Of a DNA stretch of 29,140 nt, positions 1 to 29,140 are shown piece by piece; the stretch's first letter is position 1, and every line of letters begins with the position of its first letter. The position numbers and the translations under genes were made by a program. The notes below the pieces were generated by a model. It searched no databases. It saw only the letters and a program-made list of their open reading frames with translations, and was not told the origin of the DNA. Source of the DNA: Candidatus Micrarchaeota archaeon (GTDB taxonomy: Archaea; B1Sed10-29); the NCBI GenBank assembly GCA_964388265.1, contig CAYLXZ010000009.1, forward strand, positions 1 through 29,140. The letters are read 5' to 3'.

Positions 1-134
1 TCTAGTTCGTGTCCTTCTTCTATGAATTCACCTGTCTCTGGTTCTACAGCTCCGTAGAAACCTATTGGTTCTTCGGAGATCATTACTTCTCCTTCGGCTT
101 TTCCTTTGGATATTGTTCTTCCTTTAAGTTTCAT
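1..134 (-). CDS. Phosphomevalonate dehydratase small subunit (DUF126 / AcnX swivel domain), 3'-truncated by window edge
   Basis: Not in ORF track. ATG at 134 overlaps the TGA of the AcnX large subunit (ATGA). Translates MKLKGRTISKGKAEGEVMISEEPIGFYGAVEPETGEFIEEGHEL, the typical DUF126 N-terminus. Confidence 0.88.
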   Translation of the reverse strand, partial: MKLKGRTISKGKAEGEVMISEEPIGFYGAVEPETGEFIEEGHEL

Positions 135-1309
135 TTAATCACCTTATCTATCAGGTCTTCTTTGTCTGAGAACACGATTTCTTGGTCGCAGAACCCTGGC
201 AGGTAGTTGGCTGCTTTACCTGAATTGGTTCCAGTGTGCTCATACTTCATTTCCTCTAGGGGACATACTACGTTGCAGGTGTCGCAGAGTACTTTGCCTC
301 CTGCTTTCTCTATGTCTTCTGTGTAACCCATTCTATCGGCCCAGGACTTCACAGCTCTATTGGTACAGATCCAGAGATCTTTATCTACTTTTTTTCCTTT
401 GAGTTCTTGAGCTATTTCTCTCAGTTCATTAATAGAAGAGTGTGGACATCCGAATACAACTAGATCAGGATCTTGAACTTGATTTAATTCTTGGTATTCT
501 TCCTTCTTTTCTTTCTCTGTGAATTGAAGTATCTCTAATTCTTCTACGTCTTTTTTATCTGTTGTTATGTCTTCTACGAAGTGTAGTGCTACGGCTCCTG
601 ATGCGGCCATTGCTGCTCCAAGGGATTTAAGTTCATCGGTTCCAGCAGATTTTATTCCTTTGAAGTATGGTTTTCCGTCCTCTACTTTTCTTCCTACCCA
701 CGATCCTAGTGCTCCGAAGTCTGAAACTTTTTCTATATCTGTCTCTACTTCTATTACATGAGTTGGTTCTCTATTTTTTTCTAAATGAAGACCATAGTTT
801 GGGGTTCTTCCTGTTATGGCGGCTGCTAGGGCTGAGGGTCCTCCTTCTCTATTTGTTTTGGCTCCTATAACTGAGTTTGCGAAGGAAACTGCTGATGATT
901 CTGCCCATGCTATGTGTTCGTTTTTCCTTGGGAGGTTTCCTAAGAGGTATGGTGTACAAGATGTGGAGATTATTATCCCCATTTTCTTCATTGCTTTTAT
1001 TATTCTCTTTTGTTTCTCTGCGAATTCCTCTGATATGTTCATTTCTCTCCATCTGTCGAGGTCCATTCCCGCTGGGTTTGCGAAGGTCGGTATTTTTACT
1101 TCTGCTCCTTCTTCCGCGAATCCTTCTAGGAATTCTATGCCTGGGTCTCCTATGGATTTATAGGACACTCCTGAGGCTTGTGCTGAATTAACTTCTATCA
1201 TTTCTTCTGCTCCGTATATGTCTCCTAGTTTTACGAGGAGTTCCATTGCTTTTCTAACTGGTTTTTCTCCGGATTCAAGCATTTTCTCTTCTTTTCTGTT
1301 GAGGTGCAT
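131..1309 (-). CDS. Aconitase X catalytic subunit (DUF521), probable phosphomevalonate dehydratase large subunit
   Basis: Motifs GVSYKSIGDPG, SCTPY, AWAESSAVSFANSVIGAKTNREGGPSALAAAITGRTP, GCPH, CDTC (Fe-S ligand cysteines); flanked by DUF126 and UbiD genes. Confidence 0.9.
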   Translation of the reverse strand: MHLNRKEEKMLESGEKPVRKAMELLVKLGDIYGAEEMIEVNSAQASGVSYKSIGDPGIEFLEGFAEEGAEVKIPTFANPAGMDLDRWREMNISEEFAEKQKRIIKAMKKMGIIISTSCTPYLLGNLPRKNEHIAWAESSAVSFANSVIGAKTNREGGPSALAAAITGRTPNYGLHLEKNREPTHVIEVETDIEKVSDFGALGSWVGRKVEDGKPYFKGIKSAGTDELKSLGAAMAASGAVALHFVEDITTDKKDVEELEILQFTEKEKKEEYQELNQVQDPDLVVFGCPHSSINELREIAQELKGKKVDKDLWICTNRAVKSWADRMGYTEDIEKAGGKVLCDTCNVVCPLEEMKYEHTGTNSGKAANYLPGFCDQEIVFSDKEDLIDKVIK

Positions 1310-2631
1310 TATCTGTATTCCTCCATATCTATGTTTTCTTCTCCTGGTATCTTGGCTTTGGAGAAGTCTTCGTCTTTATCATGTGGCTTGGTAGCGTCCA
1401 CTATCCACTTGGTCATTAATCGGTTCTCGTAGTCTTGTGATGGGTCTAGAGATGATCCTTTGGCTCTTTTAATGAAGTTTATGTCTTTATGTGGCTGCAT
1501 CCTGGTTGCTATGGACCATTCCACTTCTTGTGGGTTTGATGGATCGATGTCTTCATCTACTATTACAACTCTTTTCATGGAAGGATGTCCTGCGAGCGCT
1601 GCCATTCCTGCGTTTTTAGCATCTCCTTCATTTCTTTTCTTTATCTGTACTACTCCATGTAGCCATGAGCATCCTCCTTTTGATACTACTACGTTCTGTA
1701 CGGTTGGAACTGTTTCACGTACTTTGTTGTATATTCGGGGTTCTTGTGGTAGCCCCATCAGGTGTTTGTGTTCGTCTTTACCAGGTACCAGGAATCTGAT
1801 GTAGGGATTTTCTTTCATGTATAATTTGTCTATTTCTAAGATGTGTTGTTGTCTTTCTTTGTCCCAGGTTTCTGATAGGTCAACGAAAGGTCCTTCTTTA
1901 TCTTTCTCTGATGTTATTCTTCCTTTCATGATTATTTCAGCGTCTTCTGGAACTTTCAATCCATCTAGATCCATCACTTTAAGCTCCTTATCCATCAGGG
2001 CATTGGCGTACTGCAGTTCATTCATGTCCGGTGAACCTGAAGTTGCTCCGGCTATCTCTACTGCAGGATGTACTCCTCTAATTATAGCTACTTCGAGATC
2101 CCCTTTCGTCTTCTCCTTGATTTCGTATAGGTGTCGTGGCACTATCCTTATAGTGAACCTGTTTTCTCCATGGTACATCATTCTATGGAATGATAGGTTC
2201 TGGTTCCCTGTCTCAGGATCTTTAGCTATAACCATACAGGAGGCTAGGTACTTAGGATCCTTCACTTCACCATCTTCCTCTTTTCTATAGTACTTTAGGA
2301 CAGGATAGTGGTCTTCGATATCTGGCTCGTTAAATTTCCTGTAGTCTTTGATTGACCTACTGGACTCTTTGCATTCTTCCAGGGAATTATAAGCGTTGGA
2401 TAACTCGAATAAAATCTCCTGCTTCTCAACACCGAGAGAGTCCGCTATCAGTTCTCTTGATGACACTGTATTAGATACTAGTTTGATATCTGGATATCCT
2501 TCCACGTTTTCGAATACAATTGGTTTGGATTGATCCTCTGAAGCTAGTGAACCTGCTTCAAAGTTAGGTTTAACGGATTCAGAAATCTTGTTTACATCCT
2601 TTTGGTTATCTAGAAATTCTCTGAAAGACAT
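1309..2631 (-). CDS. UbiD-family prFMN-dependent decarboxylase, probable anhydromevalonate phosphate decarboxylase
   Basis: UbiD motifs SFHRMM, EGPFVD, GGCSWLHGVVQI, VIVDEDID..EVEWSIATR, GSSLDPS, IVDATKP; translationally coupled (TAATG) to AcnX; GGTAGGGGGT SD-like leader. Confidence 0.88.
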   Translation of the reverse strand: MSFREFLDNQKDVNKISESVKPNFEAGSLASEDQSKPIVFENVEGYPDIKLVSNTVSSRELIADSLGVEKQEILFELSNAYNSLEECKESSRSIKDYRKFNEPDIEDHYPVLKYYRKEEDGEVKDPKYLASCMVIAKDPETGNQNLSFHRMMYHGENRFTIRIVPRHLYEIKEKTKGDLEVAIIRGVHPAVEIAGATSGSPDMNELQYANALMDKELKVMDLDGLKVPEDAEIIMKGRITSEKDKEGPFVDLSETWDKERQQHILEIDKLYMKENPYIRFLVPGKDEHKHLMGLPQEPRIYNKVRETVPTVQNVVVSKGGCSWLHGVVQIKKRNEGDAKNAGMAALAGHPSMKRVVIVDEDIDPSNPQEVEWSIATRMQPHKDINFIKRAKGSSLDPSQDYENRLMTKWIVDATKPHDKDEDFSKAKIPGEENIDMEEYR

Positions 2632-2743
2632 ATCGCTTTACCCCCTACCATACTTACTTCATGGTCGATTATAAATCTACTTCACGTTGATCATCGAGAT
2701 GGAAAGAGTGAAAAGAGTGGAGTGATGTAACTATACGAGATAG

Positions 2744-3391
2744 ATGAAAGGAGAAACAGTGAAGACCAGGGAAAACGGTGAAATGAGGCTAGTAGAGAAA
2801 AAAGATAAACTAGAACTTCGAACAAAGAGAGGAAGCATCTTCTCCCGAGAAGTCAAAAACTCACAGTTCTCAGGAGGATATTGGGACCAACTAGCTCTAG
2901 TTCCAAATGAAGAAGAATCCAAGAAGACACTTATACTCGGAGTAGGGTGCGGAACCCTAGCAAAAGTAATGAAGAACATACATGGAAACATAGAGATACA
3001 TGGAGTAGACATAGATCCACAGATAATCCAGCTGGGAAGAGAGAAATTCAATCTAGAGGAAAACACGGATAAGATACACATAGAAGAAGCTGAAAAATTC
3101 CTAGATAAGACAAAAGAGAAATACAGCTATATAGCCATTGACTGCTTCAAAGGAAAACAAGTTCCTCCACGGATAAAGACCAGTGAATTCATAGAAAAAG
3201 CAAGAAACCAACTAGAACCAGAAGGAAAAATCGCATTCAACATCATGCTACCAATGGAAACAAGGGAAATAAAGAAAAACATGGAGAAAGTAATGAATAA
3301 CATCAAAGAGAAAAAAATCAAAAACATACCAAACACAATCCTAACAGCAAGGAGGGATCAAGATAGACAAAAAAACCAAGAAAGGCCTTGA
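2744..3391 (+). CDS. Class I SAM-dependent methyltransferase, spermidine-synthase-like
   Basis: Motif I ILGVGCG, GVDIDP, IAIDCF, LEPEGKIAFN; substrate unknown. Confidence 0.75.
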   Translation: MKGETVKTRENGEMRLVEKKDKLELRTKRGSIFSREVKNSQFSGGYWDQLALVPNEEESKKTLILGVGCGTLAKVMKNIHGNIEIHGVDIDPQIIQLGREKFNLEENTDKIHIEEAEKFLDKTKEKYSYIAIDCFKGKQVPPRIKTSEFIEKARNQLEPEGKIAFNIMLPMETREIKKNMEKVMNNIKEKKIKNIPNTILTARRDQDRQKNQERP

Positions 3392-3575
3392 ACTAAGGTT
3401 AGAGAGCCTGAAAGACATATCAGAAAGCTACTCCATGAAAGAATGTCTAGAAGACCTGGAAGAAATAACTGAAATGCTTGACGAAGAAGAAGAGTCTGAG
3501 ATACTAGAAAAGATTCGAGACATGGAGAAAAGAGTACGGGAAAAAGTCCTAGAAGATAAAAAAGGATCAAAATGA
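3363..3575 (+). CDS. Small acidic helical hypothetical protein (70 aa from ATA 3363, or 46 aa from ATG 3435)
   Basis: Open frame fills the gap before gltX and ends in an ATGA overlap with gltX. Codon usage is like the neighbours. SD GGAGGGATCAAG directly precedes ATA 3363. Sequence (M)DKKTKKGLELRLESLKDISESYSMKECLEDLEEITEMLDEEEESEILEKIRDMEKRVREKVLEDKKGSK. Confidence 0.6.
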   Translation: MDKKTKKGLELRLESLKDISESYSMKECLEDLEEITEMLDEEEESEILEKIRDMEKRVREKVLEDKKGSK

Positions 3576-5263
3576 AGTACCTGATCAAGAAATACGCTCT
3601 CAAGAACGCGTACGAACACGAAGGAGAAGCTCAAGTAAAGCCAGTTATGAACAAAGTCCTAGGAGAAAAACCAGAGCTAAAAGAAGATATGAGCAAGCTA
3701 GGAAGAGAAGTTAACGAAGTAGTGGAAGAAGTAAACCAGATGCCTAAGAAGAAACAAGAAAGAAAACTCATAGAGATGTATCCAGAAGCACTGGAACAGG
3801 AAGAAGAGGAAGAAGAAATACCAGAACTACCTGGAGACACATCGGAAGTAGTGATGAGGTTCGCACCCTACCCCTCAGGCCCACTACATATTGGACATGC
3901 ACGACAAGCAGTTCTAAACAACGAATACGCGAAGGAAAAAAATGATGGAAAGTTCTATCTAGTTATAGACGACACCATAGGGTCGGAAGAGAAGAACGTG
4001 GATCCAGAAGCCTACGAAATGATAAAAGAAGACATGAAATGGTTGGGGTTAGATTACGATGAAGTTCACCTCAAGTCCGAGAGACTGGAAAAATACTACA
4101 AATGGGCAAAGAAACTGATAGATCGAGATAAAGCCTATGTATGTAACTGCAGCGCGGAGGAACTCAGGAAAAACAGAGAAGAAGGAGAAGAATGCAGCCA
4201 TAGAACACGTTCAGTTTCAGAGAACAAAGAAGAATTCCAGAAAATGCTTGAACATGAATACACAGAAGGTGAAGCAGTTCTAAGAATAAAAACAGATATG
4301 GAGCACAAAGACCCCGCATTCAGAGACAGAGTGATAATGAGAATAAGCGAAAGAGAACACCCTAAAACAGGTTCAGAGTACCACGTATGGCCCTTGCTGG
4401 ATTTCTCCTGGGCAGTGGATGACCATCTACTAGGCATGACACACATACTTAGAGGCAAGGATCTCCTGATGGAGACGAAGATGGAGAAATACATATGGGA
4501 TTGCCTAGACATCGATCACAGCGACGTGGAGTTCATACACACAGGTAGATTAAACCTAGAAGGACAGAAAATAAGCACTTCGACTTCAAAGAAGAAGATA
4601 AAACAAGGGGAGTACCATGGATGGGAAGATCCCAGGACATGGAGCATCCGATCCCTTAGAAAAAGAGGTATAACACCAGAAGGGATAAGAAACTTTATAA
4701 TAAACAACGGAGTAAGCGAAAGCAGTTCAACAGTTCCATTAAACAGTCTTTACTCAGAAAACAGGAAAGTAATCGACTCAGAAACACGTAGGTTCTTCTT
4801 CGTACCCACCCCAGTAGAACTAAAGGTTAAAGGTACCCCTGAACTCGATGTAGACGTACCCATGCACCCTCAAGAAGACCTAGGTAAGAAAGAATATAGC
4901 TTTGGATCGGGAGAAGAAACATTCCTCGTTCCAAGAGAAGACTTCAAAGAAAAAGAAGAAGGAGACAAGGTCAGACTAAAGGGAGCATTTTCAATCAAGA
5001 TAAAAGAAAACACAGGAGATTACATTGAATCCAGGTTCAACACAACCGAGCTACAGGAAGATGTAACCGATGTGGTGCAATGGGTAACGGAAGACAGTTT
5101 CCCTGTATCAGTTACCCTTCCCAACGCCGACATAGAGAAAGGTCAGGGTGAAAAACACCTGGAAAAAACCCATGAAAACGAAGTGATCCAGTTCGAAAGA
5201 TACGGATTCGTAAAAATAAACAAGAAGAACAAAGAGATAAAGACAAGTTTCGCACATCGATAA
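3572..5263 (+). CDS. gltX: Glutamate--tRNA ligase (archaeal type)
   Basis: RFAPYPSGPLHIGH (HIGH), THILRGKD, KISTS (KMSKS variant), GWEDPRTWSIRSLRKRG, QFERYGF. Confidence 0.97.
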   Translation: MKYLIKKYALKNAYEHEGEAQVKPVMNKVLGEKPELKEDMSKLGREVNEVVEEVNQMPKKKQERKLIEMYPEALEQEEEEEEIPELPGDTSEVVMRFAPYPSGPLHIGHARQAVLNNEYAKEKNDGKFYLVIDDTIGSEEKNVDPEAYEMIKEDMKWLGLDYDEVHLKSERLEKYYKWAKKLIDRDKAYVCNCSAEELRKNREEGEECSHRTRSVSENKEEFQKMLEHEYTEGEAVLRIKTDMEHKDPAFRDRVIMRISEREHPKTGSEYHVWPLLDFSWAVDDHLLGMTHILRGKDLLMETKMEKYIWDCLDIDHSDVEFIHTGRLNLEGQKISTSTSKKKIKQGEYHGWEDPRTWSIRSLRKRGITPEGIRNFIINNGVSESSSTVPLNSLYSENRKVIDSETRRFFFVPTPVELKVKGTPELDVDVPMHPQEDLGKKEYSFGSGEETFLVPREDFKEKEEGDKVRLKGAFSIKIKENTGDYIESRFNTTELQEDVTDVVQWVTEDSFPVSVTLPNADIEKGQGEKHLEKTHENEVIQFERYGFVKINKKNKEIKTSFAHR

Positions 5264-5289
5264 TACGACAGGCTACAAGAAGAAAATTT

Positions 5290-5306
5290 AAAAAAAAAAA
5301 AAAAAA
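5290..5306 (+). repeat. A17 homopolymer in gltX-idi spacer
   Basis: 17 consecutive A directly after TTT (TTTAAAAA is TATA-like). Confidence 0.9.
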
Positions 5307-5330
5307 CAAGAACCCAGAGGTGAAGCAATA

Positions 5331-5849
5331 ATGACCGAAAAAGTAATACTAGTTGACGAAGACGACAACAAAGTAGGAACCGAAGAAAAACTAAAAGCAC
5401 ATCAAGACGGAGGAAAACTACACAGATGCTTCTCAATATTCATATTCAACGACAAAGGAGAACTAATGCTTCAAAAAAGAGCAGAACAAAAATACCACTG
5501 TCCAGACCTATGGACAAACACCTGCTGCAGCCACCCAAGACCAGGAGAACCACTTGAAGAAGCAGCACACAGAAGAATAAAAGAGGAAATGGGTTTCGAC
5601 TGCCCAATGGAAGAGAAATTCACCTTCACCTACAAAGCAGACTTCGAAAACGGATTAACAGAACACGAATACGACCACGTCTACATAGGGAAATACAACG
5701 GAGAACCAGATCCAAATCCAGAGGAAGCAGGGGACTGGAAATGGATAAAACCTAAAAAGCTAAATCAAGATATAGAGAAAAACCCAGAAAGATACACTCC
5801 ATGGTTCAAGAAAGCCCTAGACAAAGCCCTGAATCACATCCCGGAGTAA
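5331..5849 (+). CDS. idi: Isopentenyl-diphosphate delta-isomerase, type 1 (Nudix fold)
   Basis: KLKAH, LHRCFSIFIFN, LQKRA, WTNTCCSHP, EHEYDHVY, YTPWF; SD GAGGTGA. Confidence 0.96.
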   Translation: MTEKVILVDEDDNKVGTEEKLKAHQDGGKLHRCFSIFIFNDKGELMLQKRAEQKYHCPDLWTNTCCSHPRPGEPLEEAAHRRIKEEMGFDCPMEEKFTFTYKADFENGLTEHEYDHVYIGKYNGEPDPNPEEAGDWKWIKPKKLNQDIEKNPERYTPWFKKALDKALNHIPE

Positions 5850-5854
5850 AAGCT

Positions 5855-5868
5855 GAAACCTTTTTATA
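5855..5868 (+). promoter_or_regulatory. Putative BRE/TATA promoter of the rpl7ae superoperon
   Basis: GAAACC followed by TTTTTATA (5861-5868), about 100 nt upstream of rpl7ae; predicted TSS near 5892-5895. Confidence 0.6.
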
Positions 5869-5926
5869 CACCGGCGCAGGAAAATAATACACTGAATCTT
5901 AAGAGATCAACTTCAACGATCTTGAT

Positions 5927-5965
5927 TCTAGATGAAGCCAATGAACAACCACGAGGTGAATAGAG
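5927..5965 (+). promoter_or_regulatory. Putative kink-turn in rpl7ae 5' UTR covering the SD
   Basis: TCTA-GAT-GAA-GCC (5927-5939) can pair with GGT-GAA-TAGA (5955-5964), which overlaps SD GAGGTGA. L7Ae autoregulation through 5' UTR k-turns is known in archaea. Confidence 0.55.
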
Positions 5966-6334
5966 ATGACAGCACCATATATGGACTTCGAAGTACCTGA
6001 AGAACTTGCAGAAAAAACATACGAAGCAATAGAGATCGCTAGGAACACAGGAGAAGTAACACAAGGAGTAAACGAAGTGACAAAGGCTATAGAAAGAAAA
6101 AACGCTGAAATAATTATAATAGCAGAAGACATAGAACCTCCTGAAATAGTAGCACACCTACCAATGCTAGCGAAAGAAAAAAACATACCATACACATTCG
6201 TACCATCAAAGAAAGAACTAGGATCAGCAAGCGGACTACCAGTACAATCCTCAAGCATAGCAATCACAGACACAGGAGACGCATCCAGCGAAATAAAAGA
6301 CATAATCGAAAAAACAGACGAACTAAAAGAATGA
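5966..6334 (+). CDS. rpl7ae: 50S ribosomal protein L7Ae (eL8)
   Basis: GVNEVTKAIER, IAEDIEPPEIVAHLP, VPSKKELGSASGL. Confidence 0.98.
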   Translation: MTAPYMDFEVPEELAEKTYEAIEIARNTGEVTQGVNEVTKAIERKNAEIIIIAEDIEPPEIVAHLPMLAKEKNIPYTFVPSKKELGSASGLPVQSSSIAITDTGDASSEIKDIIEKTDELKE

Positions 6335-6341
6335 GAGCAAA

Positions 6342-6400
6342 AAGGTGAATACAGATGAACCTTATCCCCCCAAGAAAAAATAAAGAGGAACGATAAGATG
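6342..6400 (+). promoter_or_regulatory. Leader element copy 1 (k-loop + uORF + SD-sequestering stem) before rps28e
   Basis: AAGGT-GA-ATACAGAT-GA-ACCTT hairpin; 13-codon uORF 6355-6396; CTTATC/GATAAG stem; ends GAGGAACGATAAGATG. Confidence 0.5.
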
Positions 6401-6610
6401 AGTGAAAAAGAAGCGGAAAAAGCAAAAGTAATAGAAGTAATCGGAAAAACAGGAGTACAAGGAGGAATCAACCAAGTAATGGCAAAAGTCCTAGAAGGAA
6501 AAGAAGAAGGAAGAACAAAAAGAAGAAACGTCAAAGGACCAGTCAAAGAAGGAGACATCCTACTACTCAAAGACACAGAAACCGAAGCCAAGCCAATAGG
6601 CGGAAGATAA
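6398..6610 (+). CDS. rps28e: 30S ribosomal protein S28e
   Basis: AKVIEVIGKTGVQG, RNVKGPVKEGDILLL, ETEAK. Confidence 0.97.
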   Translation: MSEKEAEKAKVIEVIGKTGVQGGINQVMAKVLEGKEEGRTKRRNVKGPVKEGDILLLKDTETEAKPIGGR

Positions 6611-6624
6611 ACCAGGTGAAGAAA

Positions 6625-6789
6625 ATGAAATGCAGCTTCTGCAAAGAAGAAGTACCAAAAGGCGAAGGAAAACTATACATCACACAAAAAGGAGAAAGAC
6701 ACTTCTACTGCTCCAGCAAATGCGAAAAAAACCACAGAAAACTAGAAAAGAAACCAAGAGAAGTAGAATGGGTAGAAAAAAGTGATTAA
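6625..6789 (+). CDS. rpl24e: 50S ribosomal protein L24e
   Basis: Below the ORF-track cutoff. MKCSFCKEEVPKGEGKLYITQKGERHFYCSSKCEKN...PREVEWV with CxxC...CSSKC; SD AGGTGA; canonical position. Confidence 0.96.
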   Translation: MKCSFCKEEVPKGEGKLYITQKGERHFYCSSKCEKNHRKLEKKPREVEWVEKSD

Positions 6790-6837
6790 ATGAATCATTA
6801 TCCTTCCCCCTAAAAACGAACGAGGAACGATAAGATG
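6781..6837 (+). promoter_or_regulatory. Leader element copy 2 before ndk
   Basis: AGTGA..ATGAA..TTATCC..CCCC..AAAA..GAGGAACGATAAGATG; last 16 nt identical to copy 1; 7-codon uORF 6790-6813; TTATC-C-TTCC / GGAA-C-GATAA stem. Confidence 0.5.
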
Positions 6838-7443
6838 GAAGAAGACACACGAACACTTATACTCATAAAACCAGACGGCGTGAAAAGAGGAATCACAGGA
6901 CAAATAATAGAAAGATTCGAACAAAAAGGACTGCGATTAATCGGAATGAAGATGATCAAAGCCACACAGAAACAGCTAGAAAAACACTACCCAGACACCA
7001 TGGCAAGAGGAATCGGAGAAAAAGCAAAAGAACAGTTCCAAAGCCAAGACAAAGAATTCCCCTGGGACACCAAAGAATACGGAATGATCATCGTGAAACA
7101 ACTAAGAGACTTCCTAAGCAAAACACCAATCATAGCAATGGTATTCCAAGGACCACACGCACCAGAAACAGGTAGAAAAATAGCAGGAAACACAGAACCA
7201 CACAACGCCGACCCAGGAACAATAAGAGGAGACTTCCACACAGAATCATACGAATACGCCAACATGAAAGACAGACCAGTACGAAACCTCATCCACGCAG
7301 CAGACAAAGAAAACGCAGAGAAAGAAATCAACATCTGGTTCAACGAAGACGAACTATACGAAGAAGAATACGAAAGAGCCGAAGAAGAAATAATGAGAGC
7401 ACCACAACAAGGCCCAAGCATAGAAGACCTCGACCAGAAATAA
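6835..7443 (+). CDS. ndk: Nucleoside diphosphate kinase (long form with internal insertion)
   Basis: TLILIKPDGVKRG, PGTIRGDF, RNLIHAAD (catalytic His), EINIWF. Confidence 0.95.
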   Translation: MEEDTRTLILIKPDGVKRGITGQIIERFEQKGLRLIGMKMIKATQKQLEKHYPDTMARGIGEKAKEQFQSQDKEFPWDTKEYGMIIVKQLRDFLSKTPIIAMVFQGPHAPETGRKIAGNTEPHNADPGTIRGDFHTESYEYANMKDRPVRNLIHAADKENAEKEINIWFNEDELYEEEYERAEEEIMRAPQQGPSIEDLDQK

Positions 7444-7466
7444 CCATCAAAATAATAACTCGACTC

Positions 7467-7510
7467 CCTCGGAAAGGACACCACCGGACTGAGGCTACAT
7501 TCTAGCCTCA
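7467..7510 (+). promoter_or_regulatory. GC-rich hairpin in ndk-infB spacer
   Basis: Perfect 8-bp stem TGAGGCTA (7490-7497) / TAGCCTCA (7503-7510); alternative pairing CCTCGG (7467-7472) / CTGAGG (7489-7494). Confidence 0.45.
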
Positions 7511-7530
7511 AAGCCAACAAAGTGACTAAG

Positions 7531-9270
7531 ATGCTTAGATCACCAATAATCTGTATAATGGGTCACGTAGACCACGGGAAGACAGCCATACTAGACTACA
7601 TTAGAGGCACAGCCGTGAGAGAAGGAGAAGCAGGAGCCATAACCCAACACGTAGGCGCGAGCTTCATCCCAACCCAAACAGTCAAAGAACAAAGCAAAGA
7701 ACTACTCGACAAATACGGATACGACCTAGAAATACCAGGACTACTATTCATAGACACACCAGGACACCAAGCCTTCACATCACTAAGGAAAAGAGGAGGA
7801 AAAACAGCAGAACTAGCAATACTAGTAATAGACGTCACACAAGGAGTACAACCACAAACAAAAGAAGCACTAGAAATAATGAAGAAACACAAATGTCCAT
7901 TCATCATAGCAGCAAACAAAATAGACAAAATCCAAGGATGGAGACCAAACCAAGGAGAAAGCTTCTCAAAAACCATCAAAAAACAAAGCGAAAGAACCAA
8001 GAAACTTCTAGACGACAAGATATACGAAATAATCGGAGATGTAGCATCAAAAGAATTCAACTCACAGAGATTCGACAAAGCCGAAAACCCAGAAGACACC
8101 ATCCTAATAATCCCAACATCAGCAGAAACAGGAGAAGGAATACCAGAACTCCTAATGTTCCTCTCAGGACTATCACAAAAATACATGAAAAAATCACTAG
8201 ACGTAAAATCAGATCAACCAGGAAAAGGAACCATACTAGAAGTAAAAGAAGTCAAAGGACTAGGAAAAACTATAGATGTGATACTAGACACAGGTAAAAT
8301 AAAGAAAGGAGACAAAATAATCCTAGGAACAAAAAACGAAGCAATAGAAACCAAGATAAGAGCCCTACTAGAACCAAAAGAACTAGAAGAAATGAGAGAA
8401 GCAAAAGGAAACCAATTCAAAAGAGTAAAAGAAGTCAACGCAGCCGCAGGAATCAAGATAGCTGCACCGGACCTAGAAAACGCAGTACCAGGATCCTCAA
8501 TCCAAGTAGCCACAGAAGAAAACAAGGAAGAGATAAAAAAAGAGATAGAAGAACAGATAAAGAACGTGGAGATAGAAAACGACAAAACAGGAGTAATAGT
8601 CAAAGCAGACACAATAGGATCATTAGAAGGAGTAACAGACCTATTCAAAGACAAAGAAATACCGATAAAAAGAGCTAACATAGGGAAAGTGAGAAAGAAA
8701 GATTTGATAGAAGCAGAATCAATAAAGAAAGATAACCGGTACCTAGGAGCAATATTCGCATTCAACACAGAAGTACCAGAAGAGATAGAGAAAGAAGCAA
8801 AAGAAAGAAATATACAGATATTCCAATCAGACATCGTCTACGAACTAGAAAAACAATACAAAGAATGGAAAGAAAAAGAAGAAAAGAAAGCCAGGCAAGA
8901 AAAACTCGAAAAATACACCTATCCAGCCAAGATAAAGATAATGCCAGAACACACATTCAGAAAAAGCAAACCAGCAGTAGTAGGCGTAAAGATACTTCAA
9001 GGAAAACTAAAACCAGGCTACAGACTAATGAACCAAGAAGGAAAAAAACTAGGAGAAGTAGAAAGCATACAAATCAAAGAAGAAAACATAGATCTCGCCG
9101 AAAAAGGAGACGAAGTCGCAGTAGCCATATCAAACGTCACAGTAGGCAGACAGATAGAAGAAGGAGAAACACTCTACACAGACGTACCCGTAGACGAAAC
9201 TTACGATCTTGAAGAAGAAGGATTCAAAAACAAACAATTACTAAGAGAAATAAGAAGAATAAAGAGGTGA
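7531..9270 (+). CDS. infB: Translation initiation factor aIF5B (IF-2)
   Basis: LRSPIICIMGHVDHGKT, EAGAITQHVGA, IDTPGH, ANKID, KADTIGSLEG. ATG 7531 is preferred over GTG 7522, which looks like part of the AGTGA SD. Confidence 0.97.
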   Translation: MLRSPIICIMGHVDHGKTAILDYIRGTAVREGEAGAITQHVGASFIPTQTVKEQSKELLDKYGYDLEIPGLLFIDTPGHQAFTSLRKRGGKTAELAILVIDVTQGVQPQTKEALEIMKKHKCPFIIAANKIDKIQGWRPNQGESFSKTIKKQSERTKKLLDDKIYEIIGDVASKEFNSQRFDKAENPEDTILIIPTSAETGEGIPELLMFLSGLSQKYMKKSLDVKSDQPGKGTILEVKEVKGLGKTIDVILDTGKIKKGDKIILGTKNEAIETKIRALLEPKELEEMREAKGNQFKRVKEVNAAAGIKIAAPDLENAVPGSSIQVATEENKEEIKKEIEEQIKNVEIENDKTGVIVKADTIGSLEGVTDLFKDKEIPIKRANIGKVRKKDLIEAESIKKDNRYLGAIFAFNTEVPEEIEKEAKERNIQIFQSDIVYELEKQYKEWKEKEEKKARQEKLEKYTYPAKIKIMPEHTFRKSKPAVVGVKILQGKLKPGYRLMNQEGKKLGEVESIQIKEENIDLAEKGDEVAVAISNVTVGRQIEEGETLYTDVPVDETYDLEEEGFKNKQLLREIRRIKR

Positions 9271-9275
9271 AACAG

Positions 9276-9914
9276 ATGAAGATAGTAGTATCAGACCCAA
9301 AAGAAGGAAGAACATACCAGAAAGAAATAGATGAAGACGAAGAAAAAGCACTGTACAGAAAGAGAATAGGACAAGAGATACAAGGAAGTCTCCTGGACCT
9401 AAACGGATACACACTAAAGATAACAGGAGGAAGCGACAAACAAGGATTTCCAATGAGAAAAGGAGTAAACACCACAGAAAGAAGAAAAGTACTACTCTCC
9501 AGCGGAACAGGGTTCAATCCCAAGAAAAAAGGAATCAAAAGAAGAAAAACAGTAAGAGGAGAAATAGTAAACAAAGAAATCGAGCAACTTAACCTAAAAG
9601 TAACAAAAGAAGGCAAGAAAGACCTAAAAGTCCTATTCGGACTAGAAGAAGAACCAGAAGAAACAAAAGAAGAGGAAAAAGAAGAAACAGAGACAGAAGA
9701 AGCTGAATCAGAAGAGAAAGAAGAAACAGAAACTGAAGAAGAGACGGAAGAACAAGAAAAAGACGAAGAAGCAGAAGAAGAAACGGAAGAACAAGAAGAA
9801 AAGGAACCTGAAGAAGAAAATGAAAAAGAGACAGAAGAAGTCGAATGCCCAGAATGTGGAGAGACCTTTGACTCGGAAAAAGGAATGAAAATACACAAAT
9901 CCCAAGCACATTAA
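9276..9914 (+). CDS. rps6e: 30S ribosomal protein S6e with acidic C-terminal extension and C2H2 zinc finger
   Basis: KITGGSDKQGFPMR, RRKTVRG, QLNLKV; then about 65 aa of E/T/K-rich sequence and CPECGETFDSEKGMKIHKSQAH; SD GAGGTGA before ATG 9276. Confidence 0.95.
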   Translation: MKIVVSDPKEGRTYQKEIDEDEEKALYRKRIGQEIQGSLLDLNGYTLKITGGSDKQGFPMRKGVNTTERRKVLLSSGTGFNPKKKGIKRRKTVRGEIVNKEIEQLNLKVTKEGKKDLKVLFGLEEEPEETKEEEKEETETEEAESEEKEETETEEETEEQEKDEEAEEETEEQEEKEPEEENEKETEEVECPECGETFDSEKGMKIHKSQAH

Positions 9915-9955
9915 ATAGAAAACAGAACAAATAAAAAGAAAAGGAGTGGATCAAA

Positions 9956-11152
9956 ATACCCGAACCAAAACAACCAGAAGTAAACATAGGCCTATCAGGA
10001 CACGTAGACCACGGAAAGACATCAGTAGTCAAACAACTAAGCGGAAAATGGACAGACAGACACTCAGAAGAACTGAAAAGAGGAATAACAATGAAGCTAG
10101 GGTATGCAGACACCACATTCTACAAATGCAAAGACACAGAGAAATACACAGCCAAGAAAGACGAATGCGAAGACCCAGAGACACTTAGAAAAATATCCTT
10201 CGTGGACTGCCCGGGCCACGAAACACTCATGACAGTGACACTGTCCGGAGCAAGCATAATGGACGGAGCACTCCTAGTGATAGCAGCAAACGAAGAATGC
10301 CCACAACCACAAACAAAAGAACACCTATCCGCCCTAGAAATAGCGGAAATAGACAACATAGTAATAGTTCAAACAAAAATAGATCTAGTGGACAAAGAAG
10401 AAGCCAAGGAACACAAAGAAAAGATAGAGGAATTCGTAGAAGGAACAATAGCAGAAGACGCTCCAATAATTCCAGTGTCCTCACACCACGAAATAAACTT
10501 CAATACACTGATAAAAGCAATAGAAGAAGAAATACCCACTCCAGAAAGAGATCCAGACAAACCAGGAAGAATCCAAATAGCAAGATCCTTCGACATAAAC
10601 AAGCCAGGATCACAGATAAAAAACATAAAAGGAGGAGTAATCGGAGGATCACTAATACAAGGAGAACTAGAAAAAGGAGACAAAATAGAGATAGTTCCAG
10701 GAATAAAGGAAGATGGAGAAACCCAGAAAATAGAAACAGAGATAACCTCACTATCCACAGAGAACCATGAAATAGAAAAAGCAAAGCCAGGAGGACTAAT
10801 AGGAGTCCAAACAAAACTAGATCCATCCCTAACCAAAGGAGACAACCTAATAGGATGCATAGCAGGAGAACCAGGAACACTACCATCAGTAAGAAAAGAA
10901 CTAGAAATAGAACCAACACTATTCAAAGAGAGCGTGGACTTCGAAGAAGTAAACCCACTAAAAGTCAACGAAAACCTAGTGCTAAACTCAGGCACAGCAA
11001 CCGTACCAGGAACCGTTGAAAAAGTCTACGGCCAAGAAAAAGCAGAAATAAAACTAGGAAAACCACTAGCCGTAGAAAAAGGATCCAAAATAGCAATATC
11101 ACGGAAATCCAAATCCAGATGGACCCTAATAGGATACGGAATAGTCAAATAA
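9956..11152 (+). CDS. eif2g: Translation initiation factor aIF2 subunit gamma; apparent AUA start
   Basis: The frame upstream of the ORF-track ATG (10091) encodes PEPKQPEVNIGLSGHVDHGKT...TDRHSEELKRGIT. It is closed by TAA 9932-9934 and has no ATG/GTG/TTG in that interval. Also DCPGHE, CPQPQTKEH, RSFDINKPG, RWTLIGYG. Confidence 0.95.
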   Translation: MPEPKQPEVNIGLSGHVDHGKTSVVKQLSGKWTDRHSEELKRGITMKLGYADTTFYKCKDTEKYTAKKDECEDPETLRKISFVDCPGHETLMTVTLSGASIMDGALLVIAANEECPQPQTKEHLSALEIAEIDNIVIVQTKIDLVDKEEAKEHKEKIEEFVEGTIAEDAPIIPVSSHHEINFNTLIKAIEEEIPTPERDPDKPGRIQIARSFDINKPGSQIKNIKGGVIGGSLIQGELEKGDKIEIVPGIKEDGETQKIETEITSLSTENHEIEKAKPGGLIGVQTKLDPSLTKGDNLIGCIAGEPGTLPSVRKELEIEPTLFKESVDFEEVNPLKVNENLVLNSGTATVPGTVEKVYGQEKAEIKLGKPLAVEKGSKIAISRKSKSRWTLIGYGIVK

Positions 11153-11166
11153 CCACAGTTAAAATC

Positions 11167-11526
11167 ATGAAAATCATACTAGACACAAACTTCCTAACAA
11201 TACCAGAAGAAAAAAAGATAGACATATTCACAGAAATAAAAAACAAGAAACCAAAAGCAAAGTTCATAACATTAAAATCAGTGGAAAAAGAACTAGATAA
11301 ATTAAACACTAAAGCAAGTGAAGTAGGAAAGCAATTATTAAAAGAGAAAAACATAAAAATCATAGAGCAAAACCAAGAAGCACACACCGACGACAATATA
11401 GTAAAACTCGCTGAAGAAGAAAACGCAGCAGTAGCCACAAACGACAAGGAACTGAGAAAAAGATGCAGAAAAAGAAACATCTCAACCATATACCTCAGAA
11501 GCAATAAAAAAATCGAAATAGAGTGA
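11167..11526 (+). CDS. PIN-domain protein (Fcf1/Utp24-like)
   Basis: IILDTNFL, TDDNI, VATNDKELR, IYLR; conserved position after eif2g. Confidence 0.88.
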   Translation: MKIILDTNFLTIPEEKKIDIFTEIKNKKPKAKFITLKSVEKELDKLNTKASEVGKQLLKEKNIKIIEQNQEAHTDDNIVKLAEEENAAVATNDKELRKRCRKRNISTIYLRSNKKIEIE

Positions 11527-11530
11527 TAAC

Positions 11531-12073
11531 ATGGGAAAAGGAATGAACTTATGGAAAGACATCGAAAAAGGACCAAACCCACCAAAAGACATGAACATAG
11601 TGATAGAAATACCAAGAAGAAGCAGAAACAAATACGAATACCACCATGAAAAAGGATACTTCAAGCTAGACAGAGTAATATACTCACCAGTTCACTACCC
11701 AGGAGACTACGGCTTCATCCCACAGACACTATCAGACGACGGAGACCCACTCGACACAATCGTACTCACAGAAGAAGCAACCTTCCCAGGATGCATAATA
11801 GAAGCCAGAGCAATAGGAGTACTAAGAATGGAAGACGAAACCGGAATAGACGACAAGATACTAGCAGCACCAGCAAAAGATCCAAGAAAAGCAGAATACA
11901 CAGACATAGAAGACGTGAACGAACACAAAAGAACCGAAATCTACCACTTCTTCAGCGTATACAAAGAACTAGAAAAACACAAATGGGTAGAGATCAAAGA
12001 CTGGCTAGGAGCAGAAAAAGCCGAAGAAATAATACAAAAAGCAATAGAAAAATACAACAAGGAGGAAAAATAG
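11531..12073 (+). CDS. ppa: Inorganic pyrophosphatase (family I)
   Basis: IEIP..SRNKYEY, LDR, YPGDYGFIPQT, DGDPLD, DDKILA, HFFSVYKELE. Confidence 0.97.
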   Translation: MGKGMNLWKDIEKGPNPPKDMNIVIEIPRRSRNKYEYHHEKGYFKLDRVIYSPVHYPGDYGFIPQTLSDDGDPLDTIVLTEEATFPGCIIEARAIGVLRMEDETGIDDKILAAPAKDPRKAEYTDIEDVNEHKRTEIYHFFSVYKELEKHKWVEIKDWLGAEKAEEIIQKAIEKYNKEEK

Positions 12074-12634
12074 ATGTACAAAAACATAACCATACGAGAC
12101 TCAGTTAGAATACCTCCAAAATTCTTTGGAGAATCACTAGAAGAATCAGTACAAAAAGCACTCAGAGAAAAATACGAAGCAGAACTAGACAAAGACACAG
12201 GAGTAATACTAAGCATAGACAACTGCAGAGAAATAAAAGAAGGAAAAATAATACCAGGAGACGGATCATCCTACCACGAAGTAACCTTCGACGCACTCAC
12301 ATTCCAACCACAGATGCACGAAGTAGTAAGAGGAGAAGTAAACGAGATAACAGACTTCGGAGCATTCATAAGATTCGGTCCAATAGACGCACTAGCACAC
12401 GTATCACAAATAACAGACGACTACATGAGCTTCAACGAAAAGACCAGTTCACTATCCGGAAAAGAAACAAACAGAACCCTAAAAGAAGAAGACAAAGTAG
12501 TATCAAGAGTAATCGCCGTTTCCCTGAAAAACAACGTAAAAGACTCAAAAATAAACCTAACAATGAAACAAAAAGGACTAGGTAAAAAAGAATGGATAAA
12601 AGAAGAAAAAGAAGGAGGAGAAGAAGATGAGTAA
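12074..12634 (+). CDS. rpoE1: DNA-directed RNA polymerase subunit E' (Rpo7)
   Basis: VRIPP..FG, GKIIPGDG, FGAFIRFGPIDALAHVSQITDD (S1 domain), LTMKQKGLGKKEW. Confidence 0.96.
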   Translation: MYKNITIRDSVRIPPKFFGESLEESVQKALREKYEAELDKDTGVILSIDNCREIKEGKIIPGDGSSYHEVTFDALTFQPQMHEVVRGEVNEITDFGAFIRFGPIDALAHVSQITDDYMSFNEKTSSLSGKETNRTLKEEDKVVSRVIAVSLKNNVKDSKINLTMKQKGLGKKEWIKEEKEGGEEDE

Positions 12635-12818
12635 ATCCAAAGCATGTCAAAAATGCCACAGAATAACAGAAGGAGACATCTGCCCAGTCTGCAAAGACTC
12701 AGAACTAACCAAAAGCTGGAAAGGATTCACAATAATCACAAACCCAGAGAAATCAGAGATAGCAGACAAACTGGACGCCAAGAGCCCAGGAAAATACGCA
12801 TTAAGACTCAAAAAATAA
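12627..12818 (+). CDS. spt4: Transcription elongation factor Spt4 (RpoE'')
   Basis: KACQKCH, CPVC, W.G..II.NPEKSEIA, PGKYAL. Confidence 0.95.
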   Translation: MSKSKACQKCHRITEGDICPVCKDSELTKSWKGFTIITNPEKSEIADKLDAKSPGKYALRLKK

Positions 12819-12830
12819 CAGGTGAAAAAA

Positions 12831-13121
12831 ATGAACATGGAAACACAGAAAAAAGAAGAAAGACCCTTATATCACAGAGAAGAAATACAGATAAAGATAG
12901 ACGGATACAAAGAAACTCCATCAAGGAAAGAAGTACTTGAAAAAGCAGCCGCAGAACTAGGGTACGACAAAGAAACACTAGTAATAAGCCAGATAAACCA
13001 AGAAAGAGGTAAAAAAGAATCAACAGTCAAAATAGAAGCCTACGATTCCCCAGAAAACCTAGAAAAATACAGCAAAGCATACAAGAAAGAAAGAACAGAA
13101 CAAAAGGAGGAAGAAGAATGA
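12831..13121 (+). CDS. rps24e: 30S ribosomal protein S24e
   Basis: PLYHREEI, TPSRKEV, AYDS; position between spt4 and rps27ae; SD GGTGA before ATG 12831. Confidence 0.9.
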   Translation: MNMETQKKEERPLYHREEIQIKIDGYKETPSRKEVLEKAAAELGYDKETLVISQINQERGKKESTVKIEAYDSPENLEKYSKAYKKERTEQKEEEE

Positions 13122-13264
13122 AAACAGACACCTATGAAGTAAAAGACGATGAAGTAGAAAAGAAAAACCCAGCATGTCCAAAATGCGGAGAAGGAGTATA
13201 CCTAGCGGAACACGAAGACAGATACCACTGCGGTAAATGCGGCTACACACGCTGGAAAGATTAA
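13118..13264 (+). CDS. rps27ae: 30S ribosomal protein S27ae
   Basis: Below the ORF cutoff. MKTDTYEVKDDEVEKKNPACPKCGEGVYLAEHEDRYHCGKCGYTRWKD; ATGA overlap with rps24e. Confidence 0.96.
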   Translation: MKTDTYEVKDDEVEKKNPACPKCGEGVYLAEHEDRYHCGKCGYTRWKD

Positions 13265-13266
13265 TA

Positions 13267-13782
13267 ATGATAAGTTCAATAATCCTATACTCCATACTAA
13301 CAGCACTAGTACTATACAGCCGAAGAAAAGGCAACATACTAGAAAGAATAGGGTTTAAAAAAGAAGTAAACGTATCAAAAGAACTCCTAATATCTCTAGG
13401 TTATCTAATACTACTAATAGCTATATCAATAACAGTAGGAATAATTTTCTATCAATTAGGAATGCAGCAAGATCTTCAAAAAGCACCTGAACTCCTAAAA
13501 GAACTTCCAATCACCGAAGTCCTCACCGTGTTGCTCATCGGTTCATTCACCGAAGAAATATTCTTCAGAGGATACCTACAGGAAAAAACAAATATCTGGG
13601 TATCAACATTCATATTCAGCTTTTTCCACGTAATATACGGATCCTTAGCGGAAATCGTAGGGGCATTCTTCCTAGGACTAGCCCTAGGACATGAATACAG
13701 AAAGACAAAAGGAGTATTCAGCCCGATAATAACCCATGTATTCTACAACCTAATAGTAATATCAATGGTGACCTTAGCTTGA
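13267..13782 (+). CDS. CPBP (CAAX/Abi) family intramembrane glutamic endopeptidase
   Basis: EEIFFRG, FSFFH, ITHVFYN motifs; multiple TM segments; ATG 13267 just after the rps27ae stop. Confidence 0.88.
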   Translation: MISSIILYSILTALVLYSRRKGNILERIGFKKEVNVSKELLISLGYLILLIAISITVGIIFYQLGMQQDLQKAPELLKELPITEVLTVLLIGSFTEEIFFRGYLQEKTNIWVSTFIFSFFHVIYGSLAEIVGAFFLGLALGHEYRKTKGVFSPIITHVFYNLIVISMVTLA

Positions 13783-14738
13783 ACTGCCTTGGAATAGAAT
13801 CAACAGCACACACCCTAGGAATAGGGATAACCCAGAACCAGGAGATCCTAGCGAACGAAAGAGACATCTACAAACCTGAAGAAGGAGGAATAGTCCCTGA
13901 AGAAGCAGCAGAACACCACAAAAAAGTGAAGAGAGAAACAGTAGAAAGAGCTCTGGAAAAAGCAAACCTAGAGAAAAAAAACATAGACCTAATAGCAGTT
14001 GCAAAAGGACCTGGGCTACCACCTTGCCTATCCCAAGGAGTGAAACTAGCTAAAGAACTATCAAAAGAACTAGAAGTAGAAATAGTGCCTGTGAATCACT
14101 GCATAGCCCATATAGAGATAGGTAAAAAAACAACTGAAGCTGAAGACCCGTTAGTACAATACGTGTCCGGAGGAAACACCCAGATACTATCACTAGCAGG
14201 AGGAAAATACAGAATACACGGAGAAACACTGGACATAGGTATAGGGAACGCGTTCGACAAGTTCGCAAGAGAAATAGATCTCTCAATGCCAGGAGGACCA
14301 AAGATAATGAAACTAGCTGAAAAAGGAGAAAAATACATAGAACTACCCTACACCGTCAAAGGAATGGATCTATCCTTCTCAGGACTAGTAACAGAAGCCT
14401 CAAAGAAAGCAAAGAAAGAAACAAAAGAAAACATCTCCTACTCATTCCAAGAAACCGCTCTATCCATGCTAGTGGAAGTTACAGAAAGAGCAATAGCACA
14501 CACAAAGAAAAAAGAGCTTCTACTAACAGGAGGAGTCGCAGCAAACACCAGGCTAAGACAGATGAATAAAAAAATGACAGCAACCCATGACGCCACGTTC
14601 CACGTTCCCGAAAAAGAGTACTGCGGAGACAACGGAGCCATGATAGCCTACACAGGAGCAAAATACAAGGAAAAAGCAGTGAAAGATCTTGACATAGATC
14701 CAAGATGGAGACCAGACACAGTGAAGGTGAGACAATGA
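13779..14738 (+). CDS. kae1: KEOPS t6A synthase Kae1 (TTG start)
   Basis: LGIESTAHT, GPGLPPCL, VNHCIAHIE, YVSGGNTQ, GETLDIGIGN, GDNGAMIA; SD GGTGA before TTG. Confidence 0.97.
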   Translation: MNCLGIESTAHTLGIGITQNQEILANERDIYKPEEGGIVPEEAAEHHKKVKRETVERALEKANLEKKNIDLIAVAKGPGLPPCLSQGVKLAKELSKELEVEIVPVNHCIAHIEIGKKTTEAEDPLVQYVSGGNTQILSLAGGKYRIHGETLDIGIGNAFDKFAREIDLSMPGGPKIMKLAEKGEKYIELPYTVKGMDLSFSGLVTEASKKAKKETKENISYSFQETALSMLVEVTERAIAHTKKKELLLTGGVAANTRLRQMNKKMTATHDATFHVPEKEYCGDNGAMIAYTGAKYKEKAVKDLDIDPRWRPDTVKVRQ

Positions 14739-15289
14739 ATACCGTGGGAATTGACCTAGCTGGACTTCCAAAGAACGACACCGGATTCTGCAACCTAGAA
14801 GACAAAAAAACAACAGCCAAAACACTAAAAGAAGATGAAAAAATAATCAAAGAAATCGAAAAATTCAACCCAGAGATAATAGGTATAGACGGACCATTAT
14901 CCAAACCCAAGAAAGGAAAACTAAGAGAATGCGACCAAGAACTAAAAAGACACGGAGCCCTACCACCAATGATGTCACGAGGAATGAAAAAACTAACAGA
15001 AAGAGCAATAAAAATATCAAAAGAACTGGAAAACAAAGGATACAAAGTAAAAGAAGTTCTACCATCCGCAACCGCCAATATACTGGGAATGAAACGGAAG
15101 AAAGGAGAAGAAAAGAAACTCCAGAAACAGATGATAGAACTAGGATTAAAAGGAACCGTAGAGAGAAGAATGCTATCAATAGACGAATTAGACTCAATAC
15201 TAGCATCACTAACCATGAAACTTCACCTAGACGAAAAAACAAGAGAAATAGGAAACCCAGAAGAAGGAATAATAGTGATTCCTAAATAA
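14735..15289 (+). CDS. DUF429-like predicted nuclease (RNase H fold)
   Basis: VGIDLAG..KNDTG, IGIDGPLS, RECDQEL, EVLPSA, DELDSILA; ATGA overlap with kae1. Confidence 0.8.
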   Translation: MNTVGIDLAGLPKNDTGFCNLEDKKTTAKTLKEDEKIIKEIEKFNPEIIGIDGPLSKPKKGKLRECDQELKRHGALPPMMSRGMKKLTERAIKISKELENKGYKVKEVLPSATANILGMKRKKGEEKKLQKQMIELGLKGTVERRMLSIDELDSILASLTMKLHLDEKTREIGNPEEGIIVIPK

Positions 15290-15298
15290 AGGATAAAA

Positions 15299-15898
15299 AT
15301 GAATGTAATATACCGAGGAGCCGAAGCAATACTATACAAAGACGAATACCTCGACATACCAGTGATAAAAAAAGAGAGAAAACCAAAAGAATACAGAGTA
15401 AAAGAAATAGACAAGAAAATAAGAGAACACAGGATAAAAAAAGAAGCCAGGATGATGAAGAAATCTAGAAAATCAGTTAAAACCCCCTACATACTACAGA
15501 TCGATCCAGAGACCACCACACTAACAATGGAAGAAATAAACGGTGAAACACTCAAAGAAAGAATAAAAAACAGACAAGAAAATGCAGAAGAAGTAGGGAA
15601 AGAGATAGGTGAACTGATAAAAAAGCTACATGAACAAAACATCACGCACAACGACCTAACCACCTCTAATATGATAAGAGGCAAAGACGGAGAGATATAC
15701 TTCATAGACTTTGGATTAGCTGAAGACACGGAGAAAGTAGAAGACAAAGCAATGGACCTCCTTGTATTCAAAAAAATGCTAAAAAGCACACACTGGGAAG
15801 ACACCGAGAAAATCTGGAAAAACCTAAAAGAACAGTACGGAAAAGGAAGAATTCTACAGAGACTAAAGCAAATAGAGAAAAGAGGGAGATACACGTGA
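15299..15898 (+). CDS. bud32: KEOPS kinase/ATPase Bud32
   Basis: GAEA, KERKPKEYR, HNDLTTSN, IDFGLA, EDKAMDL, C-terminal KRGRY. Confidence 0.96.
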   Translation: MNVIYRGAEAILYKDEYLDIPVIKKERKPKEYRVKEIDKKIREHRIKKEARMMKKSRKSVKTPYILQIDPETTTLTMEEINGETLKERIKNRQENAEEVGKEIGELIKKLHEQNITHNDLTTSNMIRGKDGEIYFIDFGLAEDTEKVEDKAMDLLVFKKMLKSTHWEDTEKIWKNLKEQYGKGRILQRLKQIEKRGRYT

Positions 15899-16110
15899 CT
15901 TCCTCCCTCTACCTTTTAAGGTAGGGGTTTCCAGAGTTCAGATCTCCACTCTTTATACCTTCTTCATTCATTTCAGTCGGAGCGGGCTTATCTGGAAGCT
16001 TCGCTAAAGGTTCGAGGTTCCTGCTTCAACCACGGAACTTATATCTCCATAAGAGGTAGCAGAGGTTCACAGTGTCCACAGGCGTAATTCGGCCGCGCCC
16101 CTGCCTACAC
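15875..16110 (-). ncRNA. Orphan IS200/IS605 (TnpB)-type omega/sot-like RNA: scaffold about 16108-15895 plus about 20-nt putative guide 15894-15875
   Basis: Minus strand reads GTAGGCAGGGGCGCGGCCGAATTACGCCTGTGGAC...GAAGCAGGAA...GGAAACCCCTACCTTAAAAGGTAGAGGGAGGAAGTCAC. This is the motif order I recognise from tnpB 3' ends/right ends (imperfect terminal hairpin then TCAC). No tnpA/tnpB ORF is present. Confidence 0.72.
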
Positions 16111-16130
16111 ACAAAAACAAGAACCAGAGA

Positions 16131-16146
16131 CATATAAATTTATCTC
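16131..16146 (-). promoter_or_regulatory. Putative BRE/TATA for the orphan RNA
   Basis: Minus strand AGATAAAT-TTTATATG (TATA at 16138-16131), about 22 nt upstream of the scaffold's first G (16108-16110). Confidence 0.55.
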
Positions 16147-16181
16147 TAACAACCCTCAGTTAATTAAAGTTAAAAACCAGG

Positions 16182-16243
16182 CCTCACCTATCTATAAAGA
16201 AAATAGTCCCCCTTTCCCATGGGTGAGGAAAAGGATTTTTCAC
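16182..16243. other. Structured intergenic element (possible IS left end or second small RNA)
   Basis: 10-bp stem CCTCACCTAT (16182-16191) / ATGGGTGAGG (16219-16228), inner CTAT/ATAG hairpin, loop CCTTT able to pair with downstream AAAGG. Confidence 0.4.
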
Positions 16244-16386
16244 CAAATAAGTTAAATAACCCGGGAACAAAAAAATAAAAGAACTCAAAGAAAACCAACT
16301 CTCACACTAAAAGATATTTAAAACACGGAAAGCAAAAGAGATACAAGCTCTTAAATACAACAGAAAGAGAGAAAAAGGTTATATTT

Positions 16387-16845
16387 ATGGCGAGAATGCA
16401 TTCTAGAGACAAAGGAAGCTCCGGATCAACTAAACCAGCTTCAAAAGAAGCCCCAAACTGGGTAGATATGTCCGAAGAAGAAGTAAGAGAAAAAATCATA
16501 GAGCTAGCTGAAGAAGGAGAAAACCCAAGCGACATAGGAAGAATACTAAGAGACGAACACGGGGTCCCAGACGTCAAAGCAGTCACAGGAGAAAAAGTAA
16601 CGGACATACTCGAAAAAGAAGACCTAAAAGAAGAATACCCAGAAGATCTGATGAACCTCATGAAAAGAGCCGTAAAAATAAGAAGACATCTGGAAAAAAA
16701 CTCAAGAGACAAAGAAAACAAAAGAAACCTCAAACTCACTGAATCAAAAATAAAAAGACTAGTAAAATACTACAAAAGAAAAGGAGAACTACCAGAAGAC
16801 TGGTTCTACGAACCAGAAAGAGCAAAACTAATAGTAGAAGAGTGA
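16387..16845 (+). CDS. rps15: 30S ribosomal protein S15 (uS15/S13e type)
   Basis: MARMHSRDKGSSGS, IGRILRDEHGVP, PEDLMNL, ESKIKRLVKYYK. Confidence 0.98.
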   Translation: MARMHSRDKGSSGSTKPASKEAPNWVDMSEEEVREKIIELAEEGENPSDIGRILRDEHGVPDVKAVTGEKVTDILEKEDLKEEYPEDLMNLMKRAVKIRRHLEKNSRDKENKRNLKLTESKIKRLVKYYKRKGELPEDWFYEPERAKLIVEE

Positions 16846-16849
16846 TAAC

Positions 16850-17419
16850 ATGGCAAAGAGAAAAGTAGACAAATGGAAACAAAAAGAATGGTACCCAATA
16901 CAAGCACCAAGCATATTCGAAGAAAAGAATATAAGAAAAACACCCGCAACCTCAGAAGAAGAATTAATCGGAAGAACCCTCACAGTACCACTAGAAGACA
17001 TCACAGGAAAAAGAAACCACCGAAACACAAAAATAACTTTCCAAATCACAGGCATAGAAGGAGGAACAGCCCAAACAGAAGTAAAAAAATTCCAACTAAC
17101 CAGAGACTACATAAGGAAAAACATAAGAAAAAGAAGAAGCGTAATAAAATCCGTGAAAGACCTAGAAACAGACAAAGGAACACTACGAACCACAACCTAC
17201 GCCTTCACAGTTAACAAACTACACTCCTCTAAAGAAAGAAAGATAAGAGAAATAATAAACAAAAAACTAGAAGAAGAAAAAAACGAAAACAACTTCGAAT
17301 CCCTACTTCAAAAAATGATATTCGGAAAAACATCCACAAACATATTCAAAGAAGCAAAAGCAATCTCTCCAATCAAAAGGATAGACATAACCAAGTGTGA
17401 AGTTAAGAGAGGAGAATAA
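16850..17419 (+). CDS. rps3ae: 30S ribosomal protein S3Ae (eS1)
   Basis: DKWKQKEWYPIQAPSIF, GRTLTVPLEDITG, LTRDYIR, ISPIKRIDITKCEV. Confidence 0.93.
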   Translation: MAKRKVDKWKQKEWYPIQAPSIFEEKNIRKTPATSEEELIGRTLTVPLEDITGKRNHRNTKITFQITGIEGGTAQTEVKKFQLTRDYIRKNIRKRRSVIKSVKDLETDKGTLRTTTYAFTVNKLHSSKERKIREIINKKLEEEKNENNFESLLQKMIFGKTSTNIFKEAKAISPIKRIDITKCEVKRGE

Positions 17420-18105
17420 TGGACATCTCCCTGTCCCAATACGCCTTGCCCCTATTCATAGCTCTTTTTGGTTTAGAAAGCAAATCTCTAACAATCAAAG
17501 GAGCCATCTCAGCCATACTACTAGCCTACGTAATCCTACTCAGACAAAGCCTGTCCTGGTTCCTAATACTATTCTCATTCTACGTAATGGGAACCATAAC
17601 CACTAAATGGAAAGAAAAAGAGAAAAAAAGACATTCACTAATGCAAAAAACACGTGGACCCTGGAACGTCATAGGAAATGGAGGAACAGCTGCCCTAATG
17701 GCTCTTCTGGGTGGAGTAATAGGTCTCGTTGGATTTGTATCTGCAGTAGCCACGGCAACAGCCGATACACTCTCCTCCGAGTTAGGTGTATTCTCCAAAT
17801 CTAAACCAAGAATGGTTACTGACCTCAGAAAAGTAGAACCAGGGACAAATGGAGGAGTAACCGCTTATGGGACATTTCTAGGTTCTTTAGGAGCCATGGT
17901 AGTTGGCCTTGTCGCTTTACTAGAAATAAATCCTTTAATTATTCTTATAAGCACTATAGCTGGAACTATAGGATGTTTTGCCGATTCATACATAGGCGCA
18001 ATACTTGAAAACCGGCATATAATAGGTAATTCAACCACGAACTTCTTAGCAACAGCCGTAGGAGCTGTTTCAGGTATGTTAATCTACCTTCAACTAGGTA
18101 TCTAG
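17419..18105 (+). CDS. DUF92 (TMEM19/VTE6-like) membrane protein
   Basis: RGPWNVIGNG, ATATADTLSSELG, VEPGTNGGVT..GT, DSYIGA.LE, N.TTNFLAT. Confidence 0.9.
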   Translation: MDISLSQYALPLFIALFGLESKSLTIKGAISAILLAYVILLRQSLSWFLILFSFYVMGTITTKWKEKEKKRHSLMQKTRGPWNVIGNGGTAALMALLGGVIGLVGFVSAVATATADTLSSELGVFSKSKPRMVTDLRKVEPGTNGGVTAYGTFLGSLGAMVVGLVALLEINPLIILISTIAGTIGCFADSYIGAILENRHIIGNSTTNFLATAVGAVSGMLIYLQLGI

Positions 18106-18115
18106 GAGGATCAAG

Positions 18116-18607
18116 ATGATAGAATTGATCTTGGAAGCAGTGAAATACCTCTTACCGGCCTACATAGCTAACTCCTCATCAGTTCTATTTGGAGGAGGAA
18201 CACCAATAGACCTAGGAAGAAGATTCCATGGGAATAGACTGCTTGGAGATGGTAAAACCTGGAGAGGACTGATCTTCGGGTTGATATCAGGATCTATAGC
18301 AGCAGTATCCATAGGTATAGTCGTAGAGAGTGCTTTTATTTCCTTATATGGAATTCTATTCTCCTTAGGAGGGTTACTAGGGGATATAGTTGCTAGTTTC
18401 TTCAAAAGAAGAATTGGGATGGATAGAGGAGATCCTGCTCCAGTGCTGGATCAACTTGACTTCATTCTTGGAGGTTTAGCACTTAGTTCAATTTTATTTG
18501 TTCCTTCTAAGGAAATTATTTTGGTTATGGTTGTTTTAACTCCTTTTTTACATGTGTTAGTGAATATTTTAGGTTATCTAGCTGGGTTTAATGATAATCC
18601 TTGGTAG
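18116..18607 (+). CDS. carS: CDP-archaeol synthase (DUF46)
   Basis: LPAYIAN, GGGTPIDLG, LGDGKTWRG, GDIVASFFKRR, PVLDQLDF, C-terminal PW. Confidence 0.95.
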   Translation: MIELILEAVKYLLPAYIANSSSVLFGGGTPIDLGRRFHGNRLLGDGKTWRGLIFGLISGSIAAVSIGIVVESAFISLYGILFSLGGLLGDIVASFFKRRIGMDRGDPAPVLDQLDFILGGLALSSILFVPSKEIILVMVVLTPFLHVLVNILGYLAGFNDNPW

Positions 18608-18611
18608 TTGA

Positions 18612-18684
18612 TAGTCCTGGGCGGATTCGAACCGCCGCCACGGGGTCCAAAGCCCCATATCCTTGGCCACTAGACCACAGGACT
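18612..18684 (-). tRNA. tRNA-Gln(UUG), intronless, CCA not encoded
   Basis: AGTCCTG/CAGGACT acceptor stem (A1-U72), anticodon loop CTTTGGA, T-arm GGCGG-TTCGAAT-CCGCC, discriminator A. Confidence 0.97.
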
Positions 18685-18755
18685 GTATTGATTTATGTGT
18701 ATAAAGTTATTGCTCTGAAGTTTAATTAACATTTACTTCAAAACTGTTTTTTTGG

Positions 18756-19502
18756 TTATTCGTAGAATGATGGTAGGAGTTTGAATCCTTCTTCGGAGAG
18801 GTTGAAGCCGATTCCTTGGAGTGGTGTCTGGGTAGCTATCATTTTGTTTATGTGGAGTACTCTTTTTCCTTTTCCTCCTCCTGTTTCTTCTTGGTTGAGT
18901 TCTATTACTCCGTCTGAGATGTAAGGTTCTACTCCGAAGTGGGTTAGTCTGTTTTCTTCGGGTGTTTCAGCTATTAGTATAGTTGTGCAGTCTGTTTCTT
19001 TCAGTTTTTTTGATATTGTGTATAGTAGAGTTCTATAGTCGGCTACGGAGGATGAGAGGTATCCGAATGGGGTGATTGAATCGATTACTATTCTTTTTGC
19101 TCCTATGGAGTCTACTATTTTAGTTAGTTTTTTTACTAGTTTTCTTCTAACTGTTTTTGCTTCGAATTGTTCGAATCCGGTTAATTCGTAGCTTGTTAGG
19201 ACTAGGTCTTTGTTTTCTTGTAGTTCTCTTATGTTTAGTCCTGATTTGAGAGAGTACCATTCTACATCTGTGTCGTATCCTTGTATTCTTAGGTATATGC
19301 CTGGTTCGTTGTATTTTTGAACTCCGTTGTATAGGTATTGGAGTCCGAACATTGTTTTTCCGGATCCGGAGTCTCCTGCTACTAGTATTGTGGAGGGGTG
19401 GGGGAATCCTCCTTCTAGGAAGTTATTTAGTCCAGGTACTCCTGTTTTTATTCTTTTTAATCCGTCTTCTTCTTCTGTTATTCCTTCTGTATGGTTTGTC
19501 AT
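18756..19502 (-). CDS. Single-domain KaiC/RAD55-family RecA-like ATPase
   Basis: RIKTGVPGL, Walker A GDSGSGKT, Walker B IVIDSIT, DGVIEL, INKM. Confidence 0.9.
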   Translation of the reverse strand: MTNHTEGITEEEDGLKRIKTGVPGLNNFLEGGFPHPSTILVAGDSGSGKTMFGLQYLYNGVQKYNEPGIYLRIQGYDTDVEWYSLKSGLNIRELQENKDLVLTSYELTGFEQFEAKTVRRKLVKKLTKIVDSIGAKRIVIDSITPFGYLSSSVADYRTLLYTISKKLKETDCTTILIAETPEENRLTHFGVEPYISDGVIELNQEETGGGKGKRVLHINKMIATQTPLQGIGFNLSEEGFKLLPSFYE

Positions 19503-19565
19503 GGTAATCCTTTTTTGTTTGGTTGACTTGTAGTTAAGAAATCATTTGTCCTTTTTATTTATGGG

Positions 19566-21134
19566 TTATAGGATTTCGTTTATTATTGCTCTGTAGGCTG
19601 GTCTGGAGATTAGTACTCCTATTAGTGTTCCTAGGATTGTGACTATTGCGAATCCTTGTAGTGTTCCTAGGCCCATGAATAGTAGTGGGAACATCGCGAA
19701 TATTGTTGTGGTGGATGCTCTCATTATTATGCTGAATGCTCTTTTTACTCTTTTTGCTAGACTTTTTCTCTTGTCTGTGTCTTCGCTTAAGGCTTCGTCT
19801 GTCATTATGATCTGGTGGTCTACTCCTGTTCCTACTACTGCGATTATTCCTGCTATTGCTGGTAGGTCTATTTGCCATCCTATCCATGCTGCTGCTCCTA
19901 TGGTCATTAGTACTTCTGAGAAGCTTGTGGTTAGTAGTGGGGCTATTACTTTGATTCTTCTGTATCTTATTGAGATTGCTGCGGCTACGGATAGTATTGC
20001 CACTAACCCCGCTATGAGAGAGTAGTTTAGGAATTCTTTTCCAAGTGCTGGTGATACTCTTGATACTCTTTCTATCTGAACCCCTATTGGTAGTTTACCT
20101 TCCTTGAGAAGAACCTTCATCCTTGTTATCTCTTCAAAAGCACCTGCTTCTGACTTTGAAAACCCTGTTATGCTAGGGTTAGCAACCGCATTACCTGAAG
20201 TCACGCCTTCAGTTAAGTGAAGTGTAGTCTCCAGGTTAAGAGCGTTAACTATCCAGTATCCTTCTGTTTTTGGGACTTTTTTTATCTCTTGAGCGTTGGT
20301 TATTCGGTTGAGTTCTTCTTCTGTGTACATTCCTTCTGGAACGATAACTGTCTTGTTTTCGGTTTTATTCAGGATAGAAGAAGTTATTTTATCTGTTATC
20401 TGCATTTCGGCTCCTGAATTCTTAACGATTTTTTCTATTGGTATCTTATCTCTAATAACATCTTGTTCTTCATCTTTACTTAACTTAGGAGATATTGAAT
20501 TTTCCTTTTGATATAGAGAGTTATTCATGATGATTAAAGCATTTTCCGGACGATCTATGAACACATACAGCAGTTCCTTGCACTGATCTCGTCCAGGTAC
20601 CTGCGTACATTCTCCTTCTACTGCATCGGCGAATTCTTGAGCTCCTGTAGAACTTAATTCGAAGGGTACTCGCCATCGATATCCTCCTTTTCCACCTTGA
20701 ACCGGAGTTGCTCCGTAGCCTTCTTGTGGATTACTTATTACTCCTTCTATCTGAGATCCTTCCAGTACCACTTCTCCATTGTAGAGGGTTTCGAAGCTTC
20801 CTTGTTCTCCTATTATTGATCTTATTTTATCTACGGCTGCTGGATCGGTTTCTGCTACCTCTACTCTTATGAATTGGTTTTCTTGTGGTGTTATTGAGAC
20901 GTCTTTTAATCCATAGGTGTTTACTCTTTTTCCGAGTATGTTTACTATGGAGTTCATTTGGCTAGTGGAGGCTTCTTCATCTAGCCTGAGGTCCATCAGG
21001 GTTCCGCCTTTGAAGTCCATTCCGAACTGAACTCCTTTTAGCGGTATGGGTATGATTCCTATGACTATTATTCCGATGATGAAGAGGTAGATTCTTCTCT
21101 TCTTGAGGATTTTCATGAATTTGTCCTTGTTCAT
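19566..21134 (-). CDS. secD: Protein translocase subunit SecD (archaeal)
   Basis: FGMDFKGG, RVNTYGLKD, LKEGKLP, VSPALG, IAGIIAVVGTGVDHQIIMTDE, LQGFAIVTILG, SRPAY. Confidence 0.95.
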   Translation of the reverse strand: MNKDKFMKILKKRRIYLFIIGIIVIGIIPIPLKGVQFGMDFKGGTLMDLRLDEEASTSQMNSIVNILGKRVNTYGLKDVSITPQENQFIRVEVAETDPAAVDKIRSIIGEQGSFETLYNGEVVLEGSQIEGVISNPQEGYGATPVQGGKGGYRWRVPFELSSTGAQEFADAVEGECTQVPGRDQCKELLYVFIDRPENALIIMNNSLYQKENSISPKLSKDEEQDVIRDKIPIEKIVKNSGAEMQITDKITSSILNKTENKTVIVPEGMYTEEELNRITNAQEIKKVPKTEGYWIVNALNLETTLHLTEGVTSGNAVANPSITGFSKSEAGAFEEITRMKVLLKEGKLPIGVQIERVSRVSPALGKEFLNYSLIAGLVAILSVAAAISIRYRRIKVIAPLLTTSFSEVLMTIGAAAWIGWQIDLPAIAGIIAVVGTGVDHQIIMTDEALSEDTDKRKSLAKRVKRAFSIIMRASTTTIFAMFPLLFMGLGTLQGFAIVTILGTLIGVLISRPAYRAIINEIL

Positions 21135-22126
21135 TCCATTCCCTCCTTATCCATGTACCATAGTACGAGAGGTGTATTTGTTAGCCATGTGGCTATGAGG
21201 TCACCTATTAGACCTATTATTAGGATTATTGATATGCTTGTTAGTATCTGGATGTGTGTTAGGTAAGATACTATGAATAGTCCTGATAGAGCTCCTAGGG
21301 TTGTTAGAGTCATTGTTAAGCCTGTTTTCATGGCTTCATGTGCTCTTTCCTCCTTCTTACCTTTCTTTCTTTTCATTATTCTATCCACGAGCATTATATC
21401 TGAGTCTATAGAGTAACCTATCAGCATGAGTAGTGCAGCGATTGTTCCAAGAGTTATAGGTATTCCGAATAGTCCTGCGGCCCCTATTCCGAATATCAGA
21501 TCGTAGACTGCTGCTTGGAACACTGCTAGAGATACCACTATCTTTCTGAAGAAGTAGAATACGAGTATCGCGATGAGTAGTAATGCAGCGAACACGGCGT
21601 TTTTAGCCTGTTCCAGGAATCTTTGCCCTAGTGATGCTCCTATGGTGTTGAACGAGAGTTTATTGGATTCTACTCCTGTTCTTTCGGATAAGTAGGCTGT
21701 TATTTGGTTTTGGAATTGTTCTTCGGCTTCTGATATGTAGGCTCTAGCTTTTTCTTTTTGATCTTCTATATCTAGATTAAGTTCTCCTGTAATCTGTTTG
21801 GCGTTCTGTATCGTTGAGAGGTAGTCTCCTGTTTCCATAGCGTTCTCAGCCTTTACTATATGGGAATTACCTGTGTATTCTATGAGTAAGAGTTTTCTTC
21901 CTCCTAGAGTTTGTTTTACTTCTAGATCAATGACTTTAAATTTGTCATTTAAATCTCTTTCCAGTTGAGCTGTATCTACTGATTCTTTTAGAGGCGCTGA
22001 TATACGGGAACCGCCTCGGAACTCCATGCCATAGGTTAGTTGTGTTGTGAAAAATAGAGAACCTATTAAGAGTATTACTGGAACTATCAATAGTTTTTTA
22101 TATCTCTTTTTACTGTATATATTCAT
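21131..22126 (-). CDS. secF: Protein translocase subunit SecF (archaeal)
   Basis: GMEFRGG, IGASLG, AALLMLIGYSIDSDIML, TGLTMTLTT, GLIGDLIATWLTN. Confidence 0.95.
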   Translation of the reverse strand: MNIYSKKRYKKLLIVPVILLIGSLFFTTQLTYGMEFRGGSRISAPLKESVDTAQLERDLNDKFKVIDLEVKQTLGGRKLLLIEYTGNSHIVKAENAMETGDYLSTIQNAKQITGELNLDIEDQKEKARAYISEAEEQFQNQITAYLSERTGVESNKLSFNTIGASLGQRFLEQAKNAVFAALLLIAILVFYFFRKIVVSLAVFQAAVYDLIFGIGAAGLFGIPITLGTIAALLMLIGYSIDSDIMLVDRIMKRKKGKKEERAHEAMKTGLTMTLTTLGALSGLFIVSYLTHIQILTSISIILIIGLIGDLIATWLTNTPLVLWYMDKEGME

Positions 22127-22357
22127 ATGGATTCACTTTGGATTGGTTTGTTCTTTGTTTTGGTGGGTTTTGGGTTGATTGTTTTTAATTTGGTTAATGA
22201 AGGGTCTTCTAGTGATGTTGAGAGTGGTGGAGTTGTTATGTTGGGTCCTTTGCCTATTGTTTTTGGTTCTAGTGATCGTTCTGCTTTTTTTGCTTTGGTG
22301 GTTGGTATCGTGGTGTTTGTTTTGGTTTATTTGTTTTGGTTTTCTCGTGTTTTCTAG
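22127..22357 (+). CDS. DUF131 (TIGR00304-like) small membrane protein
   Basis: Signature GGVVMLGPLPIVFGS between two TM helices; ATG directly abuts the secF ATG on the opposite strand. Confidence 0.82.
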   Translation: MDSLWIGLFFVLVGFGLIVFNLVNEGSSSDVESGGVVMLGPLPIVFGSSDRSAFFALVVGIVVFVLVYLFWFSRVF

Positions 22358-22392
22358 GTTATAATTAATGATGCGGGGTAATTAAACGTTGG

Positions 22393-24087
22393 TTATTTTT
22401 CTTTTTGTTGGGTGTGCCATCTGTTTTTTGCGGCTTCTCCTCTGTTGAACTGCTCTATCTCCGTGGATGATAGATAGGTTTCTCCCGCTGCTAGGAGTTC
22501 ATCGTCTTTGTCAACTAGTAGGACAGGTTCGCCTGGCTTTAAATCTGGGTCCAGGTCTTCTACGAATTTGTTGAATATGGATTCTCCCTTTTCAACGAAT
22601 TCAGCTGCTTCTTCATCCATCACTATCCTTTTCTCCGGGTAATCTGTTTCTCTGTGTAGTTTCTCAGCACCTTGGTGTAGTAGGAGCATGAAGTCGGTTG
22701 GTCGAATCACGGCGAAGATCTCTCCTTGATGTTGGATCTCTCTTATTCTTCCTGTTCTAGGTGATTTCTTTATCTCCACGTTCTCTGGGATTATGTCTTT
22801 CCCTAGCCAGTACTCACTCGCTCCCTTGACTTTTTCTAGATCCGTTGCTGTTGATCCTGGTGTTTCTTCTCCTGTCTGTGAGTACGGATAACATTCTAGT
22901 ATCTTCTCTGGAACCTCACCGAATACGTCTGTCTTTTTCTTTTTTCCTTTTATCTCTTTTGCTTTCTTCACTGCTCTCTTGTAGTCTGGTCTTTTCTTGC
23001 TGTATTCTGAGACATTGTAGAAGTGTTTCTTGGTGACTGGATCTCTTTCCTTGATTTCGTCCATGTTTTGGGTTATTTTATCCATTAGTTTTTTGAGTGA
23101 TGGATGTGCTCTGGACCTTGTCTCCAGCAGCTCAAAGAGAGTTCCTTCTTTTATTGCTTGTTTTATCTTCTCTATTTCTTGAAGTGTTACGTGTAAATTG
23201 TGCTTTGCCAGCTTTTCTTTGTTTTCTTTTAGATCTTCTATCGTGTTCTTGCTGCATACAGGGCATTCGCATGGTAGGTAGTGTATGTCTTTTACCTTTT
23301 TGGTTCCTCTAGGTGTTATGTATCTGTTGTCCTGTGCGTATAGCGAGTAAGATGCTGAGTCAAATAGATCCATACCCATTGCAACCGCGAATGGAAGTAG
23401 CATTGGATGACCTGCTCCAAATAGGTGTATTGGCCTATCTTCAGGTAGTCTCTGTTTGGCTATCCTCATTGGCTTTACTAGTTTGAAGTAGTTGTATCTT
23501 TCCATCGTGGGTACTATTGATCCTATTGCGTGTATATCGTAGTCTAGGTTTTTTTCTGTATCTATGCATTTCTTCATTAGCTCTGGGTATCTCCAGCCTT
23601 GTACCGGTCCTGTATAAAGGGCTTCTTTGCCTTTTATGTGTTCCTGGCTTTCTTTTAGTCTTTTTATTGTTTTTTCCACGGCTTTTTTTACGTCTTCTTT
23701 GTCTGAACTTGCTGTTGGTGTGTCGAGTATTACTCTTATGTCTGTGTTTATTTTTTCTTGGAATTCTAGTACCTCTTGGTTGGTTAATGGAATCTCTCCG
23801 TATTCCATTAATTGATAGGCTCCTGAATCCGTCATTATTGGACCTTGGAAGTCCAGGTAGTCGTGTATTCCTTCGGTGATTACTTCGTGTAGGTGGTCTT
23901 TTTTGAGTATGTAGGCGTTTGTGATTATGGCTTGTGCTCCCATTTCTTTTATTTCTCTGGGTTTTATGGTTAGTTTGTTTGGGTTTACGACTGGTAGTAG
24001 TGCTGGTGTTTCTATTTCTCCGTGTGGAGTTTTTAGTTTACCTATTCTAGCGGCTAGGTCTTTGTCTTTTATCTCAAAATTAGCCAT
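22393..24087 (-). CDS. tgtA: Archaeosine tRNA-guanine(15) transglycosylase with C-terminal PUA domain
   Basis: ETPALLPVVNP, IMTDSGAYQL, HLFGAGHPM, DLFDSASY, CECPVC..HNL Zn site, C-terminal PUA (GESIFNKFV). Confidence 0.96.
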   Translation of the reverse strand: MANFEIKDKDLAARIGKLKTPHGEIETPALLPVVNPNKLTIKPREIKEMGAQAIITNAYILKKDHLHEVITEGIHDYLDFQGPIMTDSGAYQLMEYGEIPLTNQEVLEFQEKINTDIRVILDTPTASSDKEDVKKAVEKTIKRLKESQEHIKGKEALYTGPVQGWRYPELMKKCIDTEKNLDYDIHAIGSIVPTMERYNYFKLVKPMRIAKQRLPEDRPIHLFGAGHPMLLPFAVAMGMDLFDSASYSLYAQDNRYITPRGTKKVKDIHYLPCECPVCSKNTIEDLKENKEKLAKHNLHVTLQEIEKIKQAIKEGTLFELLETRSRAHPSLKKLMDKITQNMDEIKERDPVTKKHFYNVSEYSKKRPDYKRAVKKAKEIKGKKKKTDVFGEVPEKILECYPYSQTGEETPGSTATDLEKVKGASEYWLGKDIIPENVEIKKSPRTGRIREIQHQGEIFAVIRPTDFMLLLHQGAEKLHRETDYPEKRIVMDEEAAEFVEKGESIFNKFVEDLDPDLKPGEPVLLVDKDDELLAAGETYLSSTEIEQFNRGEAAKNRWHTQQKEK

Positions 24088-24111
24088 GGTTTTCTCCTGG
24101 TGCCCTTGGAG

Positions 24112-24858
24112 TTATTCGGGTCTGTATTTTTCTCTCAGTTTCTTTATTACTCTTCTTTCTGGGCTTTCTTTCTTCTTGGGTTGTTTTTTCTTTTGTCTTA
24201 GGTCTTTTTTCTCTGTGGTTTTTTCTGTGGTTTTGTTTTGGCTGGGTGAGGTTGGTGTTTCGTTGTTTCCGGGAGCTGTAGGTGTTCCGGAGGATTGGTT
24301 GCTTGGGAAGTTTACAACGGCTATTATTCCTAGTAGTAGGAGTGATATGAATAGTCCTATGAGGGATATTAGTCCTATGATGGTTTTTGAGGTGGCTTTG
24401 ATCTGTGTTTGTGGTTCTTTTACTTCGGTTTTCTCCAGCTGTTCTGCTCTATTTAGCATTTCTTCGGCTTCAGCTGTGTATCCGCCTTGACTGTATTTTC
24501 CTGCTGATTTTTTATAGCTTTCTATTGCTTTTTCTTTGTCTCCTATTTGTAGATAGGATTCTCCTGCTCTTTTATGGCTTAGTGCTGCTATTTTGTAGTC
24601 TCCGCCTTCGGTTAAGTAGGTTGATGCTTCTTCGTAGTGTTTTGCTGCTTCTTCATAGTATTTTACTGCTTCAGTGTTCATTCCATTGTTTCTGTAGCAT
24701 TCTGCTGCGTTGAAGTATTCTTCTCCGGCTCCGAAGTAGTTAGGATAAGGTGGTGAGACTTGGTTGCTGGCTGCTTCTACGTATTGGTCGCAGGGTGATG
24801 CTGCTTGAACAGCGGTGAACGCCAGGAGCCCGATGACAAGGAAAGCTAGTTTTTTCAT
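24112..24858 (-). CDS. Signal-peptide-bearing, single-TM protein with SNAP/TPR-like helical repeats
   Basis: N-terminal MKKLAFLVIGLLAFTAVQA; helical repeats AGEEYFNAAECY, YEEAAKHYEEA, AGESYLQIGDKEKAIESYKKSA; TM at about aa 160-183; basic C-terminal tail. Confidence 0.7.
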   Translation of the reverse strand: MKKLAFLVIGLLAFTAVQAASPCDQYVEAASNQVSPPYPNYFGAGEEYFNAAECYRNNGMNTEAVKYYEEAAKHYEEASTYLTEGGDYKIAALSHKRAGESYLQIGDKEKAIESYKKSAGKYSQGGYTAEAEEMLNRAEQLEKTEVKEPQTQIKATSKTIIGLISLIGLFISLLLLGIIAVVNFPSNQSSGTPTAPGNNETPTSPSQNKTTEKTTEKKDLRQKKKQPKKKESPERRVIKKLREKYRPE

Positions 24859-24955
24859 ATATTATACTTTTCCTCTTCATTGTATTTATTGTTTACTTTT
24901 TATCTACCTTGAAGTAACAACAATATGGAGTATATGGAGTAAAAGAGGTGGAGAT

Positions 24956-26008
24956 TTATCTCTTTATGATTACTCGTGTTGGGAAAGGTACGTTTATCTC
25001 TTTTTCCCGTAAGGCATCTAGAACAGCTTCCTTGGCCTTCGAAGTCTGTGTGATAACATTATAGTCCTCTTGGTTGAGCCATACTCGTCCTTCCATCACT
25101 ATTGCGGAGTCACCGAACTCTTTCATTAACACATCGGGCTCTTGGTCGGATGCTGTAGATTCCAATGATGATAAAGCGGTTTTAATGGTTGATATTGCTT
25201 CTTCCATATCTGAATCGTATCCTATTCCTACTTCAAGGCTTACTCTACGTGTTTCTTCGGCTGTGTAGTTCAGGACAGGGTTGTTCGCTACGGAGGAGTT
25301 CGGTATAGTAACTACCTTGTTGTCGAACTTCTTTATCTCCGTGGTTCTAAGCCCCATGTCAGTTACCTCTCCTACCTCTCCCTTGATCTCTATCATATCA
25401 CCTATCTGGAAAGGTTTGTCTATAGCTATGAATATACCTGATAAAGTGTTTGACACGAGGTCCTTGGCTCCAAAACCGATAACGAGTCCGATTACTCCGG
25501 CTCCTGCTAAAGCCGTGGTTATAGCCCCATCCAACCCAAATATTGAGAGCGCGATAAATAGCCCAATCACGTAGATGGATATAGTGAGCATCTTGGTGAG
25601 GATACTTCCTTTCTTAACATCCACATCATTGATCTTTTTATCCACTTTCTTTATTGAGGGCTTGAGAGCCGCTATAGCCATCTTTATCCCGAAGAACAGT
25701 AGCACGAGCTGGAATAATGGATTTCTATGTATTAGAGTGAATCCCACTATATAGAAAGCTAGGTACAGTACTGCTAGGTAAACACCCCATTCCAGTATCT
25801 TTGAGAACTCTTTCTTGGTGTTTTCATCGAAATCTAGGACGATTATCTTATCTATCTTTTCATCGAACCAGTAAGGGAGCTTCGGAAGCACGTAAACTGC
25901 TATTATTCCCGCGAGAGCAAGTAAACCGAGTTTAATCCCTGTTAATACCGTGAAAGTTTCTGGAAGAGATCCAGAGTAAAATCCACTTAGGAATATCGAG
26001 GAATCCAT
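24956..26008 (-). CDS. mscS: Small-conductance mechanosensitive channel (MscS family)
   Basis: GAGVIGLVIGFGAKDLVSN, PFQIGDMI, G.V..MGLRTT, TIPNS, FGDSAI, VPFPTR. Confidence 0.95.
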   Translation of the reverse strand: MDSSIFLSGFYSGSLPETFTVLTGIKLGLLALAGIIAVYVLPKLPYWFDEKIDKIIVLDFDENTKKEFSKILEWGVYLAVLYLAFYIVGFTLIHRNPLFQLVLLFFGIKMAIAALKPSIKKVDKKINDVDVKKGSILTKMLTISIYVIGLFIALSIFGLDGAITTALAGAGVIGLVIGFGAKDLVSNTLSGIFIAIDKPFQIGDMIEIKGEVGEVTDMGLRTTEIKKFDNKVVTIPNSSVANNPVLNYTAEETRRVSLEVGIGYDSDMEEAISTIKTALSSLESTASDQEPDVLMKEFGDSAIVMEGRVWLNQEDYNVITQTSKAKEAVLDALREKEINVPFPTRVIIKR

Positions 26009-26031
26009 AGTGTTTACCTTATAGTGAAGTC

Positions 26032-26053
26032 AAGTTTAAATAAGTTTAAATAA
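26032..26053. repeat. Tandem AAGTTTAAAT x2 in divergent promoter region
   Basis: Exact 10-bp tandem repeat, each copy containing a TTTAAA TATA-like core, between mscS (-) and UPF0147/tyrS (+). Confidence 0.7.
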
Positions 26054-26110
26054 TTGTATGAATAAAACACTTATCAGACAGAACACAGAGCTATTTCTCA
26101 GGTGATAAAA

Positions 26111-26309
26111 ATGAAGGAAAAAACCAAAGAAAAACTAAAAGACGTTGAAAAAGACATAGACGAAGTTCTAGACGATGCAGACGTCCCGAAGCCGAGCAGT
26201 CTGTTTCCTGAACGAAGCCTCGGAAGACATAAACATACCCTTCCACACCCGCACAGACATAATGAACATCACATCCCAAGTCGAAGAGATAAAAGAAGAA
26301 GTAAAATAG
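26111..26309 (+). pseudogene. UPF0147-family gene with internal deletion and +1 frameshift
   Basis: Frame A (ATG 26111, SD GGTGA): MKEKTKEKLKDVEKDIDEVLDDADVP. Frame B from about 26196: AVCFLNEASEDINIPFHTRTDIMNITSQVEEIKEEVK*. These match the two ends of UPF0147 (D..VP and N.P.HTRT.I.NI.S..E); the middle helix is absent. Confidence 0.7.
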
Positions 26310-26316
26310 GATAACC

Positions 26317-27318
26317 ATGGATATCCAAGAAAAACTCCGGCTAGTGAAAAGGAACACAGAAGAAGTAGTCACAGAAGAAGAACTAAAAGAACTGCTCGAA
26401 ACCAAAGAACATCCAACAGTATACTGCGGATACGAAGTAAGCGGACCGGTTCACCTCGGAGCCATGACCACACTAATCAAACTTCGAGACTACCAAGAAG
26501 CCGGTTTAGATATAAAGATGCTTCTAGCAGACCTACATACACACCTAAACCTCAAAGGAGATCTAGAATGGATTCAGGAGATGTGCAGGTACTGGGAAGA
26601 AACCTTCAAAGCCTTTGGATTAACCGATGTAGATTACATTAAAGGTTCGAGCTATCAGACAGATCCAGATTACATGCAAGATGTGCTAGAACTATCTACG
26701 CAGGTTACAATAAACCGTGGAGAACGGAGCATGAGACAAGTTTCCAGAGGAGGCAAGACACAGGAGATATCCCAGTTAATATACCCACTAATGCAGGCTC
26801 TAGATGTACCACATCTAGATGCTGATATAGCGCACGGTGGAATAGACCAGAGAAAGGTATATATGCTTGCTCGAGATCACCTGCCAGACATAGGATATAA
26901 ATCACCGACCTCAATCTACAATAAGCTACTTATATCACTTAAAGGTCCAGATACAAAGATGAGTTCAAGCAAACCTAAGACCATGTTCCCGCTTCACGCG
27001 GATGAAGAAGAGATCGAGAACAAGATAAGCCAAGCGTACTGCCCAGAAGGAGAAGTAGATGGAAACCCGATAATAGAGATACTTGATCTCGCCGTAATGC
27101 CAATGCAAGAAAAGCTAGAAATCAGTAGACCTGAGAAGTACGGTGGAGACATAACCTATACAGATCTAAAGGAAATTAAGGAAGATTTTAAGTCAGGTGA
27201 TCTTCATCCAGCTGACCTGAAGAAAGCTACGGGCCAATCATTGATAGATATTCTAGAACCGATTAGAGAACACTTCAAGAAAAACTCCAAGTATTTAAAG
27301 CCTTTAGAAAAACTTTAG
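26317..27318 (+). CDS. tyrS: Tyrosine--tRNA ligase (archaeal type)
   Basis: VYCGYEVSGPVHLG, LLADLH, YPLMQALD, GGIDQRK, KMSSS, AYCP, RPEKYGG, LHPADLK. Confidence 0.97.
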   Translation: MDIQEKLRLVKRNTEEVVTEEELKELLETKEHPTVYCGYEVSGPVHLGAMTTLIKLRDYQEAGLDIKMLLADLHTHLNLKGDLEWIQEMCRYWEETFKAFGLTDVDYIKGSSYQTDPDYMQDVLELSTQVTINRGERSMRQVSRGGKTQEISQLIYPLMQALDVPHLDADIAHGGIDQRKVYMLARDHLPDIGYKSPTSIYNKLLISLKGPDTKMSSSKPKTMFPLHADEEEIENKISQAYCPEGEVDGNPIIEILDLAVMPMQEKLEISRPEKYGGDITYTDLKEIKEDFKSGDLHPADLKKATGQSLIDILEPIREHFKKNSKYLKPLEKL

Positions 27319-29140
27319 TTGTTTCCAAAGACTCCTTTTCTTACAACCAGGTAACATACCGCGGTTAGGAACACACCTATAACCAGAGCAGGTGTTATCC
27401 CGGGTGCGGTTGTCGTCGTAGTGGTTGCTGTTATTGTTTCTTGGGTTGTGAAGTTCCATGTATCGCTCGTGGTTGTTGTAGAGCCGTCTGTTACGTTTAC
27501 GTACCATTCGTAGATTGTGTTTGTGTCTAGTCCGCTCCAGGTGACCGAGGTGCTGGAGCCGTTGGAGACACCTGTTTGTGTGGATCCTATTTGAGAGTTA
27601 TCCAAAGCATTGTAGAATGTTACATTCATCGTGTCGTTATCTGCATCTGTCACATCTACACTCAGCGTTGGTGAGGTGCTTACTCCTGTCGCTTCATCTG
27701 AGGGTGAGGGATTAGAAACATTCGGAGGCTGGTTAGTAGGAGCCTGAATGTCATACAGATAAGGATAACCATCATTAATAGAATCTATATCCCAGATATC
27801 TTCACTCGAAGTATCATCATTTGGGTCATCTACAAAGTCCCAAGGGGATGATAAACCTGTAGTAGACGTATTCGTAAATGTGTCAACATCCTTCATCTCA
27901 CTTGTAGTCTTACCAGTACCACCAGCACTCGAAGACTGTCCACTTGTATTGGTATCCCAGAAAGAATCACTACAACTACCACCGAAACTATCTCCGATTA
28001 AACCACCAGAAGAACTACCACTCACATCTCCAATAGCATAACATCTAGAAACACCATCAGTATTATATCCAATTAAACCACCAACATCATCATAACCAGA
28101 TACAGAACCAGTCGAATAACAATCAGAAACACTATCATAATTATCTCCGATTAAACCACCAACATCATCATAACCAGATACAGAGCCAGTCGAATAACAA
28201 TCAGAAACACTACCACTATTCCTTCCGATTAAACCACCAACATGATTATCACCATTTATATCTACATTCTCCAAACCAACATCCTTAACAACCGAGCCAG
28301 AACCAGTCTCACCAAACAAACCAACATAATCCGTAGAACCTCTATCAATATATAAATCACTAATAACATATCCACTACCATTGAAACTACCGGAAAACAC
28401 AGTAGAGTCATTCCCTATTGGTTTGAATCCGTTTCCGTCCCCGTAGTCGAATTCGCTGCAGTTCACATCCTCTGTTAGTTGGTAGGTTTCGTCTAGGTCG
28501 TTTTCCATGTCTTGGAGTTGTTGGCAGGTTGATATATTAGTTGTTAGTGTGGTGAAGTTCCATGTATTGCTAGTGGTTGTTGTAGAGCCGTCTGTTACGT
28601 TTACGTACCATTCGTAGGTAGTTAGTTCATTTCTACCGCTCCAGGTGACTGAGGTGCTGGAGCCGTTGGAGACACCTGTTTGTGTGGACCCTATTTGAGA
28701 GTTATCCAAAGCATTGTAGAATGTTACATTCATCGTGTCATTATCTGCATCTGTCACTGTGACCTGAAGGGAGGGATCTAAGGACTGGCCTGTGGCTCCG
28801 TCGCCAGGGGAATTAAGAGAAATGCTAGGATCCTGATTCACAGAATACTCATAAAACGCATCACCACCCAATCCTATTTCGTATAGTTTGGAACCATCAC
28901 CCTTCCAAAACAAACCAGTAGAAGTACTATCTTGGGTTGATAGGCTTGTTCCTGTATAGCTACAGCTACCTAAACTCCAAGAATCACTACAATCATACTC
29001 ATAAAACGCATCACCACCATATCCTATTTCGTATAGTTTGGAACCATCACTCTTCCAAAACAAACCAGTAGGATCACTATCTTGGGTTGATAGGGTTGTT
29101 CCTGTATAGCTACAGCTACCTAAACTCCAAGAATCACTAC
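27315..29140 (-). CDS. Modular cell-surface protein (5'-truncated): 50-aa propeller-like repeats, Ig/Fn3-like domain, GLUG beta-helix, second Ig/Fn3-like domain, Thr linker, PGF-CTERM-like anchor
   Basis: Frame stays open from 29063 to the window end. GLUG-type repeats VGGLIG.N...VSDCYSTGSVSG; many N-x-S/T sequons; C-terminus TTTTTTAPGI-TM-RK. Confidence 0.85.
   Translation of the reverse strand, partial: SDSWSLGSCSYTGTTLSTQDSDPTGLFWKSDGSKLYEIGYGGDAFYEYDCSDSWSLGSCSYTGTSLSTQDSTSTGLFWKGDGSKLYEIGLGGDAFYEYSVNQDPSISLNSPGDGATGQSLDPSLQVTVTDADNDTMNVTFYNALDNSQIGSTQTGVSNGSSTSVTWSGRNELTTYEWYVNVTDGSTTTTSNTWNFTTLTTNISTCQQLQDMENDLDETYQLTEDVNCSEFDYGDGNGFKPIGNDSTVFSGSFNGSGYVISDLYIDRGSTDYVGLFGETGSGSVVKDVGLENVDINGDNHVGGLIGRNSGSVSDCYSTGSVSGYDDVGGLIGDNYDSVSDCYSTGSVSGYDDVGGLIGYNTDGVSRCYAIGDVSGSSSGGLIGDSFGGSCSDSFWDTNTSGQSSSAGGTGKTTSEMKDVDTFTNTSTTGLSSPWDFVDDPNDDTSSEDIWDIDSINDGYPYLYDIQAPTNQPPNVSNPSPSDEATGVSTSPTLSVDVTDADNDTMNVTFYNALDNSQIGSTQTGVSNGSSTSVTWSGLDTNTIYEWYVNVTDGSTTTTSDTWNFTTQETITATTTTTTAPGITPALVIGVFLTAVCYLVVRKGVFGNN
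27448..28757. repeat. Near-identical 206-bp intragenic direct repeat (27448-27653 and 28552-28757)
   Basis: Both copies encode VTDADNDTMNVTFYNALDNSQIGSTQTGVSNGSSTSVTWSG...YEWYVNVTDGSTTTTS.TWNFT, with no indels. Confidence 0.92.
27994..28240. repeat. GLUG-type tandem repeats (75-78 nt period)
   Basis: CC(G/A)ATTAAACCACCA recurs at about 27994, 28069, 28147 and 28225. Confidence 0.85.
28845..29140. repeat. 150-nt tandem repeat (50-aa unit), continuing past the window edge
   Basis: 28845-28990 matches 28995-29140 almost base for base; unit CSDSWSLGSCSYTGT.LSTQDS..TGLFWK.DGSKLYEIG.GGDAFYEY. Confidence 0.92.

Follow-up and report, generated by a model that had tools for sequence, protein, structure and literature searches.

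An AUA codon as the probable start of the aIF2-gamma gene in a Micrarchaeota archaeon, and probable AUH starts of the same gene elsewhere in its order

In the accessible portions of the reviews on the subject, AUG, GUG and UUG are given as the start codons of archaea, and aIF1 of S. solfataricus is described as blocking the binding of the 30S subunit to an AUU mRNA (PMC7531240, PMC4705826, PMC6237735). The available text of one of them presents two systems in which an initiation factor is tied to the strictness of start selection: the E. coli infC gene, encoding IF3, which begins at AUU and is under translational autocontrol, IF3 being a factor that rejects non-canonical starts, and eukaryotic eIF1 (with an AUG in poor context) and eIF5, which are autoregulated through start-site stringency (PMC4705826). 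A literature search on non-canonical starts of aIF2-gamma, or on such starts in these archaea, found nothing. Here, we describe the aIF2-gamma gene in a stretch of 29,140 nucleotides (the window) for which an AUA start, and with it an archaeal analogue of the infC and eIF1 loops, had been proposed beforehand (the original prediction).

The window belongs to a Candidatus Micrarchaeota archaeon genome, labelled G000, which is a 725-kb MAG of 45 contigs with a completeness of 82%. The comparison covered 31 species representatives of its phylum and 18 species of its order, including five family relatives (G001-G005) deposited as “Candidatus Iainarchaeum archaeon” or “Candidatus Micrarchaeota archaeon” MAGs. 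The sense strand of the window has a very strong A-over-T skew (at most 0.61 per 2 kb) that changes sign with the direction of the genes at about 2, 18 and 26 kb, and third codon positions across G000 are 47-48% A and 14% G. Open reading frames and Pfam matches place aIF2-gamma in its customary archaeal neighbourhood, aIF5B (7522-9270), S6e, aIF2-gamma, a PIN protein, pyrophosphatase (PPase) and RpoE', and the order S6e-aIF2-gamma-PIN is kept in the relatives' loci across the order. The S6e protein itself carries an acidic tail of about 90 residues, rich in E, T and K, with a zinc-finger-like CPECGETFDSEKGMKIHKSQAH at its C-terminal end.

The original prediction held that the P-loop of aIF2-gamma lies upstream of the first in-frame ATG, and that no canonical start codon precedes that ATG. 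Both points were borne out by walking the frame and by Pfam. After the in-frame TAA that bounds the frame, the codons read AAA GAA AAG GAG TGG ATC AAA ATA CCC GAA CCA AAA CAA, followed by CCA GAA GTA AAC ATA GGC CTA TCA directly before GHVDHGKT; the open frame from 9935 thus encodes KEKEWIKIPEPKQPEVNIGLSGHVDHGKT..., and contains no ATG, GTG or TTG between the TAA and 10091. Read from the ATA at 9956, the protein matches GTP_EFTU (6.5e-30, residues 9-194), GTP_EFTU_D2 (4.9e-09) and eIF2_C (6.7e-21, residues 315-397), in other words an EF-Tu-type GTPase domain with its P-loop, domain II and the C-terminal domain typical of eIF2-gamma. G000 has no second aIF2-gamma match, and each of the 41 genomes searched has one. 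Automatic gene calling truncates the gene, and the version found in the public protein collection is a 353-aa product from ATG 10091 in which the P-loop is missing. The coordinates of the features are collected in Table 1.

Table 1. Features of the aIF2-gamma locus (window coordinates), and candidate loci for ATH starts elsewhere in G000
Feature	Position	Strand	Basis or remark
Upstream gene, ribosomal protein S6e	9267..9914	+	Pfam Ribosomal_S6e 2e-45, ORF list
In-frame TAA, upstream bound of the aIF2-gamma frame	9932..9934	+	
Shine-Dalgarno (SD) site GGAGTGGATC	9943..9952	+	8/10 matches to the G000 consensus GGAGGTGATC
GTG, out of frame, within the SD	9946..9948	+	Opens an unrelated 80-aa frame; not the start
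Inferred start codon ATA of aIF2-gamma	9956..9958	+	Homologous to the relatives' ATG; SD spacing
aIF2-gamma CDS	9956..11152	+	398 codons plus stop 11150-11152; Pfam domains
G1 / P-loop GHVDHGKT	9998..10021	+	Columns invariant in alignment A1
First in-frame ATG	10091..10093	+	Internal Met of the switch-1 motif RGITM, not a start
ATH-start candidate loci in G000	C5 (L111), C1 (L116), C4 (L114), C1 (L115), C12 (L112), C7 (L113)		

To place the start, we made use of the ribosome-binding sites of G000 as a whole. Because 16S rRNA was not found in the MAG, the anti-SD was deduced from gene starts, and the 5-mers upstream of 702 called ORFs yielded the SD consensus GGAGGTGAT. Starts in G000 lie 7-10 nt behind GGAG, with a peak at 8-9 nt, and 4-7 nt behind GGTGA. 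The ATA at 9956 lies 9 nt behind the GGAG at 9943-9946 (run 4, 8/10 matches, offset 13), although its contiguous SD core amounts to only 4 nt (GGAG), plus GATC. The same SD filter let through only 94 of the 7651 in-frame codons found upstream of first canonical starts in this genome. The leader lacks stable structure (MFE -3.7 kcal/mol, z +1.0), and the S6e stop lies 41 nt ahead of the ATA. An SD complementary to the consensus, at the usual spacing, is combined with the absence of any canonical codon before the P-loop. In addition, all five family relatives have an ATG 14 codons before GHVDHGKT, as do three of three related metagenome contigs at the same position, and the layout “...GAT AAA ATG” of G001-G005 corresponds to “GGATC AAA ATA” in the window without an indel. 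Three findings thus uphold the claim of an AUA start, namely the homologous ATG of the relatives, the distance from the SD and the identical assembly of a second sample (see below), and we regard ATA 9956 as a well-supported start of aIF2-gamma. The GTG at 9946, for its part, had been said to have no spaced SD, and indeed it overlaps the SD and is out of frame. The original prediction also pointed to a sequence shared with the start of gltX. The window does contain two copies of the 8-mer GGATCAAA, one at 9948 and one at 3564, the latter directly before the ATG of another gene, but the 8-mer by itself is not above chance (1.5 occurrences expected, and two or more in 46 of 100 shuffles).

A tree of aIF2-gamma makes four species with ATG the sister group of G000, and a fifth ATG species is the outgroup. 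Since all family relatives and metagenome contigs carry ATG, the ATA arose on the lineage of G000, as an ATG-to-ATA change on its terminal branch. In the wider order, a canonical start is absent from aIF2-gamma in 3 of the 18 species, which belong to three families: G000 (ATA), G015 (ATC) and G011 (ATA). G015, of family f2, reads “AGGTGAgtaagt ATC AAA AAA GTA ATT CAA”, and from the stop that bounds the frame to the P-loop it has none of the canonical codons; G011, of family f7, reads “TAA GGTGAgaaa ATA GTT AAA CAA” and likewise lacks them ahead of the P-loop. Three more species, G006 (ATC), G016 (ATC) and G013 (ATA), have a GGTGA aimed at an ATH 5 nt downstream; these cases are ambiguous, as each species also has an ATG or GTG in frame, placed within the SD or before it. 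The weak start is seen in 0/5 family relatives, in 0/3 metagenome contigs and, with G000 included, in 3/18 species of the order, with three more probable. Judged by these alignments and SD placements, aIF2-gamma appears to be a recurrent site of AUH starts in the order, its canonical start having been lost at least three times.

We compared this with ten control families (L7Ae, L24e, NDK, aIF5B, S6e, PIN, PPase, RpoE', S27ae and Kae1) taken from the same loci across the order; an eleventh control query gave no homologue. Counting determinable instances only, as many instances were not present in the loci, the control genes have a canonical start in 139 of 140 cases; two PPase instances begin slightly downstream of the stretch searched, at ATG and TTG. 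The sole exception is RpoE' of G016, in which an in-frame TAG follows ATG AGC ATG. There, contig C16 (L325) reads ATG AGC ATG TAG AAC ATT GCC ACC ATA CGC. The corresponding codon of G000 is TAC, and the TAG may reflect a nonsense change, a restart or an error. The contrast of 3/18 with 1/140 gives a Fisher p of 0.005, or of 0.035 without G000, values that overstate the difference given that related genomes are not independent.

Background rates of ATH starts were low in the relatives scanned. In 160 kb of G015, aIF2-gamma was the only ATH match among 156 ORFs, and there was none among 141 ORFs of G001 and 73 ORFs of G013. In G011, with 317 ORFs, the filter let through 3 ATH codons out of 195, and none of the three reached an SD run of 5, in a scan where skew-based gene calling was poor owing to the weak skew and where aIF2-gamma itself, split at a chunk boundary, fell outside the count. 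A search for related loci with the single protein as query gave no match in genome contigs or metagenome contigs, and one with the alignment was drawn to common GTPase motifs, so that EF-Tu-like proteins made up most of its matches. For a broader view, 80 archaeal species were sampled. Leaving aside five loci that could not be determined, a canonical start was available in 74 of 75, including all ten Bathyarchaeia loci of the sample. The exception is a Poseidoniales MAG (L162), which has CTG GCA where its relatives L191 and L215 have ATG GCA, and whose aIF2-gamma has no canonical codon before the P-loop.

Within G000, canonical starts with SD support number 213 ATG, 22 TTG and 16 GTG. Upstream of first canonical starts, ATH is enriched among strong-SD positions (16/539, versus 78/7112 for other codons), and among the 681 complete ORFs we count about four ATH starts that are well supported and three that are plausible. 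The Memo gene has an ATC start, with its Pfam domain beginning at residue 7 and its first canonical start only at codon 72. The start of an ACT-pair protein is an ATT behind GAGGTGAT, with a domain from residue 4 and a first canonical start at codon 31. A DUF4878 lipoprotein starts at ATC behind GGAGGTGA; without this start it would lack its signal peptide and lipobox. In relatives, the codon that corresponds to the Memo start is ATG in 3/4 cases and the one that corresponds to the ACT start is ATG in 2/2, while the ATC of the lipoprotein is retained in G002; three of the ATH starts of G000 are recent replacements of ATG. It is therefore well supported, as far as domain boundaries and alignments tell, that at least three other conserved genes of G000 begin at ATC or ATT. 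The same SD scan gave matches that we set aside as false or unsupported (C4:18751, C4:18754, C8:399, C4:35929, C1:18743, C10 rc 1532 and C2 rc 26941). In the window, an ATC at 13019 (13019-13264) lies behind AGAGGT, 33 codons before the ATG of S27ae; its peptide looks non-coding, and the match is probably due to chance.

Two aspects of the translation machinery bear on how such a codon could be read. The incomplete set of 30 tRNA genes found in the G000 MAG, several of which contain introns, includes one of the initiator type (C8:21929-22037), with the anticodon CAT and three G-C pairs by the anticodon loop. Its intron, as placed by ARAGORN, measures 31 nt and lies at position 40/41. The initiator anticodon is thus normal, and since the ATA at 9983-9985 encodes the conserved Ile of EVNIG within aIF2-gamma, AUA does not appear to be reassigned, with the proviso that the tRNA set is incomplete. 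The AUA start would then be read by the CAU initiator tRNA with a mismatch at the third position. The gene for aIF1 (SUI1) was not found in G000, at 82% completeness, while it was found in 38 of the 41 genomes searched, including four of the five family members. EF1-alpha was not found in G000 either, and in G001, G002 and G003 it lies about 8 kb from SUI1. Because the two are close in relatives and both missing here, the region that holds them is probably a single unassembled one. Loss of aIF1 as a cause of relaxed stringency in G000 was therefore rejected, the MAG being incomplete and the linked EF1-alpha missing too.

Several explanations other than a functional AUA start have to be weighed. 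A sequencing or assembly error might hide an ATG, or an extra A in the AAAA run might mask a start at GTG 9946, both of which the original prediction had raised as alternatives. Depth is indeed low, and our check covered assembled contigs, with the codon represented in public runs on two samples within a single study. In these, however, the contig from the probable source sample shows no differences over 9300-10700 (depth 7.8), and a 651-base contig from the second sample, covering 9591-10241, shows no differences and no gap (depth 2.5); contigs of two further runs do not span 9911-9957. As independently assembled contigs of two samples are identical, a G-to-A error at 9956 is unlikely, and so is an extra A, the more so since the register “...GAT(C) AAA ATN” is shared by relatives, free of indels. 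Given, in addition, that GTG 9946 sits inside the SD and that similar ATH starts occur in independent genomes, we consider an error highly improbable. It is also very unlikely that translation starts elsewhere, be it at ATC 9950, by a frameshift from GTG 9946, or at ATG 10091 with a P-loop-less or dead protein as the product. ATC 9950 is in frame, G013 has an ATG two codons upstream of an ATA in a similar string, and the 353-aa version from ATG 10091 is the one in the public collection. Yet ATC 9950 lies only 3 nt behind GGAG (run 2, 4/10 matches), and the homologous start codon of the relatives aligns with the position of the ATA. The 45 codons from the ATA to ATG 10091 are conserved, with 6-13 synonymous and 6-8 non-synonymous codon differences from the relatives, and the Met of RGITM is itself conserved in all five family relatives; the gene, moreover, is single-copy, essential and intact over 398 codons.

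If the AUA start is accepted, the question becomes why aIF2-gamma should have it. Drift alone could be responsible, through decay of ATG to ATH in a small, A-rich and G3-poor symbiont genome, made tolerable by a strong SD, the involvement of aIF2-gamma being a coincidence. The ATH starts of G000, three of them recent replacements of ATG, fit this explanation, as do its third positions (47% A, 14% G). It is weakened by G001, which is more biased (58% A, 11% G) and has no ATH start among its 141 ORFs and an ATG on aIF2-gamma, so that composition bias was rejected as a sufficient cause. Against drift also stand the recurrence of the same gene in G015 and G011, with no other convincing ATH start there, and the contrast between aIF2-gamma and the control genes; we regard drift on its own as possible but somewhat unlikely. 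At the other extreme, the AUH start might make aIF2-gamma synthesis sensitive to the activity of aIF1 and aIF2, in a stringency feedback. The loss of the canonical start in three families of the order, specific to aIF2-gamma in that control genes keep theirs, speaks for such a loop, as do the three further species with an SD aimed at ATH and the uniqueness of the gene among the 156 ORFs of G015; stringency control by aIF1 and the infC and eIF1 precedents are on record in the available parts of the literature. The original prediction had counted ATG in all close relatives against itself, and ATG is what the five family relatives and the three metagenome contigs have, along with most of the phylum, while canonical starts prevail in the broad sample. 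Unrelated genes of G000 also use ATH, and more ternary complex should raise initiation at AUA, which would amount to positive feedback and not to homeostasis. Feedback is therefore an improbable reading, and we are equally doubtful that the AUH start was selected instead of tolerated, as an archaeal counterpart of infC and eIF1 that arose repeatedly (ATA, ATC, ATA).

The reading we prefer, and consider likely from the alignments and the SD, is that G000 has a functional, single-copy aIF2-gamma gene with an SD-led AUA start, which is weak but tolerated, or perhaps even mildly favoured, on this gene. The 30S subunit would pair with GGAGUGGAUC (9943-9952), thereby placing the AUA in the P site, and the normal initiator tRNA (CAU) would read it by a third-position mismatch, presumably inserting Met, with a lower efficiency. 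The ATA itself would be a recent ATG-to-ATA substitution on the genome's own branch, in a genome that tolerates such starts. A weak start may also lower the output of aIF2-gamma relative to that of S6e just upstream, which would make it a means of down-tuning the factor. That S6e and PIN are equally coupled within the operon and have never lost their canonical start in the order's loci counts against down-tuning, although the far commoner loss of the start in aIF2-gamma than in the control genes leaves room for a reason specific to this gene.

An essential initiation-factor gene that is repeatedly found without AUG, GUG or UUG offers a test case for the strictness of start selection in archaea, and the locus bears on whether the link between start-codon stringency and the genes of initiation factors, known from bacteria and eukaryotes, exists there too. 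On the practical side, gene callers cut the P-loop off aIF2-gamma and likewise truncate the Memo, ACT and lipoprotein genes, which leaves errors at these loci in both the annotations and the marker-gene sets of these MAGs.

Among known systems, infC resembles the locus in that an initiation-factor gene begins at an AUH near-cognate codon behind an SD. Unlike the ATA of G000, which is derived and not conserved in the family, the AUU of IF3 is widely conserved according to the portion of the source available (PMC4705826). IF3, as presented in that portion, rejects non-canonical starts, whereas aIF2-gamma is the tRNA-carrying GTPase. With eIF1 and eIF5, the locus would share the tying of initiation-factor synthesis to a weak initiation site; those systems, as far as the excerpts describe them, involve scanning and an AUG in poor context or uORFs, whereas the site in aIF2-gamma is SD-led and non-AUG. 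ATA, ATC and ATT are allowed as rare starts in NCBI table 11, and animal mitochondria use AUA and AUU starts; codons of the same class, in a small, A-rich and strand-biased genome, are what we find here. Mitochondria, however, read AUA as Met in elongation too, whereas in G000 elongation still reads ATA as Ile, and the initiator tRNA has its normal CAT anticodon.

Follow-up and report, generated by a model that had tools for sequence, protein, structure and literature searches.

A probable gene-less miniature of a tnpB-only insertion sequence, carrying a TnpB omega-RNA scaffold, at the end of a Bud32-type kinase gene in a Candidatus Micrarchaeota archaeon

Gene-less derivatives of IS605/IS1341-type elements, known as PATEs, have been described in Haloquadratum walsbyi (Dyall-Smith et al. 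2011, PMC3119063). According to a later account that deals with Geobacillus stearothermophilus, PATEs often encode omega-RNAs that TnpB uses in trans (Meers et al. 2023, bioRxiv 10.1101/2023.03.14.532601). Archaeal IS1341-type tnpB genes are reported to carry related RNAs, called sotRNAs or omega-RNAs, at their 3' ends (Gomes-Filho et al. 2015, PMC4615843), and in TldR systems a nuclease-dead TnpB is described together with a guide to a host promoter (Wiegand et al., bioRxiv 10.1101/2023.11.30.569447). Structures of the ISDra2 TnpB-omega-RNA complex (8h1j, 8exa) are matched by the TnpB of the genome considered here.

We analyzed a window of 29,140 nt, the whole stretch of DNA under study, from a Candidatus Micrarchaeota archaeon. 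An initial annotation had placed in it, on the minus strand at 15895..16146, a stand-alone and domesticated TnpB-type guide-RNA gene. Our analysis argues that the segment is very probably the omega-RNA (reRNA) half of a PATE-like, gene-less miniature of a tnpB-only (IS1341-type) IS200/IS605 insertion sequence, which is also present at full length in the genome. The element is an ordinary new example of an already described kind of selfish element.

The mini-element and its insertion site

All of the minus-strand motifs on which the initial annotation drew, namely the TATA box, the scaffold blocks, the hairpin and the TCAC, are present, and the segment is indeed richer in G+C (0.43-0.52 across 15850-16149 vs 0.30-0.40 in the flanks). 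Its extent had been drawn too small, as the unit spans 15895 to ~16287. What had been taken for a stand-alone gene forms the right half of a ~393-nt mini-element, whose left half is the left end (LE) of a tnpB element with its putative TATA promoter. The parts and their neighbors are as follows.

15299..15898, plus strand: small RIO/Bud32-type kinase gene (open reading frame and Pfam kinase families)
15875..15894, minus strand: presumed guide, 20 nt of flank after TCAC, antisense to the last Bud32 codons
15895..16287, minus strand: whole gene-less mini-element, ~393 nt, left end and promoter joined to the omega-RNA scaffold
15895..15905, minus strand: 3' side of the terminal stem (GAGG) and right-end terminus AAGUCAC (family consensus UAGUUCAC)
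15906..16013, minus strand: copy-specific expansion of the terminal-stem loop, ~100 nt (8-60 nt in family members)
16014..16108, minus strand: conserved omega-RNA scaffold core (covariance model match and alignment to 12 other scaffolds)
16104..16110, minus strand: predicted transcription start and GTAGG deletion junction, 5' UTR start joined to scaffold start
16130..16137, minus strand: TATA box TTTATATG of the putative LE promoter, within the palindromic ATAAATTTAT
16138..16287, minus strand: LE region of the parent insertion sequence; the same block precedes the tnpB start on contig C39
16387..16845, plus strand: ribosomal protein S15 gene, outside the element (Pfam PF08069, PF00312; conserved downstream neighbor)

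The right boundary is the point at which similarity to the Bud32 3' ends of relatives starts again, at 15894, directly after the TCAC that had been proposed as the right end and that coincides exactly with the return of homology. The left boundary (~16287) is uncertain by ~20 nt. On this side, 16287-16104 aligns locally to a second mini-copy (C5:28899-28716), and 16278-16111 aligns to sequence that precedes tnpB on C39. Within the LE the best-conserved part is the block at 16130-16196, where the window and C5 copies are 87% identical, vs 64% over 16197-16287; identity around this promoter block as a whole is 64-71%. The LE also contains an imperfect hairpin of 10 pairs at 16235-16209. No direct repeat indicative of target duplication was seen in the flanks of the mini-copies, and no common TAM is definable from the left-end flanks, as the two mini-copies share only TGA and C39 lacks it.

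Comparison with relatives shows that the insertion hit the final codons of the Bud32-type kinase gene, which precedes rpS15, and that the kinase gene now takes its stop from the element. The Bud32 stop TGA (15896-15898) is the reverse complement of the terminal TCA of the element, and the Bud32 of relatives runs 0-13 codons past ..RY[T/L]. Synteny of Bud32 and S15 is kept in all five family relatives, and in each the spacer is ~100-210 nt long and free of the element, vs 488 nt here. The second locus gives the same picture: the spacer between FtsZ and SecE is 587 nt here vs ~65-160 nt, with the mini-copy absent, in all four relatives that have the locus. From the source sample itself (run X1), the contig of a relative skips 15801-16306, has 96 other letters instead and lacks the element. 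Empty-site alleles, which it had been proposed to look for, were thus found at Bud32-S15 (5/5), at FtsZ-SecE (4/4) and in the X1 contig. A further contig of ~88% identity, from runs of two other studies, covers 16128-16410, that is, the LE adjoining S15, and ends at the TATA box, before any view of the scaffold; given this contig, the insertion may be older than its lack in the relatives implies.

The 488-nt spacer has no open reading frame of at least 60 aa except two frames that overlap the neighbor genes, both without a Pfam match. The window holds no nuclease gene, as had been stated, the best PF07282 signal in C9 (15.6 bits) lying below the cut-off.

The omega-RNA scaffold and its relatives

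To the right of the junction, GTAGG (16108-16104) is followed on the minus strand by GGCAGGGG..CCGAATTACGCCTGTGGA. The scaffold core consists, in order, of TAGG, stem 1, CCGAA, ACGCCUGUGGA, a variable hairpin, GAAGCAGGAA (at about 16031-16022) and CCUC, the 5' side of the terminal stem. We built a covariance model, R1, from 23 scaffolds of other genomes, 13 of which read as tnpB-linked; it comprises 19 pairs, 10 of them with compensatory changes. In the window, R1 gives a single match, at 15994-16114 on the minus strand (43.5 bits, E 2.6e-13), which is far above chance. The 725,682-nt assembly has three matches only: the 3' end of tnpB on C4 (81.7 bits), the C5 mini-copy (51-57 bits) and the window copy, which scores lowest (43.5 bits, E 6.4e-12). 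On C4, in the genome G029 and in many haloarchaeal and Firmicutes loci, this scaffold and the 3' end of a tnpB frame overlap. The flagged segment is a true TnpB omega-RNA scaffold with its TCAC end at 15895, and the assignment to this class is borne out by both the R1 score and the homology to tnpB 3' ends.

In the window copy, 2 of the 36 family-conserved columns are changed relative to the family consensus, and stem 1 keeps four of six pairs, as does the tnpB-linked C4 copy. The CCUG/CAGG long-range helix and the CCUC/GAGG terminal stem are present. The pairing of CCTG with CAGG, proposed from the letters, belongs to the family consensus structure; both sides are invariant, so covariation gives no proof of it. 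Between the two mini-copies, differences fall in 3/36 family-conserved columns vs 10/28 variable columns (Fisher p 0.011), a bias that points to selection and that, should the two deletions have been independent, could have arisen in the full-length parents.

The 3' part departs from the family. The alignment of R1 fails here, across the 100-nt expansion, which accounts for the ~90 extra nucleotides noticed earlier ahead of the terminal hairpin; ~100 nt sit in the loop of this last hairpin. Relative to the C5 copy, the expansion is effectively unalignable (47% identity, 39 gap columns). It contains a TTCCAGA/TCTGGAA pair and an CCCCTACC..GGTAGAGG hairpin, with stems from minimum-free-energy (MFE) prediction alone, and a hairpin CCCCTACCTT-AAAA-GGTAGAGG lies at 15927-15905. 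The terminal GGAGGAAGTCAC ends at 15895, and its block, (nearly) invariant in 23/23 model sequences, has one substitution and one missing U in the window copy. The single-sequence fold has no extra stability (MFE -60.9 vs a shuffle mean of -60.94, z 0.01).

A search of the window against Rfam at the gathering threshold returned only tRNA-Gln, and at E up to 10 the region 15700-16400 gave four chance-level matches (E 4.4-9), none relevant, HgcC included. This null result carries no information, because six canonical tnpB-linked loci also gave 0 matches to Rfam 15 at E up to 0.1; the idea that a missing Rfam match would speak against a guide RNA is therefore void. This very widespread scaffold is not represented by any model in Rfam 15. 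A pattern scan found tnpB-less scaffolds to be common in bacteria and archaea, and the combination of LE motif, TATA box and scaffold without a reading frame recurs in G029 (L174, L175) and in other archaea (L063, L107, L087). A DNA search of 41 genomes gave only short motif matches, in G029 and G032, and these led to the link with tnpB.

The genome holds a second mini-copy, with the same junction, between FtsZ and SecE (C5:28544-28899); its LE ends only 35 nt short of the start codon of SecE. Between CCGAA and ACGCC, the coding C4 copy has one base that is missing from both gene-less copies, which agrees with the earlier remark that the residual coding pattern is out of frame. The ends of the window element correspond to those of the tnpB elements of this genome, the left to C39 and partly to C10, and the right to C4 by way of the sister copy and the model.

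That a TnpB is encoded elsewhere was also correctly anticipated. A 310-aa piece on C10 carries HTH_OrfB and OrfB_IS605, a 113-aa piece on C4 carries the Zn-ribbon/TNB domain, and the two contig ends share 55 identical overlapping nucleotides. The pieces align to ISDra2 TnpB with E 3.4e-34 and 6.8e-9, and GIDLG, ENL and DRDYNA, which we take to be the RuvC triad, are visible in the tnpB translations. The tnpB across the C10/C4 ends thus appears to be intact, with a sister scaffold of the same subfamily. Further tnpB copies or fragments lie on C39, C3 and C1. The search for tnpB and tnpA was fruitful for the former, found with its catalytic motifs, but not for the latter: Y1 TnpA (PF01797) has no match in the 82%-complete assembly, and present mobility of the element is for this reason doubtful. 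Within the class, a protein search with the TnpB C terminus matched in 6 of 31 genomes, this one (G000) included, too few for a tree.

Origin, possible use and alternative explanations

Ahead of the scaffold, the window has sequence homologous to that preceding the tnpB start on C39, and the homology takes in the TATA box. At the position equivalent to the junction, C39 has ..TATGTAGGTG.., and C4 has ..CTAGGTAAGGGAC.. at the 3' end of tnpB. We propose that a deletion between two short TAGG(T) repeats, one where the tnpB 5' UTR begins and the other where the scaffold begins within the tnpB 3' end, took out the entire tnpB frame and would have joined the transposon left end and its TATA promoter straight to the guide-RNA scaffold. 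The C5 copy has exactly the same box TTTATATG, which we infer to be a promoter, and C39 has it with one base changed, ahead of the tnpB 5' UTR. Archaeal TATA boxes have a typical spacing to the start, on which the predicted start at 16104..16110 is based; GTAGG follows the first T of the box after ~29 nt, so that the fitting distance noted at the outset holds. A metagenome scan with a 21-nt promoter string returned one unrelated A+T-rich record with telomere-like repeats.

Transcription from the LE promoter would start at ~16106 and yield ~210 nt of scaffold plus 15-20 nt of flank, probably ending in the T-run near 15880; TTTT at 15881-15878, within the presumed guide, could serve as a terminator. 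Among the sequencing runs listed as containing the stretch, none is an RNA run. Since the proposed deletion sets the transposon promoter directly before the opening bases of the guide scaffold, no 5' processing of the RNA would be required. It could load onto the C10/C4 TnpB, whose own scaffold is assigned to the same subfamily, and use in trans is plausible. The complex would recognize the Bud32 3' end where it is uninterrupted (the empty site), following the cycle of homing and retention described for IS605 elements. The presumed guide in the window, whose position is like that of guides in the literature, matches its own flank only: neither 12/12 identity nor 16 nt with as many as two mismatches brings up another site in the assembly. 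At the latter setting, the C5 and C4 guides have two and one further weak sites and otherwise no second site, and at 20 nt with four mismatches there are just scattered low-complexity near-matches. The scaffold copies that it had been suggested to count thus number three, and their guides have no strong second target.

The window copy is the most degenerate of the three and may be impaired as a guide by its mutated terminal block and 100-nt loop expansion. It is possible, if doubtful, that the same deletion derivative is by now an inert scar, decaying, transcribed or not, unused by any TnpB, and kept since its removal would harm the Bud32 stop or the region upstream of S15. Such decay would suit the lowest R1 score of the three (43.5 bits), the altered terminal block and unalignable ~100-nt expansion, the lack of a fold-stability signal, a guide without another target in the assembly and the failure to find TnpA in an assembly that is 82% complete. 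It sits less well with a core changed at only 2/36 family-conserved columns, while 10/28 variable columns differ from the sister copy, with a promoter block retained at 87% identity and with a matching, apparently intact tnpB in the genome. The mini-elements might be at an early stage of co-option in a reduced archaeal genome, in which self-transcribed guides bring the few intact TnpBs to uninterrupted alleles near essential genes (Bud32/S15-S3Ae and FtsZ/SecE-NusG-L11), giving drive or exclusion at the population level against co-resident relatives without the insertions, and in which the outward A/T-rich left ends may give downstream operons TATA boxes; we regard this as unlikely.

That the host keeps the segment as a domesticated gene for a trans-acting omega-RNA, serving a TnpB- or TldR-like regulator of a host target, as the initial annotation had it, is very unlikely. 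In its favor are a putative promoter of its own, the lack of a nuclease in cis, the neighboring core translation genes, a promoter block that is conserved between both copies, and the LE that adjoins S15 also in the ~88% identity contig from the runs of other studies. Yet the promoter is the left-end promoter of the transposon itself, the syntenic spacer is empty in 5/5 family relatives, and the guide is the flank, without a second match in the assembly. A TldR-type partner finds no support either, since the matching TnpB keeps GIDLG, ENL and DRDYNA rather than a dead site, and the window has no TnpB-like gene. We likewise give little credence to a transcript acting in cis, independently of TnpB, as an antisense regulator of the 3' end of the kinase mRNA. 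The predicted RNA would run antisense to 15-25 nt at the 3' end of the kinase gene, but such an overlap is an automatic result of the landing site, nothing else speaks for this reading, and the T-run would end transcription after ~17 nt. The G+C-richer island in an A+T-rich archaeal spacer, with a TATA box ahead, could in principle be a structured RNA of another class (SRP RNA, RNase P RNA, a riboswitch, or a C/D or H/ACA guide), which we hold to be hardly conceivable, as the tnpB-scaffold model accounts for the conserved blocks and Rfam offers only the four chance-level matches (E 4.4-9) at 15700-16400. The SRP RNA gene lies on C13 (124.1 bits) and that of RNase P RNA on C19 (87.5 bits), and both were rejected as candidates for the segment.

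The value of a gene-less IS605/IS1341 mini-element with an omega-RNA is mainly one of annotation, as the spacer would otherwise be left blank or labeled a novel small RNA. If the RNA is active, the ~100-nt loop expansion of the terminal hairpin could inform guide-RNA engineering.

Comparison with described systems

With the guides of TldR systems, as these are presented by Wiegand et al. (10.1101/2023.11.30.569447), the locus shares a TnpB-type scaffold that is in principle usable beyond transposon maintenance; it differs from them in that the matching TnpB still has its catalytic motifs and the guide has no match beyond its own flank. Closer are the archaeal sotRNAs, since the scaffold blocks are those of haloarchaeal tnpB 3' ends (L043, L045 and others) and a ..UCAC end is followed by flank. 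Unlike sotRNAs, which in the account cited above overlap the tnpB frame, the RNA predicted here has lost the frame, with one frame-keeping base missing.

The likeness to the PATEs of H. walsbyi, as set out in PMC3119063, extends to a length too short for a protein, to the lack of inverted terminal repeats and visible target duplication, and to ends related to a tnpB-bearing insertion sequence of the same genome. The host in our case is a sediment archaeon with a small genome rather than a haloarchaeon, and two copies were found here vs hundreds there; that description, moreover, predates the guide-RNA interpretation. The Geobacillus PATE-like elements, to judge from their published description (10.1101/2023.03.14.532601), differ in that the present element is archaeal, has a TATA promoter set for a start at the first bases of the scaffold, comes with no detected TnpA and is known from sequence alone. 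As in Geobacillus, however, it is a protein-free unit of left end, right end and omega-RNA scaffold, TnpB comes from separate copies of the insertion sequence, and the flank-derived guide fits the model of donor-joint (empty-site) targeting.

A TnpB-type scaffold beside rpS15

The flagged segment (15895-16146, minus strand) forms the right half of a mini-transposon that carries no gene, is lineage-specific and has its own flank as guide, rather than the stand-alone gene proposed in the initial annotation. It lies on contig C9 of an archaeal assembly of 725,682 nt in 45 contigs (82% complete), within a 488-nt spacer between a small kinase gene and rpS15. Every motif listed in that annotation was found on the minus strand. 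From its kinase Pfam hits and the nearby Kae1 gene, we infer that the kinase is Bud32.

Genes and motifs of the locus (motifs as read in the sequence)
13779-14738: Kae1/TsaD gene, upstream of the DUF429-like ORF
14705-15289: weakly DUF429-like ORF, upstream of the kinase gene
15299-15898, plus: small RIO/Bud32-type kinase gene with kinase Pfam hits, on one side of the spacer
16387-16845, plus: rpS15 gene, on the other side of the spacer
After rpS15: S3Ae, DUF92 protein, CDP-archaeol synthase, tRNA-Gln
16137-16130, minus: TATA box TTTATATG
About 29 nt downstream of TTTATATG, minus: GTAGG
Minus: scaffold blocks GGCAGGGG..CCGAATTACGCCTGTGGA and GAAGCAGGAA
Minus: TTCCAGA/TCTGGAA pair
Minus: hairpin CCCCTACC..GGTAGAGG
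Minus, ending at 15895: terminal ..GGAAGTCAC

The G+C content is 0.43-0.52 in the flagged region versus 0.30-0.40 in its flanks, and the region folded alone gains no stability over shuffles (z 0.01). Rfam gave no relevant match for it. The initial annotation had offered a missing Rfam match as grounds for rejection; this does not apply, because six canonical loci likewise gave no Rfam 15 match (E up to 0.1), and Rfam 15 holds no model for this widespread TnpB-type scaffold family. SRP RNA and RNase P RNA were rejected as identities for the region, both being located elsewhere in the genome.

A BLAST of the assembly, as the annotation had suggested, recovered a paralogue on contig C5 sharing the promoter and first 100 nt of the window copy (83% identity, E 2.6e-21), and a search of 41 genomes gave short matches in two, G029 and G032. 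In G029, the window blocks occupy the final codons of two tnpB-like ORFs and the sequence immediately after them (..VNPQGTSQ..DRDYNASLNILEKG..), with the structured part of these tnpB-linked copies terminating ..GGTAGTTCAC. An exact-pattern scan for the 16 specified bases of CCGAA-NNN-ACGCCTGTGGA, one genome per species, yielded at least 119 stretches. Among the matches listed, sources include Haloarchaea, Firmicutes, Cyanobacteria, Hadesarchaea, Methanococci, an Asgard archaeon, a Nanoarchaeota MAG and others; 80 loci were fetched with 82 occurrences, 64 of the 82 having at least 400 nt upstream. Within these listed matches, a same-strand ORF of at least 100 aa ended no more than 250 nt from the motif in 45 of the 64 occurrences, and 30 of the 45 ORFs passed a crude zinc-ribbon / DxDxNA test; inspection by eye corrected three loci, L118 having passed without being TnpB and L047 and L086 having failed while being TnpB. 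No tnpB was recognisable at the remaining listed occurrences, and the few tnpB-less ones in G+C-rich bacteria, which lack the other scaffold blocks, are probably chance matches.

The family plan comprises, in its 5' part, TAGG, a 6-bp stem, CCGAA, three variable bases, ACGCCUGUGGA and a variable hairpin, and, in its 3' part, GAAGCAGGAAGC, a terminal stem and UAGUUCAC, followed by the flank. Covariance model R1 was built from 23 scaffolds, none from this genome. Of these, 13 were judged tnpB-linked (the ORF test supplied 11, and G029 the other 2), and L047 is a fourteenth, TnpB-like by eye. The RNAalifold consensus of the 23 has 19 pairs, 10 of which are changed on both sides with pairing kept in at least one sequence; stem 1 and the terminal stem covary, and the long-range CCUGU/(G/A)CAGG helix is invariant. 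Searched against the whole assembly, R1 gave exactly three matches: the tnpB 3' end on C4 (81.7 bits), the C5 paralogue (51 bits; 57.2 bits, full length to TCAC, in a smaller search space) and window positions 15994-16114 (43.5 bits, E 6.4e-12 in the assembly search), the last bearing out the original call of a TnpB-type guide scaffold. The extra scaffold nucleotides noted at the outset are also present, as about 100 nt inserted in the terminal-stem loop, and because of this insert R1 is unable to reach the true 3' end of the window copy. By eye, a stem forms between CCUC (16017-16014) and GAGG (15905-15902), and AAGUCAC comes next; the family consensus for this stretch is ..GGGG-UAGUUCAC.

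TnpB genes and the guide

The window contains no tnpB: PF07282 scores at most 15.6 bits on C9, below the cut-off. The annotation was right that no nuclease lies in cis, and its expectation of a TnpB encoded elsewhere holds.

TnpB coding sequences in the source genome
End of C10: N-terminal piece, 310 aa, with HTH_OrfB_IS605 and OrfB_IS605
End of C4: C-terminal piece, 113 aa, with a Cas12f1-like TNB/zinc ribbon, then its scaffold
C39: second N-terminal piece
G000:C3:15314-16594, minus: TnpB of another type, 427 aa
G000:C1:24057-24593, plus: TnpB fragment interrupted by masked bases

The C10 and C4 ends have 55 identical nucleotides in common, so that the assembler very probably broke a single gene into these two pieces. 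They align with ISDra2 TnpB (8h1j, 8bf8/8exa; E 3.4e-34 and 6.8e-9) and contain GIDLG, ENL and DRDYNA, which we take to be the RuvC Asp-Glu-Asp motifs. No R1 match lies downstream of the C3 TnpB. Y1 TnpA (PF01797) was not found in the assembly, which at 82% completeness does not establish its absence.

No other site for the window guide (the 20 nt following TCAC) exists in the assembly, either at 12/12 or at 16 nt with two mismatches or fewer, and the C5 and C4 guides lack a convincing one. Under the transposon model, a guide taken from the flank and directed to the empty site would behave in this way; a regulator acting on a remote promoter would not. In the window copy, a TTTT run 14-17 nt past TCAC could end the transcript.

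Insertion and origin of the mini-element

The empty-site comparison proposed at the outset supports insertion: Bud32 and S15 are adjacent in all five family relatives, with element-less spacers of about 100-210 nt, and in a contig of a diverged relative, from the probable source run, 96 other letters stand between 15801 and 16306 and the element is missing. The relatives' kinases finish ..RY[T/L] plus 0-13 more residues. In the window, the kinase frame reads ..RGRYT and then TGA (15896-15898, plus), the reverse complement of the element's terminal TCA; beyond the left end (16288-16330), it would run about 14 codons more. The insertion therefore fell within the non-conserved C-terminal tail of the kinase and truncated it. 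A 284-nt contig of about 88% identity, from runs of two other studies, covers 16128-16410, with the left end adjoining S15, and stops at the TATA box, short of the scaffold; it hints that a sister population may have the insertion in common. The C5 copy is likewise an insertion, its FtsZ-SecE spacer being 587 nt versus about 65-160 nt in relatives (locus found in four of five).

These loci hold other features. Spacers of four relatives (L028, L029, L030 and L031, from G001, G004, G005 and G003) have a conserved AAA(T/C)TTATAAAG box, then ..A(T/G)A(T/A)A(A/C)C(A/C)ACAATAA.., about 100-170 nt upstream of S15; the region has no ORF, the box is not evident in G000, and it may be a distal promoter or an unannotated small RNA. 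On C5, between FtsZ and the guide side of the mini-element, lie about four tandem copies of a 40-nt unit (L002 1173-1335, just downstream of FtsZ), each a GGAGAAT..ATTCTCC hairpin and then a T-run, which look terminator-like. The terminal loop of the C5 copy carries about 50 extra nt (L002 ~1395-1445), a double-hairpin module that recurs near the beginning of contig C12 with a tRNA gene on either side (~100-165; 85% identity over 40 nt) and may constitute a very small mobile or terminator unit in its own right.

The window and C5 copies remain homologous past the TATA box (16287 to 16104), giving mini-elements of about 393 nt in the window (15895-16287) and 356 nt on C5.

Identity between the window and C5 mini-copies
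Distal left end: 64%
67-nt block ending at the TATA box: 87%
TATA box to TAGG: 71%
Scaffold core: 70%
Loop expansions: 47%, unalignable

The window left-end block, TATA box included, also lies upstream of the tnpB start on C39, where ..TATGTAGGTG.. and a leader of about 55 nt separate it from the tnpB ORF. On C4, the scaffold at the 3' end of tnpB starts ..CTAGGTAAGGGAC.., and in both gene-less copies about 21 nt lie between the promoter and (G)TAGG, with the scaffold next. Most simply, one deletion between two TAGG(T) repeats would have removed tnpB before the element was copied; alternatively, tnpB may have been deleted twice, independently, at the same TAGG microhomology. Core differences between the copies affect 3 of 36 family-conserved versus 10 of 28 variable columns (Fisher p 0.011), a pattern compatible with continued constraint on promoter and scaffold, which would also arise from divergence older than independent deletions. 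TnpB may still use the window copy, as the conserved core and promoter argue; but its terminal block is altered, its loop is greatly expanded and its R1 score is the lowest of the three copies, so that it may be impaired.

The 67-nt block (16130-16196, minus), TATA box included, is the best conserved between the mini-copies and is also retained on C39; it contains a TTAATTAA palindrome and could be a regulator or transposase binding site. The outer left end is A/T-rich in both copies (window 16265-16290; C5 L002 1708-1761, ATAAATAAATAA on the plus strand), lying about 100 nt before S15 in the window and 35 nt before the SecE start codon on C5. With no other TATA-like box between that end and the SecE start codon, the C5 mini-element may now supply the promoter of SecE-NusG-L11.

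Relation to known mobile elements

The scaffold does have a putative promoter, as annotated, but it is the transposon's own, homologous to that upstream of tnpB on C39. With this promoter, lineage-specific occurrence and a self-flank guide, domestication is not borne out. The architecture of the window element also occurs at loci L063, L107 and L087 and in G029. The latter has five strong R1 matches: two tnpB-linked, two gene-less with left-end motif and TATA box (L174, L175), and a short third tnpB-less copy (L173). Compact tnpB-less scaffolds (92-133 nt) are found in other archaea (L063, L107, L087, L044, L012, L174, L175), several with a GG(G/A)GA(T/C)GAAAGCCG left-end motif and TATA box upstream; that of L063 lies directly before a tRNA gene.

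Palindrome-associated transposable elements (PATEs) were defined in Haloquadratum (Dyall-Smith et al. 2011, PMC3119063). Protein-free PATE-like elements are described in Geobacillus, in a report stating that PATEs often encode omega-RNAs and that TnpB of other IS copies must act on these in trans (Meers et al., bioRxiv 10.1101/2023.03.14.532601). Another preprint has the scaffold spanning the right end plus a flank-derived guide of about 16 nt, and describes TldR, a nuclease-dead variety of TnpB (Wiegand et al., bioRxiv 10.1101/2023.11.30.569447). The window element fits the description of a PATE, a kind of element already known, and does not fit that of a TldR system.
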